From: Syntrophomonadaceae bacterium
GTDB taxonomy: Bacteria; Bacillota; Syntrophomonadia; Syntrophomonadales; Syntrophomonadaceae
Length of the DNA stretch: 64,000 nucleotides
Reading direction: 5' to 3'
NCBI GenBank assembly: GCA_050949885.1
Contig: JBMNGO010000007.1
Location: 103,549-167,548 of the forward strand
Positions 1-64,000 of this stretch are shown here, one piece after another. The notes under the pieces are model-generated. The model had not been told where the DNA came from, did no database searches, and was given only the letters and a program-made list of their open reading frames with translations. The first letter of the stretch is position 1. Every line of letters starts with the position of its first letter. Made by a program: the position numbers and the translations under genes.

Positions 1-130
1 CGACATTTAACAACAATTATCAAAATTTTGTGATATATTTAGAATATATAATTCAATAATGAATTAGAAATACTTTTGGGCGTGGTTCTATCTGCTAATT
101 GGCATTGGTATTAGAAAGGAGTAGGTCACT

Positions 131-1630
131 GTGAATAATCAAGGGCCTGAAAAAAGAATGACTGCTAATACGCTAACGGATCAGGATTCAAGTGATATTT
201 TGCTTACTCAACAGTTAGCCCAGGCTCAGAAGCTGATTAAGGAATTGGAAACTATTATCGATTTAGCTTCAGTTGGAATCTGGGTAACCGATAGGACAGG
301 GGTAACCATTATAGCCAATCAGGCTGCCTGTAGGATCAAAGGAGTAACCAAAGAACAGGTTATTGGCAAGAACATATTTCAACTGGTTACAGAAGGGGTA
401 ATTAATCATTCAGCCACAACAGAAGTCTTGAAAAGAAAATGCCCGGTCAGTATTTTGACCAATGTTTGCAACGGTAGGCGGATCCTGGTGGAGAGCGTTC
501 CAATATTTGATGAAGAAGATAATATATCCAGCGTTGTAAGCAACTGCATTGATGTTACTGAGCTCAATTTTCTTAAAGAACAGCTGGAGCATCACATAAG
601 GATAAATTCCCGCTATCAGAACGTGATAGAAAATTTGCAGATGCAGCAAGGAGATTATAACATTGTCTCCCGCAGCCCGCAAATGAGAAATATACTGGAA
701 TTGGCCTTACGGGTGGCAAAAACTGATTCAACCGTGCTGGTTACCGGTGAATCGGGGGTAGGGAAAGAAGTGATTGCCAAGTTATTACATTATAATAGCA
801 ATAGAAAGAAAGAGCCATTTATTAAGATAAACTGTTCAGCTATTCCAGAAGCCCTTTTTGAGTCTGAACTGTTTGGATATGAAGGAGGTTCATTTACCGG
901 GGCCAAAAAAGAGGGCAAAATGGGCCTGGCGGAAATGGCTAACGGGGGGACTCTTTTCCTGGATGAGATAGGTGATATGCCTTTGAACTTGCAACCTAAG
1001 CTCCTGGAGTTTTTGCAGGATCAAACCTTTTTGCGCGTTGGGGGGAATAAGTCCATCCAGGTGAATACAAGAGTAATTGCTGCCACCAACCGTGATTTGG
1101 TTAAACTTATTGAGGAAAAGCAATTTCGGGAGGATCTATATTACCGTTTGAATGTGATACCAATTAGAATTCCTCCGTTGCGGGAAAGGCCGGAGGATAT
1201 CTACTTTTTAGCCAGGCATTTTTTAAAAGAGTTTAATAATAAATACTCCCAAAATCATTTTTTGAACCAGGATGCCATAGATATTCTGGAAGGATATGCA
1301 TGGCCAGGTAATGTAAGAGAACTGGAAAACCTGATCGAAAGGCTGGTCCTAATTACCGAAGAAGAAGTTATTAGACGGGAACACTTGCCAGCCCAGTTGA
1401 CAGGAAGACAGGGCTGTATATGCAATGTATCGGTAAACGGCTTAATGCCCGTTGAAAAAGCCATAGCAGAGGTTGAAAGACAGTTATTTGTTAAAGCATA
1501 TAAACAATACAAAAACACTTATCGGGTGGCTGAAATTCTAGGGGTCAGCCAGCCCACAGTAGTTCGCAAACTGCACAAGTATGGGGTGGTAAATAACCTG
1601 TTGAATGATGCTAATAATTTTGGCCATTAG
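131..1630 (+). CDS. sigma-54-dependent transcriptional activator (PAS sensor + AAA+ + Fis-type HTH)
   Basis: 499-aa ORF with a GTG start 9 nt after AGGAG. Has Walker [22 protein letters not shown] (GAFTGA-type sigma-54 contact loop) and a C-terminal [19 protein letters not shown]. Confidence 0.9.
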
Positions 1631-1651
1631 CCTATTTTAGGGGATGGTGAA

Positions 1652-2413
1652 ATGACAGAACTGACCGAAGATTATCTTAACCGCTACAGCCGGCAAATAA
1701 TGCTTAATCAGATCGGCCAAGCAGGTCAGAAGAAGCTATTACAATCAAAGGTGCTCATCATAGGCACTGGGGGACTGGGTTCACCGGCAGCTTATTATCT
1801 GGCTGCAGCCGGGGTAGGGGAAATTGGCCTGGTGGACTATGATCGAGTAGATATGTCCAATCTCCAGCGTCAGATCCTGCATAATACAAAGAGGTTAGGC
1901 ATGCTCAAGGTTGAATCAGCAAAAAAAACCCTGACTGATTTAAACCCGAGTATTCGCATCAATACATATCCTATTCAGGTCGATCATGAGAATGTGGAAG
2001 AATTGTTAATTGCTTATGATTTAATCATTGCTGCAGTAGACAACTCTGCCTCTCGCTATCTAATTAATGATAGCTGTGTGCGGCTAAATAAATCGCTGGT
2101 GGTGGCCGGTGCTGCAGGCTTTGAAGGCCTGGTAATGGTGGTTTTGCCTGGGCAAGGGCCTTGTTACCGCTGTGTTTTCCCCGAGCCGCCCTCATTGGGA
2201 ATCAAGAGCCCCAAAGAATTAGGAGTAGTTGGAACGATTCCCGGCATTATTGGCACCATTCAAGCCATGGAAACCATTAAACTGCTGTTGGGAGTGGGAG
2301 AGCCTCTTACTGGCCGCATGCTTATTTTTGATGGATTAGGGATGAGCATTCAGGAAATCAAGGTGTCAAAGAATCCAGCCTGTCCAATATGTGGGGATTC
2401 ACTCCTAAAATAA
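1652..2413 (+). CDS. moeB: ThiF/MoeB/HesA-family E1-like adenylyltransferase
   Basis: N-terminal YSRQI motif, Rossmann GTGGLGSPAAYYLAAAG, and two CxxC pairs (CYRC, CPIC) typical of MoeB/ThiF zinc sites. Confidence 0.8.
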   Translation: MTELTEDYLNRYSRQIMLNQIGQAGQKKLLQSKVLIIGTGGLGSPAAYYLAAAGVGEIGLVDYDRVDMSNLQRQILHNTKRLGMLKVESAKKTLTDLNPSIRINTYPIQVDHENVEELLIAYDLIIAAVDNSASRYLINDSCVRLNKSLVVAGAAGFEGLVMVVLPGQGPCYRCVFPEPPSLGIKSPKELGVVGTIPGIIGTIQAMETIKLLLGVGEPLTGRMLIFDGLGMSIQEIKVSKNPACPICGDSLLK

Positions 2414-2798
2414 CCTTATTCATACCGGTCTATCTAAATTTAAATTGGGGATTATCCATCAGCTTGATAGAACACAGCCTCCAGTAATACTTGGAAAGGT
2501 GATAGGCCAGGGGTGGTTCCTTAGCAACCGGGTATTATTACCAGACCTTAGCATTTGCCTGGGCAAATAATTTTAATTGACAGCATTTCCATCGTTGGGT
2601 TAAACTTTAACTAACTCCATGAGGGAGCAGCAGAATTATTTAGACATAATCGGAATAGGTGAAATATATACTTTAGTAGTATGGTGGGATAGCTTTAGTC
2701 TGACAATTTATTAAATGGTAGGAAGGCGAGTATGGTAGGAATAAGGAGCAGGGTCTTCTTCCTTTACGATTTAAAGGGAGTCTGCCTGTTCTTGATTC

Positions 2799-2820
2799 AA
2801 CTCCTGCGGGAGTTTTTTTA
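2799..2820 (+). terminator. intrinsic-terminator-like hairpin 28 nt upstream of the dctP start (possible attenuator)
   Basis: AACTCC-TGCG-GGAGTT stem-loop followed by TTTTTTTA. It lies about 385 nt downstream of the moeB stop. Confidence 0.5.
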
Positions 2821-2848
2821 TTGCTCATAAATAAAAGGAGGAGAAACA

Positions 2849-3952
2849 GTGAAAGAAACAAAGTGTAGGTGTGGCAGGGTTAAAATGCCACAGGTAGGAC
2901 GGTGGATACCCAGGTCATGTAGGATGGTTTTATCTGTACTATTAATCAGTATTTTGGTGGTTAGTTCATCTGGTTGCTCTGATCAAGGAGGGCAGGACAC
3001 AGTTGAATTAAAACTGGCCCATTTTTTCCCGGCCAATCACCCGGCTGAGAAAGAGCTGATTCAGCCCTGGGCCGCAGCCATCGAAGAGGCTACTCAGGGT
3101 AAAGTGAAGATTATCAGTTACCCCAACCAGACCTTATTATCAGCTGATACTATTTATGAAGGAGTAGTAACCGGCGTTGCTGATATTGGTTTATCATGTT
3201 TTGCTTACACCCGGGGGCGGTTTCCCGTATTAGAGGTATTAGAGCTCCCCGGCATTATTTACGACAATTCCAAAGCTGCCAGCTATGTGGCATGGGAAAC
3301 CATTAGACAAATCAACCCGGCTGAAATTCAGGATACCAAATTAATGATGGTGTTAACTACCGGCTCGGGGGATATTTTCACCAGGGAACCGGTAAGAAAT
3401 CTGGCCGATCTAAAGGGCAAGGAAATAAGAGCAACGGGTTTGAGCGCCAGAACCCTGGAAATCTTAGGAGCTACCCCGGTTGCTATGCCCCAGTCCGATG
3501 CTTATGAATCCCTGTCCAAAGGTGTAGTAAATGGGAATCTAGGGCCGGTGGAAGTCTTAAAGGGCTGGAAACAGGCTGAAGTAACCGATTATCTGACCAA
3601 GACCCCGTTCCTTTACAACACAGTATTCTTCGTAACCATGAATCTGGATAAATGGAATTCACTGGATGCCGAAACCCAGAAGATTTTTGAGGATGCCAAT
3701 AATCAATTTTTTGCCGAAGTAGCGTCCAGTTTATGGGATAAACAGAATGAAGAGGCCTTGGACTGGGCAGTAAAAGAACAAGGGATCGAAGTAATCTCCT
3801 TGTCTCCGGAGGAACAGGACCTGTGGATTGAAAAAGTAAAACCGGTCCAAGAGGAGTATGTGGCCAAAATGAATCAAAGCGGTATTAACGGTCAGGAAAT
3901 CTTAGATACGGTAAAAAAATTGGCAACCGAATTTAACCAGCAGTTTCAATAG
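2849..3952 (+). CDS. dctP: TRAP transporter substrate-binding protein (DctP family), lipoprotein
   Basis: GTG start after AAGGAGGAG. Lipobox-like VVSSSGC. DctP-like sequence, followed by Q and M subunit genes. Confidence 0.85.
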   Translation: MKETKCRCGRVKMPQVGRWIPRSCRMVLSVLLISILVVSSSGCSDQGGQDTVELKLAHFFPANHPAEKELIQPWAAAIEEATQGKVKIISYPNQTLLSADTIYEGVVTGVADIGLSCFAYTRGRFPVLEVLELPGIIYDNSKAASYVAWETIRQINPAEIQDTKLMMVLTTGSGDIFTREPVRNLADLKGKEIRATGLSARTLEILGATPVAMPQSDAYESLSKGVVNGNLGPVEVLKGWKQAEVTDYLTKTPFLYNTVFFVTMNLDKWNSLDAETQKIFEDANNQFFAEVASSLWDKQNEEALDWAVKEQGIEVISLSPEEQDLWIEKVKPVQEEYVAKMNQSGINGQEILDTVKKLATEFNQQFQ

Positions 3953-3963
3953 GAGGAGCTATC

Positions 3964-4500
3964 ATGCAACAGTTTGAATCAAACGTACAAAAAATATGCC
4001 GCATCTTAGACAGAGTAGCTGGAATATGCATTTTTCTTACCATGCTCCTGGTAGTTGCCAATATTCTTCTGCGGGAGTGCTTTAACCGGCCTATTGTAGG
4101 AGCCTATGAGATGGTTTGCATGCTGACTGCTGCGGCCATTGGCCTGGCGGTAGCCCACTGTGCATTACAGGAAGGGCATATAGCAGTAGATTACCTGGTT
4201 AATATGCTGTCCGACGCCCAAAGGCGTTTGATTGCCGTTATAACCAACTTCTTAGGTTTTACTTTTTGGGCATTGGTCACCTTTTGTTTATTGCGCTATG
4301 GCATCAGCATGATTAATAACGGGATGGTTTCAGCGACTATGCAAATTCCCCTGGCGCCTTTCGTGTTCTTAATTGCCCTGGGTTTTCTGGTTCTCTGCCT
4401 GGTCCTATTCAGTAAAATGGGAGCCCTGATAGTGATTAAAGAAAAAAGTCTGGGTTGGGCACCTGATAAAATTAAGGCCTGGGCGAGGAGTGCACAATGA
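3964..4500 (+). CDS. dctQ: TRAP transporter small permease (DctQ family)
   Basis: 178 aa with about 4 TM segments. Located between the DctP and DctM genes. Its stop overlaps the next start (ATGA). Confidence 0.85.
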   Translation: MQQFESNVQKICRILDRVAGICIFLTMLLVVANILLRECFNRPIVGAYEMVCMLTAAAIGLAVAHCALQEGHIAVDYLVNMLSDAQRRLIAVITNFLGFTFWALVTFCLLRYGISMINNGMVSATMQIPLAPFVFLIALGFLVLCLVLFSKMGALIVIKEKSLGWAPDKIKAWARSAQ

Positions 4501-5807
4501 GTCCTTTAGCCGTAGGTGTGATTGGAATTATAGCTTTTTTCGGCCTACTGTTGGCTAGGATGCCCATTGCTTATGCTATGGCTCTGGTGGGTTTTGCGGG
4601 GTTCAGCTTTTTGACCTCCTTTTCTGCCGGATTAAGCATGGTAGCTGGTGAAATCTACTCAACTTTTTCTTCATATTCTTTGAGTGTTATAGCTATGTTT
4701 GTGTGGATGGGGTTTCTGGCCTACCAATCAGGGATCGGCTCCCGGATGTATGTTTTGGCTTACAAGCTTATCGGCCATTGGCCTGGCGGGCTGGCTATAG
4801 CCACCCAGGTAGCTTGTGCGGTTTTTGGGGCTATATGCGGGTCCAATACTGCCACAGCAGCAACTATGGGAGCTATCGCCATGCCGGAAATGAAAAAATA
4901 CCATTATGACGACTCCCTGGCCTCCGCCAGTGTGGCCGCCGGAGGGGTCCTGGGAGTATTGATTCCTCCCAGCGTAATTTTTATTGTTTACGGTATTGCC
5001 ACTGAACAATCGGTGGGTAAGCTATTTCTGGCAGGCATCTTACCCGGCCTGCTTCTAATGATGCTATATATTGCTGTAATAATTTTTCTGACCTTAAAGA
5101 GCAGGCAATTGGGGCCGGCCGGACCTCGGGCCACCTGGGGTGAACGTATTAGGGCTCTGAAAGGCGGTCTTTTAGAAGCCCTGGCAGTATTTGCCCTGTC
5201 AATGGGCGGGCTGTTTAAGGGATGGTTTACCCCTACCGAAGCAGGTGCAGTTGGAGCGGCTGGTGTAATGGCAGTTGCCTTAGTGAGCAGAAGCCTGAAA
5301 TGGGAAGGTATTAAGAATTCTCTAATAGATACAACGAAAACGACTGCCATGATTATGCTGATAGTGGCGGGAGCTATGATTTTCGGACGTTTTATAGCTA
5401 TTAGCCGGATTCCTTTTGAACTGGCCACCTGGGCCGGGCAAATTCCACTGCCTCCCAGTGCTGCAGTAGGTTTGATCCTGCTTATCTGTCTGATACTGGG
5501 ATGCTTTATTGATGCCCTGGCCTTGGTGTTGTTAACGGTTCCCATATTCTATCCGGTGGTGGTTGATACTTTAGGATATGATCCCATTTGGTTCGGTGTA
5601 ATAGTGGTGCTGGTAGTTGCCATGGGAGTAATTACCCCCCCGGTGGGCATGAACGTTTTTGTTATAAAAGGAGTGGTTCCCGATATACCATTAGAAGTAA
5701 TTTATAAGGGCATCTGGCCCTTTCTCCTGGTCATAATGATTGCTATAGGCATACTGATGGTATTTCCCGGTATAGCCACCTTTTTACCCGCTCTCTTGAT
5801 GCCTTGA
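4497..5807 (+). CDS. dctM: TRAP transporter large permease (DctM family)
   Basis: 436-aa polytopic membrane protein, translationally coupled to dctQ. Confidence 0.9.
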   Translation: MSPLAVGVIGIIAFFGLLLARMPIAYAMALVGFAGFSFLTSFSAGLSMVAGEIYSTFSSYSLSVIAMFVWMGFLAYQSGIGSRMYVLAYKLIGHWPGGLAIATQVACAVFGAICGSNTATAATMGAIAMPEMKKYHYDDSLASASVAAGGVLGVLIPPSVIFIVYGIATEQSVGKLFLAGILPGLLLMMLYIAVIIFLTLKSRQLGPAGPRATWGERIRALKGGLLEALAVFALSMGGLFKGWFTPTEAGAVGAAGVMAVALVSRSLKWEGIKNSLIDTTKTTAMIMLIVAGAMIFGRFIAISRIPFELATWAGQIPLPPSAAVGLILLICLILGCFIDALALVLLTVPIFYPVVVDTLGYDPIWFGVIVVLVVAMGVITPPVGMNVFVIKGVVPDIPLEVIYKGIWPFLLVIMIAIGILMVFPGIATFLPALLMP

Positions 5808-5810
5808 CGC

Positions 5811-6002
5811 TGTTACAGGGGTACGTCAAGCTGTATAAAAACTATTTCCCCAAATGTTTTCGTCCCACTTAGGGTTTTTCATTGGTGTGTTTAGGGATTA
5901 GCCTTAAAAAACCCTCTGTTTTTTTATAGTATCTCTCTACTTAAGTAAATTGGCTTCATAATTTTTTGACTTTTCATACAGTCTGACGTTCTTACTGTAA
6001 CA
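5811..6002. mobile_element. MITE-like non-autonomous element, copy A (192 bp, imperfect terminal inverted repeats)
   Basis: Left end is TGTTACAGGGGTACGTCAAGC. The reverse complement of the right end is TGTTACAGTAAGAACGTCAGAC. The interior is roughly 80% identical by eye to 63325..63513. It starts 3 nt after the dctM stop. Confidence 0.7.
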
Positions 6003-6088
6003 CTGGTGTTAAATTTAGAACGTCCCCCTGGACGCAAGTGGGCACGGTTCTTGACTTGCATGATAACCTGACTAAGCATCTTAAAAGG

Positions 6089-6113
6089 CCCGGCTTGATC
6101 CCGGGGTTTTTTA
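6089..6113 (+). terminator. probable intrinsic terminator of the TRAP operon (displaced by the MITE-like insertion)
   Basis: CCCGG-CTTGATC-CCGGG hairpin followed by GTTTTTTATTT. Confidence 0.5.
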
Positions 6114-6281
6114 TTTGCGTGCAAAACAGTAAAAATAAAGACAATTATTAGCCAAATATCTTATTATATAAAAATGGACCTAATTAAACATAAATTAACG
6201 TAAGAGAAAAGTAACGTTCGGGAGGAATGACTTATTATTGCGGCGATAAAAAGGGGAGCAAGCAAAGGCCTCAATGTTACT

Positions 6282-6650
6282 ATGGAAATTGGGGTAAAGG
6301 TTGTTCTGCCGGTTTACATAATAATGACCCTTTTCAGTCATACTTCAGGTTTTGAAGCGGTTTCCCGTTTTATGACCCCGGTTATGGGTTTTGTAGGCCT
6401 TCCGGGAGAGGCTGCCCTGCCCCTTTCCCTGGCGACTTTGGTAAATGTTTATGCAGGTATCGGAGCTATACTTCCTCTGGGATTCAATACCAAGGAACTG
6501 ACAATTGTAGCTGCCATGGTATTGTTTGCTCATGAACTTCCCATAGAAACGGCAATTAATAAAAAGACGGGGAGCCCCGTACTATGGCTGGTAGCTGTCA
6601 GGGTGTTTTTCGCCTTGGCAGCAGGTTGGCTGATAAATATGGTAATGTAG
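6282..6650 (+). CDS. nucleoside-recognition (Gate) domain membrane protein, part 1
   Basis: 122-aa hydrophobic ORF. Family-like sequence (IAAIKRGASKGLNVT) continues in frame upstream of the ATG to a GGAGG, so the true start may be a non-canonical codon near 6234. Confidence 0.7.
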   Translation: MEIGVKVVLPVYIIMTLFSHTSGFEAVSRFMTPVMGFVGLPGEAALPLSLATLVNVYAGIGAILPLGFNTKELTIVAAMVLFAHELPIETAINKKTGSPVLWLVAVRVFFALAAGWLINMVM

Positions 6651-6658
6651 GAGGACCC

Positions 6659-7153
6659 ATGATAAGTTTGCTTTTGGATACCCTTAAAAACAGCTTAATC
6701 CTTTTAGCTGAGCTGGCTGTAATATTTATTCTGATAATGGTTTTGCTGGAGGTACTGAAGCATCTGAACATAATCTCCCGGGTAACCAGTTTGTTAACCC
6801 CCTTTTCCCGGTTTTTAGGCATATCTTCTGAAGCCAACCTTCCCTTGCTAACCGGGAGCGTTTTTGGTATTAGTTACTCAGGAGCCATAATAATTGACTC
6901 AGCCACCAGTGGAAAAATGTCATGGGAAGATATTTATATAATCAACCTATTCCTGGTAGTGTGCCATGGCTTGGTAGAAGATACTCTGGTTTGGGCAGCC
7001 ATTGGTGCTCAGGTTATTCCCATACAGCTGGCCAGGATAGCTGTAGCTATACTTCTCTGCTACTTTGGTTCCAGAGCTCTTAAAAGAATTTCCAGGCCTG
7101 AAGGGGATATGGCACAAATGCTGCCGAATAATTCATATAAGTTAAAAGAGTAG
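6659..7153 (+). CDS. nucleoside-recognition (Gate) domain membrane protein, part 2
   Basis: ATG at 6659 preceded by GTAGGAGGA. The longer 6584 start overlaps the upstream gene and has no RBS. Hydrophobic protein, paired with the preceding gene. Confidence 0.7.
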   Translation: MISLLLDTLKNSLILLAELAVIFILIMVLLEVLKHLNIISRVTSLLTPFSRFLGISSEANLPLLTGSVFGISYSGAIIIDSATSGKMSWEDIYIINLFLVVCHGLVEDTLVWAAIGAQVIPIQLARIAVAILLCYFGSRALKRISRPEGDMAQMLPNNSYKLKE

Positions 7154-7273
7154 AAAAACGCTAACAGAGAACAGGTACATAATGATGGTGGTACAGCTTA
7201 CCAAGAAAAATGTCCTTGCCAATTCTCTGGCTGAAAAGTTTTCGAACATAATTAAACCCCCTTATGCTAACTG

Positions 7274-7318
7274 CGAACATTTGTTCTACCAATATTTTAT
7301 AAAGGGAACATATGTTTG
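7274..7318 (+). promoter_or_regulatory. two tandem LexA (Cheo) boxes
   Basis: CGAACATTTGTTCT (7274..7287) and GGAACATATGTTTG (7305..7318), compared with the Gram-positive consensus CGAACRNRYGTTYC. An additional half-site CGAACATAATTAAA lies at 7243. Confidence 0.55.
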
Positions 7319-7409
7319 TCAACAATTTATAATTATTCCGCTAGTATTATGGAAAACATAGAAATGGTCAGGCCGGTTTTAATACTTACACCGTGATAGG
7401 GAGCACAAA

Positions 7410-8183
7410 ATGAATTCATTCCTGATAGTATTAATAGGTGCAGTCACCGGAGTAATAAGCGCCGTGTTGGGAGTAGGGGGAGCAGTTATAATGCTTCCGG
7501 CTACCCAGTATTTGATGGGGTTAGATCTGGTGATGTCTATTGGCACTACCCTTTTTGCTGTTATCTTTACTTCCATCTCGGGTGCTTTAGGACATTTGCG
7601 CAGAGGAAATATTAAACCCAGGATGGCGGCCTTACTGGGAACCGGAGGGATAACCGGTGTTCTCCTGGGTTCCTATGTCTTTAAGGAATATTTTAGTAAA
7701 CATGTCTTTTTGTTGGAATTGCTGCTGGGAACCCTATTTTTTTTCATGGCCCTGCGTATGGGGAAGGAATCAGTGAGTGCCTGGAAAACCAGAAATAATA
7801 AAAATAATGACCTGCCTGCCAGTAAAAAAATGCCTGATTATATGGCAATTGGTGTTGGGTTGTTAACTGGTACCATAACAGGTATTCTGGGACTGGGGGG
7901 CGGGTTTTTGATGGTACCGGCGCTTATCTGGTTTTTTGCTGTTGCTCCCTATGAAGCGGTGGGAACTACCTTGCTGGCCATGGTGCCTATTGCTCTTTTT
8001 GGAGGTTTGGCTAAAGTATACCATGGCTATGTGGATTTAACGGTTGGAGTTTTACTGGGCTTGGGAGCTATTGGCGGGACCCAGCTGGGGGCTTACATCA
8101 GCACCCGCATTAAACCGTATGTATTTAAATTGTTTTTCACTGTAATTTTTAGTTATCTAACCATAAACTATCTCCTATTATGA
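7410..8183 (+). CDS. sulfite exporter TauE/SafE-family membrane protein
   Basis: 257 aa with about 8 TM segments and an internal duplication carrying G-rich motifs (LGVGGAVIMLPA / LGLGGGFLMVPA). RBS AGGGAG. Confidence 0.8.
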   Translation: MNSFLIVLIGAVTGVISAVLGVGGAVIMLPATQYLMGLDLVMSIGTTLFAVIFTSISGALGHLRRGNIKPRMAALLGTGGITGVLLGSYVFKEYFSKHVFLLELLLGTLFFFMALRMGKESVSAWKTRNNKNNDLPASKKMPDYMAIGVGLLTGTITGILGLGGGFLMVPALIWFFAVAPYEAVGTTLLAMVPIALFGGLAKVYHGYVDLTVGVLLGLGAIGGTQLGAYISTRIKPYVFKLFFTVIFSYLTINYLLL

Positions 8184-8221
8184 CCAGTGATCAGGAGGAG
8201 TAAGTTTCTTCGCCCTTCGTA

Positions 8222-8920
8222 ATGAAATTGGGCACAAAAATTGGAGGTGAGCAATTGATACCTTTAAGAGATAGTCAACCCAGTGAGCATTATCCGATAA
8301 TCACCGTTTCCCTGATTATTATTAATTTTGTTGTTTTCCTGATGGAAGTCTCCATGGGCGTGGAAGGGATGCAGGAACTAGCCTATTATTTTGGGATGGT
8401 GCCTGCTTATCAGAGTGTTCCAGGGCATACGGCGGGCCATATCACTTTTATTACTTCCACATTTCTACATGGAAGCTGGATGCATTTGATTGGGAATATG
8501 TGGGTATTATGGCTTTTCGGAGATAATGTTGAAGATAGAATGGGAAAACTACGTTTTTTGGCCTTTTACCTAATAGGAGGAGTTGCGGCTGGTCTAACCC
8601 ATTATTATATTAACCCTGATTCAACCACACCGGTGGTGGGGGCATCGGGAGCTGTGGCTGGTGTAATGGGCGCATATTTCTTGATGTTCAGACATGCCAA
8701 AGTTTTGACTTTTGTGCCGCCGTTTTTTATATTGAATTTCCCCGCCTGGATTTATCTGGGATTATGGGCTTTATCACAGTTCTGGTGCGGTACTATTGGG
8801 CTTATTGAATCAAACGCCTGCGGCCCCATTGCATTCTGGGCGCATATTGGCGGGTTTCTTACTGGTATGGTTATCTACCGCTTTTTCTTAACCCGCCGTG
8901 AGCATTATCCTTTATACTAG
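8222..8920 (+). CDS. rhomboid-family intramembrane serine protease
   Basis: HxxxN region (WMHLIGNMWVLWLFG), catalytic GASGAVAG motif and a downstream AHIGGF histidine. Confidence 0.85.
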   Translation: MKLGTKIGGEQLIPLRDSQPSEHYPIITVSLIIINFVVFLMEVSMGVEGMQELAYYFGMVPAYQSVPGHTAGHITFITSTFLHGSWMHLIGNMWVLWLFGDNVEDRMGKLRFLAFYLIGGVAAGLTHYYINPDSTTPVVGASGAVAGVMGAYFLMFRHAKVLTFVPPFFILNFPAWIYLGLWALSQFWCGTIGLIESNACGPIAFWAHIGGFLTGMVIYRFFLTRREHYPLY

Positions 8921-10093
8921 CCTTGGTCCCGAGGCAAAAGATACTTTTTCTGAACCGTTAATTATACGATTTATTTGTTCCTCAATAAACTCGCTGTTTT
9001 CCTCGCTGTTTTTCAGGAAGTGAATGGTGTTCTCAATTCTCTCCTGGCTGGCTTTTATTTCCGACCATAATCTTTCCTCTTCAAAGAGGTTCATGCATTC
9101 CTGGAGATCATTAGCCCGGCCGGTTTCCAGATAGGTTTTAAAAGTCTTTAGAGTGTTGATATCCTGATAGTCAAAGTGAATAAAGGATTTTGTTATTATT
9201 CCATTATAAATATCCAGGCTGCGATTAATTTCTTGCAGCTTTTCTTCGGCAACATCAATATCCATCCAACAATCATCGATAAAATTTCTGCAATCTTCCT
9301 CCCAGGTTTCCAGGGCCTTTTTGTATCTGTCACAGGCTTTTTCATATTCCCGATAACGGATGTAATAGACCTTTATATCGTGATTAAAACTGTTACCGTC
9401 AGTTTCCTTATCTTTGCGGCGGCTGCGGAAGGGAATCAGGTTATTCAAAGTACTGTTAGCTTCCTCCTGCTTGGCTGGTTTTTCAGGCAGGGTGTCTGGT
9501 TCCGGAGGAAACAACTCTTCCTGTTCTACAATGGCATAACGCCCTTCCAGAAGTTTGTTCAAGTAATTCAGATGGCGGTTAAGCTTTTCGGTTTTTTCCA
9601 AGCAGCATATGCACATTTGTACATCTTTAAGGAGTTCATTTTTATTGCGAGCTGCCTTTTTGCCGTTTTTTCTACTTTTGTAGTAGGCTTGCAGTTCCCT
9701 GTCCAAAGGGGGTATTTTATCCAAAGTCCTAAGGTGGTTTAGATCTTCAGCGCAGACCAATTGGTCTTTGGGGGGAACCTTTTTGGTGAAGTAAAACTGG
9801 GTATTGGTTTTAGGAAAATAATAAGGGCCAATCTTATCCAGATACGGGTTGGCAGCGAAACTTAGAAGGTTTTCTTTGGATTCGATCTCCTCTTGCAGCA
9901 TATCGAACCATTCCTGGGCAGATAATGGGGCAGATTCCTTTTCTATTGTCTGGGATAGTTCAAAATAAGCGGATAAGGGAATTTCCAGGAAGGAGTTATA
10001 ATAATAAAAAAGCAAGTCATAGGGCCTGACCTTTTTTAAAACCGATAGGTCTACACAATGGGGGGCATGTTTATTAACAAAGGTAAAAAACAT
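8912..10093 (-). CDS. hypothetical protein (charged, coiled-coil-rich)
   Basis: Long ORF. The start is reassigned to the ATG at 10093, which lies 9 nt after AGGAGG. The ATG at 10102 abuts the RBS, and the 10228 start overlaps the upstream gene. No family recognised. Confidence 0.6.
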   Translation of the reverse strand: MFFTFVNKHAPHCVDLSVLKKVRPYDLLFYYYNSFLEIPLSAYFELSQTIEKESAPLSAQEWFDMLQEEIESKENLLSFAANPYLDKIGPYYFPKTNTQFYFTKKVPPKDQLVCAEDLNHLRTLDKIPPLDRELQAYYKSRKNGKKAARNKNELLKDVQMCICCLEKTEKLNRHLNYLNKLLEGRYAIVEQEELFPPEPDTLPEKPAKQEEANSTLNNLIPFRSRRKDKETDGNSFNHDIKVYYIRYREYEKACDRYKKALETWEEDCRNFIDDCWMDIDVAEEKLQEINRSLDIYNGIITKSFIHFDYQDINTLKTFKTYLETGRANDLQECMNLFEEERLWSEIKASQERIENTIHFLKNSEENSEFIEEQINRIINGSEKVSFASGPRLV

Positions 10094-10163
10094 CAAACTC
10101 ATCCTCCTGTTTAGAATTAAACAAAGGATGATTTCTATATTTTTCCAGATTTTCCTCCTTTTA

Positions 10164-11786
10164 TTAGGATCTTTTATTTTTGATTTTATCAACAACCGAA
10201 ATGAATATAGGAACCAGCTCTGGATCAAACTGGGTACCTGAGCTTCTAATGATAAGCTTTATAGCCTTCTCATGCATCATGGCTTTACGGTAGGGGCGAT
10301 CGTTGATCATGGCATCGTAAGCATCAGCAATGGCCAGCATACGGCATTCCAGAGGTATTTCCCTTCCTTTCAGTCCCAGGGGATAGCCTTCCCCGTTCCA
10401 CCACTCATGGTGCTTGAGAATCCAGTCAGCAATAGGGGTCAGCTCTTTAGCGGAAAGAGCTATTTGGTACCCTTTGTTACAGTGCGTCATCATTTCTCTG
10501 GCTTCATCAGGAGCTAAAGGCCCCGGCTTGAGGAGAATGGAATCGGGTACACCAACCTTGCCGATATCATGAAACTGGCTAAATAGTTTCAAGTCGGTAT
10601 ATCTGCGTTCGCAAATTTTCAGTTGTTGGGCCATAGCGATTACCAAGGACTGAAGCCGGCAGCCATGTCCTTCAGTCATATGATCTCTTTCTCCCAGTGC
10701 TTTCATCAGTGTATTAACGATGGCATTACGCGTGCTTTGATTACTATATAGTTTTTCCTTATACATATTGTCATTGGCCTCTTTAAACAGATCGGTCACG
10801 GAAAGGCTGCAGCTGGTCCTGATAGAAGAGCCCAGGGAAAGGCTGAGGGGAAAACTCTTGTGAGCATAATTGTAATTTTTCACACACCTTTTAATCTGCA
10901 AACGAATCTTTTTTAAACCATCTTCAGTAATTCCGGGAAGGAGAACAGCGAACTCGTCTCCGCCTACTCTGGCTACCATATCTCTTTTGCTCAGGAACTT
11001 TTTAATTATTTGCGCTGTTAAGGTCAGCAGGTTATTAGCGTAATCATAACCCATAGCATCATTTATAAGCCTGAATCCATCGATATCGCATACCAGCATG
11101 CCCAGTGGCGCACATTTATTCTCTTCTAGTTTTCGTACAGCTTTTTCAAAAAAAGCACGATTATAGCAGCCGGTCAGAGGATCATGGGAGGCAACAAACT
11201 GCAGCTGCTTTTCCAATTGTCGGCGGGTTTCAATTTCCTTGTGCAGCTGATTATTAGCATGGGCGATTTCTTCCTCAAATTTTTCCCAATACCTAAAAAA
11301 GCTTTCTGCCAGCCTTTGTTTGGATATATCTTTAAACTCAAGAATTAATAGATCAGCGATACGAGGACCGCTTAAAAGTCGGCCGGTCATTTCTAAACAG
11401 CGCCACATTCCCGACCTATCACAAAATCTCAGTTCCTGAGTTCTGTTGATGCCTTCCTTTAAACAGGCAATGGTTTTCTTAAGTTTTTTTAAGTCTTGGG
11501 GGTGAATATGACGAAAAACCCTGTGGCTAATCAACTCCCGGCTTGGGTAGCCCAAAATAGCGGTTGCTGCAGGGTTTACATAAATACACCGATTGTCTGT
11601 AAGGTTGTATAAAGCAACAATATTATTGGTATTTCCGAAATAAAAATCGTTAATCCCTTCTGTTCCTACCAAGCCGGGTTCCACGTTTAAATCGCGTCGA
11701 GTCAACATGACGGGTGCACAGCTGGTTGTTACATGCCTGGAAAATCTAATTATTTTGTGTAAAGCCAAGTTTGTATTACTTTTCAT
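10164..11786 (-). CDS. PAS-GGDEF-HD-GYP c-di-GMP signalling protein
   Basis: Intact GGDEF (RVGGDEFAVLL), plus HD (FHDIGKVGVP) and GYP (HHEWWNGEGYPLGL) motifs. N-terminal PAS-like region. Confidence 0.9.
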   Translation of the reverse strand: MKSNTNLALHKIIRFSRHVTTSCAPVMLTRRDLNVEPGLVGTEGINDFYFGNTNNIVALYNLTDNRCIYVNPAATAILGYPSRELISHRVFRHIHPQDLKKLKKTIACLKEGINRTQELRFCDRSGMWRCLEMTGRLLSGPRIADLLILEFKDISKQRLAESFFRYWEKFEEEIAHANNQLHKEIETRRQLEKQLQFVASHDPLTGCYNRAFFEKAVRKLEENKCAPLGMLVCDIDGFRLINDAMGYDYANNLLTLTAQIIKKFLSKRDMVARVGGDEFAVLLPGITEDGLKKIRLQIKRCVKNYNYAHKSFPLSLSLGSSIRTSCSLSVTDLFKEANDNMYKEKLYSNQSTRNAIVNTLMKALGERDHMTEGHGCRLQSLVIAMAQQLKICERRYTDLKLFSQFHDIGKVGVPDSILLKPGPLAPDEAREMMTHCNKGYQIALSAKELTPIADWILKHHEWWNGEGYPLGLKGREIPLECRMLAIADAYDAMINDRPYRKAMMHEKAIKLIIRSSGTQFDPELVPIFISVVDKIKNKRS

Positions 11787-12075
11787 AACCCGCCTCCAAT
11801 GATTTACAGAACAAAAGACCGCAAGAAGCAGTCCAGGATCTACCAGGATAGGAGAATATTATATTGTGTGCTCAGTACAAAAGGCTGTTTTCACCAAAAC
11901 AGATGGTTTTTCCTTCCTCAAAAAACCAATAGCAAATTTTCTGTAACCAATTGTCAGAATATTAACATATATTTAATATTTTGCCGATAAATTTTCGACT
12001 TTCCAGGAGAAATTTTCCCTGAACATTGATTTTTGCCTATAATATGGATAGACTAACTGGACTAGGGGTGAAAGT

Positions 12076-12372
12076 ATGAGTGAAGGTTTACCATGGTTTG
12101 TCAAAGATTACGAAAAAAATGATGCAGAGTTTTATTCTGTAATCAAAGCAATGGCTGAAACATCCACCAATACCAGGGCATTGGACCCAAAAACCAGATA
12201 TTTGATCCTGATGGCCCTTGATGTATTAAAAGGTGCCCCAGAGGGAGTCAAAGTCCTGGCAAAGCAGGCGAGAGCAGCCGGAGCCAGTGAAGAAGAAATC
12301 AAAGAAACAGTAAGACTGGCTTATTACGTTTCAGGAATGGATGTGATTAAAACAGCCCTGAATGCCTTCTAA
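12076..12372 (+). CDS. carboxymuconolactone decarboxylase (AhpD-like) family protein
   Basis: 98 aa with CMD-like helical sequence (DPKTRYLILMALDV...). RBS GGGGTGA. Confidence 0.6.
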   Translation: MSEGLPWFVKDYEKNDAEFYSVIKAMAETSTNTRALDPKTRYLILMALDVLKGAPEGVKVLAKQARAAGASEEEIKETVRLAYYVSGMDVIKTALNAF

Positions 12373-12396
12373 ACAATGATAACGGGAGAAAATTAA

Positions 12397-13119
12397 ATGT
12401 TTAAAGCAGTGTTGTTTGACCTTGATGGAACCCTATTAAATATTAATATGGACCAGTTCCTCAAACAGTATTTTCGTAAAATGCAGGAAATGGCAGTATC
12501 CCAGGGATTTACAGGAGTAGAACGCTTAGTACAGCAAATAATGCTATCTACCGATGCCATGATAAAAAACCTTGATCCTGGATTGCGTAACCAGGAAGTA
12601 TTTGAAAGAGACTTTTATCAGCATTGGCATTACCCTCACCATGAATTTCAGAAATTCTTTGAACGGTTTTACCGTGAAGGGTTTCCGCAGCTAAAACAAT
12701 ATACCAGACCCTTTACCGGTGTACCGGAAATGTTGGAAGAAGTATTTAATAAGGGATATAAAGTCGTTATTGCCACCAATGCAGTATTTCCCATGACAGC
12801 ACTTATTCAGCGGTTGGAGTGGGCAGGGTTGGGGCAATTTCCCTTTGACCTGATTACTTCTTATGAAAATATGCATTTTTGCAAACCCCAAATCCAGTAC
12901 TATGAAGAGATCTGCCAAATAATAGATACAGAACCTGATCAATGCCTGATGGTGGGAAATGATGTAGGTGAAGACATAATAGCTTCAAAGCTTGGCATGA
13001 AAACCTTTTTGGTGGAAAACCTCCTGATTGATCGGGGTGAAGGCTTTACTCCCGACTGGCGTGGCAGCCTCGATCATCTCTTTATGTTCATTAGGGAATT
13101 AACAGGGGTAGCAAAATAA
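12397..13119 (+). CDS. HAD-superfamily hydrolase
   Basis: Motif I DLDGTL at residues 8-13, and a late GNDVGEDI motif. Confidence 0.8.
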   Translation: MFKAVLFDLDGTLLNINMDQFLKQYFRKMQEMAVSQGFTGVERLVQQIMLSTDAMIKNLDPGLRNQEVFERDFYQHWHYPHHEFQKFFERFYREGFPQLKQYTRPFTGVPEMLEEVFNKGYKVVIATNAVFPMTALIQRLEWAGLGQFPFDLITSYENMHFCKPQIQYYEEICQIIDTEPDQCLMVGNDVGEDIIASKLGMKTFLVENLLIDRGEGFTPDWRGSLDHLFMFIRELTGVAK

Positions 13120-13184
13120 AAAGCGCAAATAAGAAACCGGCCTCTGTTGTTAAGATTTAAACTAAACAGGCGAGGTAGAAAAGG

Positions 13185-13649
13185 ATGCAGGAAGTTGAAA
13201 AAGTAAGAGAATTTTTACAAGAAAGAAATCCGGAGTTAAACATAATTCAATTGGCAGAGGACATTAGCACCTCAGAACTGGCCGCCCAGGCCCTGGGTAC
13301 GGAAGTGGGGCAGATTGCCAAATCCATGCTTTTCAAAACTAAACAGAATGGGTTTGTTTTAGTGGTTTCAGCAGGCGATGTGAAAGTTGACTCCAAACTA
13401 ATGAAAGATCTGGTAGGGAGCAGAGTACGAATGGCCCGGGCTGAAGAAGTGGAAGAAGTGACCGGCTTTAAGGTTGGGGGAGTATGCCCTTTTGCCTTGA
13501 AAGAAGATATTCTGATTTATCTGGATGAAAGCCTCAAACGTTACGATATAGTATACACTGCGGCAGGAACAGCCAAAACTGCGTTACCTATCGGCTACCA
13601 GGAACTGGTTCGTATTACTGAAGGAAAACCCTGCCGAGTATGTAATTAA
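13185..13649 (+). CDS. YbaK/EbsC/ProX-type aminoacyl-tRNA deacylase domain protein
   Basis: 154 aa with a KSMLFK...GGVCPF pattern typical of YbaK-like editing domains. Confidence 0.7.
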   Translation: MQEVEKVREFLQERNPELNIIQLAEDISTSELAAQALGTEVGQIAKSMLFKTKQNGFVLVVSAGDVKVDSKLMKDLVGSRVRMARAEEVEEVTGFKVGGVCPFALKEDILIYLDESLKRYDIVYTAAGTAKTALPIGYQELVRITEGKPCRVCN

Positions 13650-13676
13650 TAGAGTATTCAAGTCAGGAGAAAAAGT

Positions 13677-16600
13677 ATGACAGGCAGTTTTGTTCATTTA
13701 CATAATCATACCGAGTACAGCCTATTGGATGGTGCCTGCAGAATAAAAAACCTGATCTCCAGAGCCAGTGAACTGGGCATGCCCGCTATTGCCATCACTG
13801 ATCATGGGGTTCTTTACGGAGTAATTGATTTCTATCGGGAAGCCAAAAAGCAGGGCATAAAACCCATTATCGGCTGTGAAGTATATGTAGCTCCCCGCAG
13901 CCGGTTCGATAAGGAACCCCGGTTGGACGATGCCCAATACCATATGGTTCTTTTGGCCAGGAATAATGAAGGGTATAAAAACCTGGTTCAGATGGTAAGC
14001 CAGGCCTATCTTGAAGGTTTTTATTATAAGCCTCGAGTGGACCGGGAATTGCTGGAAAAATACCATGAGGGATTGATTGCCCTGACCGGTTGTATAGCCG
14101 GAGAGATTCCTCAGCTGATCATTAGTGGCAATCTTTCTAAAGCCAGGGATACTGTCAATTATTTTAAAGAGGTTTTTGGTCCCGGCAATCTCTATTTAGA
14201 AATACAAGACCATGGGATTCCAGAGGAAAAGGTAATGGTACAAGGGCTGATTACCTTAAGTGCCCAAACCGGTGTCCCATTGGTAGCCACCAATGATTTG
14301 CATTATGTTAATAAAAATGATGCGGCAGTTCATGACGTACTCTTATGTATTCAAACTGCTGCCAGGGTCAACGATGAAAACCGGATGCGTTTTCCTACCA
14401 GTGAATTTTATTTAAAAACTGAGTCCGAGATGAGAGCCCTTTTCCCCGATCTGCCGGAAGCCATCACTAATACCCTAAAAATTGCTGAGGAGTGCCAGGT
14501 AGAATTTTCCTTTGGCGAATTTCATCTGCCTTTTTTCCAAATACCTGAGGGATATACCGAGGAATCATATCTGGAAGCAATGGTAAGAGAAAAGTTCGCT
14601 GTCAAGTATCCGCAGCAAGACCGGCAAATAGCCGAGAGAATGGAATACGAACTAAAGGTAATAAAAGAAATGGGATTTGCCGGATACTTTTTAATCGTTC
14701 AGGATCTGGTCAACTGGGCCAAAAAAGAAGGGATTCCCGTGGGACCAGGCCGAGGTTCGGCAGCAGGGAGCTTGGTGTCCTATATTCTTGATATTACCGG
14801 GATTGATCCGTTGAAATATGATCTTTTGTTCGAGCGGTTTTTAAATCCGGAAAGAGTGAGTATGCCTGATATTGATATAGATTTCTGCTTCGAAAAGCGA
14901 GACCGGGTAATTGATTATATCATCAATAAATACGGAAGTGACCAGGTAGCCCAAATAATCACCTTCGGAACCATGGCAGCCCGGGCGGCTATCCGGGATG
15001 TAGGCAGAGCTATGGATATCCCTTATGCCGAAGTTGACCAGATAGCCAAAATGATTCCTGGTGAACTGGGGGTAACCATAGACAAAGCCCTGCAGATTTC
15101 CGCCGATTTAATTCAAGCGTATCAAAATGACTATAACACCCGTAAAGTAATTGATGTAGCCCGCGCTATTGAGGGGATGCCCCGCCACGCATCAATCCAT
15201 GCCGCTGGAGTGGTAATCGGGAAGGAACCCCTAAATACGATTCTGCCACTCCAGAAAACACCTGAAGGGCATGTGGTGACACAGTTTACCAAAGAAACCG
15301 TCGAAGATATCGGTTTGCTCAAAATGGACATTTTGGGGCTGAGGACCTTAACGGTAATTGAAAGGGCCATTGATATAATAAAAAAAACCAGGGGAGAAAA
15401 AATAGATATTGACCAGATCCCTTTTGATGATCCGGCCATTTACAAACTCTTGGCAGAAGGCCAGACTACTGGTGTATTTCAAGTGGAAAGCGATGGCTTA
15501 AAGCGTATACTGATGGAAATGAAGCCTGACCGCTTCGAGGATCTGATCGCCATAATCGCTCTTTACCGCCCGGGTCCTTTAGGCAGCGGAATGACGGAAG
15601 ATTTTATCAGGCGCAAAAATGGGCGCCAGCCCATTGAGTATCTGCATCCCCTTCTGGAGGACATTCTAAAAGGCACCTATGGGGTTATTCTGTATCAGGA
15701 ACAGGTAATGAGGATTGCCAGCGACCTGGCTAATTTCACCATGGGAGAGGCTGATGTGCTGCGCCGGGCTATGGGCAAGAAAAAACCGGATGAACTGATA
15801 GCCCAAAGGGAGAAATTCATTAAGGGAGCCAGTGAAAACAATATTGATCCCCAGATAGCCGCAAGACTTTTTGACCTTATGGAGAATTTTGCGGGCTATG
15901 GTTTCAATAAGAGCCACTCAGCAGCTTATGCAGTAATTACTTACCAAACTGCCTATCTGAAGGCCCACTATCCGGTAGAATATATGTGCGCTTTTTTGAC
16001 CAGTGTAATCGATAATCAGGACCGAGTTGTGTATTATCTCCGGGAATGCCAGAGAATGGGAATAAAAGTCCTGCCTCCGGATATTAATGAAAGCTTCGAA
16101 AATTTTACTGTAGCGGGAGATGCTATCAGATTCGGTTTAGGGGCCATCAAAAATGTAGGGTTAAATGCGGTGAAGAACATTGTTGAATTGCGAAAAAACG
16201 GTATTTTCAAATCCTTTTTTGATTTTTGCCGCCGGGTAGATTTAAGTCAGATTAATAAACGCATGGTGGAAAACCTGATATTAGCTGGCTGTTTCGATTC
16301 GGTGGGAATCACTAGAAAACAGGCCCTCTCCATTATGGAAGAATGTATAGAACTCTCCCAGCAAATCAAGCAGGGGGAACAAAGCATGCAATTATCACTT
16401 TTCGGGGATAACCAAGGGCTGATCGAGGAACCCAGGCCTGTGGTGACAGGAGAAATTCCCATCATGGAAAAGCTTATTCGAGAAAAAGAGGTATTGGGTT
16501 TCTATGTTTCCCAGAGCCCCCTGGAGGAGTATCGCCAGGTATTCCCTTTAATAATTACTCACCAGTTGGCAGATCTGACGGCGGCGGATGGTGATTCCTA

Positions 16601-17069
16601 TGTAAGGGTAGCCGGAATAATGTTAAACCTGGGCCGCAAAGTTAGTCGCCGGGGTGACAGCTATGCCAGCTTTTTCCTGGAAGACTTCAGCGGCCGGATG
16701 CAAGTCATGGTTTTTCCGTCGGCCTATCGTAATTATGCCTCCCAGTTAAAATCAGACCAGGCGGTGATTGTTGAAGGAATATATGATACCCATGATGAAC
16801 AGCCTAAAATAATCCTTAGAAACATTGCACCCCTCATGCCCCAGGTGGAAGAACTGCACATACGCATACCAAAAGAATTATATGATGATGATACGAAAAA
16901 AGAGCTGGTTAGAATTCTAAAGGCCAATTCCGGCAAAATAAGAGTATACTTGCACCTGCAAGGCGGAAAGGTTTTGTTGCTCAATGAAAAACTCAGTGCC
17001 AGCAGGGAACTGCAGCTAAAAGAGGAATTAACCGAAATCTGTGGAAAAGGCAATGTATGGTTTAGTTGA
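13677..17069 (+). CDS. dnaE: DNA polymerase III alpha subunit
   Basis: 1130 aa. PHP domain HLHNHTEYSLLDG, polymerase core (GPGRGSAAGSLVSY, MPDIDIDF), C-terminal OB fold. Confidence 0.97.
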   Translation: MTGSFVHLHNHTEYSLLDGACRIKNLISRASELGMPAIAITDHGVLYGVIDFYREAKKQGIKPIIGCEVYVAPRSRFDKEPRLDDAQYHMVLLARNNEGYKNLVQMVSQAYLEGFYYKPRVDRELLEKYHEGLIALTGCIAGEIPQLIISGNLSKARDTVNYFKEVFGPGNLYLEIQDHGIPEEKVMVQGLITLSAQTGVPLVATNDLHYVNKNDAAVHDVLLCIQTAARVNDENRMRFPTSEFYLKTESEMRALFPDLPEAITNTLKIAEECQVEFSFGEFHLPFFQIPEGYTEESYLEAMVREKFAVKYPQQDRQIAERMEYELKVIKEMGFAGYFLIVQDLVNWAKKEGIPVGPGRGSAAGSLVSYILDITGIDPLKYDLLFERFLNPERVSMPDIDIDFCFEKRDRVIDYIINKYGSDQVAQIITFGTMAARAAIRDVGRAMDIPYAEVDQIAKMIPGELGVTIDKALQISADLIQAYQNDYNTRKVIDVARAIEGMPRHASIHAAGVVIGKEPLNTILPLQKTPEGHVVTQFTKETVEDIGLLKMDILGLRTLTVIERAIDIIKKTRGEKIDIDQIPFDDPAIYKLLAEGQTTGVFQVESDGLKRILMEMKPDRFEDLIAIIALYRPGPLGSGMTEDFIRRKNGRQPIEYLHPLLEDILKGTYGVILYQEQVMRIASDLANFTMGEADVLRRAMGKKKPDELIAQREKFIKGASENNIDPQIAARLFDLMENFAGYGFNKSHSAAYAVITYQTAYLKAHYPVEYMCAFLTSVIDNQDRVVYYLRECQRMGIKVLPPDINESFENFTVAGDAIRFGLGAIKNVGLNAVKNIVELRKNGIFKSFFDFCRRVDLSQINKRMVENLILAGCFDSVGITRKQALSIMEECIELSQQIKQGEQSMQLSLFGDNQGLIEEPRPVVTGEIPIMEKLIREKEVLGFYVSQSPLEEYRQVFPLIITHQLADLTAADGDSYVRVAGIMLNLGRKVSRRGDSYASFFLEDFSGRMQVMVFPSAYRNYASQLKSDQAVIVEGIYDTHDEQPKIILRNIAPLMPQVEELHIRIPKELYDDDTKKELVRILKANSGKIRVYLHLQGGKVLLLNEKLSASRELQLKEELTEICGKGNVWFS

Positions 17070-17094
17070 TAAATATTAAAAGAGGGGGAGTCGC

Positions 17095-17343
17095 ATGAAC
17101 CAGGAATATATGGGAGAAGAATATATTGTGGTTAAAGCTCTCGAGAACGGCGTTACCATTTTCGGCCTTACCCGAGGAAAGGATACGAAATTCCATCACA
17201 CTGAAAAGCTTGACAAAGGCGAGGTTATGGTCCTGCAATTTACCGAGCACACTTCCGCTATGAAGATAAGGGGACGAGCTGAAATTCAACACCGCTTTGG
17301 AACAGTTATCAGCGAAAGCTACTCTGATTCCAGAAAAGCCTGA
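17095..17343 (+). CDS. small hypothetical protein
   Basis: 82 aa with a strong RBS (AGAGGGGGAG) 7 nt upstream. Lies in the tight gap between dnaE and pfkA. Confidence 0.55.
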
Positions 17344-17382
17344 CGAAGAAACTAGAATAGGCTTTATTAAGGAGGTAGAAAT

Positions 17383-18339
17383 ATGCAAAAAGTAGCCGTT
17401 CTAACCAGTGGTGGGGATGCGTCAGGCATGAATGCTGCTATTAGGGCTGTAGTGAGAACCGCCATTTACCGGGAAATGGAAGTTTTTGGAGTTGATCGGG
17501 GTTTTGAAGGGTTAATCGAAGGTGATATTAAAAAAATGTCAGCCGGCTCCGTAGCTGATATTATTCATCGCGGAGGTACCATCCTGAAAACTTCCCGCTC
17601 TCAAACTTTCGAGACCTTGGAAGGCAGGCAAACAGCCAAGAGACAGCTGGATGCCCTGGGAATAGAAAACCTGGTGGTAATCGGGGGAAACGGCAGTCTC
17701 CGCGGCGGGTACGAGTTTTCCAAGCTGGGAATTAATGTTATTGGTATTCCTGCCACCATTGACAATGACATCGTTTATACCAGGTCCATTGGTTTTGATA
17801 CTGCTGTTAACACTGTACTGGAGTCCATCAACAGAATAAGAGATACTGCTACCAGTCATGGGCGCATTTTCATTATAGAGGTAATGGGCAGGGATTGCGG
17901 TGAAATCGCATTAGCCGCAGGTGTTGCGGGGGGAGCCGAATCCATTCTGATCCCGGAAATTGAACCGGATATCAACCAGGTGGTAGAGAAAATCAACAGC
18001 GGGAACAAAAGAGGTAAACTCCACAGTATCATCCTGGTAGCAGAAGGAGTGTTTCCCATAATGGAACTGAAGGAAGTACTATCTGAAAGAACCGGTAAAG
18101 ATACACGGGTTACCATACTGGGCCATATTCAAAGAGGAGGCATGGCTACCGCTGCTGACCGAATTATGGCTTCCTGTATGGGCAAAGCGGCTGTAGATTA
18201 TATAGTGCAAGGGACCAAAAATGTTATGGTGGCCATGCAGGGCAGCAGGGTGTTTTCTATTCCCTTGCAGGAGGTTATTAACGGCAAAAAGACTCCCGAG
18301 CTGGATATGTTTGAAGTAGCCCGGATACTATCAATATAA
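17383..18339 (+). CDS. pfkA: ATP-dependent 6-phosphofructokinase
   Basis: VLTSGGDASGMNAAIRAVVR, GGNGSL and PATIDND motifs. Confidence 0.95.
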   Translation: MQKVAVLTSGGDASGMNAAIRAVVRTAIYREMEVFGVDRGFEGLIEGDIKKMSAGSVADIIHRGGTILKTSRSQTFETLEGRQTAKRQLDALGIENLVVIGGNGSLRGGYEFSKLGINVIGIPATIDNDIVYTRSIGFDTAVNTVLESINRIRDTATSHGRIFIIEVMGRDCGEIALAAGVAGGAESILIPEIEPDINQVVEKINSGNKRGKLHSIILVAEGVFPIMELKEVLSERTGKDTRVTILGHIQRGGMATAADRIMASCMGKAAVDYIVQGTKNVMVAMQGSRVFSIPLQEVINGKKTPELDMFEVARILSI

Positions 18340-18356
18340 AATACCGAGGTGAAATT

Positions 18357-20105
18357 ATGAGGAAAACCAAAATAATATGCACCATAGGGCCAGCCAGCGA
18401 ACAAGTGGAAATTCTGAAAAAAATGATAGCCGCGGGCATGAATGTAGCCCGTTTAAACTTCTCCCATGGAACCCATGATGAACATAAGCAACGGATAGAA
18501 AACGTGCGCCAGGCAGCCAAAGAAACCGGCCAGCCCATAGCCATCATGCTGGATACCAAAGGCCCCGAAATTAGGACCGGAACCCTAAAAAATAAGAAAA
18601 TAAATCTAAAAGCCGGTCAGCAGTTTATTCTCACCAGCCGTAATGTTGCCGGTGATGAAAAGGAAGTGGAGATCAGTTATAAACAAATGCCCCGGGAGGT
18701 GGAAAAAGGGACTATCATCCTTCTGGCTGATGGACTAATCAGTTTGCAGGTAGAAGATACTACAGAAACGGACATAATCTGCCGGGTAGTTAATCCAGGC
18801 GAATTAGGAGAAAAAAAAGGTATCAACGTGCCCGGAGTGAGAATAAACCTGCCCTTCCTCAGTGACAAAGACCGTGAAGATATTCAGTTTGGGATTGAAA
18901 ATGGAGTAGATTTTATTGCTGCCTCTTTTGTGCGCTCCTCTGAGGATGTATTGGAAATCAGGCGAATTCTGGAAAAGCAAGGTGCTGATATAGATATAAT
19001 CGCCAAAATCGAAAGCCAGCAGGGTGTGGAAAACCTGGAGGCTATTATAAAAGTCACAGAAGGAATAATGGTGGCCAGAGGCGATCTGGGAGTTGAAATC
19101 CCGGCCGAAGAGGTCCCTCTGGTGCAGAAAAGTATTGTGGAGAAATGCAGCCTTAATGGCAAAATAGTTATAATTGCTACCCAGATGCTGGATTCCATGA
19201 TAAAGAATCCCCGCCCCACCCGGGCAGAAGTCTCAGATGTAGCTAATGCCATTTTTGAGGGGGCAGATGCCATTATGCTTTCCGGTGAGACTGCTGCCGG
19301 TCAGTATCCGGTGGAAGTTGTGGAAACCATGGCTCGTATTGCCAAAAAAGCTGAGGAAGCCTATCCTTACCAGGAAGTCCTCCGACAAAGGCGCTTCCAG
19401 GGTAGACTGTCGGTTACTGATGCTATCAGCTTTGCTACCTGTGCTACAGCTATGAACCTGGGGGCTGCAGCCATCATTCCGGTTACCAATTCCGGGCAAA
19501 CCGCCAAGATGGTAGCCAAATACCGGCCCCGGGCTAATATAGTGGCCGCCACCCAGGAAGAAAAAATCCTGCGCAAGCTGGTGCTGGTGTGGGGAGTAAA
19601 TCCGGTCCTGATAAATACTGCAACATCAACTGATGACTTGTTTAATTTCGCCATAAATGGTGCGCTAAAGGCCAACCTGATAAAAAACGGCGATATGGTA
19701 GTTCTAACTGCAGGCTTTCCTACCGGTTTTTCCGGGGGGACCAATTTGCTAAAAGTCCATACCATTGGTGAAATTTTAGTAGAAGGAATGGGAATTGGTT
19801 CCCAATCAGTAAGCGGTCCGGTGGTAGTTGTGATAAACCGCAAAGATCTCTCCAAAATTAAGGCCGGTGACATAGTAGTAACCCACCGAGCCAGCAGCGA
19901 ACTAGCCGATTATCTTGACAAAATTGCCGCCTTGGTAGCAGAAGAGGGAGGTCTAACATCAGATGCGGCTATCATAGGACTTAACTCCAACATTCCCGTA
20001 ATTGTGGGAGCACGCAATGCGGTGCAGGTTTTGCAGGAGGGAATGACGGTTACCGTTGATACCCCGCGGGGAAAAATTTACAAAGGAATAGCTCAGGTTG
20101 TGTAG
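18357..20105 (+). CDS. pyk: pyruvate kinase with C-terminal PEP-utilizer mobile domain
   Basis: KIICTIGPAS, MVARGDLGVEI, and a C-terminal region of about 100 aa of the phosphohistidine-swivel type, as in Bacillus-type Pyk. Confidence 0.95.
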   Translation: MRKTKIICTIGPASEQVEILKKMIAAGMNVARLNFSHGTHDEHKQRIENVRQAAKETGQPIAIMLDTKGPEIRTGTLKNKKINLKAGQQFILTSRNVAGDEKEVEISYKQMPREVEKGTIILLADGLISLQVEDTTETDIICRVVNPGELGEKKGINVPGVRINLPFLSDKDREDIQFGIENGVDFIAASFVRSSEDVLEIRRILEKQGADIDIIAKIESQQGVENLEAIIKVTEGIMVARGDLGVEIPAEEVPLVQKSIVEKCSLNGKIVIIATQMLDSMIKNPRPTRAEVSDVANAIFEGADAIMLSGETAAGQYPVEVVETMARIAKKAEEAYPYQEVLRQRRFQGRLSVTDAISFATCATAMNLGAAAIIPVTNSGQTAKMVAKYRPRANIVAATQEEKILRKLVLVWGVNPVLINTATSTDDLFNFAINGALKANLIKNGDMVVLTAGFPTGFSGGTNLLKVHTIGEILVEGMGIGSQSVSGPVVVVINRKDLSKIKAGDIVVTHRASSELADYLDKIAALVAEEGGLTSDAAIIGLNSNIPVIVGARNAVQVLQEGMTVTVDTPRGKIYKGIAQVV

Positions 20106-20233
20106 AAACCTGTCGATTATTCCAATAAAGTATCGAAGCTTAGGAGACCCCAAAATAAAGGAAAATCACAGCAGCATGTAGAAAAAATGAAATAGTTCAT
20201 TTAATAACAAGCAAAATAAAGGGGAGGTAATAA

Positions 20234-21076
20234 GTGATGAAAATTATGGTACTGGGAGCAGGTACTATGGGGGCAGGCATAGTGCAAACAGCTGCACAGG
20301 CCGGGTTCGAAGTTATTGTAAGAGACATTAAACAGGAATTCGTTGACAAGGGTATCCAGGGCATCGCCAAGAATCTCGAAAAGAGTGTAGCTAAAGGCAA
20401 AATGGCAGCCGAAGACAAAGATGCTATTATGGGAAGAATTTCAGGGACAGTTGATATGGCGGTTGCCAAAGATGTTGACCTGGTTATCGAAGCTGCCATT
20501 GAAAATATGGAAATTAAAAAAACCATCTTTAAAGAACTGGATGAAATTTGCAAACCAGAATGTATCTTAGCTTCTAATACTTCAGCCCTCAGCATAACCG
20601 AAATAGGGGCGGCTACCGGCCGTGCCGACAAAGTTATCGGAATGCATTTCTTCAACCCAGTTCCTGCCATGAAACTGGTGGAGATTATAAAGGGCGCATC
20701 AACCAGTCAGGAAACCTTTGACAAGGTAAAGGCAATAAGCGAGCAAATGGGCAAATCACCGGTACAAATCAACGAAGCTCCTGGCTTTGTAGTAAACCGG
20801 CTATTAATACCCATGCTCAATGAAGCTATGTATGCAGTAATGGAAGGCGTAGCCAATGCCGAAGATGTGGACACCTCCATGAAGTTTGGTGCCGGACATC
20901 CCATGGGGCCCTTGGCTTTAGCGGATATGATCGGGCTTGATATCTGCTTGGCCATTATGCAGACTCTTCATCGGGAATTCGGCGATGACAAATATCGTCC
21001 CTGCCCGCTGTTAGCTAAAATGGTTCGTGCCAACAAGCTGGGCCGCAAGACCGGCGAAGGCTTCTTCAAATATTAA
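20234..21076 (+). CDS. hbd: 3-hydroxybutyryl-CoA dehydrogenase
   Basis: NAD fold [13 protein letters not shown], plus GFVVNRLL and [15 protein letters not shown] motifs. The start could instead be the ATG at 20237. Confidence 0.9.
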
Positions 21077-21089
21077 AAATAAAAATAAA

Positions 21090-21112
21090 GGGGCAGCAGA
21101 ACATGCTGCCCC
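21090..21112. terminator. bidirectional terminator between convergent hbd and mop-like genes
   Basis: 9-bp GC-rich stem GGGGCAGCA/TGCTGCCCC. An A-run lies upstream and a T-rich stretch lies on the opposite strand. Confidence 0.7.
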
Positions 21113-21122
21113 TTAACATTTC

Positions 21123-21356
21123 TTACACCCCATAATCCCTTTCTTCTTTGGAATCCTTGATAATAGTCACATCAGTTGAATTAAATAGAGCAAAAACTTC
21201 ATTGCCTTCAGCCAGGTTCATAGCTTCGGCAGCTGCATTGGTTACTGTAGCGGTAACGGGGCGATCGCCGATATCAATAATTACTTCGGTAATATCATGC
21301 CCTGGTTTTATTTTCATAATCTTTCCCACCAGTTTATTAGGATCACTGATTCTCAT
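21123..21356 (-). CDS. TOBE/Mop-type molybdopterin(molybdate)-binding domain protein
   Basis: 77 aa starting MRISDPNKLVGKI...TEVIIDIG. The start is moved to the ATG at 21356, 10 nt after AAGGAGG. Confidence 0.7.
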   Translation of the reverse strand: MRISDPNKLVGKIMKIKPGHDITEVIIDIGDRPVTATVTNAAAEAMNLAEGNEVFALFNSTDVTIIKDSKEERDYGV

Positions 21357-21613
21357 TCTTAGCCAACCTCCTTTACATATATTTTGCGCAGATATATAAA
21401 AGTTTATTTGCAAGGGGATGGCGTTAGGCGTTATTACCAGGCTGATGTAATCATGCCAATGAAAACGGCTTTTTTACATGTATCGGCTGTGGTCACTATT
21501 TGATGCAATTGTACAGGTTTAGGCTTATTTGGATCATAATGAATAAACTACCTTCTATCTGGCAAACTATTCTAAACCAGCCTAATAAAGAAGGGGACTA
21601 AGGAGACAACTTT

Positions 21614-23182
21614 ATGCGCTATTTAAGCACCAGGAATCAGGCAACTGATATGACGCTGACGCCCAACAAAATCCTTTCTCAATCATTGTCTGCGGATTTG
21701 CAGCAGAACATAAGTAACCTGAACATTTTGCTGGATAAATGTTCGGACGCAATAATGAGGCCTTTTGCTTTTGGCAGTAAAAAAACCACCAAATGCCTTT
21801 TGCTTTATTTTGACGGCTTGGCCGATAAAGCGCAAATCGAAGATCATATACTAAAAAACCTCCTGATGGAACTCAACATGTTAAATGAAGACTCTCTTAC
21901 CCAAGAGGGATCTCTCCTTGATTTTATTAAGGAACGAGTATTGAGCTTGTCAAGTATAAAAGTAGTGGCCTCCTTTGAGGAGCTATCTCATTCCATGAAT
22001 TCCGGCGATGCCATAATAATGATTGACGGATACAAGCAGGCCCTGGCAGCTGGAACCCGCTTCTGGAAAACCCGCGCCATTGAAAGCCCCAATAACGAAA
22101 GCACTATTCAGGGGCCCAAGGAAGGTTTCACTGAAACCCTGCGTGTAAATACCGCCCTGTTAAGGCGCAGGCTCAGATCTGCCCAGCTGAAAATGGAAAC
22201 CACCATTTTGGGTAGAATTAGCAAAACTGATGTTGTCATAATCTATCTGGAAGGGATTGCTCCTCCCGAAGTATTAGCCCAGGTTAAAGATCGCCTGAAT
22301 GCCATTGATATTGACAGCATACTGGATACGGGTTATCTGGAAGAGTATCTGTTCCAACCCAGGTTTAGTATCTTTTCCCAGGTCCAATATACAGAAAAAC
22401 CGGACAGGGTCTGTGGTATGCTCCTGGAAGGGAAAGTTTGTATTATGGTAGAAGGGTCACCAATGGCTATGGTTTTGCCTACTTCTTTTCCCCAGTTTCT
22501 AAATGCAGCGGAAGACTATTATCAACACTTTATTACCGGCTCTCTTTTTCGTTTGTTACGTTTTGGCGCATTTGTAATTGCCCTGTTTTTGCCTTCACTA
22601 TATGTAGCTATTATATCTTTCCATCAGGAAATGCTCCCTACCAATCTTTATCTAACCATTTCTTCCAGCCGGGAAGGGATTCCGTTTCCTGCAATAGTTG
22701 AAGCATTATTGATGGAAGCAACCTTTGAACTGTTACGGGAAGCCGGACTAAGGCTACCCCAAGTAATAGGACCGGCGGTTAGCATAGTGGGAGCATTGAT
22801 AATAGGTGATGCAGCAGTTCGTGCGGGACTGGTTTCTTCTTTGATGGTAGTTGTGGTAGCTTTTACTGGGATTGCTTCATTTGTTGTTCCGGTTTATAAC
22901 GGCAGCCTGATAATCCGCATTACCCGCTTTGGTATATTAATGACGGCTGGTCTTTTTGGTTTGCCTGGTATAATAATGTTCTTACTGCTGATAATAATCA
23001 GAACAGCCTCTATTCAAAACCTGGGACAGCCTTACCTGGAGCCTTTATCACCTCTTAACCTGCGGCAAATGACTGACATCATAGTACGCCGACCCTGGTC
23101 TAATAATGCCATGAGGCCAAATACCCCAGGTATGGAGAATAAAAAGAGACAGAATATTAAAGACATGGGTAACGGTGAGTAG
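21614..23182 (+). CDS. spore germination receptor subunit A (GerA/GerKA family)
   Basis: 522 aa. GerA-family core with a C-terminal membrane region. First gene of an A-C-B operon. Confidence 0.9.
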   Translation: MRYLSTRNQATDMTLTPNKILSQSLSADLQQNISNLNILLDKCSDAIMRPFAFGSKKTTKCLLLYFDGLADKAQIEDHILKNLLMELNMLNEDSLTQEGSLLDFIKERVLSLSSIKVVASFEELSHSMNSGDAIIMIDGYKQALAAGTRFWKTRAIESPNNESTIQGPKEGFTETLRVNTALLRRRLRSAQLKMETTILGRISKTDVVIIYLEGIAPPEVLAQVKDRLNAIDIDSILDTGYLEEYLFQPRFSIFSQVQYTEKPDRVCGMLLEGKVCIMVEGSPMAMVLPTSFPQFLNAAEDYYQHFITGSLFRLLRFGAFVIALFLPSLYVAIISFHQEMLPTNLYLTISSSREGIPFPAIVEALLMEATFELLREAGLRLPQVIGPAVSIVGALIIGDAAVRAGLVSSLMVVVVAFTGIASFVVPVYNGSLIIRITRFGILMTAGLFGLPGIIMFLLLIIIRTASIQNLGQPYLEPLSPLNLRQMTDIIVRRPWSNNAMRPNTPGMENKKRQNIKDMGNGE

Positions 23183-24365
23183 AATGAGCAAATCCCTTAT
23201 CATAAGCCTGATCATCATTAGTTGTCTAGCTTTGCCGGGATGTTTCAATTTTGTGGACATAGACGATACAGTAGCCGTAGTTGCTTACGGTTGGGATATT
23301 GATGGTGAACATAAAATATTATCAGCACAGATAGCCCTGCCCCAACCAACATCATCAGAATCAATTGGCAGTGGGGCCAGTTCCAAATATGTGGTGGTAT
23401 CCCGCCGTGGTCCCACATTCACTGAGGCTGCCCGAACAATGAACCTGAGTTTGCCCCGTAAACCTCTCTGGGAAATGGCTGATGTTCTGGTGGTGAGTGA
23501 GCAAGTAGCCAAAACTGATGCCGTGCTATATATTGATTCAGTTGTGCGTAATCCCCGCATACGGTATAATACTCAATTTTTTCTAGCTAAAGGGGTACGC
23601 ACCGAGGAAATTTTCCAAGTGCCCATTCCACCGGAAGAGTCTGCTGGCGCCGGACTGGAACAATTAATTGATATCCAGCGAAATATAATCGGGATTTATA
23701 CTCCAGTTAAAATAAAGGATTTCTTAGTTAAATTAGCTGCGGAGGGCATCCAGCCAATAATTCCCCAGATAACAGTTTCCAAACAGGACGGGCGGGAAAC
23801 CCTTTTATTATCAGGTACTGCAATATTCCAAAACCGCCGAATGGTAGGATCTTTAGATGCAGAGCAATCCCGGGGATTAGCCTTATTAACACCGGGAGCA
23901 GCAAGTATGGGTCTTATCCATATTAGTAGTTCCCAATTTGCCAATAAACACGGAAATCCCATATATGAGAGAATTGCCCTGGAAATAGGTGATTACCAGC
24001 CAAAAACCGAGTTTAGGATCAATGGCGACGAGATTACCTTCAATATTGAAATAGAGGTTGATGTCAATATCATTGAGAGAAGTAGTACTAAAGATGTTTT
24101 CTTCCTTGACACAGTCAGAGCCATAGAAAGGGAGGCTGCTCGGCAACTGCAAAAAGACGTAATGTCTTGTATTGAAAAGGCGCAAAGTTTAAAAAGTGAT
24201 ATTTTTGGCTGGGGATTGACCATAAAACGCAAAAATCCACAGGAATGGAAATTAATGAGAGAACATTGGGATGAAAACATATTTCCTAAGGTTAAAAGTA
24301 ATGTTACTGTTACTTGTCACTTAAGAAAAATCTATCTGGAGAGACAAGGTTTTAACTTTAATTAA
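23175..24365 (+). CDS. spore germination receptor subunit C (Ger(x)C lipoprotein)
   Basis: Lipobox LALPGC. About 390 aa. Overlaps the A-subunit stop. Confidence 0.85.
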   Translation: MSRMSKSLIISLIIISCLALPGCFNFVDIDDTVAVVAYGWDIDGEHKILSAQIALPQPTSSESIGSGASSKYVVVSRRGPTFTEAARTMNLSLPRKPLWEMADVLVVSEQVAKTDAVLYIDSVVRNPRIRYNTQFFLAKGVRTEEIFQVPIPPEESAGAGLEQLIDIQRNIIGIYTPVKIKDFLVKLAAEGIQPIIPQITVSKQDGRETLLLSGTAIFQNRRMVGSLDAEQSRGLALLTPGAASMGLIHISSSQFANKHGNPIYERIALEIGDYQPKTEFRINGDEITFNIEIEVDVNIIERSSTKDVFFLDTVRAIEREAARQLQKDVMSCIEKAQSLKSDIFGWGLTIKRKNPQEWKLMREHWDENIFPKVKSNVTVTCHLRKIYLERQGFNFN

Positions 24366-24473
24366 AGGAGATTCTAACACTGCCAAGGGACGGCTTATTA
24401 ATGCATGGTAGAATTGGCGGCCAAACAGGCTTCACAAATTTAAGGAAACCCTGGGCGAAAAAAGGAGGGTTTA

Positions 24474-25571
24474 ATGCTGCAGATTAGCAATAACCAATTA
24501 TTTTGCATATTATTTTTGACCATTGCACCCTGTTTTGGGGCCTTATGACCAACTATATTGGCGGGAGTTTCCGCTAATCATGCCTGGCTTACAGTAATAT
24601 TAACCAGTATCCCCGGTTTGTTCCTGATAATGGTCTATACCGGGTTACTGGAAAAAAGCTCAAATACGTTTCCTATAATGCTTGAGGAGCATCTGGGTAA
24701 AATTGCCGGAAAGATCCTGGCCATTATATATATTGCTGTTTTTGCCCTATTATCTATCCTTTATCTCCGCTTTTACGAAGAATTCATTATTAATAATGTA
24801 CTTCTGGGCAGCCCGGTCAGTGCACTGCTGATGATTATTGTTATTCCGGGATTCTATGCTATTTACTGTGGTACCCAGGTAATGGCCCGGGTGAGTGAAA
24901 TTGTTTTTATAGTGGCTTTTCCTCTGGCGATTTTGCTCCTTTTAGCGGGAATGACAGAAAAGCCTGACTTTGCCAACTTATTGCCCCTAACTAACATCAG
25001 TCCTGTCAATCTTTTGGAGGCAGTTTATCTGAATACCTGGCATGTTGGTAATATGGTTCTAATTCTGGCCCTGTATAGTTTTTGCCAGCAAAATGTGAGA
25101 GTAATCAAAACTATGCTGATCAGGGTTACTCTTGTTCTGGTCCTTTATTTATCTACAGAAATGCTGGTGATTCTTATTGTACTGGGGGCTGACCTGACTG
25201 CCACTCAGTCCTTTCCTTTATTCGAAATAGCAAGGAATATCGAACTTGGAGGCTTTATACGCAATTTAGAAGTTTTCTTTATTTCTTCATTTATTATGGG
25301 TATTTGCATATCCGTAACCATTTTCTGGTTTATGGCCTGCTATTGTACTCAAAAAGTTTTTAATCTGAAGGATTACCGCTTCCTGGCTGCCCCAGCAGGC
25401 ATAATCATAGCTTTTGGCTCTATTCTCATCAGCCCCAATACCTTTTGGGTTTTCAGCATCCTGGAAAAAATCGCACCGATCTTCTTCGGAGTCTTTTTTG
25501 TACTGATTCCCATTCTTTTATACCTAATTGCCTTAATAAAATCCCGTCTTGCACCAGGCACAAAAGCCTAA
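24474..25571 (+). pseudogene. spore germination receptor subunit B (GerAB-type permease) interrupted by an in-frame TGA
   Basis: ATG 24474 follows AAAGGAGGG and encodes MLQISNNQLFCILFLTIAPCFGAL. A TGA at 24546..24548 follows, then the same frame continues (PTILAGVSANHAWL...) to 25571. Confidence 0.75.
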
Positions 25572-25576
25572 AAGTA

Positions 25577-25602
25577 ATCACGGGGACAGGTACCTTGATT
25601 CT
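25577..25602. repeat. dispersed repeat, solo arm (ATCACGGGGACAGGTACCTTGATTCT)
   Basis: Same motif is found at 42908, 49551 and, as an inverted pair, at 50393/50453. Lies 6 nt after the gerXB stop. Confidence 0.75.
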
Positions 25603-25725
25603 GCCGTATTTTCTTCATCCTTAAACCAACCATAAGCTGGTCCTAATTATATCAGCATAGGCTGGCAGTTGTATCTGGATGGTGTATCACAGTTGGAGCA
25701 GTCCCGCTGGAATAGGTAAGCAAGA

Positions 25726-26427
25726 TCAGCTAGATGAAACATGAGGCCAAAACCTCACGGTACCTGCAATCCTGTCAAATAAGTCTTGGTCCTCGTCATT
25801 AATTGTGTGGGAGTAGAAGACTATGGAAAAACCATAATTACTATAGGTGATGCGATAAACATGAGGATGCCAGCTGCCCATTTCAGTGGCAATTCTAGTT
25901 ACAGTCCTGGATCCTTTATAGGAACTGACCGGAAAATCCGTTTTGGTCAGCAGCTCCCCATCACCGACTGCTGACGGGTTATAAGTCAAGAACTCGGCTT
26001 CCTGTCCGGGCTTAAGCAGGACAACCGGCGGAATTTCAGCTACTTTTTGACTATTGTCGTCATAAAAGACTGTGTAGCTCATGGTCCAATTACCCGGAAA
26101 ATGAAGCGAAAACACAAGCTCTTCACTGTCCTGCAGCGGCTGCGAGCCGCACTCCGTTAATTCGCTTAAGGGTACCCTGGCCTCCAGCTTTTTCCAACCC
26201 GGTATTTGATCTGATTCAGTTATTCTCATGTTATCAGCTTCATTTGCCTCAATAGCCACAGGCACAATTTCCGTAGTTTCAGGCTGATCAGATAATTGTG
26301 TTTCCTCCACTGCGCTGCCCTCTGGTATATCGGATACACTTGGCACAACTGAATTTTCACAGCCGCTTATCACTAACAACATAAGACTGATAAAAACCGC
26401 TGTTTTACTAAATATTGTATTTTTCAT
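25726..26427 (-). CDS. hypothetical lipoprotein
   Basis: Signal peptide plus lipobox (LLVISGC). 233 aa. No family recognised. Confidence 0.65.
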   Translation of the reverse strand: MKNTIFSKTAVFISLMLLVISGCENSVVPSVSDIPEGSAVEETQLSDQPETTEIVPVAIEANEADNMRITESDQIPGWKKLEARVPLSELTECGSQPLQDSEELVFSLHFPGNWTMSYTVFYDDNSQKVAEIPPVVLLKPGQEAEFLTYNPSAVGDGELLTKTDFPVSSYKGSRTVTRIATEMGSWHPHVYRITYSNYGFSIVFYSHTINDEDQDLFDRIAGTVRFWPHVSSS

Positions 26428-26688
26428 CCGGTCATTCTCCTGATTTCCAATTCTTACTTTAACCCTAATATAATAGGTCAGTCAGAACAAGAATAAAATT
26501 CAACTTATCCGCAATGAAGGGGAAAAGCCCAATAATGGCGCATTTAAAATATGACAATAATGTTCTGCTTTTCTGTTTATGTCCTATTTGTGTAGCAGGC
26601 AATTTACAAATACAAGCTAACCACATGTATCCACACTTGATAAATTCGATCTTGCCAAGGAACCAGAGGTCAACAATAACCCTATGAC

Positions 26689-26889
26689 TTGGTTGTTACT
26701 GACACAGAGTGGGAAAGTATATTCATGGGACCAAAGGCGAAGTACCCTGACTTTGGGGATTATCGTTTCACTGGAGGATTTTACTCGACAATTGGTCTGG
26801 GTCAGGAATTTAAAGGTTATCATTATAAATTGGTAGTGGCAGTTATCCCTGCAGAAGAACTGGAAGCCGAGCTAAGTGATTGGGAGTAG
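26689..26889 (+). CDS. small hypothetical protein or gene fragment
   Basis: 66-aa ORF with plausible composition but a TTG start, no clear RBS and an in-frame stop immediately upstream. Confidence 0.25.
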   Translation: MVVTDTEWESIFMGPKAKYPDFGDYRFTGGFYSTIGLGQEFKGYHYKLVVAVIPAEELEAELSDWE

Positions 26890-26928
26890 CGATATAGTAA
26901 AGTGAATCAGCAAAATAGCCAAAACAAA

Positions 26929-26953
26929 AGAGGGCTCACACCCTCTATTTTTC
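26929..26953. terminator. bidirectional intrinsic terminator closing the tRNA-Leu/array transcription unit
   Basis: AGAGGG-CTCACA-CCCTCT hairpin flanked by AAAACAAA and ATTTTTCTT. On the minus strand it is followed by TTTGTTTT. Confidence 0.65.
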
Positions 26954-26958
26954 TTGTA

Positions 26959-27627
26959 TGGTGCCAGAGGTGGGACTCGCCTGTACCCGGAGGGTGAACC
27001 CACACGCCTCGCGGCACACGATTACTTATTTTCTTATGGTGCCAGAGGTGGGACTCGCCTGTACCCGGAGGGTGAACCCACACGCCTCGCGGCACACGCC
27101 AGGTGCCGGGTGGGACCGCCTGTCCCGGAGGGTGCCCCCGCCTCGCGGCCCGTCTTACTGGTGCCAGAGGTGGGACTCGCCTGTACCCGGAGGGTGAACC
27201 CACACGCCTCGCGGCACACGATTACTTATTCTCTTATGGTGCCAGAGGTGGGACTCGCCTGTACCCGGAGGGTGAACCCACACGCCTCGCGGCACACGAT
27301 TACTTATTTCTCTTATGGTGCCAGAGGTGGGACTCGCCTGTACCCGGAGGGTGAACCCACACGCCTCGCGGCACACGATTACTTATTCTCTTATGGTGCC
27401 AGAGGTGGGACTCGCCTGTACCCGGAGGGTGAACCCACACGCCTCGCGGCACACGATTACTTATTCTCTTATGGTGCCAGAGGTGGGACTCGCCTGTACC
27501 CGGAGGGTGAACCCACACGCCTCGCGGCACACGATTACTTATTCTCTTATGGTGCCAGAGGTGGGACTCGCCTGTACCCGGAGGGTGAACCCACACGCCT
27601 CGCGGCACACGATTACTTATTCTCTTA
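26959..27627 (-). repeat. tandem array of tRNA-Leu 3'-half-like units (8 units of 78-79 nt plus 1 diverged GC-rich 60-nt unit)
   Basis: Unit boundaries on + coordinates are 26959, 27037, 27159, 27237, 27316, 27394, 27472 and 27550. The diverged unit is 27099..27158. Each unit ends in ...GTCCCACCTCTGGCACCA, identical to the 3' end of the adjacent tRNA. Confidence 0.9.
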
Positions 27628-27712
27628 TGGTGCCAGAGGTGGGACTCGAACCCACACGCCTCGCGGCACACGATTTTGAGTCGCGCTCGTCTGCCAATTC
27701 CGACACTCTGGC
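27628..27712 (-). tRNA. tRNA-Leu (anticodon CAA), class II, CCA encoded
   Basis: Reverse complement folds as GCCAGAG-TG-TCG(GAATTGGCAGA)CGA-G-CGCGA(CTCAAAA)TCGTG, then a 13-nt variable arm, then GTGGG(TTCGAGT)CCCAC-CTCTGGC-ACCA. Confidence 0.9.
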
Positions 27713-27740
27713 TGATTTATTCACTTCCGATGCAACCATT

Positions 27741-27769
27741 ATTATAATTGTCCCCTGAACCCTTGTCAA
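27741..27769 (-). promoter_or_regulatory. consensus sigma-A promoter of tRNA-Leu(CAA)
   Basis: Minus strand reads TTGACA (27769..27764), a 17-nt spacer, then TATAAT (27746..27741), about 28 nt upstream of the mature tRNA 5' end. Confidence 0.75.
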
Positions 27770-27935
27770 CCAAAGATTCGCTCTATCACCTAAAGGGCGG
27801 CATAAGCTGTACCTGCTGTCATAAGAAGGCAGATTTGGGATAAAGGATATTTGAGGGTTAATGGCGAAACATATCAAGTAAATTGGATTTTGTCTCCCCA
27901 TTTCTTGACAATTTATCATAAGGGAGAAGTTAGGA

Positions 27936-28517
27936 ATGATATCGGAAGAATTGTTAGTTAAGCAGAGCCGTCAGGGAGATCTGAAGGCTTTTGAAGAACT
28001 TGTATTGCTTTATCAGGATAAAATATATGCACTGGCTTATAGATACCTAGGTAATGAAGAAGATGCTAATGATCTGGCTCAAGAGGCATTTATCAAGGCT
28101 TTTAGATCATTATCCTCATTTAAGGGGGAATCAGGTTTTGGCACCTGGTTGTTCCGTATAGCCAGCAACCTATGCTTGGACGAACTGCGAGGAAGGAAAA
28201 GACGGATCAAATGCCTTTCCCTGGATGAGCCGGTAATTACATCCCAGGGTGAGGAACTACCCAAAGAAATACCGGATCTCTCAGCAGCGGTGGATGACAA
28301 ATACGAGAAAAAAGAGCTCTCATTATACATACAGAAACTACTTAACGAGTTAAAACCAGATTATAAGGCAATCATCGTATTAAGGGACATGATGGGTTTT
28401 AGTTACGAGGAAATAGCAGAAATTTTGAAATGTTCTCAAGGCACTGTAAAGAGTCGTCTTAATCGCGCCAGGGCCATTTTAAGAAAAAAGTTGTTAAAGA
28501 GGGAACTTTTGCCTTAA
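27936..28517 (+). CDS. ECF-type RNA polymerase sigma factor (sigma-70 family)
   Basis: 193 aa. Region 2 (DLAQEAFIKAF, FGTWLFRIASN) and region 4 HTH (SYEEIAEILKCSQGTVKSRLNRAR). Confidence 0.9.
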   Translation: MISEELLVKQSRQGDLKAFEELVLLYQDKIYALAYRYLGNEEDANDLAQEAFIKAFRSLSSFKGESGFGTWLFRIASNLCLDELRGRKRRIKCLSLDEPVITSQGEELPKEIPDLSAAVDDKYEKKELSLYIQKLLNELKPDYKAIIVLRDMMGFSYEEIAEILKCSQGTVKSRLNRARAILRKKLLKRELLP

Positions 28518-28551
28518 TACCTCGTCTAAAGAAACGAGGAGGATATACTTA

Positions 28552-29730
28552 ATGAAATGCAGGCATATTAGAGAATTTTTCTCTGTTTATCTTGACAAAG
28601 AGGCCAATGAAACCGTAAATGATGCTGTTACAGCTCATATTGCGGTTTGTCCAAAATGCCGCGAAGAACTTGAACAATTAAAGAAAATAATTGATAGCCT
28701 GCAGAAAACGGAATCAATACAGCCCCCGCCTGACTTCTCCCGGCTGGTTATGAACCGTTTACGGGAAGAAAAATATGGACTTTGGTCTTCTAACCGCACC
28801 AAGGGACGTAAAAGGGCCGGAGGCTTTATTGCTGCGGTGGCCGCAATAGCCCTGATGGTAGGTATCGGCACCAGCAGTTATTTTGGTGAGATGTGCGAAA
28901 AAATAGCGGCTGCGTGGGCCAAGAAGAATCCAGAGAAGAAAGCTGCTACTAATATTTCCGTTGACGATATACTCAACCGTCTTAATCTTCCCGACATTTT
29001 ACAAAACAACGAAAAAGGGGAGGAAGCCGGGTCTGAAAAGACGGATAATGCCCAAGAAAGTCAAGTGAAAGTAGCCACCCGAACGGTTCCACAGGAGAAT
29101 GAGCCCGTCAACTCAGGTGGTTCCGAAACAACTGATCCGGTCATTCCTTTAGAAGCAGAGGAAAATCCCCCAACTACCCCTGAACTGGCAGAAGAGAATC
29201 CCATTACCATGACTCTGTTGGAAGCAGAGGAGGAGCCCGACGCCTCCACGGAGCAGGCAATTGAGAAAAATAGACTGGTGTTTTCCCAGGAAATAATAGT
29301 AAAAGATATACCTGAAGCTGTTGTAGGAGCAGAAAAGATTGCTATTGATTTGGGTGCCTCATGTACCTATCTGTCGCCTGAACAACTGCTGGCATCCTAT
29401 CCTGATAAAAAGTACAGCGGAATAATAGTCACCCTGGACAGGGAGAAAGAGAGCAGCTTTTTCACCCAGCTTGAAGCAATGGGAGCCGTTACTGACCTGG
29501 GTGAAGAAATAGTGGACATGTCCGATGAATATTTGGAAATAGACAAGAAACTGGAATCCATTGCCGGCGAACTTATTGAAATCTCCAGGAAGAGAGATTT
29601 AAAGAAAGAGGATCAGGATAGATTGCAAGAATTGAATATTGATTTGCAGGAAGCCCTTAATCACCGAACTGAGTTGGATAAGCTATTAACTACTTCAACT
29701 ATCTATGTTTATTTTGCCGAACAGTATTGA
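28552..29730 (+). CDS. anti-sigma factor (zf-HC2) with single TM segment and large extracytoplasmic domain
   Basis: N-terminal H-x3-C-x2-C (AHIAVCPKC), a central TM segment, and a position immediately after the ECF sigma gene. Confidence 0.75.
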   Translation: MKCRHIREFFSVYLDKEANETVNDAVTAHIAVCPKCREELEQLKKIIDSLQKTESIQPPPDFSRLVMNRLREEKYGLWSSNRTKGRKRAGGFIAAVAAIALMVGIGTSSYFGEMCEKIAAAWAKKNPEKKAATNISVDDILNRLNLPDILQNNEKGEEAGSEKTDNAQESQVKVATRTVPQENEPVNSGGSETTDPVIPLEAEENPPTTPELAEENPITMTLLEAEEEPDASTEQAIEKNRLVFSQEIIVKDIPEAVVGAEKIAIDLGASCTYLSPEQLLASYPDKKYSGIIVTLDREKESSFFTQLEAMGAVTDLGEEIVDMSDEYLEIDKKLESIAGELIEISRKRDLKKEDQDRLQELNIDLQEALNHRTELDKLLTTSTIYVYFAEQY

Positions 29731-29863
29731 TCCCTTAAGGACGAAAAATCGTACCATAGGTATAATGGCCTTACAGGCAGGGATATGGTCCCTGCCTATT
29801 GAATTTTTGGTCAAGTAGTATATGTTTGATAATGGACATAATAATAACCAAAGGTGGTGCAAG

Positions 29864-32479
29864 ATGAATCAAAAGAAGCTCTTAGTTATAGATGGAAACA
29901 GCTTGCTGTTTCGTGCCTTTTATGCCTTGCCCCTGCTGCACACCAGTGATGGTGTTTACACTAACGCTGTTTACGGTTTTTTGACCATGTTTAAAAAGGT
30001 AATGGATAATGAGAATCCCAGCCATATAGTGGTGGCCTTTGACAAGGACAGGCAAACCTTCCGGACCCAGCTATTTGACGCCTACAAAGCTAACCGTTCG
30101 GCGCCCCCGGAGGAATTAAAGGGGCAGTTTCAGCTGGTGCGTGAGGTACTGACTGCCCTTAACGTGGATTACCTGGAGGTGCCGGGATACGAAGCCGATG
30201 ATATTATTGGCACCCTGAGTCAAATGGCCCAGGACGATGAAATGGACTGTATTATCGTGACCGGCGATGGTGATGCTTTGCAGTTGGTATCTGAAAAAGT
30301 CCAAGTGATTATGATCAAAAAAGGCATCAGTGAAATAGAAAAATACGATATAGCCAAGGTAAAAGAAAATTGGGAAGTAACCCCGGATAGGATGATAGAT
30401 ATAAAAGCTTTGATGGGGGACTCCTCCGATAATATACCTGGAGTACCCGGAGTGGGTGCCAAAACCGCTATTAAGCTTATCAAGGAATTTGGCAGCCTGG
30501 AGAACCTTTATGCCAGCCTGAGCCAGGTGAAAGGGCAAAAACTGGTGGAAAGGCTGGCTGCAAACAAAGACCAGGCCTATATGAGCAGGGAGTTGGCTAC
30601 TATTGTACGGGATATGAACCTCAATTGCAGGTTAGCAGATTTTAATGTGAAGGAACCCCATAGAGAAGAACTGATGCAGCTGTACAAACGACTCCAGTTT
30701 GGCAATTTTTTAAAACTGCTGCAAGAGCAGGATGCCCACCGGGTCTATGACCCCGTAGAGTTCCAGGAAACCATAGAAATAAAAAGGCTGAACTCGGAAA
30801 GGGAAGTAAAGGAACTTATTGACACAATACCGGACGGGGATAAGGTGGCAGTATACTTTGAAGTTGACCACCGGCATCCTATGTGGGCGCAACCTATCGG
30901 TTTGTTCTGGGAATGGCAGGATCAGGTGTATCAATTGCCCCTGCAGGATAACCCCCGGGACAGGCTGGAATGGGTCAGGCCTTTCCTGGCGTCCGAGCAA
31001 ATAAAAAAGATATTTCATAACGCTAAATTTGCCGAAGTACTGCTAATGCGTTGGGGAATCGAGCTTAAGGGAATTTATGGCGACACCCTGCTGGCTATTT
31101 ATGTTGATGACCCCTCTTTTGATGGCGAATCACCTGTGAACAGCATGAAAAGGTATCTGGGTATAGACCCGGGAGACCGGCCGGCAGCCATTGCGGCCAA
31201 TATCCGTAGACTGTATAATGCCTTACTGGAACGTATACCCCAGGAACTCAAAGACTTGTTGGCCCAAGTGGAGCAGCCCTTATCCACCATATTAGCCCAT
31301 ATGGAGTTTTGGGGAGTAAAAGTGGAAAAATCCACCCTGCACGAAATTTCAATAGAACTGGCATCCCGAATCCGGGAATGCGAAAAGGCCATTTTTGACC
31401 TGGCCGGATATGAGTTTAATATCAATTCTCCCAAGCAATTAGGCAAATTGTTATTTGAAGATTTGGGACTAAAGGCCAGCAAGAAGACGAAAACCGGTTA
31501 TTCCACAGGTGCTGAGGTGTTAGAAAGCTTGTATGGCAAGCACCAGATCGTCCCATATCTTATGGACTACCGTTTAATAAGCAAGTTAAAATCTACTTAT
31601 GCAGATTCTCTGCAGGCCCTGATTCATCCCGATACAGGCAGGGTACATACCATATTTAAGCAGGCCCAAACCGCAACAGGAAGGCTCTCCAGCGTTGAGC
31701 CCAATTTACAGAATATTCCTATAAGAATGGAAGAAGGCCGCAGAATTAGAAAAGCCTTTACAGCCCCGCAAGATGGGTGGCTCTTGGTTTCTGCTGACTA
31801 TTCCCAGATTGATCTGCGTTCTTTAGCCCATATATCGGGAGATGAGGTATTAATCCAAACCTTCCGGGAAAAGGTGGATATCCACGCTAGAACAGCATCG
31901 GAAATATTCCATGTTCCCCTGCATCAGATTAACGAGGATTTGCGGCGCCGGGCCAAAGCGGTCAATTTTGGCATTATTTATGGGATCAGTGAGTACGGTT
32001 TGGCTAGGGATACCGGAGTCAGCCGGATGGAAGCCAGAGAATACATAAAAAAATACCTGGACACCTATCCCGGGGTTAGACAATACATGGAAGACATAGT
32101 TGCCTTTGGGAAAAAATACGGCTATGTGGAAACCATATTAAAACGCCGCAGATATATTCCGGATCTTAATGCCTCCAATAAAAATGTACAGGCTTTTGCC
32201 CGCCGTATGGCGTTGAATACCCCCATTCAAGGCACATCAGCCGATATTATTAAACTGGCCATGATTAAAGTATTCCGGGAATTGAAAAGACAGGGATTGG
32301 AATCCCGCCTGCTGCTGCAGGTTCATGATGAGTTGGTTTTGGAAGTGCCCAAGAAAGAGCTGGATGGGGTAGCTCAACTATTAGAGGATTGCATGCAAAA
32401 TGCTTATGAATTAAAAGTACCCCTGGATACAACCATAAAAATAGGGGAGAACTGGTATGACCTAAAACCCTATAGATAG
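29864..32479 (+). CDS. polA: DNA polymerase I
   Basis: 5'-nuclease N-terminus (LLVIDGNSLLFRAFYAL), polymerase motifs (DYSQIDLR, RRAKAVNFGIIYG, QVHDELV). The start is moved to the ATG at 29864. Confidence 0.95.
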   Translation: MNQKKLLVIDGNSLLFRAFYALPLLHTSDGVYTNAVYGFLTMFKKVMDNENPSHIVVAFDKDRQTFRTQLFDAYKANRSAPPEELKGQFQLVREVLTALNVDYLEVPGYEADDIIGTLSQMAQDDEMDCIIVTGDGDALQLVSEKVQVIMIKKGISEIEKYDIAKVKENWEVTPDRMIDIKALMGDSSDNIPGVPGVGAKTAIKLIKEFGSLENLYASLSQVKGQKLVERLAANKDQAYMSRELATIVRDMNLNCRLADFNVKEPHREELMQLYKRLQFGNFLKLLQEQDAHRVYDPVEFQETIEIKRLNSEREVKELIDTIPDGDKVAVYFEVDHRHPMWAQPIGLFWEWQDQVYQLPLQDNPRDRLEWVRPFLASEQIKKIFHNAKFAEVLLMRWGIELKGIYGDTLLAIYVDDPSFDGESPVNSMKRYLGIDPGDRPAAIAANIRRLYNALLERIPQELKDLLAQVEQPLSTILAHMEFWGVKVEKSTLHEISIELASRIRECEKAIFDLAGYEFNINSPKQLGKLLFEDLGLKASKKTKTGYSTGAEVLESLYGKHQIVPYLMDYRLISKLKSTYADSLQALIHPDTGRVHTIFKQAQTATGRLSSVEPNLQNIPIRMEEGRRIRKAFTAPQDGWLLVSADYSQIDLRSLAHISGDEVLIQTFREKVDIHARTASEIFHVPLHQINEDLRRRAKAVNFGIIYGISEYGLARDTGVSRMEAREYIKKYLDTYPGVRQYMEDIVAFGKKYGYVETILKRRRYIPDLNASNKNVQAFARRMALNTPIQGTSADIIKLAMIKVFRELKRQGLESRLLLQVHDELVLEVPKKELDGVAQLLEDCMQNAYELKVPLDTTIKIGENWYDLKPYR

Positions 32480-32523
32480 GAGTTTATCACTGAAGTCTAT
32501 AGTATAGAAAGGAAGAACGATTA

Positions 32524-33330
32524 TTGCCCGAATTGCCAGAAGTAGAGACAATTGTTCAATCATTGCAGCCCTGCCTGGGAGCTACAGTCACCCAGATCCA
32601 TATAGCCCGGCCGGATATTGTAAGGCTCAGGGAATATGAGCCCGAAGATCTTTTGGGCTCCACCATAGAAAAAATATGGCGGCGGGGCAAGTACCTAATT
32701 CTAGTCTACGGACCCAGGAGAAACATGGTACTTCACCTGGGTATGAGCGGCCGTTTTTTCTCTGCAAGTTATGACTACATTATTAGTGAACCCCATGTTC
32801 ATTTAGTTATTACCCTGGGTAATGAGTATAAGCTGTTGTATCAAGATGCCCGGCGGTTTGGAGGGGTTTGGCTGGTCCAAGATATTTCTCGGTTTTTTGC
32901 CCACCTGGGTGTTGAACCTTTATCCCGCGGGTTTAACTGTGGGTATCTGAAAAAAATGATTCAAAATAGAAAGATTCCAATAAAGAGCCTCTTGCTGAAC
33001 CAGGATCAGGTTTGCGGAATTGGCAATATTTATGCAGATGAAGCATTATTTCGGGCTCAAATACGCCCTGACCGAATTTCTACCACCCTAACCCATGATG
33101 AGGTAAAACAGCTTTGCCAGGCTATCAAAAAGGTGCTGCGCCAGGGCATAAAGTACAGAGGGACCACCTTTAGGGATTATAGGGACGGGCAAAACCGCTC
33201 GGGGGAATTTCAGAAACACCTGCAAGTATATGGAAAAGAGGGACTGCCTTGTCCTAATTGCGGAAAGATGCTGACCAGAATCAAAATTGGGGGAAGAAGC
33301 AGCCACTTCTGCGGCCATTGCCAGAAATAG
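32524..33330 (+). CDS. mutM: formamidopyrimidine-DNA glycosylase
   Basis: N-terminal PELPEVE after a TTG start. C-terminal zinc finger CPNCG...HFCGHCQ. Confidence 0.92.
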   Translation: MPELPEVETIVQSLQPCLGATVTQIHIARPDIVRLREYEPEDLLGSTIEKIWRRGKYLILVYGPRRNMVLHLGMSGRFFSASYDYIISEPHVHLVITLGNEYKLLYQDARRFGGVWLVQDISRFFAHLGVEPLSRGFNCGYLKKMIQNRKIPIKSLLLNQDQVCGIGNIYADEALFRAQIRPDRISTTLTHDEVKQLCQAIKKVLRQGIKYRGTTFRDYRDGQNRSGEFQKHLQVYGKEGLPCPNCGKMLTRIKIGGRSSHFCGHCQK

Positions 33331-33440
33331 CTGCTGGTTAGCTTCTCTGGCAGGTTAACATTTTGTTGTTTCCATCCATATAGTAGAAATATATCTACTC
33401 GTAGCAGGAAAGCTTGTAATCTGGATGGGAGTGACATGGT

Positions 33441-34076
33441 TTGGACTATCTGACCATAGTGCTGTTTGCCCTGGCCGTTAGTGCGGACGGCTTTGCCGTG
33501 GGAGTTGCTTACGGAATAAAGCAAATTGTTATCCCTCTCAAGTCATTGATTGTTATAGCTATTGCTTCGGCCACCGCTGTCACCATGTCCATGCTTATAG
33601 GCAAAGGATTAATCTTCGCCGTACCTGATTATTGGGCTTCGAGGATTGGAGCGGCCATCCTGATACTAATGGGTATTTATTTCCTTTTGCGGGGTTGCCG
33701 GGAGAGTATTAATAATATTGCCGCAGATGAGGAAAAACCCTTAGTGACTTTAAATATCAGAATGCTGGGGATAATCATCCAGATATTAAAAGAACCTGCC
33801 CGGGCTGATTTTGATGCTTCCGGGGTGATAAATACCAGAGAAGCTTTCTTCCTGGGATTGGCTCTGTCCTTGGACGCTCTAGGAGCCGGTATCGGAATAG
33901 CCTTGGCAGGTTTTGATATTTTCTGTACTGCAGTGACAGTGGGTATGCTAAAATTTATTTTAGTGAGTTCCGGAGTCTTTATGGGGCGCATTATATCAGG
34001 GGAAATATTTAGAAATGTCTCTCTTTTCGTTCCCGGATTAATCTTTATCATGCTGGGAGTTTGGGAAGTCTTCTAA
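33441..34076 (+). CDS. ytaF: sporulation membrane protein YtaF (MntP-like)
   Basis: 211-aa polytopic protein with SADGFAVG and SLDALGAG motifs. Sits in the Bacillus polA-mutM-ytaF-coaE order. Confidence 0.75.
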   Translation: MDYLTIVLFALAVSADGFAVGVAYGIKQIVIPLKSLIVIAIASATAVTMSMLIGKGLIFAVPDYWASRIGAAILILMGIYFLLRGCRESINNIAADEEKPLVTLNIRMLGIIIQILKEPARADFDASGVINTREAFFLGLALSLDALGAGIGIALAGFDIFCTAVTVGMLKFILVSSGVFMGRIISGEIFRNVSLFVPGLIFIMLGVWEVF

Positions 34077-34097
34077 TAATTAAGGCTGGGTGGTATT

Positions 34098-34700
34098 ATG
34101 GTCAAGGTAATTGGTTTGACCGGCGGCATAGCCAGCGGCAAAAGTACTGTGGCCGGGCAATTGAAAAAACTGGGAGCGGCTATTATTGATGCAGATGAGA
34201 TCGCTCATCAAGTAATTGAACCACAGCAACCGGCCTGGAAAGAGATTGTGGAGGCTTTCGGCACCGGTATTCTTTCCCATGATAATACCATTGACCGGAA
34301 AAAACTGGGGCAAATTGTATTTGATGATCCTGCCAGGCTTAAGCAATTGAATAGCATAACTCATCCCCATATAAGGGAGAAAATACTGCAAGCTATCCAA
34401 CAATTGAAAAATGCTGGAGCCCGGGTTATTGTTCTGGACATTCCACTGTTGTATGAAACCGGGTGGGACAAAATGACTGATGAAGTTTGGGTAGTGTGGC
34501 TAGATCGTGAAACCCAAATTGAAAGGCTCATGCAGCGTGACGGGCTTGACCGTCTCACTGCCCTTAAACGTATTGCTTCCCAGATGTCGCTGGATAAAAA
34601 GGCTTCGCGGGCCGATGTGGTAATTGACAACAGCGGAAAAATAGAGGAAACATTAGATTGCGTAACCAGATATTACAAAGCAACAATACCACGCGCTTAA
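34098..34700 (+). CDS. coaE: dephospho-CoA kinase
   Basis: P-loop GLTGGIASGKST. About 200 aa. Conserved synteny. Confidence 0.92.
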   Translation: MVKVIGLTGGIASGKSTVAGQLKKLGAAIIDADEIAHQVIEPQQPAWKEIVEAFGTGILSHDNTIDRKKLGQIVFDDPARLKQLNSITHPHIREKILQAIQQLKNAGARVIVLDIPLLYETGWDKMTDEVWVVWLDRETQIERLMQRDGLDRLTALKRIASQMSLDKKASRADVVIDNSGKIEETLDCVTRYYKATIPRA

Positions 34701-35317
34701 ATAATAATGTAATACAGATTAATAAACCACGGAGGTTGTTGCCAGTGGCGCGCTACCCCAAACGGCGTTTCCCTCTTTTTATTTGGCTCAGTATTATTCT
34801 TTTCCTGTTGGCGGTCCTAACCTTTCCGCAATGGATAGTAATTTTTTATCCCCAGCCCCACCGGGAATTGGTTATATCCAACGCCTATCAGAATAACGTA
34901 AGTCCCTACCTGGTATTTGCCATAATCAGGGCTGAAAGCAAGTACCAGAGCAATGCCGAATCGTCTGCTGGTGCTCTGGGTTTGATGCAGATTATGCCTG
35001 ATACTGCCAAATGGATTGCTGAACAACGGGGAATTAAGGATTTCCGGGCTGATCAGCTCATGGACCCTGCCATTAATATTAGTTTTGGCTGCTGGTATTT
35101 ATCTCAACTAAGCAAGGAATTTGATGGGAGACTGCCTTTAGTTATTGCCGCCTACAATGCAGGCCGAGGAAATGTAAGGGAATGGGTAATCAATGACCAA
35201 TGGGATGGCAATCCCCAGGAACTCGAGAAAATTCCCTTTAACGAGACACAGAAATATGTAAGAAATGTCTTGAAAAATTATGAGGCCTACCAAGCCATTT
35301 ATTTACCGCAACACTGA
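34658..35317 (+). CDS. lytic transglycosylase (SLT domain), membrane-anchored
   Basis: AESKYQSNAESSAGALGLMQIM and AAYNAG motifs, N-terminal TM segment. The start is uncertain. TTG 34658 lies 9 nt after GAGGA and overlaps coaE. Confidence 0.8.
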   Translation: MRNQILQSNNTTRLNNNVIQINKPRRLLPVARYPKRRFPLFIWLSIILFLLAVLTFPQWIVIFYPQPHRELVISNAYQNNVSPYLVFAIIRAESKYQSNAESSAGALGLMQIMPDTAKWIAEQRGIKDFRADQLMDPAINISFGCWYLSQLSKEFDGRLPLVIAAYNAGRGNVREWVINDQWDGNPQELEKIPFNETQKYVRNVLKNYEAYQAIYLPQH

Positions 35318-35402
35318 GCAGCACCGGTTAAGATAAAAGAATAATTTCCATGCATGTCTAATATAATGTCCTTGAGAAAAACCTTGTTGAGGGGGGGACA
35401 TT

Positions 35403-37046
35403 ATGTACCTGGGTTTCCGGAGATTAGCATTGATAGGATCGGTTTTGGGACTGGCACTAATTGTGGCCGGTATTTTGTTTTTAAATAGGATTGCTGTGTT
35501 TACATCCGGGCCTGCCTCTCGACCATTTAATGCGGGGCTGGTAGGGAAGATAAGCACCCTGGAACCAGCCATCCTTAATTCCATGCAGGAGCGTATCATT
35601 TCTTCAGCTATTTACGAAGGACTAGTTTACTATGAGCAAAATGCCAGTATGGTTAAACCATTGTTGGCTCACAGCTGGGACTATTCCGCAGATGGAAAAA
35701 GCCTTACTATTTTCTTAAAACCGGATGTGTTATTTCATAATGGAAAAAAACTGGGAGCAGGGGACGTAAAAAAAGCGTGGGAGCAAAACTTTGTAACTGC
35801 GTCAGAATGGTCCAATGCCAGCCTATTCCTTACAATTACCGGCGCCCGTGATCTGCTGGAGGGCAAGAACCCGGAAATATCAGGAATTGAGGTGGTAAAT
35901 GACCAGACCCTGAAGATAACTTTTAATGAGCCCAATGCGGCTTTCGTTTACATGCTCACCAATCCAATGTTCTGGGTTTACGACCTTGATGATCAGGTGG
36001 TACCGGCACCTGGTACCGGACAATTTATATTGGAAAAAAACGAAAACAACCAAAAATATATTCTGTCCCGGAACGAGAGATATCATCTGGCCCCACCACT
36101 GCTGGAAACAATCAATATCACTGTATTTGCCAATGATTATCAGGCTCTGGGCGAATACCAGGCAGGGAAACTGGATTATCTGGACACCATACCCCTAAAA
36201 GAAATTAAAAACATCCGGAATAATGACCAGTACCAAAAGCGCTTAATAGAAAAACCCGTTCTTTCAACGTATTCTATCGGTTTTAATTTAAATAAAGCAC
36301 CCTTTGCCGGCAACTATCTGTTGAGAAGAGCCATTAATTATGCAGTTGACCGGGAGGCCATTATTGAAAACGTTATGGGAGGAGCATCCCGTCCCGCTAA
36401 GAGTGCAATACCTGCAGGAGTCGCCGGATACAACCGGGAAATGCCCGGTTATTCCTACAACCCGCAAAAGGCTTTGCAACTGCTTCAAGAGGCCGGGCTC
36501 ACAGAAGCCGATAAACAAAAACCCCTTTACCTTGTCTACAATAACAATGAGGGGCATCGGCTGGTGGCCCAGTCGGTTGCCCAGCAGTTAAGGGACATCG
36601 GCTTGAATGTGGAAACCCAGGCAATGGATTGGGACTCTTACAAAGAGGAGCTCCAACAAATGAATCTAACCCTTTTCCGTTTGGAATGGTATGCCGACTA
36701 TCCTGACCCTGACAGCTTTTTATATAGCCTTTTTCACAGTTGCCAGACCGGAATGAGTAATTTCACCGGATACTTTAACCCCCAGGTAGACAAAATACTG
36801 GATACCTCCCGGGCTGAGGTGATTAGCCACCAGGAGCGTATCAAACTGTTGAACCGGGCGGAACAGATAATTGTTGATGATGCCCCCTGTTTATGGCTTT
36901 TCCAGGGGCAAACCGCCAAGCTTATAGGAAAAGATGTGAAGAAACTAGATATTGATAATATGGGAATGATCAACTGGGCTACTCTGGAATTGAAGCCAGC
37001 CAGCCAGGCAGCCGCCGACAGCCTGGGGGAAAACAGGCAAAATTAG
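35403..37046 (+). CDS. ABC transporter substrate-binding protein, family 5 (peptide/nickel type), orphan
   Basis: 547 aa with an N-terminal TM anchor and SBP_bac_5-like sequence. No adjacent permease or ATPase genes. Confidence 0.75.
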   Translation: MYLGFRRLALIGSVLGLALIVAGILFLNRIAVFTSGPASRPFNAGLVGKISTLEPAILNSMQERIISSAIYEGLVYYEQNASMVKPLLAHSWDYSADGKSLTIFLKPDVLFHNGKKLGAGDVKKAWEQNFVTASEWSNASLFLTITGARDLLEGKNPEISGIEVVNDQTLKITFNEPNAAFVYMLTNPMFWVYDLDDQVVPAPGTGQFILEKNENNQKYILSRNERYHLAPPLLETINITVFANDYQALGEYQAGKLDYLDTIPLKEIKNIRNNDQYQKRLIEKPVLSTYSIGFNLNKAPFAGNYLLRRAINYAVDREAIIENVMGGASRPAKSAIPAGVAGYNREMPGYSYNPQKALQLLQEAGLTEADKQKPLYLVYNNNEGHRLVAQSVAQQLRDIGLNVETQAMDWDSYKEELQQMNLTLFRLEWYADYPDPDSFLYSLFHSCQTGMSNFTGYFNPQVDKILDTSRAEVISHQERIKLLNRAEQIIVDDAPCLWLFQGQTAKLIGKDVKKLDIDNMGMINWATLELKPASQAAADSLGENRQN

Positions 37047-37466
37047 AGAGCATAAAAACAGCCTCCAATAAATAAAGTATTTAAAGATGTAGGACCCAAA
37101 GCCAAAATCTTAATATAGAGCCTAAAGGACTACGCTACCTGGTTAACCGATGAAATCCCAATCAGGTTTTTCATCATGCTTACAAGATGTAAGTCAAATA
37201 CTGAATTCCGGGAAAAATAGCAGATTTAGGCCTTATAGCCCAAAACAAATAAATTTTCAGGCAAAGCCTTTTTTTAATTAAAATTAATGACAATATTTTA
37301 TTATAGTGTTAAACTTATATAGTAATTATTGGTTCACAGTACATCTTGCATTCTCCAAATTACAAAAACAAATCTAATGTTATTGAACAAAGCTAAAATT
37401 TGCAGCATATTATATACTGCTTGTGCATTTTATGCCAACTTTTAACGCATATAAAGAGGGTTATTT

Positions 37467-38396
37467 ATGAAAAAAGCGTTTATTATATTAGTTTTAGTAT
37501 TAGCCATGTGCAGTTCCCTTTTGGCCGGAACGATGGCTAATTATACTATCAGTTTGGATAATTTTGCTTCAGGAAGCGTTGTGGGCAAGGAATTTATCTT
37601 TCTAGAGTCCGGCACCGACACGTTTCAGGATGATATTAAAATAGCACCGACTGAGACTATCATCTGGCAGTTTGCAGTTAAAAATTATGACGGCAACTTG
37701 GTTACAGAAACCGATCTATACTACAATCTAGCCTTTGATGTAATTGCCACCCCCGGCAAAAGTGCTATTGATCCTCTGATTATCAAGATCAAGGATGGGG
37801 CTGGCACTGTTGTGGGTACAGTGCAAGGAACAGGCACACTTGATGTAGAGGGGAGCTTCCCTTTGTCGGAAACTGGTCAGAGTGCCTCTTATACAGTCGA
37901 AATATACTGGCCCAGCAACGATGAAACTGATATTAATTATGCCGGCCATAATTTTGGAACTACTATCAATGTCTCTGCTGCTGCATCACAACTGCCCTTC
38001 GGGGGAGGAGAAGTAGATCCTCCAGAGCCCCCAGAGCCCAGCGGCATTGCGGTTCTATTTGAGGCAGGAAAACCGTGGGACCAAAGTGGAGTTGATAAAT
38101 ATTATTTCTACATTACAATCACCAACAACACTGCTGAGATGATAACCAATTGGGAAATTGAGTTTTTGTTGAACGATATTATCGATTCCTATTATGAAGC
38201 CAGGGGTGACTACAGTGGTTTACCTGTTGGACAGTATCGCTTCTTGCATCCCCAGTTCTATAACCAAGACATTCCCAGCGGCGGCAGCGTACAGTTTAAC
38301 GGCATAATTAACGGTACAGGAAATACTCCTATTACATCTGTCAAGGTAAACAACCAAAATGCTGAAGTGACCTGTGAATACAATGTGATATTTTGA
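37467..38396 (+). CDS. SipW-cognate secreted protein: TasA/CalY-like N-terminal domain + Pro-rich linker + carbohydrate-binding-module-like C-terminal domain
   Basis: Signal peptide ends ...LLAGTMANYT (GTxAxF/Y SipW-type motif). Residues 30-175 are paralogous to 39159..39686. The C-terminal domain contains NWEIEF...GGSVQFNG, which resembles CBM2 (not verified). Confidence 0.75.
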   Translation: MKKAFIILVLVLAMCSSLLAGTMANYTISLDNFASGSVVGKEFIFLESGTDTFQDDIKIAPTETIIWQFAVKNYDGNLVTETDLYYNLAFDVIATPGKSAIDPLIIKIKDGAGTVVGTVQGTGTLDVEGSFPLSETGQSASYTVEIYWPSNDETDINYAGHNFGTTINVSAAASQLPFGGGEVDPPEPPEPSGIAVLFEAGKPWDQSGVDKYYFYITITNNTAEMITNWEIEFLLNDIIDSYYEARGDYSGLPVGQYRFLHPQFYNQDIPSGGSVQFNGIINGTGNTPITSVKVNNQNAEVTCEYNVIF

Positions 38397-38423
38397 TTAT
38401 TAGCAGCCCGGAGAGGATATAAA

Positions 38424-38921
38424 ATGAGAGCAAAAATTATTTTTATTATTTTCCTGGTATCCTCTGTTCTTATATCTTCTATACAAGAAACCTATTCAGG
38501 ATACTATACAGATTCCGGCTTTTCAATAGATGTGGGGCCTAATTCCGCTATTATTGAAGACCGATATAATGTGTATTTGCAAAACCAGATGCTTGGACAA
38601 CAGGAATTAGCCTTGGAAACACCCAAGCCAGAATCCGATCTCAATTTGGTACCTGGCCCTGATGAAATGTCAGACATAACTGAACCTGAACAGGAGGACA
38701 CTAACACAACATCTGATGATAGCACTGTGGAAGGAACTGAGCAAACGGATGGAGACGTCGAAGAAAATGAACCCTTGGGCGAATCCGGCAACGAACCAGC
38801 GCAACTGGAAACCCTTGAAGAGACTAATGATATTTATGCAGAAGCGGGGGACTCTAATGAAACTGACAATAGCCCCGACGAGACTATAGATACTCCTGAA
38901 ACGCCTGCTGAAGCTGAATAG
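38424..38921 (+). CDS. secreted highly acidic (D/E/T-rich) protein
   Basis: N-terminal signal/TM segment, then a low-complexity acidic tail. Tightly linked within the operon. Confidence 0.6.
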   Translation: MRAKIIFIIFLVSSVLISSIQETYSGYYTDSGFSIDVGPNSAIIEDRYNVYLQNQMLGQQELALETPKPESDLNLVPGPDEMSDITEPEQEDTNTTSDDSTVEGTEQTDGDVEENEPLGESGNEPAQLETLEETNDIYAEAGDSNETDNSPDETIDTPETPAEAE

Positions 38922-39158
38922 TGCAATTAAGAAAAGGAGGGAGAGAGGGATAAAAATGAAAACAACTTAATTGCTTGATGTTTATACAGTCGTTTACTTT
39001 AACTCCATGCGATATAGTTGAAAATGCATTGTAATGGTAAACCGGGCGAAAGTTCGGAGCACAAAGCTATAGGGTCTAAGTCCGTTGCGGATAGGATAGC
39101 CAGCTGCCAATGCAAATATATTGCATATTTCATTAAGATTGCAGGGAGGTTTTCTAAA

Positions 39159-39686
39159 ATGAAAAGGACATTGTTTATTTTTTCACTCTTGGTACTTATT
39201 GCATTTTGTGTAAATTCCGGCACTTTTGCCTTATACACCACAACCATTGATACACTTGCTGCAGGTAGTGTTGTGGCTAAAGAATTCATACTCGTAGAGG
39301 GAGGAACTGACAGTTTTACAGAGAACGTGAAAATTGCCCCAACCGAAACTAAAACTATGAGCTTTAGCGTAAAAAATTATGATGGAACAATAATTTCTGA
39401 AACTGCAATGGATCTTGACTTCACTGTTACAATTGCCGCAGCTGATGGAAAAGATGCAATTGACCCCTTGGAGGTTACCGTAATGAAGGGTGAAAATGTG
39501 CTTGGCACTAAGACTGGTACCGGTACGCTTACCTTTGTAGACGAGTTCACATTGAGTGAACTAGGCCAGGAGCATACCTATGACGTTAAAATAGAATGGC
39601 CTAGCAATAACGCAGTAGATATTGACTTTGCCGGGGCTGATTTCGGATCGGCAGTAACAGTATCTGTTACCGGAACTCAAAAATAA
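39159..39686 (+). CDS. SipW-cognate secreted TasA/CalY-like protein
   Basis: The start is moved to ATG 39159, 9 nt after GGGAGG. Signal ends ...NSGTFALYTT. Shares blocks with 37467 (AKEFIL-E-GTDSF, KIAPTET, VKNYDG, IEWPSN). Confidence 0.8.
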   Translation: MKRTLFIFSLLVLIAFCVNSGTFALYTTTIDTLAAGSVVAKEFILVEGGTDSFTENVKIAPTETKTMSFSVKNYDGTIISETAMDLDFTVTIAAADGKDAIDPLEVTVMKGENVLGTKTGTGTLTFVDEFTLSELGQEHTYDVKIEWPSNNAVDIDFAGADFGSAVTVSVTGTQK

Positions 39687-39696
39687 GTTGATGAAT

Positions 39697-39728
39697 AACA
39701 GCTGTCAGATAAGACGGCTGTTGTTTTT
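39697..39728 (+). terminator. intrinsic terminator/attenuator after the TasA-like gene, followed by a second 11-bp hairpin at 39737..39761
   Basis: AACAGCTGTC...GACGGCTGTT stem followed by GTTTTT. Then GAACCACCTGC-TGG-GCAGGTGGTTC. Confidence 0.65.
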
Positions 39729-39920
39729 GTAAAGCAGAACCACCTGCTGGGCAGGTGGTTCAAAAGGCTTTTGGGTAGGAAAAATCCTCTATTTTGAACA
39801 AGGCAGATTTTGCCATCTTACTGTGGAACAGAAGAGAAAAAATAAAATTGATAGTCTGTCAACATTGAAATTATCAATGCGCATAGCCTTGCACCAAACT
39901 ACAGAGAGGAGCAGTGCTTT

Positions 39921-40463
39921 ATGCGGGAGATGATGAATTACACAACAGATGAACAGATTGAAAAAATGCGTGAGGAACTTCGGCAGGCAAAAGAAAAAAA
40001 AGATAAAAAAAGTGGTAGTATTTTCAGCATGCAACAGTCTGACGCAAAACGGGTGCTGATAAAAGGAGCCGGCTGGTTTTTTTTCATTGTAATCGTTCTG
40101 CTTTTATTATCCACGCTGTATTCTGTGTTGCTGGCTAAAAGCAAAGGTGAGACTCCTTGCTTGGTTGGCTACCAGTTCTATGTGGTTAAATCCAATAGCA
40201 TGGCGCCTACATTCAAAACCGGGACAGTTATTTTGTCCAAAACCCCTGAGGACAGCTCCAAGCTGAATGTGGGGGACATTGTAACATTTAAAAACGCCAA
40301 TGGTGCGATAGTTACGCATAGGATTATTGAGGTCATAAAGACCGAAGGTGGACAAGTCAAATACCGTACCAAAGGTGATAACCCCATCAATTCTCCGGAT
40401 CGGGAGCTTTTGGATCCGCAACAAATCTTAGCCAGGGTAATTGCTAAAATTCCTTTAACATAA
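39921..40463 (+). CDS. sipW: signal peptidase I, SipW (archaeal/ER) type
   Basis: TM anchor, then catalytic Ser box KSNSMAPTF, His box IVTHRII and KGDNPINSPD. Confidence 0.85.
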   Translation: MREMMNYTTDEQIEKMREELRQAKEKKDKKSGSIFSMQQSDAKRVLIKGAGWFFFIVIVLLLLSTLYSVLLAKSKGETPCLVGYQFYVVKSNSMAPTFKTGTVILSKTPEDSSKLNVGDIVTFKNANGAIVTHRIIEVIKTEGGQVKYRTKGDNPINSPDRELLDPQQILARVIAKIPLT

Positions 40464-40487
40464 TGGCTGTTAAAAAGGAGAAACCTT

Positions 40488-41480
40488 ATGGTACCTGAAC
40501 AGATTGCAAATACGCCAGTAGAGGATGCTCAGAACGTTGTTTTTATGGAAAAACTTACTTCATGTGAGTTCTTTCTTAAAGATAAGGGGGCTCCTCAACT
40601 TGTTTTGTATGACATTGGGCTATCATTCGAAAGAGGTCAAGTGTGGGGTATAACCGGGAATAATCTGTTTGAAATCAAACTGCTGGCGGAAATTATGGCC
40701 AATATAAAACCTTATCGCGCCGGGAAGTGCGTTCTTCTCGAACGTGGCATGATGAGGCACAAACGCATTATCCTTCCCCATGTCTTTTACATCGGCAGTA
40801 CTGAGATGGTTTACAATAATATGAACGTGCTGGAATTTTTAATGTTTGCTACAGCTAAATTTCCCGGAGAAAAGGTAGACCACCAGGAGCAGTTATTTGA
40901 GTATTTAATCAGCATCGGACTTAAAAGGATATCCCTGTCTCCTATTTATATGCTTTCCAAAGAGCAAAAAGCGGTTATAATCATGCTGGTGGCCGCCTAC
41001 TCAGATAGTCAGCTTATTGTCCATAATCTACCGGATTATTATTATAATGATACACTGATTCCAGCAATACAGCAGATTGCCCAACTCATTGCAGAAAAAG
41101 GAAAAACCTTAGTCATAACAACCAGAACTTCTGATTTAATTGAAAAGGCCTGCAGCCACATTCTTTTTTTACTGAATGGCACCGTACACTACCAGGGTGA
41201 TGTTCTTCATTTTTGCCACAAGTACGACAAAAACATCCTGACCATACAAGATAATAATGCTGGGGAGATTGCAAAAGTACTCAGAGAGACGCTTCCCGGT
41301 TATCAGTATGATCTGGAAGCAGGCAACCTAATTGTACGTTCCTGCCAGGATGAGGAAGAAAATCCGAATCTCATCTACGAAAGAATTATTGAGTCAGGGT
41401 TTGCTCCCGCAAAAATTCAAATCAACAAGAAAAATGTTAAAAACGCGCGCGAGCAAATAATAAAACATTATGATTTATAA
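40488..41480 (+). CDS. ABC-ATPase-like protein with degenerate nucleotide-binding motifs
   Basis: Overall ABC fold order is preserved. Walker A reads GITGNNLFEIK (no GK[ST]), the signature reads LSKEQ (not LSGGQ), and Walker B reads LIVHNLPD (no D-E). Confidence 0.65.
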   Translation: MVPEQIANTPVEDAQNVVFMEKLTSCEFFLKDKGAPQLVLYDIGLSFERGQVWGITGNNLFEIKLLAEIMANIKPYRAGKCVLLERGMMRHKRIILPHVFYIGSTEMVYNNMNVLEFLMFATAKFPGEKVDHQEQLFEYLISIGLKRISLSPIYMLSKEQKAVIIMLVAAYSDSQLIVHNLPDYYYNDTLIPAIQQIAQLIAEKGKTLVITTRTSDLIEKACSHILFLLNGTVHYQGDVLHFCHKYDKNILTIQDNNAGEIAKVLRETLPGYQYDLEAGNLIVRSCQDEEENPNLIYERIIESGFAPAKIQINKKNVKNAREQIIKHYDL

Positions 41481-42903
41481 AAACAGCTACTTTCAAAAAG
41501 AACTGCGACAAGCTTACATAGACGACTCTATCGGCGCCAAAAGAAAATCTCTTTATGCGCTTTTAATAGGACTCGTTTCCTTTGCGGTGCATTTTTTTCT
41601 GCGTACTATGTCGGAAAGCATACTGGCAGATATAATGCCCCATCTTATTCAACCAAGTTACTTCTCCACCTTGTATACATATATGACAGTATCAATTTAC
41701 TTATATACCCTGTATTATATTGTTTATTATGACTATCTTTCCTTTGTGGAAATTAGAAAAAATCGGTGGTACCTGCTTGCCAAAATGGGCTATCAACCTC
41801 TTTCCATGGTTTTTTCCAAGCTGGCCGCATTCATTTATTCAATTTGGTTTATGTATAGCTGTGGTTTTATATTTACTATTGGGCTGACAATGCTGATAAA
41901 GTATACATTTATTCACGAATATATGCTGGCCCTCTATCTTGCGGGTTTGCTTGATATAATCGTCATTGGTGTTGTATCTATTACATTATCCTTGTTTATC
42001 TATGGAACCAAAACCGCAAGATATATTATTTTCTTTTTCACAGTTGTTTTACTTATGACTAAATCCCTTTCAGGGTACTCAGCGCTAACAGGCAACAGGA
42101 TTTTAATGCAAAACGCCCTAAATCTTATAGATTTTTCACAAACGACGTATTTACTCTTTTCCGCTGCTATCATCCTTGCTTGTACCCTAATATGCATTTT
42201 TAGGGCACAAAACATTGGCAAATATTACACCATGCCGGAGGAACTGTACGTTAACATAATACCGGAAGGTGCCTCTGTGTTCCGAATTGAGGATTCGGTG
42301 AAGAAAATATACCATCTCGGGCCTAAAGACAAGTATGATGGCAGTAGAATTATTGATCTGGTTATAACCTCTTTATTTGTGGTTATTATTTGTTCTACAC
42401 TCGTTTTAAATCTTTTTGTTCTTATTTCCTCTGCCTCCCAGCTTAGTAAGGAGGTTACGATATTTGATCATATTCCCTATATTTTTCAGTCAGATACCAT
42501 GGAACCCTGCATAATGAAAAACGACCTTGCCTTATTTAGAAGAGTAGATCGCAATGAACCAATAAAGACAGGAGATGTCGTCCTTTTTCGGGACAATAAA
42601 ATTGTATATGTTGAAAGAGTGATGGCAAAAGAGGACGACCGGTATATAGTGGATATTGATTGCTATCCGGCTATGTCACAGGTAGGGGCTATGGAAAAAA
42701 GCCTTTCCCGTGAAGCGATTTATGGCGTCTTCACCTACAGAAGCCGCTGGCTGGGAGCCTTGATTCTATTTGCCAATACGATTTTTGGCAGATTCTTCTT
42801 GCTGTTGCTTCCAGCGGTTATTCTGTTTTTCTATAATCCCATCCGAACTTTTATTGCTAACCTGATACGCTACATACAATATCACTCAGAAGTACCCAGC
42901 TAG
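41470..42903 (+). CDS. polytopic membrane protein (ABC-2-permease-like) fused to a C-terminal S26 signal-peptidase-like domain
   Basis: Has 6-8 TM segments, then SDTMEPCIMKNDLALF ... GDVVLFRDNKIVYVERV, which aligns by eye with the SipW Ser and His boxes. At those positions Ser is replaced by Thr and His is missing. A final TM segment follows. Confidence 0.65.
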   Translation: MIYKNSYFQKELRQAYIDDSIGAKRKSLYALLIGLVSFAVHFFLRTMSESILADIMPHLIQPSYFSTLYTYMTVSIYLYTLYYIVYYDYLSFVEIRKNRWYLLAKMGYQPLSMVFSKLAAFIYSIWFMYSCGFIFTIGLTMLIKYTFIHEYMLALYLAGLLDIIVIGVVSITLSLFIYGTKTARYIIFFFTVVLLMTKSLSGYSALTGNRILMQNALNLIDFSQTTYLLFSAAIILACTLICIFRAQNIGKYYTMPEELYVNIIPEGASVFRIEDSVKKIYHLGPKDKYDGSRIIDLVITSLFVVIICSTLVLNLFVLISSASQLSKEVTIFDHIPYIFQSDTMEPCIMKNDLALFRRVDRNEPIKTGDVVLFRDNKIVYVERVMAKEDDRYIVDIDCYPAMSQVGAMEKSLSREAIYGVFTYRSRWLGALILFANTIFGRFFLLLLPAVILFFYNPIRTFIANLIRYIQYHSEVPS

Positions 42904-42907
42904 GCGA

Positions 42908-42932
42908 ATCATAGGGACAGGTACCTTGAGTT
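42908..42932. repeat. dispersed repeat, solo arm (ATCATAGGGACAGGTACCTTGAGTT)
   Basis: Same family as 25577, 49551 and 50393. Lies 5 nt after the stop of 41470..42903. Confidence 0.7.
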
Positions 42933-43080
42933 ATGTTCCCGTTACCGAAATAATAGCAGCCCAAAACAGAACCGTAGCATCACGTTCCACAAGATCAATC
43001 AGCAGTTATTGGTACTATTGAAAAACAACGGTGCTTATTTTTTGAAAAGCACCGTGACAGAATGGCTGCTTGGCGATTCA

Positions 43081-43110
43081 TTGACATTTGAGTTATTAGT
43101 ATTGTATAAT
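43081..43110 (+). promoter_or_regulatory. sigma-A promoter of tRNA-Leu(GAG)
   Basis: TTGACA, an 18-nt spacer, then TATAAT, 31 nt upstream of the tRNA 5' end. Confidence 0.7.
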
Positions 43111-43141
43111 ACCCTTTGTCAGAATAACCAAATGGAAATGT

Positions 43142-43226
43142 GTCGGAGTGGTGGAACGGGCAGACACGTACGTTTGAGGGGCGTATCCTTAGCCGGGTGC
43201 GGGTTCAAGTCCCGCCTCCGACACCA
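43142..43226 (+). tRNA. tRNA-Leu (anticodon GAG), class II, CCA encoded
   Basis: Folds as GTCGGAG-TG-GTG(GAACGGGCAGA)CAC-G-TACGT(TTGAGGG)GCGTA, then a 13-nt variable region, then GCGGG(TTCAAGT)CCCGC-CTCCGAC-ACCA. Confidence 0.85.
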
Positions 43227-43283
43227 TGATTAAACGCACCAGGTAACTGGATTTTCAATACAATACTTAAACCGTTAGGCAGG

Positions 43284-43321
43284 ATAATAGCTGAAAAAAT
43301 GTTCTCAGCTATTATTTTTTT
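43284..43321 (+). terminator. intrinsic terminator after tRNA-Leu(GAG)
   Basis: 11-bp stem ATAATAGCTGA/TCAGCTATTAT followed by a T7 run. Confidence 0.75.
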
Positions 43322-43517
43322 GCATTCCTCCGGGTTGTCTCAATCTATTTTGATAGTCTTTTCTTGCTTTACAGCTTTGGCAACTACCTTTTTGGTCAAG
43401 CCGGCGAACGGGGAAGCCCGTTAAACCTTTTACGGTAGGTGGCAAAGATATGTAACGTAGATAGACATTGTCCATTATCCTCTCTCCTACTAGCAAACAT
43501 GATGAAATAAATGTTAA

Positions 43518-43805
43518 TTATTTAACCCTGCGTAAGTGGGCAGTTTCAAGCTGTAGTACATCTATCTTAGCTTCAATGCGGCCGAGAGTGCTAATTATTC
43601 GTTCGTTTACATCGTTCTGTACCTCCCGTGCATCGTATAAAGCCCTGATTTTTTCAGTAAATTCGTTTTCCATGCGTGCTTGGCTGGCGTCAATTTTACT
43701 AATCTTAGTTTCCAAGTTATCCAAACGAGTATTAACCTGTGTTATGGATTCCTGCATGGTGGTTTGGTTTTTTAGTAATAATTCAAGTATTTCTCTATCA
43801 GTCAT
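43518..43805 (-). CDS. small coiled-coil hypothetical protein (possible mobile-element remnant)
   Basis: 95 aa with a very strong RBS (GAAGGGAGGGAGAGAGG directly upstream) and heptad-rich sequence. Confidence 0.6.
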   Translation of the reverse strand: MTDREILELLLKNQTTMQESITQVNTRLDNLETKISKIDASQARMENEFTEKIRALYDAREVQNDVNERIISTLGRIEAKIDVLQLETAHLRRVK

Positions 43806-44522
43806 CCTCTCTCCCTCCCTTCTTCTTCAAAGCCTCTATGATGGTTATAGATGTCTATATATTTTCATTGATAATTCCCGTCCTACCTGGAATAAAGGCT
43901 TCGTTTCAGGACCCTTGTCAAGCTCGTCAAATGCCCTCTTTCTATTCCCCGCTAAATCATCAATTTGTGCATGGATTATCTCCTCGACGAGCCTGTAATC
44001 TGCAATCCGAAGTATACCCTTGGGTCAATTTTTATCCGCGTATTTTCAACAATATTATCCAACATAACAAGTAGTTTGGCCAATAGATTTTTGTATATAT
44101 TCTGTTAAGCCAGGTTTACTCCTGCCTCTTTTTTATTAGTCCTTTTTTCCAGGCTAGCAGTGGGCTGGAAATATTCAAATCTGATATAATAAAGGCCAAA
44201 AGTTAAAGGAAGCAGATGTGTTCGTCATTCTTCAATTATACCTCAGCATTTCCTTGCCGCCATTCACACCAAAAACTGTTGAATTTAAACATCCGGTTTT
44301 TTGTAGCCGCAGAGAGTCTTTTGAAAATGAGGGAGAATGACTTCTGCATTTGGCCAAGTCTTGCTTCAAACTGGCTTCAGAATGCCTAACTAAGATGTAT
44401 TATGGTAAAAAGCAGAATAGCCAACCAGAAGTAAGAAGATACCTTTTGCTGAGCTTGCCTAAGGTGGATTCCAAGTGAGGGTGTTCACCCAATAGCTTAT
44501 TAGAGTTGGGAGGAGAAGGAAG

Positions 44523-45634
44523 ATGCCAATCAAAATATTTCATACTGCCGATTTACATATAGGGATGAAATTCAACAACTATCAGGAGCCGATAAGAACC
44601 AAGCTGCAGCAGGTCAGGTTGGAGGTTTTGAAGAAGATGCTGTTGAAAGCCAATGAGGAAAACTGCAATCTGTTTGTTGTAGCCGGTGATTTATTCCACA
44701 ACATCAAGGGTATTAACAAAAAGACTATTGTTCAAACCGCCGAATACATGGAGGAATTTCAGGGGGAAGGTGTTTGATTCTGCCCGGCAATCATGATTAC
44801 GATAACGACATGATAGAATTGTGGGATACCTTCCAAAAAAATGCCGGGGATAAAACCATATTCTTAAACCGGGAAGCCCCTGTTGCTCTGACAGATTACG
44901 GGCTGGATGCCACAGTATATCCGGCACCCTGCCATTCCAAACACAGCGCCGCCAACAATATCGGCTGGATCAGTGAACAAGAAGTGAATCACCAACATAT
45001 AAATATTGGTATTGCCCATGGTTCGCTGCAGGGCCTTTCACCTGATATGGATTCCAGTTATTTTTTCATGACTTTGCAGGAGCTGGAGAACTTGCCCCTG
45101 GATGTATGGCTGCTGGGACATACCCATGTAGCTTACCCTGCTAATGAATCAACAAAAGACTGGAAGGTATTCAATCCGGGAACACCGGAACCGGATGGCT
45201 TGGATTGCCGGCACCATGGACATGCATGGATTATTAACTTGGATGAGCAAAAGAGGATAACGGCCAATCTGATTCCCACAGGAACCTACCGTTTTTTGGA
45301 TGAAAACCACACCATCACCGATTCTGATGATCTGGATCGGCTGCAGGCCAACCTGCTTAAAGACAGACCGGAGACTACCATAGCCAGAATCCGCCTGGCA
45401 GGAAGGGTCCCGGAATACACCTATCGCTATCGCAAGGAAGTAATTAATACTTTAGAACAGAAACTGGCGTGTCTTATTGTGGATGATTTCAACCTGGGGG
45501 TAAAAATCACCCCGGAAAAGATTAGTCAAGAATTTACCCAGGGATCGTTCCCACAACAGTTTCTAGCTGCATTGTCTGATGACGAAGATGCCATGGAAAT
45601 TGCTTATGAGTTGATCATGGGGGTGAGAAAATGA
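44523..45634 (+). pseudogene. SbcD/YhaO-like metallophosphoesterase nuclease, frameshifted in a G5 tract
   Basis: N-terminus FHTADLHIG is in frame 0 and stops at 44775. LILPGNHD and GHTH continue in the next frame from 44774. Adding one G to GGGGG (44762..44766) restores a single ORF of about 370 aa. Confidence 0.75.
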
Positions 45635-48048
45635 TCATCAGAGAATACCGCTGCCGGCGATTTGCGGGAATTAAGGATAAATCTTATGAATTTAAAGAAG
45701 GGCTCAATGTTCTGCTGGGTAACAATGAGTCAGGGAAGAGTACGCTAATCGAAGGTATTCATGCAGCTATGTTCAAGGCAACTAAGCAGGACAGAAGATC
45801 GGTAGCGGATAAAACGTTTTATTCCAAGTTTATGCCTTTACCTGACGGTGACAGCATTGACAGCCAGCTAGTTTTAGTCTGTCCTGATGGTGAATATACC
45901 ATTTCTAAAGAATGGGGTGCCAATCCCTCAATAGAGCTCCTGACCCCCAAGGCAGAAAAATTTGTCAGCGAAGAAAAAGTGAAGAAGGCCCTACAAGAAG
46001 CATTAATGTTTGGAGAAGGAACTTTTAGCAATATCTTTTTTTCCAAACAAACTCATTTCCGTGAAGCGCTGGAGAGAATAACCAACCGCCCAGAAACTAC
46101 CAGTGAAATAAGTACCTTATTGCGAAAGGCCATCATGGAACTAGACGGGGTTTCCGTTGATGAATTGGGAGCGAAAATTGATCAAGAGATCGACAGATTG
46201 CTGAAAAGATGGGATGTTGAAAAAGACTATCCTGAAAACAACCGGGGTATCAATAATCCATACAGAACCGGGATAGGGGAAGTACTCGCCCATTATTATG
46301 AGAAGGAAAGCCTGCTCCGGGATATGGAGGAAGCCAAATCCAAGCAGATGCATTATGAACAGATCTCTTGCCAATTAAAAGATTTGGAATGTCGGATAGC
46401 GGCCCTTCAGCAGCAAAAAGGACAAATGGAGCAGATCGAAGAAGATGTAATAAAAAGATCCCAATTGGAGCCTAAGATAACCCAGTATGAAAAAGATCTG
46501 ACCCTACTCATGGAAATTAACCGGAAGTGGCCCAAGCATGAATTAGAACTGGAATATCTGGAAAAACAGCTGGCCGAATTGGAGCAGGAAGATAAAAAGC
46601 TGCGGGAAGAAAAGGCACTGGTGGCAAAAGCCCAGGAAAAAGGAGCTTTAGAGAAAAAACTGGACAAGGTCCGAAAGCTTCAGCAGCTCCTGGAGCAGAA
46701 GAGAGAAGAAACCAAGAGTATAACCAGGATAACCAAAGAAAATATAAATGCCCTGGATAAATACTGGCAGGGTATGCGAAGTGCTGAAGATAAAATGCAG
46801 GCCGGGGTCATGATGGGGAAGCTGATACGCTATACAGGGGAAACCGACTTAACCATTATGAGGGATCTGGAACAACCTGTAATTATTAGACCCGGCGACA
46901 CCTTTAAGGCTAACGGCTTTATCAGGCTGGAAAACGGCAATTTGTCCGTGGAGATCAAAAGCGGTGATATGGATTTTGGTGAGATAAGAAGGCATTATGA
47001 GGAGAATAAAACCAACCTCGAAACACTGCTGCAAGAACTGGGTGTTAACGATATTGAAACAGCCAAATTGCATAAAGAGAAGTATGATAATATTCAAAAT
47101 GAAATATTGCGCCTGGAAAGACAGATCACTGATTTGCTGGAAGGGGATCAGTATGAAAGCTTGGCAGCAAAATTCAATGCTTACGGTGATCTAGGCAGTG
47201 TTAGGGATATTGCGGACTTGGAAGCGGCCACGGAGGCACTGGATGATAAAAAAGTTGAACTGCGGGCTAGCATAAAGTCATTAATAAAGGAAGTCTCTGA
47301 CTGGCAGTGTGAGTATAAAGATATCAACGGGTTACTGGAGCAAATAATTGCGATAAAAATGGCGAAGAAAGAATTGGAAGCAGAGATCGAGAAACTGGCC
47401 CCCCTGCCGGTTGAATTCGAAAATGCAGATATGTTCAGAGCCAAGCTGGTAGAGCTACGCAAATTATATGACCAATACCGGGATGCCTTGGCAGATTTAA
47501 ATAGAGAATACTTAGATATTGAAAATAGTCTTCCCGAATTATCTTATGAAGATCTTAAAGAAGCTTACGAGCAGGCGGAAAATAATTTCAGGCATAAGCT
47601 GGAGCAAGGGAAAAAACTGCTCAAGGTCAAAGCCGCTTTTGAAGCTGCCTGCGCCAAAATTGATGATAATTCCTTTAAACCAGTGGCTGATGCTTTTTCT
47701 TGGTATGTAGTGACATTAACCAATGGCAATTTTACATCTGGAGATATCAGTAATAAATTCGAACTGAAACTGGAAAAGGATGATAATATCAATATACCGG
47801 TTGAATTGCTTTCTACCGGGACCTATGACGCAGTTGCCTTGGCCTTGAGGCTGGCTGTGGCCGATTATATATTTGGAGACCATAAGGGTTTTATAATCCT
47901 GGATGACTGCCTGGTTGACCTGGACCCGGACAGGAAGCAGGCGGCCGCTAATCTAATCAAAAAGTTTGCCGAAAAGCATCAGGTTATCTTTACTACCTGC
48001 AGCCCAGAAACAGCAGATCTACTAGGGGGCACTATAGTACGGATGTAA
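45631..48048 (+). CDS. SbcC/YhaN-like SMC-type AAA ATPase
   Basis: Walker A GNNESGKST, a coiled-coil of about 500 aa, C-terminal signature LSTGTYD and Walker B FIILDDCLVDLD. Start overlaps the upstream stop (ATGA). Confidence 0.85.
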   Translation: MIIREYRCRRFAGIKDKSYEFKEGLNVLLGNNESGKSTLIEGIHAAMFKATKQDRRSVADKTFYSKFMPLPDGDSIDSQLVLVCPDGEYTISKEWGANPSIELLTPKAEKFVSEEKVKKALQEALMFGEGTFSNIFFSKQTHFREALERITNRPETTSEISTLLRKAIMELDGVSVDELGAKIDQEIDRLLKRWDVEKDYPENNRGINNPYRTGIGEVLAHYYEKESLLRDMEEAKSKQMHYEQISCQLKDLECRIAALQQQKGQMEQIEEDVIKRSQLEPKITQYEKDLTLLMEINRKWPKHELELEYLEKQLAELEQEDKKLREEKALVAKAQEKGALEKKLDKVRKLQQLLEQKREETKSITRITKENINALDKYWQGMRSAEDKMQAGVMMGKLIRYTGETDLTIMRDLEQPVIIRPGDTFKANGFIRLENGNLSVEIKSGDMDFGEIRRHYEENKTNLETLLQELGVNDIETAKLHKEKYDNIQNEILRLERQITDLLEGDQYESLAAKFNAYGDLGSVRDIADLEAATEALDDKKVELRASIKSLIKEVSDWQCEYKDINGLLEQIIAIKMAKKELEAEIEKLAPLPVEFENADMFRAKLVELRKLYDQYRDALADLNREYLDIENSLPELSYEDLKEAYEQAENNFRHKLEQGKKLLKVKAAFEAACAKIDDNSFKPVADAFSWYVVTLTNGNFTSGDISNKFELKLEKDDNINIPVELLSTGTYDAVALALRLAVADYIFGDHKGFIILDDCLVDLDPDRKQAAANLIKKFAEKHQVIFTTCSPETADLLGGTIVRM

Positions 48049-48193
48049 TAAGAAATAAAACGAACATCCTTAGAATTGATCTGCCCGGCCCAAGGTAGAT
48101 CCGAGGGCATTCGAAAAATACTGATCTTTAATTTGGTTATTGCCGGTGTATACCAGTTCTCAGTCAAGGATGGCTAATTCATATTTCAAGCAA

Positions 48194-49477
48194 CTACATG
48201 TTTCTGGAGTTATTAGTTCGGGAGTTCTCAGGATTTGCATTAACCCCTGCCCCCTCCACATTTGTGCCCTCCCCGGGATCTGATTCTCCTGGGGAAGCGT
48301 TTAACTCGGGTGTTTCCGGGTCGGAAGTACCATCTCCATCCTCTCCTGTTGAGGGATCATCTTCCTGTTCGGGCTGAGTATCTTCGTCAGTATTGCCTTC
48401 TTCCGGATCGGTGTCCTCCCCAGGGGGCAGGTCTTCCTCAGTACCGCCTTCTTCCGAGGTAATATCTCCCTCAGGGTCATTCATCTCTGACGGATCTTCG
48501 GCCGGTTCAGGAGGAACTTCTTCTTCCAGCATCTCATTGGTTACCGGCTGTATGGGAGGGTGTACCCAGTGGGGCGGATCCTGGGCCACATCATAAGTTT
48601 TTCCGGCAAACAAGTCGGCCAATATCCTTTGGGCTATATCCTGGTCAGCTTCCCAGTAGCTAGCTCCCGTATTCGGGTCAGTAAACGGATAGCCAGGCAG
48701 AGTCTGAGTAACTATGCCGGTGGCATCGAAGCTCCTGGCCACCTGCATCAAAAACAGCAGGTCGGAAGCTGGTATATTGGTATGTATATGTTTACTTATT
48801 TCCGGAATAAGGTCAGGTAGTTTAGCAATGGTACTGGTCTTAAACATTTCCCTGGCCAAAGCTTTTATGAATTTCTGCTGGCGCGCGGTGCGGCCTATGT
48901 CAGCAGTAGGTCCTCCCCGGTACCTGACATAGCTGAGCGCCTGGGCACCAGTGAGACGCTGTTGTCCCGGAGACAAGTTTATACTAAATTCAGGGTTGGG
49001 ATCATAATGGGTCATAGCTGACTCCACTTCAATATTTACCCCGCCCAGTATGTCTACGATGTTCTTGAAACCGAAAAAATTGGTTACAACATAATGATCA
49101 ATACGGGTGCCCAGAAGTCTCCCAACTACTTGGCAAGCTTCCTCCGGCCCTTGCAAGGCATTGACGCTGTTGACTTTGTCATAATGGTTGGGGGAAACCT
49201 CTACCCGGGTATCACGCGGTATCCATACCATCACTATCTGTTTAGTTTTCCGGTCAATGCTGGCCAATATCATAGTATCACTGCGGGAGTTTTCCTCAGC
49301 GTCGCGGGCGTCAATCCCCATTACCAAAATATTTACCGGCTTTGCTTTTTCCATTTTGTCCGCTACCGATGATAATCCAGAGAAATGTCCGGCTAAGAAA
49401 TAACCAGTTAAGAAAAACCCGGCAAATACCAGGATTAGAACTCCAATTTGACTTAGCTTATAATTCGGTGCAACCAT
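48194..49477 (-). CDS. LytR-CpsA-Psr (LCP) family protein with long acidic C-terminal tail
   Basis: TM anchor, then LVMGIDARD...RSDTMILASID core. The start is moved to ATG 49477, 5 nt after GAGGAG. The last ~110 aa are D/E/P/T-rich. Confidence 0.8.
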   Translation of the reverse strand: MVAPNYKLSQIGVLILVFAGFFLTGYFLAGHFSGLSSVADKMEKAKPVNILVMGIDARDAEENSRSDTMILASIDRKTKQIVMVWIPRDTRVEVSPNHYDKVNSVNALQGPEEACQVVGRLLGTRIDHYVVTNFFGFKNIVDILGGVNIEVESAMTHYDPNPEFSINLSPGQQRLTGAQALSYVRYRGGPTADIGRTARQQKFIKALAREMFKTSTIAKLPDLIPEISKHIHTNIPASDLLFLMQVARSFDATGIVTQTLPGYPFTDPNTGASYWEADQDIAQRILADLFAGKTYDVAQDPPHWVHPPIQPVTNEMLEEEVPPEPAEDPSEMNDPEGDITSEEGGTEEDLPPGEDTDPEEGNTDEDTQPEQEDDPSTGEDGDGTSDPETPELNASPGESDPGEGTNVEGAGVNANPENSRTNNSRNM

Positions 49478-49550
49478 TACTACTCCTCGATTCTGGCAAA
49501 TAAATCTCACTTATTTTACCTCTTACCGCAGTCGCTGTCCAATTAATCTA

Positions 49551-49598
49551 ATCACCGGAGTAGGTACCTTGATATGGGAACCCTCGGTACCTAGCTGA
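49551..49598. repeat. dispersed repeat, degenerate copy (left arm plus internal CCTAGCTGA block)
   Basis: ATCACCGGAGTAGGTACCTTGATA...CGGTACCTAGCTGAG parallels 50389..50450. Confidence 0.6.
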
Positions 49599-49962
49599 GA
49601 TGGATAAAGTAACCTGTGATTGATCGCCAGGAATTTTCGGATAATTGATAGGATTTCCATAACAGGGTATAGAATACTATTTCATTTAAGTATATTTCTA
49701 GTTGGCAAATAATTGCAGCCCAGGATTTAATAGGACGAATAAAATTCATACATGTGAATCCGAGCAGGGAGGTGAAGAGAAGATTTCCCATACCTGGGAG
49801 CGGTGGCTTTATTTTCACCGGCGGATGAAGGAAACAGGTTAAGTGGAGTATGTTTAAAATTTGGCAGCCAGGCTCATACCTGTGGACTTCATGTTGGAGG
49901 TTCCTTGGTCCCAAGGAGTTCTCTAAGCCATATTTAATTGGATAGTAAAAGGGAGGGATATT

Positions 49963-50376
49963 ATGATACCGCTTTCGGTAGAAGAGCTTCAAGAATATGT
50001 TAACCAGATTCCCATTAATCAACACTTCAATGTTCAGGTAATGGAAATTGGTGAAGGTTACGCCAAGACCATGACCCCGTTTAACCCCACTCTTACCAAC
50101 CGGTGGCATAACACCCATGGTGGAACCTTTATGACTATATCGGATATTACCTTTTTCCTGGCCTTATCCAGCTTAAATGGGCTGGATACATCAGGGAATA
50201 CTTCCACAGTAGAGATAAAAACAAATTTCCTCAGTCCCAACAAGGATAGTGAGCTCTATGCAGAGGCCAGAATAATAAAAAACGGGAGAAGAAACATATT
50301 TGGGGACGTTAGTATAAAGAATTCCGCAGGAAAGGTTGTTGCCCATTCCACAGTAACCTATTTTAAAAATAGATAA
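49963..50376 (+). CDS. PaaI/4HBT-type hotdog-fold thioesterase
   Basis: 137 aa with NRWHNTHGGTFMTISD (PaaI-like HGG motif). RBS AGGGAGGG. Confidence 0.75.
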   Translation: MIPLSVEELQEYVNQIPINQHFNVQVMEIGEGYAKTMTPFNPTLTNRWHNTHGGTFMTISDITFFLALSSLNGLDTSGNTSTVEIKTNFLSPNKDSELYAEARIIKNGRRNIFGDVSIKNSAGKVVAHSTVTYFKNR

Positions 50377-50476
50377 GGGGACAGGTATTATCACGGGGAC
50401 AGGCACCTTGATTCTTCTGGAAAAATTATGGACGTCATCGCACCTAGCTGAAAAGAATCAAGGCACCTGTCCCCGT
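50377..50476. repeat. complete palindromic copy of the dispersed repeat (24-bp arms, 36-nt spacer) with a partial tandem duplication at its left edge
   Basis: Arms are 50393..50416 ACGGGGACAGGCACCTTGATTCTT and 50453..50476 AAGAATCAAGGCACCTGTCCCCGT, with 2 central mismatches. GGGGACAGGTATTA is duplicated at 50377. Confidence 0.8.
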
Positions 50477-50611
50477 TATTCGGTGAACAAATCGAATGCT
50501 GTAAAAAATACCCGTAATTTGTTATAGTAAAACAAGTTCCAGGATGTATTATCTTAATGCCTCGAGGCAGATTGGTCTTTAAACGGGTACAGGATAAATG
50601 GGGGTAGAAAA

Positions 50612-51889
50612 GTGGAATTCAATTTTTCCAAATTGGGTCAGGCACTAAAACAGAGAAAACTGTCGAGGCGGACCAAATGGATAGCAGCAATATTGATAGT
50701 AGCAGCTGGTGTGGGATTTTTCTCTTGGAGGAGCGGTAACCAGCCTATACCGGTAGAAGTAACCGAATTAAAGCTACAGGATATAGAGAAAACAGTACTG
50801 GCCAATGGCCGTTTGGAGGCCGCTATTCGTCAGGAATTTTTTACCCCGGTAAACAGTACCCTTATGGAGTTAAATGTGAAAGCCGGTGACCGGGTTAAGA
50901 AAGATGATGTTCTGGGAAGGTTGGACAGCCTGGAGCTGGCCCGGCAATATAAGCAGGCCATGGCTGTACTGGCATCCCGGGAAGCTGAATTGGCTAAAGC
51001 TGATGCTGTTAGTGATGAGCTTAACCTTAAGGAGGCTGAAGCGGAATACAATCTGGCCAAGAATCACCTAACCCGAATCAACCAGTTATACGAGGCAGGT
51101 GCAGTTAGCCAGGAGGAACTGGAATCGGCTCAGCTTCAAGAACTGAAGAGCAGAGTCCGTTATAATGAAGTTAAAATCCGTTTAGAACAAGGCGCCGGTG
51201 GCAAACAGAAGGCTTCCTTGGAGGCTCAGGCAGAATTGGCACGTCAGGAAATGGAGCAGGCCAAAGAGCGTCTGGATATGGCTACCTTTATTGCTGAATT
51301 TGACGGAGTGGTAACCAGTGTGAATGCCCAGGAAGGCAACCGGGTTATGGAAGGCACTCCATTGCTGGAATTGTGCAGCGAAGAGGTACTGGAGGTTACA
51401 GCCAATATTAATGAGATTGATGCTGGCAGCCTGGAACCTGGACAGGCCGTCCGGGTAAACTGTTTGGCCCTGCCGGGTAAAGAGTACCAGGGGGTAGTCT
51501 ATAAAGTAGGCGGCGCTGCCGTTATCCAGAGAAGCAATAGCGGAGAACTGGTTAATGTGCCGGTAACCGTAAAGCTGGAAGGGGAAACTGAAGAACTTAA
51601 AATCGGTTATACGGTGGATCTCACCATAAACATACCGGGTGAACAGAATGTTCTGGCCATTCCCGTTGAAGCCATTGTGGAAAAGGATAATGGCAAGACG
51701 GTTTTTGTGGTTAAGGATGGAATAGCCCATGAACAGCAGGTAGAAACCAGGATGGGAAATGAACTGCTGGATATTGTAATCTCGGGTCTGGAACCGGGTG
51801 ATCAGGTAATAGTAAGTCCCCCGGTGAACCTCCTGCCCGGTCAAAAAGTTAAGGATAGGTCAGGAGCCGATCATGATAAAGATAAATAA
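50612..51889 (+). CDS. efflux periplasmic adaptor (HlyD/MacA family)
   Basis: N-terminal TM segment, lipoyl-like and coiled-coil hairpin regions. Followed by MacB-type genes. Confidence 0.85.
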   Translation: MEFNFSKLGQALKQRKLSRRTKWIAAILIVAAGVGFFSWRSGNQPIPVEVTELKLQDIEKTVLANGRLEAAIRQEFFTPVNSTLMELNVKAGDRVKKDDVLGRLDSLELARQYKQAMAVLASREAELAKADAVSDELNLKEAEAEYNLAKNHLTRINQLYEAGAVSQEELESAQLQELKSRVRYNEVKIRLEQGAGGKQKASLEAQAELARQEMEQAKERLDMATFIAEFDGVVTSVNAQEGNRVMEGTPLLELCSEEVLEVTANINEIDAGSLEPGQAVRVNCLALPGKEYQGVVYKVGGAAVIQRSNSGELVNVPVTVKLEGETEELKIGYTVDLTINIPGEQNVLAIPVEAIVEKDNGKTVFVVKDGIAHEQQVETRMGNELLDIVISGLEPGDQVIVSPPVNLLPGQKVKDRSGADHDKDK

Positions 51890-52607
51890 TCTGAGCAAAA
51901 CCTATTCAACTGGAAGTCTCCATGTTCCAGCCCTGCGGGGTATAACCCTCAACATTGCTCGGGGGGAATTTGTAGCCATTACCGGCGCTTCCGGTTCTGG
52001 AAAGTCGACTTTAATGAACCTGTTGGGACTTCTGGATAGACCCAGCGGAGGCAGCTATGTTCTGGACGGGATCGATACTGCAGGTTTGGATGATGACGAA
52101 TATGCCCGCCTGCGCAACCTAAAAATAGGCTTTGTGTTTCAGGCTTTTAACCTTCTGCCCCGGCTGAATGCCCAGAAAAATGTGGAACTGGCCATGCTCT
52201 ATGCCGGCGTGGGTCCGGCTGAACGGAGAAAGAGGGCCATAGAAGGATTGACCAGATTGGGTCTGGCAGATCGTATACATCATTTTCCCAGTGAATTGTC
52301 CGGAGGACAGAACCAGCGGGTGGCTATCGCCCGGGCCCTGGCCAATAACCCGGCCATCTTGCTGGCTGATGAGCCTACCGGGGCCTTGGACAGCCAAACC
52401 GGTCTGGAAATAATGAGTATCTTTCAAGAGCTTAACCGCCATGGAACCACTATTGTGCTGGTGACCCATGAACCGGATATAGCCCGCCATGCCCGGCGAA
52501 TTCTGCGTATGGCCGATGGGCTCTTAATAGCAGACGAAAAGGTGGCTGCTCCCCTTGATGCAGCCCAATACAGACCATCAATTGCCAAACCGGGGGACGA
52601 GGCATGA
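51873..52607 (+). CDS. ABC transporter ATP-binding protein (MacB/LolD type)
   Basis: Walker A GASGSGKST, signature LSGGQNQR and Walker B LLADEPTGALD are all intact. Confidence 0.92.
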   Translation: MIKINNLSKTYSTGSLHVPALRGITLNIARGEFVAITGASGSGKSTLMNLLGLLDRPSGGSYVLDGIDTAGLDDDEYARLRNLKIGFVFQAFNLLPRLNAQKNVELAMLYAGVGPAERRKRAIEGLTRLGLADRIHHFPSELSGGQNQRVAIARALANNPAILLADEPTGALDSQTGLEIMSIFQELNRHGTTIVLVTHEPDIARHARRILRMADGLLIADEKVAAPLDAAQYRPSIAKPGDEA

Positions 52608-53788
52608 ATATCGGAGAACTGGTACTAGTAGCTATTGACAACATCAGAAGTAACAAACTCAGGACCTTTCTCACTACCCTGGGTATTGTAATAGGAATTG
52701 CCGCGGTAATAGCCATAGTGGGCATTGGGCAGGGCGGGCAAGCCATGCTGATGCAGGAAATGGAGAAATTCGGCACCAACCTTTTCGGTATATGGGTGAA
52801 CTACCGGGAGGGGGAGAGTTGGCGCCCCGGAGACTTGACCATGGCTGATATTGACATTATCAAGGAAAAGGTTGCCGAGGTGAAATACCTGGCTCCGGTA
52901 AGCTATGCCCGAATGCAGTTTCGGGGTGAAAAAGGGGAAAAAGCAGTACAGGTAATAGGAACCACTGCTGATTACGCTTATGTTAGAAACTTGGAGACCC
53001 GTTGGGGGAGATTCATACGAGACGATGATGCGGATGCCGGCCGGAGAGTAGTGGTGCTGGATGAGAAAACCGCCCGGGATCTCTTAGGACCCGGAAATCC
53101 GGTGGGCAAAAGAGTAATGCTGATGAATAACTCGGCCGTTGTTGTTGGGGTCATAAAGAGTGACAGTTCCATGCTTGGTTTTAATTCTCAGCAGATTGCC
53201 TATGTACCCTGGCAATTTTGGACTCAGCTGACTGATTGGAGAGAAATTCATGAGTTTATGGGAAGCGCAGTCAGCAAAGAAGCAGTAGACCCGGCTATGA
53301 ATCTGAGTAAAAAGGTACTGGAAAGGCGTCATAATGCTCCTAATCATTACTATGCCTACAGTATGGAACAGGAAATGGAGGCTGCCAATAAGGTTACCGG
53401 CATCATGACCCTGGTAATAGGCTGTATTGCCGGAATTTCCCTCCTGGTGGGAGGAATCGGGGTAATGAACATAATGCTGGTTTCGGTTACTGAACGAACC
53501 CGGGAAATAGGTATTAGGATGGCCTTGGGCGCACGCCGCAAAGATATACTAGTCCAGTTTATTATCGAATCCGTTGTGCTTTGCCTATTAGGAGGTTTCA
53601 TTGGTATAATCGTGGGATATGGCGGAGCTTTCCTGATTGCTGCACTGGCCAAGTGGCCCCCCTTTGTTTCCTGGTGGACCATCATAATAGCCTGCGCCTT
53701 TTCCATTGCAGTAGGGCTTTTCTTCGGTATTTACCCCGCCAACCAGGCTTCCAAGCTGGATCCCATCGAGGCTTTACGCAGGGAATAA
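52604..53788 (+). CDS. ABC transporter permease (MacB/FtsX type)
   Basis: 394 aa. MacB periplasmic domain between TM1 and TM2, C-terminal FtsX-like TM segments, ends ...KLDPIEALRRE. Confidence 0.9.
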   Translation: MNIGELVLVAIDNIRSNKLRTFLTTLGIVIGIAAVIAIVGIGQGGQAMLMQEMEKFGTNLFGIWVNYREGESWRPGDLTMADIDIIKEKVAEVKYLAPVSYARMQFRGEKGEKAVQVIGTTADYAYVRNLETRWGRFIRDDDADAGRRVVVLDEKTARDLLGPGNPVGKRVMLMNNSAVVVGVIKSDSSMLGFNSQQIAYVPWQFWTQLTDWREIHEFMGSAVSKEAVDPAMNLSKKVLERRHNAPNHYYAYSMEQEMEAANKVTGIMTLVIGCIAGISLLVGGIGVMNIMLVSVTERTREIGIRMALGARRKDILVQFIIESVVLCLLGGFIGIIVGYGGAFLIAALAKWPPFVSWWTIIIACAFSIAVGLFFGIYPANQASKLDPIEALRRE

Positions 53789-54124
53789 GAGCCCCGCTGT
53801 TAATTTATCCTTATATTCAGATAATACCGTATTTTAGTGCCAGGGACGGCAGACTGGGTGAATACTATTATAGAATAGAGTTCAGCTGCAATGTCCAAAA
53901 GGCGGTAGACAGTGAAGTCATAAATAATCCGGCTGATGGCGTAAAGTTGTGTCTGGTTTGTTCCAACGTGATGGATTATAATTGGGCCAAGCCTGCGACA
54001 AAATACAACTTGGTTTTAATAATGATACGAATTTTCTTGGGATACGGCAAAATATTGAGCGAAATTAGGATCGCAGAGCACCCAGCAGAAGGGCTGGAGT
54101 CTATGAATGGAAAGGAGTTGGCCT

Positions 54125-56758
54125 ATGACAGCAATACCCCTGCAAGATGGTATTTATTGGGTGGGCGTGCGCGACCCCGAGCTCCGGATTTTTGACGCAG
54201 TCATGACCACTGACGTCGGCACCAGCTATAATGCCTACTTGATTAAAGGCAGCCAAAAAACGGTGCTGATAGAGGTGTGCGAGGACAAGTTTTTTGACCA
54301 GTATGTAGCCAATGTCAATAGCGTTGCCAACCTTGCCGATGTCGATTATCTGATTATGAATCATACTGAACCGGATCATTCCGAAGCAGTTGCCAAATTG
54401 ATCGACCTTGTACCTAACTTGACGATCCTGGGCAGTCCAACCGCCCTTAGCTTTTTGCGGGAAATCACCAATAAACCGTTCCAAGCGCAGGAGGTAAATG
54501 ACGGCGACCGGCTGGATTTGGGCGGGAGGACGCTGCGCTTTATCAGTGCGCCATTCCTGCACTGGCCGGACACCATTATTACTTATCTGGAAGAGGATCA
54601 AATCCTTTTCACCTGCGATGTATTCGGCTCACATTACCCGGATGAACGCCTTTTCAATGATTTGATGGAAAGCAATTTTCTCACCCCTTATAAGGAATAT
54701 TTTGACGCTATTATGGGGCCATTCAAACCTTACGTTTTAGAAGCCCTGGACAAGATCCAAGACCTTCCTCTGGCTATGGTAGCCCCCGGGCACGGTCCGG
54801 TTTTGCGTCAGGACATCGATCGCTATATCGATCTGTACCGGCAGTGGTCCACACGAGAGCCTATTCCCAAGAGCGATAAGCCCAAGATTGTTTTGGCCTA
54901 TCTCAGTGTCTACGGTTTTACCGAAAAGCTGGCCAACAGCATCGTTGATGGTATAACCAGCATCGGAGATTTTGATATCAGGCGATACCGCTTGATAGAA
55001 GATAAACTTGATGATCCGGAGCTTTTGGAGCGGGTGGCGGAGGATCTTTTAGATGCCAGTGGGTTTTTAATCGGATCGAATACCGTTAATGGCGATGCTC
55101 TGCCCCAGGTCTGGAAGCTGCTCAGCCGTTTGTCTCCTATATCTCATGGGGATAAAGTGGCCATGGCCTTCGGTTCCTATGGTTGGAGCGGGGAAGCGGT
55201 GCCCAGCATCGAAAACCGTCTGCAGGCCTTGCGCATGCAGGTTATGCCAGGCTTGCGGGTAAGGTTCAAACCAGGTGACGGCAGCCTGGAGGATGCCTTT
55301 ATGCTGGGCATGGATTTTGGACGGGCCATTATGGAAAAGAGACAGGATAAATCCATGCAGCGCTGGCGCTGTCTGGTATGCGGGCATATTCATGTCGGGG
55401 CCAAGCCGCCTGCGGTGTGCCCGGCCTGTGGAGTAGGTTCCGAAAACTTTGTGCGCGAGTCCAAGGAAGATGAGTTTATCAACGACACCCAGGATAAATT
55501 CGTGATTGTTGGCGGGGGTATTGCCGCCCTGTCAGCTGCTCAGGCCATTCGCAAGCGCAACCGCACAGCAGCCATCCTGATGCTCAGTGAAGAGGAATAT
55601 AAACCCTATTACCGGCCGGCTTTATCAGACCTGCTAAGTGAGGATCTGCCTGATGATCGGTTGTATGTATTTAATTCAGCCTGGTATGAGGAAAACCGAG
55701 TGGAACTCAGGACTAAAACCCGGGTGGCCAAGATTGAACCAGACCAGCAGTTAGTGGTTACAGAACAGGGGGAGAATATCCCTTACACCAAATTAATCAT
55801 CGCTACCGGATCCCGCAGTAACCTCCCTCCTTTCCAGGGGCTGGAAAACCACGGTGTTTATAGCCTGCGCAGCCTGCACGACGCCTTGCTATTGAAGGAA
55901 GCCATTAAGTCGGCCAAGCAGGCAGTGGTTATTGGCGGGGGCGTGCTGGGATTGGAAGCGGTATGGGAAATGGTTTCCAGCGGAGTTGAGGTAGCGGTGG
56001 TGGAGTTCAGCCAGCGCATAATGCCCCGGCAGTTGGACGAACCGTCCTCCCTGCGTTTGCAGCAGTTGATGGAAGCTAAGGGAGTGAAGCTGTACCTGGG
56101 CCTGGGGGTCGAGGAAATCGTGGGCGACGGCCGGGTGCAGGGCGTGCGTCTCAATGACGGGCAGCTGTTGGAAGCGGATCTAGTGCTATTATCGACCGGC
56201 GTAAGGCCCAATGTGGAGTTGGCCCGGGAGGCTGGCATTGAAGTGGCTCAAGGGGTGGTGGTGGACAGCCGCATGCGCACCAATCTTTCCAATATCTATG
56301 CCGCTGGGGACTGTGCCCAGTTTGGGGACCGGCTGGTGGGACTTTGGCCGGTTTCTTTGGAGATGGGGAGGATAGCCGGAGCTGCGGCTGCTGGTGATTG
56401 GCTGGAATATAAGGCCCCTCTGCTGTCAACTATGCTGGCTGCTTTTGATATGGAGATATTCTCCATCGGAGACGTCAATCTGCCCTCCGACCAATGCCGG
56501 ATAGTGGAAGTCAAAGATCCGGTGGAGGACTTCTTCAAGCGCAGCTATTTTAAAGATGGGGTTTTAGTGGGAGAAATCATCATTGCCCCCCGGGTGGACA
56601 CTACTCCATCAGTACAGAATTGGGGCCGGGACAGCAGCGGGAAGAAACGCGGCAATCGCTGGAAATGCCGGGTCTGCGGCTATATACATGAGGGGCCCGA
56701 ACCTCCCGATTTTTGCCCGGTATGCGGCGCTTCCAAAGACATGTTTGATCCAGCGTGA
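54125..56758 (+). CDS. multidomain flavodiiron protein: metallo-beta-lactamase-like di-iron + flavodoxin + rubredoxin-like + NAD(P)H:rubredoxin oxidoreductase + C-terminal rubredoxin-like domain
   Basis: HTEPDH di-iron motif, a flavodoxin-like segment, WRCLVCGHIH...CPACG, FAD/NAD folds VIVGGGIAALSAA and AVVIGGGVLGLEA, and C-terminal WKCRVCGYIH...CPVCG. The start is set at ATG 54125, 7 nt after GGAAAGGAG. Confidence 0.85.
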   Translation: MTAIPLQDGIYWVGVRDPELRIFDAVMTTDVGTSYNAYLIKGSQKTVLIEVCEDKFFDQYVANVNSVANLADVDYLIMNHTEPDHSEAVAKLIDLVPNLTILGSPTALSFLREITNKPFQAQEVNDGDRLDLGGRTLRFISAPFLHWPDTIITYLEEDQILFTCDVFGSHYPDERLFNDLMESNFLTPYKEYFDAIMGPFKPYVLEALDKIQDLPLAMVAPGHGPVLRQDIDRYIDLYRQWSTREPIPKSDKPKIVLAYLSVYGFTEKLANSIVDGITSIGDFDIRRYRLIEDKLDDPELLERVAEDLLDASGFLIGSNTVNGDALPQVWKLLSRLSPISHGDKVAMAFGSYGWSGEAVPSIENRLQALRMQVMPGLRVRFKPGDGSLEDAFMLGMDFGRAIMEKRQDKSMQRWRCLVCGHIHVGAKPPAVCPACGVGSENFVRESKEDEFINDTQDKFVIVGGGIAALSAAQAIRKRNRTAAILMLSEEEYKPYYRPALSDLLSEDLPDDRLYVFNSAWYEENRVELRTKTRVAKIEPDQQLVVTEQGENIPYTKLIIATGSRSNLPPFQGLENHGVYSLRSLHDALLLKEAIKSAKQAVVIGGGVLGLEAVWEMVSSGVEVAVVEFSQRIMPRQLDEPSSLRLQQLMEAKGVKLYLGLGVEEIVGDGRVQGVRLNDGQLLEADLVLLSTGVRPNVELAREAGIEVAQGVVVDSRMRTNLSNIYAAGDCAQFGDRLVGLWPVSLEMGRIAGAAAAGDWLEYKAPLLSTMLAAFDMEIFSIGDVNLPSDQCRIVEVKDPVEDFFKRSYFKDGVLVGEIIIAPRVDTTPSVQNWGRDSSGKKRGNRWKCRVCGYIHEGPEPPDFCPVCGASKDMFDPA

Positions 56759-56764
56759 CTAGGG

Positions 56765-56828
56765 GACGGTTCTGTTGGCACCAAGGGGGGCGCAAACATG
56801 CGCCCCCCTTGGTGCCAACAGAACCGTC
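56765..56828. repeat. perfect 29-bp inverted repeat with 6-nt loop between convergent genes
   Basis: GACGGTTCTGTTGGCACCAAGGGGGGCGC-AAACAT-GCGCCCCCCTTGGTGCCAACAGAACCGTC. No flanking U-tract. Confidence 0.85.
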
Positions 56829-56905
56829 AGACTGTTATAAAGCTATAACCAACCATTCAGGCCCAGGTAATAAACAGATGCCAATTGCCCATTGGTCAAG
56901 GTTAG

Positions 56906-57079
56906 TTATTTGGAAATAAAAGTGGCACAGTCTGTATCTTGGGTATTCCTGGCATCGGGTGGTTGAATTTCAATTTGCGCTGCCATACAATGGTCACCCT
57001 CGCCGTAATAATAGCAACTGCTGACACAGCATTTGACTCCCTGCAAACTCCGTTTTTCTTTTGGCACTCTTCCGTGCAT
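56906..57079 (-). CDS. DUF1540-family small cysteine-rich protein (below the ORF-track length cutoff)
   Basis: 57 aa: MHGRVPKEKRSLQGVKCCVSSCYYYGEGDHCMAAQIEIQPPDARNTQDTDCATFISK. RBS AAGGAGG lies 8 nt upstream. Matches the DUF1540 pattern V.C.V..C.Y....C.A..I.....T.C.TF. Confidence 0.8.
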   Translation of the reverse strand: MHGRVPKEKRSLQGVKCCVSSCYYYGEGDHCMAAQIEIQPPDARNTQDTDCATFISK

Positions 57080-57297
57080 ATATTATTACCTCCTTATTTT
57101 AGATTCATTTTTATTATTTCATTATGAACATTTAATTATGTTCAGAGAATTTTGACTAGCAAAAGCAGCTATTTGCAAGGCGGACCCCAAAATGCGCTTG
57201 GCGGGAAGAGGTAAAATCAGGCAATTAATTGCTGTATTCACAGATACTAATAAAAAAAATAAAATATAGTATTAAAATAAATTTTCAGGAGTCAGTT

Positions 57298-57465
57298 TTG
57301 GCCAGGCAGCTTGAAAAATCGTTAATCAATATAATAGACAGGATAGAGACAGTGAAACAGAAAATTGTCCAAACAGAAGATGAGCTGGAGAGGAAACAAT
57401 TACTACAGCAACTGGACAAATTACAAATGCTGAGATCATATTACATTAAACTGGTGGACCAATAA
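57298..57465 (+). CDS. small helical hypothetical protein
   Basis: 55 aa from a TTG 6 nt after AGGAG. Heptad-like sequence. The longer 57229 start lies in an A/T-rich tract without an RBS. Confidence 0.4.
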   Translation: MARQLEKSLINIIDRIETVKQKIVQTEDELERKQLLQQLDKLQMLRSYYIKLVDQ

Positions 57466-57748
57466 GGGATGTGCCGTTTAGAAGAACCTCTCATCTGGGG
57501 CTAACTTTTTATGAGGGAATAGGTACAATGATCAGTTCTTGCCACAACAGATCGATGGGGGGAATGATCATTGGGTAAATTCGTCTTATAAACCAATCCT
57601 GCCTGGTATAATCAGCAGCTGAGTCTAATTTTTCAACACGTATATTATCTCCTTGGGCAGTCAATAATTTAATAAACTGGCAGTTTGGCAATCCGGCAGT
57701 AGTTGCCGTGAGCTGAACCCCATCTGCTGTACAAAGGAGATTGATAAT

Positions 57749-58348
57749 TTGTTAATGGCTGTGTTGGAACTGGCGGCAATTATCCTGGTAGTGACCCTGG
57801 GCGGCTATTATATTATTAAATACAAGAAAGAATTCCAGTACTTCCGTTTCTTGAACCTGCATATCGTCAATAGCAGTGAAGAAATGCATAAAACCATGGC
57901 AGTAGGCCTTTATCACAGGTTTAAGCAGGAACCTGACGAAGCCGGTCCCATAGAAACTTCATATAGATTCGAAAAATTTGTAGCCAAAGTTATGGTTAAT
58001 TATTATGGAGGTACAACAACTGTAACTAATAACTCAGACGATTATGGGATCCACATCATCCATGACCGTGAAGATGGTCAATATTTAGGCCAGGTAATGT
58101 GTTATGATCCTGATAAGCTGGTACCCTATGACCCCATTGCACTGATACATTCCCAAATGGTCAAAAGGGGGGCAAAGGGCGGATTCGTAGTTACTACCAG
58201 TGATTTCTCTCCCCAGGCCAAAAAATATTCCCAGGATCTGAATATTGAAATAATAAATGGCCGGAAACTTACCGAATATTGGATTAAAGGGCTGGAAGCA
58301 GCGTTAAATTCCGAAAGGGACGAAGAACTAGAGCCGGGACTAATATAA
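57749..58348 (+). CDS. membrane-anchored Mrr-cat (restriction-endonuclease-fold) domain protein with divergent catalytic positions
   Basis: N-terminal TM helix. The C-terminal part matches the PF04471-like pattern (FEKFVAKV..., GGFVVTTSDFSPQAKKY, IEIINGRKL). The expected D...QxK positions read GIHII...VMCY. Confidence 0.6.
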   Translation: MLMAVLELAAIILVVTLGGYYIIKYKKEFQYFRFLNLHIVNSSEEMHKTMAVGLYHRFKQEPDEAGPIETSYRFEKFVAKVMVNYYGGTTTVTNNSDDYGIHIIHDREDGQYLGQVMCYDPDKLVPYDPIALIHSQMVKRGAKGGFVVTTSDFSPQAKKYSQDLNIEIINGRKLTEYWIKGLEAALNSERDEELEPGLI

Positions 58349-58478
58349 ACCATAACTCAATTTTCATGTTTTTTTTGACATTTATGCTTGTTTAAATTAC
58401 AATTGTAATGCCTTGTTCTTGAAGATATCTCCTTTTGGGGAATTCAGTCAAGAGTATTACCTGAAGGGAGATGATCGT

Positions 58479-58790
58479 GTGGCGGAAGACAAATACCTAG
58501 TATGCAAAGAATGTGGTAATGAATTCTTATTCTCAGCATCTGAACAAGATTTTTACGCAGAAAAGGGCTTTGAAAATTTACCCGGCAGATGCCCTGATTG
58601 CAGAAGGGCACGGAAGCAGCAAAGAAATAACTTTGGCGGCGGAAGACGTTACAATGAAGATCGTCCGATGTTTAAGACGATTTGTGCTGCTTGTGGTCAA
58701 GAGACCAGCGTACCATTTGAGCCCAGTGGTGGTAGGCCGGTATATTGCCGGGATTGTTACCAGGCAAACCGCAGCCGTAGCTACAGATAA
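58479..58790 (+). CDS. CxxC-x17-CxxC zinc-ribbon protein (two repeats)
   Basis: GTG start 8 nt after GAAGGGAG. CKECG...CPDCR and CAACG...CRDCY pairs with a basic linker. Confidence 0.7.
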   Translation: MAEDKYLVCKECGNEFLFSASEQDFYAEKGFENLPGRCPDCRRARKQQRNNFGGGRRYNEDRPMFKTICAACGQETSVPFEPSGGRPVYCRDCYQANRSRSYR

Positions 58791-58802
58791 TTCTTAATAC
58801 TC

Positions 58803-58837
58803 AAGAGGGTTAGTAACAAAACTATCCCTCTTTTTTA
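58803..58837 (+). terminator. intrinsic terminator
   Basis: AAGAGGG...CCCTCTT stem with a 16-nt loop, followed by a T-run. Confidence 0.6.
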
Positions 58838-59177
58838 TTTGCCCGCATGGCACCGAATCCTGGTTTATTCTCGTTCTTGGTTGCATGGCCATTATTCGGT
58901 AGTTGTCGCCACACGTCTAAAACAGCCCGGATTCACCACTTCAGGGGACCATTCCCGGTTTTCCAGCCTTTCGAACAGCCGGCCAACTCCTGGTATTGTT
59001 TAAGTTTTTCGTAATATTAGGTTATAATAGTAATAGGCTTACGGCCCAAGGATTAAAAATCAAAATACTGTGCGGTATGGTCCCCAGCAAACCTAGCGAG
59101 TAGTTAATGTCCATTTGCCAGCGGGTGGTAAATGGATAATGTTGCGCAAAAAAGTGCTCGTTAGGAGGATGTAAGCT

Positions 59178-61016
59178 ATGGACTATAGGTACCCTATTCG
59201 TGATCTGCAGTTTATATTGAAAGAATGGCTGCCAACTGAAGATATACTGAATCTTCAGCGTTTCAGGGACTATTATAGTATGGATGATATTGACCCCATA
59301 ATAAGAGAGGCTTACCGAATAGCCCGGGAAATGGTAAGCCCCCTGCAGGCAAAAGGGGATCAAAACCCGGTCAAGCTGGAGAACCATACGGTTATATCTT
59401 CACCCGGCTATAAAGAGGTTTACAAATACCTGCAGGAAAATGGTTGGGGATCAAGCAGCGAATGTATCGGTATAACAGGAGGAATGCCTTTAATACTGTT
59501 CAAAGCAGTTTTTGAACTTATTACTGGTGCCTGTCCGGCCATTGCCTCGAATATCAAATTAACTTCGGGGGCAGCCAATCTGATAATCAGATTTGGCAGC
59601 CCAGCAGATCAAAAAAGATTTCTTCCCAAAATGCTCAAGGGTGACTGGCAGGGAACCATGAATCTGACTGAGCCAGAGGCAGGTTCCGATGTGGGTGATA
59701 TACGCACCCAGGCCATTCCTACCGCTGATCCCAGGGTTTACAAGATTAAGGGAACCAAAATGTTTATTACCGGCGGAGATGGAACCATATGTGAAAACAC
59801 CATTCACATGGTGCTGGCCCGGCCTGCAGGCGGAGCGCCGGGGACAGCTGGACTGGGTCTGTATATTGTTCCTAAAATTTGGGTAAATGAAGATGGCAGT
59901 CTGGGATGCCCTAATGATGTTACAACAATTGCTGTTGAGCACAAAATGGGACTGAACGGATCTGCCACCTGTATGATAAATTACGGGGAAAACGACCAAT
60001 GCTATGGCCTTAGGCTGGGGCCGCCGCCTGACCAAAATGGCAGATCAAAAGGTATCGCCATGATGTTTCACATGATGAATGAATCCCGTATAGGAACCGG
60101 GCATAATGCCAATTGTCAGGCCTCAGCAGCTTATGCGTATGCTTCCCAGTATGCTGCCCAACGGATACAAGGAAGGATAGACAATAATCCCAGGAGTGAA
60201 AGAGTACCCATAATAAAACATGCTGATGTAAGAAGAATGCTGCTGGATATGAAAGCCCATACTGAAGGTATCCGAGCTTTGATATTCAAAGGTTTTTATT
60301 ACCTGGACCTGGCGCAGAATTCTGCCGATCCTCAAAAAGCCAGGGAATGCAGTGACCAGGCAGCCATAATTACTCCATTGGCCAAATGTTATGGCAGTGA
60401 AATGTGTACTCCCTTGATTTCTGAGGCCATGCAGGTATTGGGAGGAGTGGGTTACACCAGGGAGTATCCGATAGAACAATATTTGAGAGATTCAAAAATA
60501 CTAACTATCTGGGAAGGTACCTCATTTATTCATGGCAATGATCTGGTGGGACGGAAAATGAGGATGGGCGGAGGCGAGCCTTTTAAATTTTGGATGAACA
60601 ACATCCGGGAATTTGCTGAGAAAAACTGGGATATCGGCAGTTTAGGAAATGAAATGCGGCTTTTGAAAACGGGTTGTGATTGTATGCAAAGGGTAAAAGA
60701 GACATATGATGACTGGTTCGACAGCCAGGCCCACCATAGAGAATTAATTTCCCTGTATGCCATCAGAGTACTATTCTTGTTTGCCCAAGTTCAAACAGCC
60801 CAGTGCTTGTTGGAACAAGCGCTGGTAGCCGGCAAAAAAATTGAGATACTTCCTGGGGATCATTTTGAAGTACCATTTTATCGAGGAAAAATAGCGGCTA
60901 CCAGATACTATTTAAACAACATCCTGCCCATGGCCTTTAAGCTGACTGATATAATCACCAATGCGGATTCCAGTGTCCTCCAGTGCCCTGAGGAAGCGCT
61001 CATAATTGATCATTAA
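59178..61016 (+). CDS. acyl-CoA dehydrogenase (long form, about 610 aa, with C-terminal extension)
   Basis: ACAD middle and C-terminal motifs (LTEPEAGSD, KMFITGGD, IWEGTS). RBS AGGAGG. Confidence 0.88.
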   Translation: MDYRYPIRDLQFILKEWLPTEDILNLQRFRDYYSMDDIDPIIREAYRIAREMVSPLQAKGDQNPVKLENHTVISSPGYKEVYKYLQENGWGSSSECIGITGGMPLILFKAVFELITGACPAIASNIKLTSGAANLIIRFGSPADQKRFLPKMLKGDWQGTMNLTEPEAGSDVGDIRTQAIPTADPRVYKIKGTKMFITGGDGTICENTIHMVLARPAGGAPGTAGLGLYIVPKIWVNEDGSLGCPNDVTTIAVEHKMGLNGSATCMINYGENDQCYGLRLGPPPDQNGRSKGIAMMFHMMNESRIGTGHNANCQASAAYAYASQYAAQRIQGRIDNNPRSERVPIIKHADVRRMLLDMKAHTEGIRALIFKGFYYLDLAQNSADPQKARECSDQAAIITPLAKCYGSEMCTPLISEAMQVLGGVGYTREYPIEQYLRDSKILTIWEGTSFIHGNDLVGRKMRMGGGEPFKFWMNNIREFAEKNWDIGSLGNEMRLLKTGCDCMQRVKETYDDWFDSQAHHRELISLYAIRVLFLFAQVQTAQCLLEQALVAGKKIEILPGDHFEVPFYRGKIAATRYYLNNILPMAFKLTDIITNADSSVLQCPEEALIIDH

Positions 61017-61040
61017 GAAAATATTATGATTTCCCTACCA

Positions 61041-61063
61041 GGGGCCAGGTATTGGCCCCTTTA
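61041..61063 (+). terminator. weak terminator hairpin after the acyl-CoA dehydrogenase gene
   Basis: GGGGCC-AGGTATT-GGCCCC followed by TTT. Confidence 0.45.
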
Positions 61064-61277
61064 TCATACTGCTTTGGGACGCAGGCGATGTGTATCAAGA
61101 GTATCTAATTATGAAAAAAGGAATTATGAATCTGTGCCGGGAGCCTGATTGTTCCCAGATGGCTGAAGGATCACTGTGGTTTAAATAGAGGTATTATATA
61201 TATGCATCCTTGCGTATCTGTTCATTAACCAATATCATATAGAGATAAGGGTATTCCAGGTGAAAGGGGTTTTGGGG

Positions 61278-62033
61278 ATGGAAGAAATAAAGTCACTGCA
61301 AAAAGCCATTTCTATTTTGGAAGAATTGTATAATGAAAAAAGGTCTTTATCTTTATCTGATCTACATCGCAATTTAGGTTATTCCAAAACAACCCTGGTT
61401 AGACTGCTCGGTACCCTGGAAAAGGCCGGATTTGTGGAAAGAAACCTCGATAGCCTCAAATACTCCTTAGGCCTCCGGTTACTTATTCTCAGTTCGGATG
61501 TGTACAAGAATATTACCAACCACAAGTGCCTCAGACCCGTTTTAGAAAGAATTAGGGATAAAAGCGGAGAAACCGTTTTTGTAAACTTACTGGCCAACGG
61601 CCAACGGGTCTGTGTGGAATGCGTAGAATCAAAGAAAAGCGTTCGTATTGTGCCATACATAGGACAAGCGGCAGATTTATATTACGGAGCATCAGCAAAA
61701 GTTATCCTGGCCCATTTTTCCGATGAAGAAATAGAAGACTACTTAAATAACATTGAACTGAAAAAAATGGGTCCCAATTCCATAACCGACAAGCAAGCAT
61801 TAATTGAAGAACTAAAAATAATTCGCCAACGAGGTTATGCCACTAGTATAGCCGAACTGGTAAGGGATTATCTTTCAGTAAGCGTCCCTTTGCTTGATCC
61901 TCACAATCGGCCATTTGGCTCCTTATCCATTGTTGCCGTGGCCGCCCAAACCGAGGAAACCATACAAGAATTTGTCAGACTCATCAAGTGGGGAAGTGAA
62001 CAATTATCCTTTTTAATTCGGCCCTTAAAATAA
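61278..62033 (+). CDS. IclR-family transcriptional regulator (paralog 1)
   Basis: wHTH LSLSDLHRNLGYSKTTLVRLLGTLEKAGFVER plus an IclR effector domain. The start is set at ATG 61278 by alignment with paralog 2. Confidence 0.88.
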   Translation: MEEIKSLQKAISILEELYNEKRSLSLSDLHRNLGYSKTTLVRLLGTLEKAGFVERNLDSLKYSLGLRLLILSSDVYKNITNHKCLRPVLERIRDKSGETVFVNLLANGQRVCVECVESKKSVRIVPYIGQAADLYYGASAKVILAHFSDEEIEDYLNNIELKKMGPNSITDKQALIEELKIIRQRGYATSIAELVRDYLSVSVPLLDPHNRPFGSLSIVAVAAQTEETIQEFVRLIKWGSEQLSFLIRPLK

Positions 62034-62155
62034 ATGACAAGTTTTTCATAATGGGCCAGCCCAGCTTCGGACTAAGATGTAAAAAGTATGAGATTAAAAA
62101 CCTGTTAATGAGAATAATAAACTAGAGCTTTTTATCCTATAAAGGAGGTGAAAAA

Positions 62156-62350
62156 ATGATTACCAAGGATATGCTTATTAAAGATGTTGTTGAAGCTCAT
62201 CCCGAAACCTTGTACGTTTTTGGCCAGTTTAACATGGGTTGCCTGGGTTGCAGCGGCGCCATGTGGGAAACCGTGGAACAGGGGGCACTAGCTCATGGAA
62301 TAGATGTAGAAGCCATGGTGAAAGCACTGAACGAAGCTATTAAAAAGTAA
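62156..62350 (+). CDS. DUF1858 (hybrid-cluster-protein-associated redox disulfide) domain protein
   Basis: 64 aa with a HPETLYVF...MGCLGCSGA motif. RBS AAGGAGGTG. Confidence 0.75.
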   Translation: MITKDMLIKDVVEAHPETLYVFGQFNMGCLGCSGAMWETVEQGALAHGIDVEAMVKALNEAIKK

Positions 62351-62398
62351 AGGAGCCATTATCCATATAGACATTGACATTACTAAACCTTGCAAAAG

Positions 62399-62450
62399 AA
62401 CCCGAAAGATTCGTCCTTGAGAACTGCAGACATCTTTCGGGTTTTTCTTC
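62399..62450 (+). terminator. intrinsic terminator
   Basis: 12-bp stem AACCCGAAAGAT/ATCTTTCGGGTT followed by TTTTC. Confidence 0.7.
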
Positions 62451-62562
62451 ATCTTGGTGCAAAAAAAAATTTTTCAGCTAAGACCTATCTTGCGAATTTT
62501 TTTGAGACTCATTAAAATTAAGTGAAACACTAAAACGCCATTCGGAACAAAAGAGGTAAAAA

Positions 62563-63318
62563 ATGCAAGAAATCAAGTCATTGCAAAGAGCAATTTCAGT
62601 TTTAGAAGAACTTCACAAAGAAAAAAGGCCACTGAGTCTATCTGAACTGCACCGAAATTTGGGGCTGTCCAAGACTTCTCTGGTCCGAATTCTGGGCACC
62701 CTGGAAAAGGCCGGATTTGTAGAGAGAAATGAGGATAGTCTCAAGTATTCATTAGGCCTGAAAATGCTGCTCTTAGGGTCTGAAGTATATAAGGGCATAA
62801 CCAACAACAAATCCATTATGCCCTTCTTGGAAGGCATAAGAGATGACAGCGGAGAGACAGTAATAGTCAATTTGTTAAATGACGACAAGCGTGTTTGTGT
62901 AGAGTGTGTGGAAGCCAAAAAAAGCGTTCGTATTGTTCCCTACATCGGGCAGACTGCATACCTTTACAGCGGGGCATCGGGCAAAGTGATCCTGGCCTTT
63001 TTCTCTGATGAAGAGATTGAAGATTATTTAAACAGGGTGCCCCTGAAAAAAATCGGACCCAACACTATAATCAACAAGGAATTATTGTGGGAAGAAATAA
63101 GGAAAATCCGAAAAGATGGGTATGCAATAAGCAACGGGGAATTGGAAAAGGATTATCTATCGGTAAGTGCCCCGCTATTCAGCTCCAACAAAACGCCCTT
63201 TGGGTCCATATCCATTGTTGCTGTAGCAGCCCTAACCGACCAGAGTATAACCAGATTTGCCAGTCTGGTCAAATACGGAAGCGAAAGGCTGTCCATCCTA
63301 ATGAATCCCTTCAATTGA
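62563..63318 (+). CDS. IclR-family transcriptional regulator (paralog 2)
   Basis: Collinear with paralog 1 over its full length, with roughly two-thirds identical residues by eye. Confidence 0.88.
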   Translation: MQEIKSLQRAISVLEELHKEKRPLSLSELHRNLGLSKTSLVRILGTLEKAGFVERNEDSLKYSLGLKMLLLGSEVYKGITNNKSIMPFLEGIRDDSGETVIVNLLNDDKRVCVECVEAKKSVRIVPYIGQTAYLYSGASGKVILAFFSDEEIEDYLNRVPLKKIGPNTIINKELLWEEIRKIRKDGYAISNGELEKDYLSVSAPLFSSNKTPFGSISIVAVAALTDQSITRFASLVKYGSERLSILMNPFN

Positions 63319-63324
63319 TGGACA

Positions 63325-63513
63325 TGTTACACGGGGCCGTCAGGCAGTGTAAAAACTATTTTCCCAAAGTTTTTCGTCCCACTTAGGGTTTTATAACTGG
63401 TGGGTTTAGGGATTAGCCTCAAAAAACCCTCTGATTTTTAGTTTTTCTCCACTAAAGTAAATTGACTTCTTAATTCTTTGACTTTTTACACAGCCTGACG
63501 TCCCCGTGTAACA
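63325..63513. mobile_element. MITE-like non-autonomous element, copy B (189 bp, near-perfect 21-bp terminal inverted repeats)
   Basis: Left end is TGTTACACGGGGCCGTCAGGC. The reverse complement of the right end is TGTTACACGGGGACGTCAGGC (1 mismatch). The interior matches 5811..6002. Sits between two convergent stop codons. Confidence 0.8.
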
Positions 63514-63538
63514 AATTGGCTCTCGTGCAACGGTTAGA

Positions 63539-64000
63539 TTATTTAGAGGGAACCAAAGATTCAATTTGTTCGTAGGCTTTTTCCCGTAACATGCTATGAA
63601 CATTTCCTCCGGCAGTATCCATGGTAACGATGAAGGGGCCAAATTCTTCTACATCCAGCACCCACATAGCCTCGGGCATACCCAGTTCCAGCCAGTGTAC
63701 ATCAATGACGCTTTTTACAGCAGAACCGAGCTTCACTGCACATCCCGGAGGCGCCTGCAGGTATACCTGTTTGTATTTCATGAAAGCTGCCAGGCTGCCG
63801 GAACTCATGCCCCCCTTACCAATAATCATCTTTACTCCCAATTGCCCCATCATTTCAGCATGGGGCTCCATACGAATGCTGGTAGTAGGTCCAATCACGC
63901 TCAATTCCCACTTGTCATCATTCTTCTTCACCACCGGTCCCGCATGGAAGACCGCATTGCCCTTAAAGTCCACAGGCAGGGGAGAACCCTTTTCCAACAA
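63539..64000 (-). CDS. Fe-S type (class I) fumarate/tartrate hydro-lyase beta subunit, N-terminus truncated by the window edge
   Basis: GPTTS.RME, IGKGGMS and APGC-like motifs (GPTTSIRMEPHAE, IIGKGGMSSGS, LQAPPGCAV). Confidence 0.8.
   Translation of the reverse strand: MLEKGSPLPVDFKGNAVFHAGPVVKKNDDKWELSVIGPTTSIRMEPHAEMMGQLGVKMIIGKGGMSSGSLAAFMKYKQVYLQAPPGCAVKLGSAVKSVIDVHWLELGMPEAMWVLDVEEFGPFIVTMDTAGGNVHSMLREKAYEQIESLVPSK

Follow-up and report, generated by a model that had tools for sequence, protein, structure and literature searches.

The window analysed here is a stretch of 64,000 nt from a member of the Syntrophomonadaceae, an uncultured fatty-acid-degrading anaerobe; anaerobic-digester-type samples (JGI 3300061563, SRR310xxxxx) represent its source community. 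The minus strand of the window carries an intact tRNA-Leu(CAA) gene, which scored 51.5 bits (E = 7.8e-10) against Rfam RF00005 (Table 1). The gene is syntenic in ~46 Syntrophomonadaceae loci, where it lies divergent from an ECF sigma factor gene, an anti-sigma factor gene and polA, and equivalent perfect promoters are also found 5′ of the orthologous tRNA in two relatives, L066 and L081. On the 3′ side of the tRNA, synteny is lost among the relatives. In the window, the 27 kb downstream contain a GerA operon and genes for 3-hydroxyacyl-CoA dehydrogenase, pyruvate kinase, phosphofructokinase and DnaE (pyk, pfk and dnaE for the last three).

Table 1. Features of the tRNA-Leu(CAA) locus, in positions of the window
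Feature	Position	Strand	Remarks
Sigma-70-type promoter, TTGACA-17-TATAAT	27741..27769	-	12/12 consensus; drives tRNA-Leu(CAA)
tRNA-Leu(CAA), intact class-II, CCA encoded	27628..27712	-	ARAGORN; Rfam RF00005
Units 1-6	27159..27627	-	Identical, but the unit 5 spacer has an additional A
Unit 1	27550..27627	-	
Unit 2	27472..27549	-	
Unit 3	27394..27471	-	
Unit 4	27316..27393	-	
Unit 5	27237..27315	-	79 nt
Unit 6	27159..27236	-	
17-nt insert ACCCTCCGGGTACAGGC, example copy	27570..27586	-	Between C56 and G57
17-nt insert, other copies	26979, 27057, 27179, 27257, 27336, 27414, 27492	-	
Degraded unit	27099..27158	-	Standard unit plus following spacer, minus 34 bases
tRNA-like part of next unit	27037..27098	-	Spacer absorbed in degraded stretch
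Last unit, spacer variant TAAGAAAATAAGTAAT	26959..27036	-	Same variant in independent assembly L001
Native tRNA trailer and intrinsic terminator TACAAGAAAAATAGAGGGTGTGAGCCCTCTTTTGTTTT	26921..26958	-	Terminator scan

On the same strand, 3′ of the tRNA, lies a head-to-tail array of eight 78/79-nt units and one degraded unit, or ~9 copies, a number that comes from assembly GCA_050949885.1 alone. TRF reported a 78-nt period with 99% matches (score 974). When the minus strand was cut at each GGCACCA, it yielded the 85-nt tRNA, units of 78, 78, 78, 78, 79 and 78 nt, a 122-nt composite, the last 78-nt unit and then the terminator. Each unit opens with a 16/17-nt A/T-rich spacer, which is followed by tRNA positions ~38-56, then by the 17-nt insert and finally by tRNA positions 57-76 with the CCA, so that the tRNA 3′ end after the insert is the 20-nt GAGTCCCACCTCTGGCACCA. 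The only differences among the standard units were a 1-nt spacer indel (GAAATAAG) and a G/A spacer change in the last unit. The T-loop-insert pattern matched 8 times in the window against 0.00 expected, and the tRNA 3′ end did not recur elsewhere in the 64 kb. The only minus-strand terminator of the block is at 26946..26929, beyond the last unit. The original prediction had given the same anatomy, down to the plus-strand start of every unit, together with the same minor spacer differences, the promoter (27769..27741(-)) and the single distal terminator, all of which were reproduced by our analysis.

No unit has a 5′ acceptor strand, D arm or anticodon. None of the units reached any Rfam family at E<=10, and a cmscan of 26700..28000 at this threshold returned the tRNA and two chance matches only. 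A tRNA gene cluster was rejected, as ARAGORN and Rfam both found one complete tRNA in the block and the units are partial. A CRISPR array was likewise rejected, as whole units including their spacers are identical and no cas gene was present among ten ORFs, mostly downstream, that were scanned against Pfam. Both rejections agree with the original prediction. An origin by reverse transcription, from a strong-stop cDNA, was set aside because no reverse transcriptase gene occurred among the scanned ORFs and the insert would be left unexplained; the 37/38 boundary is nevertheless suggestive of it. The repeat draws spurious gene calls of 77-241 aa. Protein coding was rejected since the periods of 78, 80 and 113 nt in different species mean that no reading frame is conserved.

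The short unit within the array had been described originally as diverged and GC-rich, which our alignment contradicts. In a global alignment with a standard unit and the spacer that follows, it had no mismatch and no insertion and lacked 34 bases (17 A, 15 T and 2 G), and short-read assemblies of the same organism contained standard units only. Because bases were lost by deletion only and the short-read assemblies lack any such unit, a consensus error within the repeat is the likeliest explanation, ahead of a real variant. This raises the question of whether the array or its copy number could itself be an assembly artefact. Besides the unit corrupted by deletions, of which 32/34 were A/T bases, another spacer carries a 1-nt homopolymer indel, typical of long-read consensus errors, and short-read assemblies give 2-4 units or break in the array, many of their contigs ending inside it. 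However, independent JGI and Logan assemblies contain the tRNA with 2 to 4 standard units behind it, closed by the same terminator; these are assemblies of the same species from different samples, so that the tRNA-unit, unit-unit and unit-terminator junctions all recur, and a homologous array is present in a long-read MAG of another species. We consider an artefact highly improbable. Short-read collapse can account for the spread of the unit counts by assembly (2, 4 and ~9).

Homologous units behind the orthologous tRNA were found in two distant family members besides the window species, or 3 of ~50 Syntrophomonadaceae species. These are scattered on the tree, and vertical descent would therefore need many losses. 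The L066 array consists of 3 x 80 nt at 100% identity, and in L080/L081 there is a single unit, whose period is 113 nt. The L066 units carry the variable arm of their own species (CTAACAG, compared with GCGAGG in the window species), and the L081 unit has its own-species acceptor strand (CCTTCGGCACCA). The tRNA-derived parts of the units thus follow the tRNA of each host, which is concerted evolution. The L081 unit includes a terminator and its variable arm is not intact. The original prediction that tRNA and array form one transcription unit holds, as a prediction, for the window species and L066, but not for L081, where a terminator with an 11-bp stem stands between the tRNA and the unit; co-transcription is therefore not conserved. 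Downstream of the L066 array we noted accessory-looking ORFs, one of them RelE/ParE-toxin-like by eye from its translation, and downstream of L081 a short ORF that looks, also by eye, like an IS3-type transposase fragment.

Additional arrays were sought in several ways. A metagenome scan with the insert fixed recovered 2 contigs, belonging to the third species. When it was the tRNA end that was fixed and any insert was allowed, the scan gave 0 matches in a collection that evidently holds no samples of this organism. Looking up the neighbouring ECF sigma factor led to seven further sigma-factor clusters without any new array; 3 of them have tRNA-Leu(CAA) followed directly by a terminator, and 4 are contigs that lack the tRNA or end short. 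Two contigs of relatives, JAQUXM010000143 (L020) and JBEHWI010000014 (L041), break off precisely at the CCA of the tRNA. A homologous-protein search with the spurious ORFs gave nothing, and a search of protein representatives with the same ORFs returned only unrelated repetitive proteins at 18-34% identity.

This patchy distribution, on separate deep branches, is also what would be seen if the units were remains of site-specific integration at tRNA-Leu(CAA), either as an att-type duplicate or as a minimal cis-mobilizable element that lost its cargo and whose unit was then amplified. The 17-mer would then be an integrase-bound arm or core sequence, and its conservation would reflect recent visits by related elements rather than host selection. 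Williams reportedly named, in 2002, the anticodon loop and the T loop as the classical crossover sublocations, and it is in these two loops that the unit starts and the insert lies. The non-syntenic region 3′ of the tRNA, with the accessory-looking ORFs of L066 and the IS3-type-like fragment of L081, would also fit. Tandem copies aside, the array resembles integrase att repeats (attL/attR, CIME) in that a duplicated 3′ portion of the tRNA lies by the intact copy at a synteny break point, and tRNA fragments beside tRNA genes usually arise by integration (PMC9897764). In contrast to att repeats, the window has many identical tandem copies with no element between them and no integrase near. The units are contiguous and bound no cargo, as the original prediction had it, and the 27 kb downstream contained neither an integrase gene nor a second att copy. 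Neither the unit nor the insert matched a phage, plasmid or viral contig: IMG/VR gave 0 matches to four patterns (the unit, any 12-25-nt T-loop insert within this tRNA end, and the insert with or without flanks), and BLAST searches of phages and plasmids with the array found the generic tRNA-Leu part only. Identical spacers and periods of 78-80 nt are unlike serial integrations. Finally, the variable arm 5′ of the insert is that of the host's own tRNA, whereas an element-borne arm would differ. On balance, we regard integration as an unlikely source of the array.

The insert is present in 8 exact copies in the window (0.17 expected even at 3 mismatches) and absent from the true tRNA. Neither the 5′ half of the tRNA nor any other part of the window matched it at <=3 mismatches, and a derivation from either was rejected. 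Its DNA 17-mer pattern is ACCCTYCGGGTACAGGC and its RNA form is ACCCUYCGGGUACAGGC. Across the three species the insert was 16/17 and 17/17 identical, at a distance where the PolA proteins of these species are ~56-60% identical and each species occupies a deep branch of its own in the family tree. The spacers, in contrast, matched at only ~11/18 aligned positions between species 1 and 2. Strain polymorphisms were also confined to the spacer, other strains having C or G at the variant position of the last unit. The near-invariance of the insert across very distant relatives suggests that it is the constrained part of the unit, which would be exposed as a loop on an extended T stem, where a protein or an RNA might recognise it.

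RNA folding did not add to this picture. The original prediction proposed that each unit folds into an extended minihelix with a free 3′ tail, and the MFE structure of the 62-nt core does contain the minihelix. It was, however, no more stable than those of shuffled controls (z = -0.2 to -0.4), and in it C74 and C75 are paired, leaving no free CCA. In the comparison of the three species, 1/21 predicted pairs was compensatory, and neither the folds of the units and the whole transcript nor the three-species alifold gave z-score or covariation support. The missing structural and covariation signal is one of the points in favour of a functionless minisatellite, that is, a chance duplication with a filler insert that grows and shrinks and whose transcription, if any, is read-through noise. 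The absence of the array from most relatives, the counts that vary by assembly (confounded by short-read collapse) and the different content of the L081 unit would be explained in the same way. Nevertheless, a neutral 17-mer is not expected to remain 94-100% identical over such PolA and spacer divergence. Gene conversion from the tRNA would moreover tend to erase the insert, yet every unit in the three species has it. We therefore think a minisatellite without function unlikely.

The block had originally been said to belong to no described element class. This was too strong, since the 178-bp RtT repeats distal to tyrT and tyrV in E. coli share its architecture. Knowledge of the E. coli RtT repeats goes back to the late 1970s. 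In E. coli K-12 (NC_000913.3), tyrV has 3.1 x 178-bp repeats behind it, which are the Rfam RtT elements. The E. coli unit consists of CTTCGACCAAGGTTCGA, a stretch of 67 nt and the 19-nt tRNA-Tyr 3′ end with its CCA (AATCCTTCCCCCACCACCA), in this order, and the rttR annotation stops at the first repeat's CCA. In both systems, a promoter-bearing tRNA gene is followed by same-strand, head-to-tail repeats, the repeat contains the variable-arm/T-stem 5′ part of the tRNA and finishes with that tRNA's 3′-terminal segment and CCA, and an insert interrupts the T loop. They differ in the unit (78 nt in the window, 178 nt in E. coli), in the insert (17 nt between 56/57 versus 67 nt after A58), in the parent tRNA (tRNA-Leu(CAA) versus tRNA-Tyr) and in the host (Syntrophomonadaceae versus Enterobacteria). 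The window copies are also more numerous and 100% identical, and they have no small ORF like tpr. The covariance model RF00391, for which 45 bits marks membership, detected 4 RtT copies at 133-137 bits in E. coli as a positive control and had no match at E<=10 in 26700..28000. As similarity to RtT was seen neither in sequence nor with the covariance model, the analogy is purely architectural and, judged from these comparisons, the array is an RtT analogue and not an RtT member. To our knowledge, no RtT equivalent has been described outside enterobacteria. The function of RtT is itself poorly established. According to a passage in PMC3318445 that cites Bosl and Kersten 1991, one repeat unit of the tyrT operon encodes a stable RNA, rttR. 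This RNA has a role in the processing of the adjacent tyrT transcript, and the mode of action of the repeats is still described as unknown (bioRxiv 10.1101/2024.07.17.603846).

We favour, with middling confidence, the reading that the locus is an RtT-like pseudo-tRNA trailer array, which would have arisen by partial tandem duplication, be kept uniform by recombination and probably be transcribed. The trailer and terminator of the window are homologous to the sequence directly 3′ of the tRNA CCA in most array-less relatives, and the spacer resembles the first ~14 nt of that native trailer, which fits a tandem duplication of the tRNA 3′ part together with its trailer. The duplicated segment would have extended from the anticodon loop (~position 38) to ~16 nt past the CCA, and the duplicate would carry the 17-nt insert between C56 and G57; with its T loop split in this way, the duplicate is ruled out as a tRNA half. 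Growth and shrinkage of the array would then come from unequal recombination or from slippage among identical copies, and gene conversion may hold the tRNA-derived parts identical to the parent tRNA.

Because the array is placed after the tRNA but ahead of its native terminator, transcription from the tRNA promoter is expected, and this strong promoter is predicted to drive a trailer of ~0.7 kb. As each unit ends in the acceptor 3′ strand plus CCA, cutting by the tRNA 3′-end maturation enzymes is expected in turn; by analogy with rtT RNA of the E. coli tyrT operon, this may release ~78-nt CCA-ended hairpin RNAs. Candidate roles of such RNAs would be the titration of a factor and the modulation of tRNA-Leu(CAA) maturation. 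Two other kinds of bacterial RNA are comparable in part. The 3′ETS of the leuZ transcript, a single unstructured spacer that pairs with known sRNAs, acts as an sRNA sponge and is likewise a non-tRNA RNA that the tRNA-processing machinery frees from the primary transcript of a tRNA. CsrB and RsmZ, which are multi-hairpin protein-sponge sRNAs, also have repeated stem-loops with the same loop sequence; the window units differ from them in having no GGA motifs and in being tRNA-derived and CCA-ended. The idea of a decoy or sponge, already raised in the original prediction, would gain some weight from the conservation of the 17-nt insert across distant species. A further-reaching reading, which we consider quite doubtful, is that the arrays encode an unrecognised family of multi-copy CCA-ended pseudo-tRNA-Leu hairpin RNAs, ~9 per transcript, which would titrate or guide a factor reading tRNA T arms or 3′ ends, with the invariant 17-nt loop as a specific recognition element. 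Toxins, modification or processing enzymes and partner RNAs would be examples of such a factor, and together with E. coli RtT these RNAs would form a general class of tRNA-operon-encoded regulators that arise when the T loop of a duplicated tRNA tail is split.

For genome analysis, the arrays matter because they break short-read assemblies at a conserved tRNA locus and may be mistaken for att scars in genomic-island prediction. For the biology of the family, the layout seen here (a duplicated tRNA tail, a split T loop and tandem amplification behind the parent tRNA) would be one that a lineage unrelated to the enterobacteria built independently. The constancy of the insert across deep divergence argues for a recurrent, possibly functional solution, and the Syntrophomonadaceae arrays may thus offer a second system for asking what RtT-like RNAs do.

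The sequence was re-read together with ARAGORN, Rfam and a promoter/terminator scan, and the coordinates and details of the array in the original prediction were found to be correct. Each unit consists, in order, of TAAGAGAATAAGTAAT + CGTGTGCCGCGAGGCGTGTGGGTTC + ACCCTCCGGGTACAGGC + GAGTCCCACCTCTGGCACCA, which in tRNA numbering corresponds to a 16-nt spacer, positions ~38-56, a 17-nt insert (the 17-mer) between C56 and G57, and positions 57-76. The TRF score of 974 and eight matches to the insert-in-T-loop pattern (0.00 expected) place the repeat far beyond chance. Both ARAGORN and Rfam called tRNA-Leu(CAA) as the one true tRNA in the block; the units yielded no tRNA call in ARAGORN and no Rfam family at E≤10.

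Locus features in the window, and tRNA-Leu(CAA) contigs of the window organism (L001-L005, L009-L017) and of two other Syntrophomonadaceae species (L066; L080/L081)
Feature	Coordinates	Strand	Description
Array locus	26921..27769	-	promoter, tRNA, units and terminator
Promoter	27769..27741	-	perfect TTGACA-17-TATAAT
tRNA-Leu(CAA)	27712..27628	-	class II, CCA encoded; ARAGORN; Rfam tRNA 51.5 bits
Units		-	directly 3′ of tRNA; 78, 78, 78, 78, 79 and 78 nt, then 122-nt composite, then final 78 nt
Trailer and terminator	26946..26929 (terminator)	-	TACAAGAAAAATAG after last unit, then 7-bp-stem terminator
L001			tRNA, 4 units, terminator
L002			tRNA, 2 units, terminator
L003-L005, L009-L017			contigs ending within a unit
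L066			long-read MAG, PolA 60% identical to window; tRNA, then 3 × 80 nt, 100% identity
L080/L081			third, deep-branching species; different tRNA-Leu(CAA), acceptor GCCGAAG

Three familiar classes had already been set aside in the prediction, and they do not fit here either: a CRISPR array, because the spacers are invariant; a tRNA gene cluster, because the units are incomplete tRNAs; and integrase att duplicates, a general phenomenon at tRNA genes (PMC9897764), because neither cargo nor integrase was found downstream in the window, and no attP in the viral, phage and plasmid searches. The window has no further tRNA 3′-end copy outside the array. Because the 78-nt period equals 26 codons, long spurious ORFs, the largest of 241 aa, cross the array (26954..27679 and 27315..27758 on the plus strand, 27300..27671 on the minus strand), and JGI gene callers placed 72-77-aa 'genes' in it (L003/L004 3..236). 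Searches for homologues and protein representatives found no relatives of these products.

The array is real. Contigs L001 and L002, together with those ending in units, independently reproduce all three junction types, and the flanking proteins (the ECF sigma factor and a 233-aa lipoprotein-like ORF) recur at 100% identity in several samples, on contigs of both JGI and Logan. The segment 27099..27158, described in the prediction as a diverged unit, is indeed shorter and A/T-poor, but it is not diverged by substitution: aligned to a standard unit with the spacer that follows, it showed no substitutions, no insertions and 34 deletions (17 A, 15 T and 2 G, thus 32 A/T). We know of no biological process that deletes A/T bases alone. 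This A/T-biased loss, together with a 1-nt homopolymer indel in unit 5, looks like consensus or polishing error within a tandem repeat of a long-read assembly, and short-read assemblies of the organism contain standard units exclusively. These assemblies collapse repeats and do not give the copy number. About nine standard units is the best reading of the array. Further repeats of this assembly may carry similar corruption. The G/A change in the last spacer also occurs in L001, with C or G there in other strains; the tRNA-like part showed no polymorphism among the JGI and Logan assemblies compared.

In most relatives the CCA is directly followed by TA(G)AAAAATAGAGGG...CCCTCTTTT, the trailer and terminator that end the window array; in the window the array therefore separates the tRNA from its native terminator. 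The window spacer resembles the first ~14 nt of the native trailer, as a tandem duplication of the segment from position 38 to +16 would predict. PolA of the window is 53-68% identical to that of the surveyed Syntrophomonadaceae genomes (best S. palmitatica, 68%), and the sigma factor has the database entry "MAG: Syntrophomonadaceae bacterium". Divergent transcription of tRNA-Leu(CAA) relative to ECF sigma, anti-sigma and polA is kept in about 46 family members. The order in the window (27936..32479, 43142..43226) is tRNA-Leu(CAA), ECF sigma, zf-HC2 anti-sigma, PolA, ~10 kb and tRNA-Leu(GAG); it is conserved across Syntrophomonadaceae, whereas the opposite side of tRNA-Leu(CAA) differs by species.

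Homologous units were found in 3 of about 50 species, which lie on separate deep branches of the PolA tree. Seven further sigma-factor clusters, reached through sigma homologues, gave no new array (three with tRNA then terminator, four without usable upstream sequence). The L066 units carry their own species' variable arm (GCCTAACAGC vs GCCGCGAGGC in the window) and a diverged spacer (about 11/18 aligned positions identical), and their insert, ACCCTTCGGGTACAGGC, differs from that of the window by one change in the loop of a small ACCC/GGGT hairpin. In L080/L081, a 57-nt trailer carrying an 11-bp-stem terminator lies between the tRNA and TGTGTCCCACATGCCCGGGCCGTACC-TGTGGGTTC-ACCCTTCGGGTACAGGC-GAGTCCCACCTTCGGCACCA, after which this trailer and terminator recur; the acceptor strand matches the species' own tRNA and the insert is identical to L066. 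The comparisons show that the units derive from, and stay identical to, each host's own tRNA and are homogenised within an array, which amounts to concerted evolution, whether through gene conversion or through unequal crossing-over.

Across the three species the insert was lost from no unit and entered no tRNA. The 17-mer is 94-100% identical against a background of drifting neighbouring spacers and PolA identities of only about 56-60%, a conservation at least equal to that of the functional terminator, suggesting either sequence-specific constraint or a shared mobile source. The latter would fit the downstream side of the tRNA, which is a synteny break point with no synteny between species and, judged by translation only, has accessory-looking ORFs in L066 and an IS-like fragment in L081. 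However, this explanation is weakened by the host-specific variable arms 5′ of the insert, by the absence of viral, phage or plasmid matches in IMG/VR pattern scans and phage/plasmid BLAST, and by the window array itself, which has no cargo and no integrase downstream; core genes lie there instead (GerA operon, 3-hydroxyacyl-CoA dehydrogenase, pyruvate kinase, phosphofructokinase and DnaE).

Right after the unit in L081, a 46-aa ORF (1137..1277) resembles, by translation only, the N-terminal helix-turn-helix of IS3-family OrfA transposase. GTDB MAG contigs L020 (JAQUXM010000143, position 1) and L041 (JBEHWI010000014, position 2) end exactly at the tRNA-Leu(CAA) CCA, the signature expected with nearby tRNA 3′-end repeats (array or att duplicate), which may be hidden there. 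Motifs of the GGGGCAAGGGGACGGTTCTTTTGCC type are repeated directly after the tRNA-Leu(CAA) terminator of a further Syntrophomonadaceae species (L085 ~850..980, L087 ~60..190) and adjoin a Y1_Tnp transposase gene (IS200/IS605-type or RAYT-like; L085 22..810), which may point to a REP/RAYT-like system at the same tRNA locus.

The predicted single transcription unit holds in the window and in L066, where the promoter is as in the window and the sole terminator lies beyond the array, but fails in L081, whose unit lies behind a strong terminator. Each 80-nt L066 unit also contains, opposite the tRNA strand (3382..3570, plus strand), a promoter-like TAGGCA-17-TATAAT (10/12), attributable to the A/T-rich spacer; the promoter scan found no equivalent in the window units. 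RNAfold of the 62-nt core recovered the extended hairpin of the proposed minihelix (GUGCC.GAGG with CCUC.GGCAC), with UUC/GAG extending the T stem and a small ACCC/GGGU hairpin within the insert, but C74 and C75 were paired, leaving no free CCA. Stability did not exceed that of shuffles (z = -0.23 and -0.38), and values were similar elsewhere (L066 unit -0.44, L081 unit 0.00, whole transcript -1.0). Alifold of the three species gave one compensatory change in 21 pairs. Overall, a unit RNA structure is possible but unproven.

The prediction had recognised no described element class. The array has no match to RF00391 and no sequence in common with RtT, but it is not categorically new, because its architecture is that of the E. 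coli RtT repeats, the closest precedent. When the tyrT locus of E. coli K-12 was re-derived on NC_000913.3, tyrV was followed by 3.1 × 178-bp repeats, in which Rfam detects four RtT elements (133-137 bits); the annotation of the locus includes rttR and tpr, and the rttR 3′ end is the first-repeat CCA. The E. coli unit comprises CTTCGACCAAGGTTCGA (tRNA-Tyr counterpart CTTCGAAGGTTCGA), 67 nt, and the 19-nt tRNA 3′ end AATCCTTCCCCCACCACCA. The two arrays share one plan: a variable/T-stem 5′ part, an insert-split T loop and the CCA-bearing 3′ end of the tRNA, in tandem copies downstream of the parent tRNA. In this E. coli region (1286705..1287263), the classical 178-bp unit may be seen as the 3′ portion of tRNA-Tyr with 67 nt of GC-rich sequence inserted into the T loop, and global alignment hints at a likeness between this insert and the tRNA-Tyr D and anticodon arms. 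The window array may work like an RtT array, and is at least built like one, but it does not belong to that family.

We take the array to be real and restricted to this lineage, an RtT-like array of pseudo-tRNA-Leu units in the tRNA trailer. An origin by partial tandem duplication, in which the tRNA-Leu(CAA) segment from position 38 to +16 would have been copied, is well supported by the comparisons, as is its maintenance by recombination (gene conversion or unequal crossing-over), which would keep the units uniform and matched to the parent tRNA. We infer that the array is transcribed and processed; for any function it may have, the most interesting lead is the conserved 17-nt insert.

Follow-up and report, generated by a model that had tools for sequence, protein, structure and literature searches.

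In the assembly of streptococcal pili, S. pyogenes SipA is an inactive peptidase homologue that lacks the catalytic dyad, yet polymerisation of the pilus depends on it. SipA keeps a cleft for peptide binding; a mutation meant to block this cleft left polymerisation going, and the mechanism of SipA is not established (PMC4049620). A second point of reference is the SipW substrate TasA, one trait of which is an aromatic residue at P2' (PMC10269814). Here we describe a six-gene cassette (g1 to g6) in a 64,000-nucleotide stretch of Syntrophomonadaceae DNA, hereafter the window. All six co-oriented open reading frames proposed by a first-pass annotation, whose reading of the locus was largely right, are found on the plus strand (Table 1). 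At a probability of roughly 0.5, we interpret the locus as a Clostridia cassette for a SipW-processed extracellular β-sandwich fibre or adhesin, c-di-GMP-regulated in this genome, with g5 and g6 forming a catalytically dead assembly or anchoring module. We found no published description of this cassette, and the g5–g6 membrane module is uncharacterised; if our interpretation is true, a dead ABC ATPase and a dead signal peptidase have probably been reused as the assembly platform for a surface fibre or adhesin.

Table 1. Features of the cassette and its flanks, in window coordinates.
Feature	Position	Strand	Basis
Upstream AT-rich region, 420 bp, presumed promoter/regulatory	37047..37466	+	GC content, sigma-70-like sites
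g1, 309 aa	37467..38396	+	ORF
g2, 165 aa	38424..38921	+	ORF
c-di-GMP-I riboswitch aptamer	39026..39111	+	RF01051
g3, 175 aa	39159..39686	+	ORF
Hairpin pair 3' of g3, first terminator-like	39693..39771	+	Sequence and RNAfold
g4, 180 aa, SipW-type signal peptidase I	39921..40463	+	TIGR02228
g5, 330 aa, pseudo-NBD	40488..41480	+	PDB alignments
g6, 477 aa, permease–S26-like fusion	41470..42903	+	NF046067, SEC11C alignment, Foldseek
Short dispersed motif ATCAYRGGGACAGGYACCTTGA, one copy, directly 3' of g6 stop	42908..42929	+	
tRNA-Leu(GAG), downstream cassette boundary	43142..43226	+	ARAGORN, Rfam

The cassette is conserved in many anaerobic Clostridia. Of 59 loci that have 1.7 kb or more of upstream DNA, 57 show g4, g5 and g6 side by side in the same orientation; where at least 4.5 kb of upstream DNA is available (51 loci), subunit-like genes lie upstream in 50 loci, with two or more of them in 48. 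This neighbourhood survey bears out the assignment of g5 and g6 to the putative fibre locus, as both are co-conserved with sipW and subunit-like genes. A distant pseudo-NBD and permease pair at one locus (L066) has neither a peptidase domain nor a sipW gene nearby, which suggests that the link between the pseudo-NBD/permease module and fibres is not an intrinsic one.

Two of the subunit-like proteins are paralogs. The g3 protein consists of a SipW-type signal (..SGTFA/LYT) and a β-sandwich of ~145 aa, and has more than 200 homologs at 55–79% identity, nearly all of them unnamed by the sources. Its true start is ATG 39159, a start at TTG 39018 having been rejected. In g1, a SipW-type signal (..AGTMA/NYT) precedes a β-sandwich domain paralogous to g3 (41% identity over 175 aa, E 2e-45), a Pro/Glu linker and a CBM2-like C-terminal domain. 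The CBM_2 profile scores 23.3 bits against g1 of the window, with a cut-off of 24 (E 8e-5), and matches 22/22 g1 orthologs at E ≤ 0.01 (best E 7e-19). The GTMANYT signal, PPEPPEP linker and carbohydrate-binding-like domain first described for g1 are retained, as is the description of g3 as a shorter paralog with a SipW-type signal and a hairpin pair behind it; the labels ‘TasA/CalY-like’ and ‘TasA-like’ fare less well, as discussed below. We consider g3 a candidate major fibre subunit and g1 a candidate tip adhesin or anchor subunit.

The g2 protein, initially described as secreted and extremely acidic, does carry a secreted-type signal and is strongly acidic (41 Asp+Glu versus 4 Lys+Arg), but it appears to be more than an acidic protein: a SipW-type mini-substrate. 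Its signal peptide is followed by the SipW-type motif ETYS/GYYT, ~18 conserved residues and a highly acidic tail that varies. Conservation across loci is confined to the signal peptide and GTLSxYTSxxSFxxxIxPD, and the full length varies from 43–55 aa in Desulfosporosinus up to 264 aa in other genomes; family-profile searches with g2 gave no match. All three proteins, g1, g2 and g3, carry GT[LFM][AS]-x-[YF]-T and have the aromatic P2' residue. Judged by its sequence, g2 is the third SipW-type substrate of the locus, and it is a candidate strand-only cap or nucleator.

A c-di-GMP-I riboswitch, the only riboswitch in the window, ends 47 nt 5' of the g3 start codon; RF01051 is matched over the full model (67.5 bits, gathering score 35, E 4.7e-12). 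In a scan of 33 other loci, seven (L004, L008, L015, L030, L034, L049 and L053) have a riboswitch of the same class before g1 and/or g3, and RNA-level control by c-di-GMP is thus predicted for the cassette in this genome and some others. Behind g3, a first hairpin with a T-run (~39693–39729) is followed by a second, GC-rich one (core 39738–39762); RNAfold gives -41 kcal/mol for the first 90 nt past the g3 stop, and a hairpin with a T-run likewise lies 3' of g3 in most of 24 other loci folded. A riboswitch before g3 and a terminator after it would suit a surface structure that is regulated and whose major subunit is strongly expressed. The riboswitch, the substrate nature of g2 and the cross-locus conservation of the terminator were points missing from the first-pass annotation. 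Tight packing of g4, g5 and g6 (a 24-nt gap between g4 and g5, an 11-nt overlap between g5 and g6) is in keeping with the earlier view that g5 and g6 belong to one operon with sipW; the conserved terminator might set g4–g6 apart from g1–g3 as a transcription unit, or make them one reached by read-through, but it does not part g5 and g6 from sipW. Upstream of g1, the AT-rich stretch noted before is evident (GC = 0.32 at 37000–37499); the presumed promoter region holds several sigma-70-like sites, e.g. at 37287–37315, and an Rfam search of this region gave no match.

Membership of g1 and g3 in the TasA family is weakly supported, by the signal-peptide motif and by weak, sub-threshold profile similarity. 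TasA family profiles gave no above-threshold match to g1 or g3; PF12389 has sub-threshold matches in 6/42 g3 orthologs, its positions 4–95 being collinear with residues 2–96 of the Oxobacter ortholog. In hhalign, g3 matches the TasA family profile with a probability of 80% (E 1.4e-5, 53 columns aligned), and the collinear similarity spans the signal and first strands. The AF2 model of g3 (pLDDT 83.5) has a signal helix and 9–10 strands; its Foldseek matches include PPC, GOLD, the CPE C-domain, CBM36 and BcsB, and the best 50 are generic β-sandwiches with TasA absent. This resemblance to generic β-sandwich and carbohydrate-binding-like domains only, together with the sub-threshold TasA matches and the CBM2 domain on g1, would suit a reading in which g1 and g3 are monomeric secreted or wall-associated glycan-binding proteins, and g5–g6 either retains or sorts them at the membrane or is functionally unrelated to polymerisation. 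We regard this as unlikely, given that the arrangement is that of known fibre loci (major and minor paralogs, a SipW of their own, a terminator behind the gene for the short subunit, c-di-GMP control), that the PF12389 similarity is collinear over signal and first strands, and that g3 residues 29–37, just past the predicted cleavage site, are unstructured in the AF2 model (pLDDT <50), the look expected of a donor strand.

To judge from its profile matches and motifs, g4 is an active archaeal/ER-type (SipW-type) signal peptidase I, the canonical enzyme that it was first taken for. TIGR02228 scores 86.8 bits (cut-off 51.85), the SipW model NF046067 matches with E 1.2e-29, and the protein has SNSMAP (S93), THR (H133) and GDN (D153) boxes and one TM helix (residues 53–71). 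NF046067 also matches g6 (E 7e-8, residues 301–459). Residues 1–250 of g6 form an ABC-2-like permease domain with six TM helices, followed by a cytoplasmic linker (251–290), a TM helix (291–322), an S26/SipW-like β domain (334–425, with T343, E382 and VDIDxYP at 394–400) and a conserved C-terminal TM region (426–473). Foldseek searches with the AF2 model (pLDDT 80.3) match the N-domain to the ABC-2/type V permeases PmtD, NosY, ABCG and CcmB (target-normalised TM-score 0.5–0.56), and the C-domain best to S. pyogenes SipA (4n31), as well as to SEC11C and SpsB, each with probability 1.0, and to LexA.

In the SEC11C alignment, SDTMEP of g6 falls on SGSMEP and VYVERV on PIVHRV; together with family alignments and structural matches this confirms the by-eye observation that Thr replaces the nucleophile Ser and that the His is missing. 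In the core family (37 sequences at 41–69% identity), T343 and D395 are invariant, and E382 and D397 are each at least 90% conserved. Among divergent fused relatives the nucleophile position is T/S/M/R/K/D and the base position E/S/A/Q/K/R/M; the wider fused family, sampled with ~90 representatives, has no His at the latter, while free-standing relatives retain SxSM and HR. This pattern fits a non-catalytic domain, an S26 fold lacking the catalytic Ser and His. The full or near-full conservation of T343, E382, D395 and D397 in the core family might also point to catalysis of an unconventional kind: the four residues occupy the Ser, His and Asp positions of SEC11/SipW, and the S26 substrate-pocket motif S-x-T-M-E-P is retained around T343. 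As an active unconventional peptidase or transpeptidase, g6 might perform a second processing or ligation step, for example on g2 or g1, with g5–g6 as a processing and export machine. We give this rather little credence, since both Thr and Glu are unconserved in the more divergent fused relatives, Thr nucleophiles away from an N-terminus are rare, an active SipW is encoded two genes upstream in the surveyed loci (57/59), and the partner g5 could not power export, all its ATPase motifs being lost.

The loss of these motifs, first noted for Walker A, signature and Walker B, was upheld by PDB alignments and by the columns of 60 orthologs, which rescue no motif. While g5 matches HisP (1b0u, E 3e-10) and 1vpl (E 1.6e-6), its GITGNN-LFEIK aligns on the Walker A GLIGPNGAGKTT, LSKEQ on the signature LSGGQ, IVHNLPD on the Walker B LLFDEPT and TTRT on the H-loop VTHE. 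The GldA model matches with E 3e-11 and a score far below cut-off, Pfam ABC_tran gave no match, and no TM helix was predicted in g5, which is thus probably cytoplasmic. None of the 60 orthologs examined has GK[ST] in Walker A, Gln in the Q-loop, LSGGQ as signature, Asp-Glu in Walker B or His in the H-loop, and we infer an NBD fold that no longer hydrolyses ATP. The replacement residues W53, G54, G57, E62, Y101, Q133, N180 and P182 are themselves conserved in these orthologs, and an extra C-terminal domain (residues ~250–330) is present as in the DrrA/GldA/PmtA-type subfamily.

Such strong conservation in place of drift implies that the former nucleotide site retains a function. This would suit a reading of g5–g6 as a signalling or gating device instead of a chaperone, akin to the mechanotransmitting ABC systems FtsEX and MacB: a signal from a ligand in the cytoplasm, or from the state that the pseudo-NBD dimer is in, would pass along the ABC-2-like helices to the external peptidase-like domain, or the opposite way, and switch fibre assembly on or off. 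The retained DrrA/GldA-type domain, the predicted riboswitch control by c-di-GMP in some genomes and a GGDEF gene just upstream of the Desulfosporosinus orientis locus are in line with this; against it, we identified no ligand-binding motif in g5–g6, the conservation could reflect dimer and TMD interfaces alone, and we know of no experimentally established case in which an ABC module serves as a sensor with its two sites fully dead; we hold the idea to be improbable. Least probable of all is that g5–g6 clears or sequesters cleaved SipW-type signal peptides, keeping abundant hydrophobic remnants out of the membrane under strong g3 expression: a peptidase-like groove beside a transporter-like membrane domain does adjoin sipW in the surveyed loci (57/59), and EcsAB, linked to signal-peptide processing in Bacillus, offers an analogy, but g5, devoid of ATPase motifs, could not power extrusion, and g6 has no catalytic residues for degradation.

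In the fibre or adhesin interpretation that we favour, g3, with its own riboswitch and a terminator behind it, would be the abundant major subunit. The paralogous g1 would serve as a tip adhesin or wall anchor, its CBM2-like domain binding glycans at the end of a flexible linker, and g2, little more than an N-terminal strand after cleavage, might serve as a cap or nucleator in a manner reminiscent of TapA strand complementation. SipW (g4) would cleave the signal peptides off all three. The g5 and g6 proteins would form a membrane complex descended from an ABC-2-type exporter that has lost ATP hydrolysis, with a pseudo-NBD dimer of g5 holding two g6 permease domains, each presenting its SipW-like domain on the outer face. 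This dead domain may bind the SipW-type cleavage region or the freshly exposed N-terminal strand without cutting, so that g6 would retain subunits at the membrane and pass them on for ordered polymerisation or anchoring. A non-cleaving, peptide-binding g6 domain, as the first-pass annotation envisaged, is supported by analogy, with the inactive peptidase homologue SipA as a direct, if imperfect, precedent that was not named there; a role of this kind has been proposed for SipA in streptococcal pili.

Finally, the ‘dispersed repeat’ thought to end the locus is recurrent but amounts to a short motif of ~20 nt, ATCAYRGGGACAGGYACCTTGA, with three copies in the window (25577, 42908 and 50390; 3 observed versus 0.06 expected). 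The tRNA-Leu gene reported downstream of g6 was recovered by both ARAGORN and Rfam, and a perfect sigma-70 consensus lies near it at 43081–43110. GC differences, considered with a putative accessory island in mind, are modest.

All six co-oriented open reading frames proposed in the first-pass annotation are present with the boundaries it proposed (see the table), and we are highly confident that they constitute a conserved SipW-dependent surface-protein cassette with an attached pseudo-ABC and pseudo-S26 module. To establish how widely the cassette occurs, we scanned one genome per GTDB species and recovered 62 loci, nearly all from Clostridia, with 3 further loci added through exact-protein look-ups; carriers include Desulfosporosinus, Christensenellaceae, Oscillospiraceae, Mageeibacillus, Anaerobacterium, Lutispora, Gracilibacter and Dichloromethanomonas, and the isolates among them are Desulfosporosinus orientis, D. 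youngiae, Oxobacter pfennigii and Anaerobacterium chartisolvens. As judged by phmmer searches with the six proteins of the window against every ORF in the loci, the order g1-(g2)-g3-g4-g5-g6 on a single strand is kept almost everywhere. The supposition that the two downstream genes, g5 (ABC-ATPase-like) and g6 (a permease-peptidase-like fusion), are hard-wired to a SipW locus is borne out by their co-conservation: g4, the sipW gene, and g5 adjoin g6 in 57 of the 59 loci with at least 1.7 kb of upstream sequence, the two exceptions having one truncated and one frameshifted g6. At least two subunit-like genes lie upstream in 48 of the 51 loci that extend at least 4.5 kb in that direction. Flanking genes vary between genomes, and thus it is the cassette, not its neighbourhood, that is the conserved unit. 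In the window, 24 nt separate g4 from g5, and the g5 and g6 reading frames share 11 nt; neither the phmmer and ORF survey nor the called genes showed a sortase or LPXTG gene in the cassette.

Coordinates of the cassette genes and of other features, in the window or in related loci from other genomes (L numbers)
Feature	Sequence	Position	Strand	Size or remark
g1, secreted subunit	window	37467-38396	+	309 aa
g2, acidic secreted protein	window	38424-38921	+	165 aa
TATAGT box	window	39013-39018		
c-di-GMP-I riboswitch (RF01051)	window	39026-39111	+	
g3, secreted subunit	window	39159-39686	+	175 aa
hairpin and T-run	window	~39693-39729		
g4, SipW	window	39921-40463	+	180 aa
g5, ABC-ATPase-like	window	40488-41480	+	330 aa
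g6, permease-peptidase-like	window	41470-42903	+	477 aa
tRNA-Leu(GAG)	window	43142-43226		3' of g6
ATCAYRGGGACAGGYACCTTGA copy	window	25577-25594	+	
ATCAYRGGGACAGGYACCTTGA copy	window	42908-42925	+	
ATCAYRGGGACAGGYACCTTGA copy	window	50390-50407	+	
tandem array	window	27153-27648		78-nt unit
tRNA-Leu(CAA)	window	27628-27712	-	
inverted repeat	window	56765-56828		30-nt arms
~115-nt element	window	5811-5924; 63325-63439		two copies
PilJ-GGDEF gene	L001	1537-3090		D. orientis
g2 example	L001	5640-5771		
g2 example	L014	5564-5707		
g2 example	L015	4944-5738		
tandem riboswitches	L008	4000-4086; 4299-4385		
tRNA genes	L008	9583-10011		3' of g6
tRNA genes	L009	5898-6323		3' of g6
tRNA genes	L048	6948-7111		3' of g6
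g6 with C-terminal extension	L056	391-2427		678 aa
truncated g6	L057	8019-9104		
split g6	L062	7299-8707		two ORFs
NBD-like protein and permease	L066	3812-5850		373 and 305 aa, overlapping

The annotation of g4 as a canonical SipW holds: TIGR02228 matches the protein at 86.8 bits (cut-off 51.85), and the catalytic residues S93 (SNSMAP), H133 (THR) and D153 (GDN) are in place. By these sequence criteria g4 is classed as a standard SipW, that is, a signal peptidase I of the archaeal-ER type.

The putative substrates of this peptidase, g1 and g3, are paralogs (41% identity over 175 residues, E 2e-45). Both join a SipW-type signal with an aromatic P2' residue to an adjoining sipW gene, and an aromatic P2' is what makes TasA a substrate of SipW rather than of LepB (PMC10269814). 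The cleavage-site motifs read GTMA/NY in g1, ETYS/GY in g2 and GTFA/LY in g3, with GTLA-x-YT as the family consensus; the G-T-x-A end of the g1 and g3 signal peptides, followed by x-[YF]-T, resembles the GGGTWA/AFND of TasA. The g3 family numbers more than 200 members of 55–79% identity, nearly all without a source name. Its AF2 model (pLDDT 83.5) consists of a signal helix, a low-confidence stretch at residues 29–37, disordered in the monomer, and a beta-sandwich of 9–10 strands. In g1 the equivalent body is followed by a PPEPPEP linker and then by a C-terminal domain with a CBM_2 match in 22 of 22 orthologs at E ≤ 0.01 (best E 7.3e-19), the window copy scoring just under the cut-off of PF00553 (23.3 versus 24 bits). 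Homology therefore places this domain in CBM2 and marks g1 as a predicted glycan-binding paralog. It is possible to read both g1 and g3 as glycan-binding proteins that do not polymerise; the CBM2 homology of g1 is compatible with this, filament formation by g3 is what we infer from the features of the locus, and we judge the non-polymeric reading unlikely.

The first-pass annotation called g1 TasA/CalY-like and g3 a TasA-like paralog. While the SipW-type signal behind these names is real, a match to the family profile is not: PF12389 (Peptidase_M73) does not match g1 or g3 at E ≤ 1 and stays below threshold in the 6 of 42 g3 orthologs in which it is seen at all (best E 0.0032, 17.7 bits against a cut-off of 22.5), the Oxobacter ortholog being collinear with it over residues 2–96 (profile positions 4–95). 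Nor does any NCBIfam model for TasA or for the SipW-cognate signal, of the TIGR04088 type that had been expected, match g1, g3 or the 42 orthologs. Profile–profile comparison with hhalign of the g3 alignment (A2) against 32 TasA sequences gave a probability of 79.9% (E 1.4e-5), the aligned part being just 53 columns from the signal peptide and the first strands; for g1 the probability was 40.7% and the signal peptide alone aligned, as it also did against a single TasA sequence. Searches of PDB sequences, with phmmer for g1 and g3 and with the g3-family profile, returned chance-level matches only. Foldseek with the g3 model retrieved generic beta-sandwiches, with TasA (structural references for the mature jelly-roll 5of1 and 8aur) absent from the top 50, and we therefore dropped the filing of g1 and g3 as TasA-family proteins. 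We describe them instead as SipW-type substrates whose body is a small beta-sandwich; they may belong to the TasA superfamily, and a closer relation to the AbpX branch of a 2026 preprint (bioRxiv 10.64898/2026.01.04.697558) is conceivable.

The acidic protein g2 has more to it than the extreme acidity by which it was originally described: the acidic tail is there, but the protein is also a SipW-type mini-substrate with a signal peptide and cleavage motif. Across loci, all that it keeps is the signal peptide, the SipW-type motif and ~18 more residues (consensus GTLS-x-YTSxxSFxxxIxPD), after which the protein either ends or continues into a variable acidic or Pro/Thr/Glu tail, with total lengths from 43–55 aa in Desulfosporosinus to 264 aa elsewhere. 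Cleavage would leave hardly more of g2 than a beta-prone strand. By analogy with the strand complementation between the TapA N-terminus and TasA (PMC10151520), it is a candidate donor-strand-only cap or nucleator; alternatively, it may be a secreted peptide.

The last gene of the cassette, g6, encodes two domains (AF2 model, pLDDT 80.3). Residues 1–250 form six TM helices on which Foldseek superposes the permeases PmtD (6xjh), NosY (7o0z), CcmB (8ce1) and ABCG25 with probability 1.0 and target-normalised TM-scores of 0.5–0.56, at E-values of only 0.01–0.1. The ABC2_membrane match anticipated for this part did not materialise, as neither this nor any other Pfam or NCBIfam family model recognises it, and its free-standing relatives likewise belong to no Pfam family. 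Residues 291–477 make up a complete SipW-like unit: a TM helix, a beta domain (334–425) and a highly conserved TM region, NRWLGALILFANTxxGR. Profile matches to this unit are below cut-off (NF046067, the SipW model, E 7e-8; TIGR02227, E 1.2e-6) and its match to SEC11C has E 0.029, while Foldseek gives S. pyogenes SipA as the best hit, followed by SEC11C, SpsB and LepB (all four with probability 1.0), LexA and UmuD. The domain thus has the S26 fold and homology. A recent duplication of the neighbouring sipW was rejected as its source, since identity to g4 is 22% over 50 residues.

Loss of the Ser/His dyad, originally read by eye, is upheld by the alignment with SEC11C, which places SDTMEP on SGSMEP and VYVERV on PIVHRV. 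In the core g6 family (n=37), the Thr at the nucleophile position (T343) is invariant, the Glu at the His position (E382) is at least 90% conserved and VDIDxYP replaces the GDN box. Such conservation speaks for g6 being an unconventional active Thr/Glu peptidase. However, these positions vary in divergent fused relatives, which weakens the pair as an alternative dyad. A profile search of 1.84 billion representatives (E ≤ 1e-30) yielded a wider fused family of 86 proteins, fragments in many cases. In its divergent members the nucleophile position is mostly Thr, in a few cases Ser, and otherwise M, R, K or D; at the base position E, S, A, Q, K, R and M occur, but His is never seen. The free-standing relatives (190–290 aa) have kept SxSM and HR. 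This pattern points to a domain without catalysis more than to a new dyad, and we regard the active-peptidase reading as quite unlikely. The NCBI name of the protein, ‘S26 family signal peptidase’, is on this sequence evidence right as a statement of homology and probably misleading as one of activity. An exact-sequence look-up of g6 returned no record, and an identical protein from a Syntrophomonadaceae MAG (P0001) came from the homology search. Several fused homologues carry an additional C-terminal extension of 150–200 aa with no Pfam match (P0253, 668 aa; P0267, 621 aa; P0290, 659 aa; and the protein of L056). Degenerate copies of g6 also exist: that of L057 is truncated and has no g4 or g5 upstream, and that of L062, probably split by a frameshift, has both.

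The partner of g6, g5, is by sequence a homologue of ABC ATPases, matching HisP (1b0u, E 3e-10), 1vpl (E 1.6e-6) and LipB (5x7k, E 2.6e-5) in the PDB, and also 24 NCBIfam models of ABC ATPases (E < 1, none near its own cut-off), the GldA, PmtA, DrrA and NodI kinds scoring best; Pfam ABC_tran, which had been predicted to match, does not. Degeneration of the ATPase motifs, suspected from the single sequence, extends to the whole family. PDB alignments and column statistics for 60 orthologs extracted from the related loci show all five motifs replaced: Walker A (canonically GxxGxGK[ST]) by W-G-I-x-G-x-S-x-F-E-I-K, the Q-loop Gln by an invariant Tyr101, the LSGGQ signature by L-[TS]-K-E-[EQ]-K, Walker B (hhhhDE) by I-V-F-Asn180-L-P-[ED] and the H-loop His by Q, K, T or R. 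Conservation also holds for the residues that took their place, and g5 is therefore a pseudo-ATPase under constraint rather than a gene in decay. Such constraint is compatible with a signalling or gating role of this dead ABC module, a role that we hold to be very unlikely; clearance of signal peptides by g5-g6, against which the loss of both active sites counts, we hold to be slightly less likely still. In L066, a 373-aa NBD-like protein (23% identity to g5, Walker B VMVNDPNF) is encoded by a gene overlapping that of a 305-aa permease which has no peptidase domain; sipW and subunit genes are absent nearby. As a distant relative of g5-g6, this pair suggests that the dead ABC module may be older than its link to fibre loci.

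A further element of the cassette, not mentioned in the first-pass annotation, is a c-di-GMP-I riboswitch (67.5 bits versus a gathering score of 35, E 4.7e-12, full-length model), located between g2 and g3, 47 nt before the g3 ATG, and the only riboswitch in the 64-kb window. A TTG-initiated ORF from 39018 was rejected as the g3 gene, the longer frame overlapping the RNA element. Transcription may start at approximately the first aptamer base, as suggested by the TATAGT box; the expression platform was unreadable in a fold of 39015–39175 (z-score -1.3). Among 33 other loci scanned, 7 (L004, L008, L015, L030, L034, L049 and L053) have a member of the c-di-GMP-I family, or its GGC variant, before g1 and/or g3, and the Desulfosporosinus and Oxobacter loci scanned have none. 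In D. orientis, a PilJ-GGDEF (diguanylate cyclase) gene located ~1.5 kb upstream of g1 is possibly another link to c-di-GMP. Behind the g3 stop codon lie a strong hairpin with a T-run and, after it, a second hairpin; a comparable terminator was seen after g3 in most of 24 other loci folded. The likely layout is a structural part, g1-g2-[riboswitch]-g3, with g3 as the highly expressed major subunit, followed by the processing and assembly genes g4-g5-g6, which are likely expressed by read-through or from a promoter of their own.

Taken together, the active SipW, three exported proteins sharing one cleavage motif, the CBM2 paralog, the c-di-GMP aptamer and the co-conserved pseudo-enzyme pair are best accounted for, in our estimate with a probability of roughly 0.5, by a fibre cassette in which a catalytically dead g5-g6 platform binds subunits for assembly or anchoring. 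In this scheme, g3 would polymerise outside the cell, g1 would provide the adhesive tip or the anchor, and g2, a strand only, would act as cap or nucleator. A g5(2)-g6(2) complex would form the membrane platform, the external dead peptidase domains of which would bind the subunits at the cleavage region or at the newly formed N-terminal strand, presumably by beta-augmentation in the retained S26 groove, and so hold or order them for assembly or anchoring. A bolder and, in our view, unlikely version makes g5-g6 a new class of ‘fossil’ ABC machine: the ATPase-dead NBD dimer and ABC-2 domain would couple to an external dead peptidase domain that captures N-terminal donor strands, forming the membrane base and gate of a Gram-positive donor-strand-exchange fibre, and the old nucleotide pocket might sense a cytoplasmic ligand. 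If true, this would amount to a dedicated assembly platform for sortase-independent Gram-positive fibres.

Precedent for a non-catalytic S26 protein comes from S. pyogenes SipA/LepA (4n31), which, like the C-terminal domain of g6, has the S26 fold without its catalytic residues and is encoded within a surface-fibre cluster. SipA has lost Ser and Lys and has no peptidase activity, yet keeps the peptide-binding cleft and is essential for pilus polymerisation, and a chaperone or assembly role has been proposed (PMC4049620). It is, however, a free-standing, single-TM protein of bacterial Ser/Lys ancestry serving sortase-dependent, covalently linked pili, whereas g6 descends from the SipW/SEC11 (Ser/His) lineage, has a six-TM ABC-2-like domain fused to it and occurs together with a pseudo-NBD partner and an active SipW. 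The NBDs with which g5 aligns best are those of ABC-2/type V exporters (PmtCD, NosFY, CcmAB, ABCG), and Foldseek superposes the g6 N-terminal domain on their six-TM permeases; like the genes of real ABC transporters, those of g5 and g6 are adjacent and overlap. In contrast to these exporters, g5-g6 has lost every ATPase motif in all orthologs and has a peptidase-like ectodomain at the permease C-terminus. Known ‘degenerate-site’ ABC transporters retain one competent site (PMC7756269).

The B. subtilis tapA-sipW-tasA and B. cereus sipW-tasA-calY operons likewise encode a dedicated SipW with its substrates, the signals of which end in G-T-x-A plus an aromatic P2', and combine a major secreted component with minor or accessory ones; the function that we suggest for g2 is similar to strand complementation by TapA (PMC10151520, PMC9674648, PMC10269814). 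In contrast to the Bacillus subunits, g1 and g3 have much smaller, ~145-aa beta-sandwiches that fall below the PF12389 threshold, and the gene order is different; the Bacillus operons also have no transporter-like genes, second peptidase-like domain, CBM fusion or c-di-GMP riboswitch. The AbpX/TasA-superfamily loci share small acidic beta-sandwich subunits with an aromatic mature position 2, and have minor subunits, tip proteins, an unusual dedicated SPase I and, in Bacillota, links to c-di-GMP enzymes (bioRxiv 10.64898/2026.01.04.697558). As described there, their single SPase I has ten TM helices, and they encode a DUF5305 accessory protein and often SLH or LPXTG anchors; the preprint makes no mention of an ABC-like ATPase, a pseudo-peptidase or a CBM2 fusion. 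As in c-di-GMP-I (GEMM-I) adhesin and pilus genes of Clostridia, the class I aptamer occupies the 5' leader of a surface-protein gene, but it is internal to this cassette, where it precedes the major subunit gene; in other genomes g1 has it in front, in some cases as a tandem pair (L008).

SipW-type fibre loci, an inactive signal-peptidase homologue acting as a pilus factor, degenerate ABC sites and c-di-GMP-I riboswitches before adhesin genes are thus all known kinds. What appears to be new is the combination: a pseudo-peptidase of the SipW lineage fused to an ABC-2-like permease and accompanied by an NBD, both sites dead, always beside an active SipW and its substrates. Full-text literature searches found no published description of the g5-g6 module or of the combination, and in the library searched no publication was found to link a c-di-GMP-I riboswitch to SipW-type loci. 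To our knowledge, SipW/TasA-type fibres are thought to assemble extracellularly without a dedicated membrane machine, and we know of no dedicated assembly platform for TasA-type systems. With a SipW-type fibre locus hard-wired to a two-gene module of dead enzymes in ~60 species-level Clostridia genomes, the cassette bears on how such fibres are nucleated, ordered and retained on the cell, and g5-g6 offers a concrete candidate for a platform that has so far been missing. With SipA of sortase pili as the first case, g6 would be the second, independent signal peptidase to have become a non-catalytic fibre-assembly factor, and the total loss of ATPase motifs in so strongly conserved an ABC partner bears on pseudoenzyme evolution. 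The riboswitch would offer a simple handle for inducing the system.

Regarding the surroundings of the cassette, the AT-rich upstream region reported earlier is there (420 bp before g1, GC 0.32), as is the tRNA-Leu gene downstream, and tRNA genes lie within a few hundred bases 3' of g6 in several unrelated genomes. The dispersed repeat noted at 42908 survives as a ~20-nt repeated motif; a long repeat was not found there (14-nt seeds, 30-nt minimum). The motif, ATCAYRGGGACAGGYACCTTGA, occurs three times in the window against 0.06 expected, one copy beginning 5 nt past the g6 stop codon. Elsewhere in the window, a tandem array of 6.3 copies (99% identity) of a 78-nt unit abuts and runs into the tRNA-Leu(CAA) gene, with weaker copies reaching back to ~26873; the unit may be a repeated partial tRNA sequence. 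We also observed a perfect 30-nt inverted repeat with a 4-nt spacer (GACGGTTCTGTTGGCACCAAGGGGGGCGCA / TGCGCCCCCCTTGGTGCCAACAGAACCGTC), and a ~115-nt element present twice, 57.5 kb apart, at 76–87% identity.
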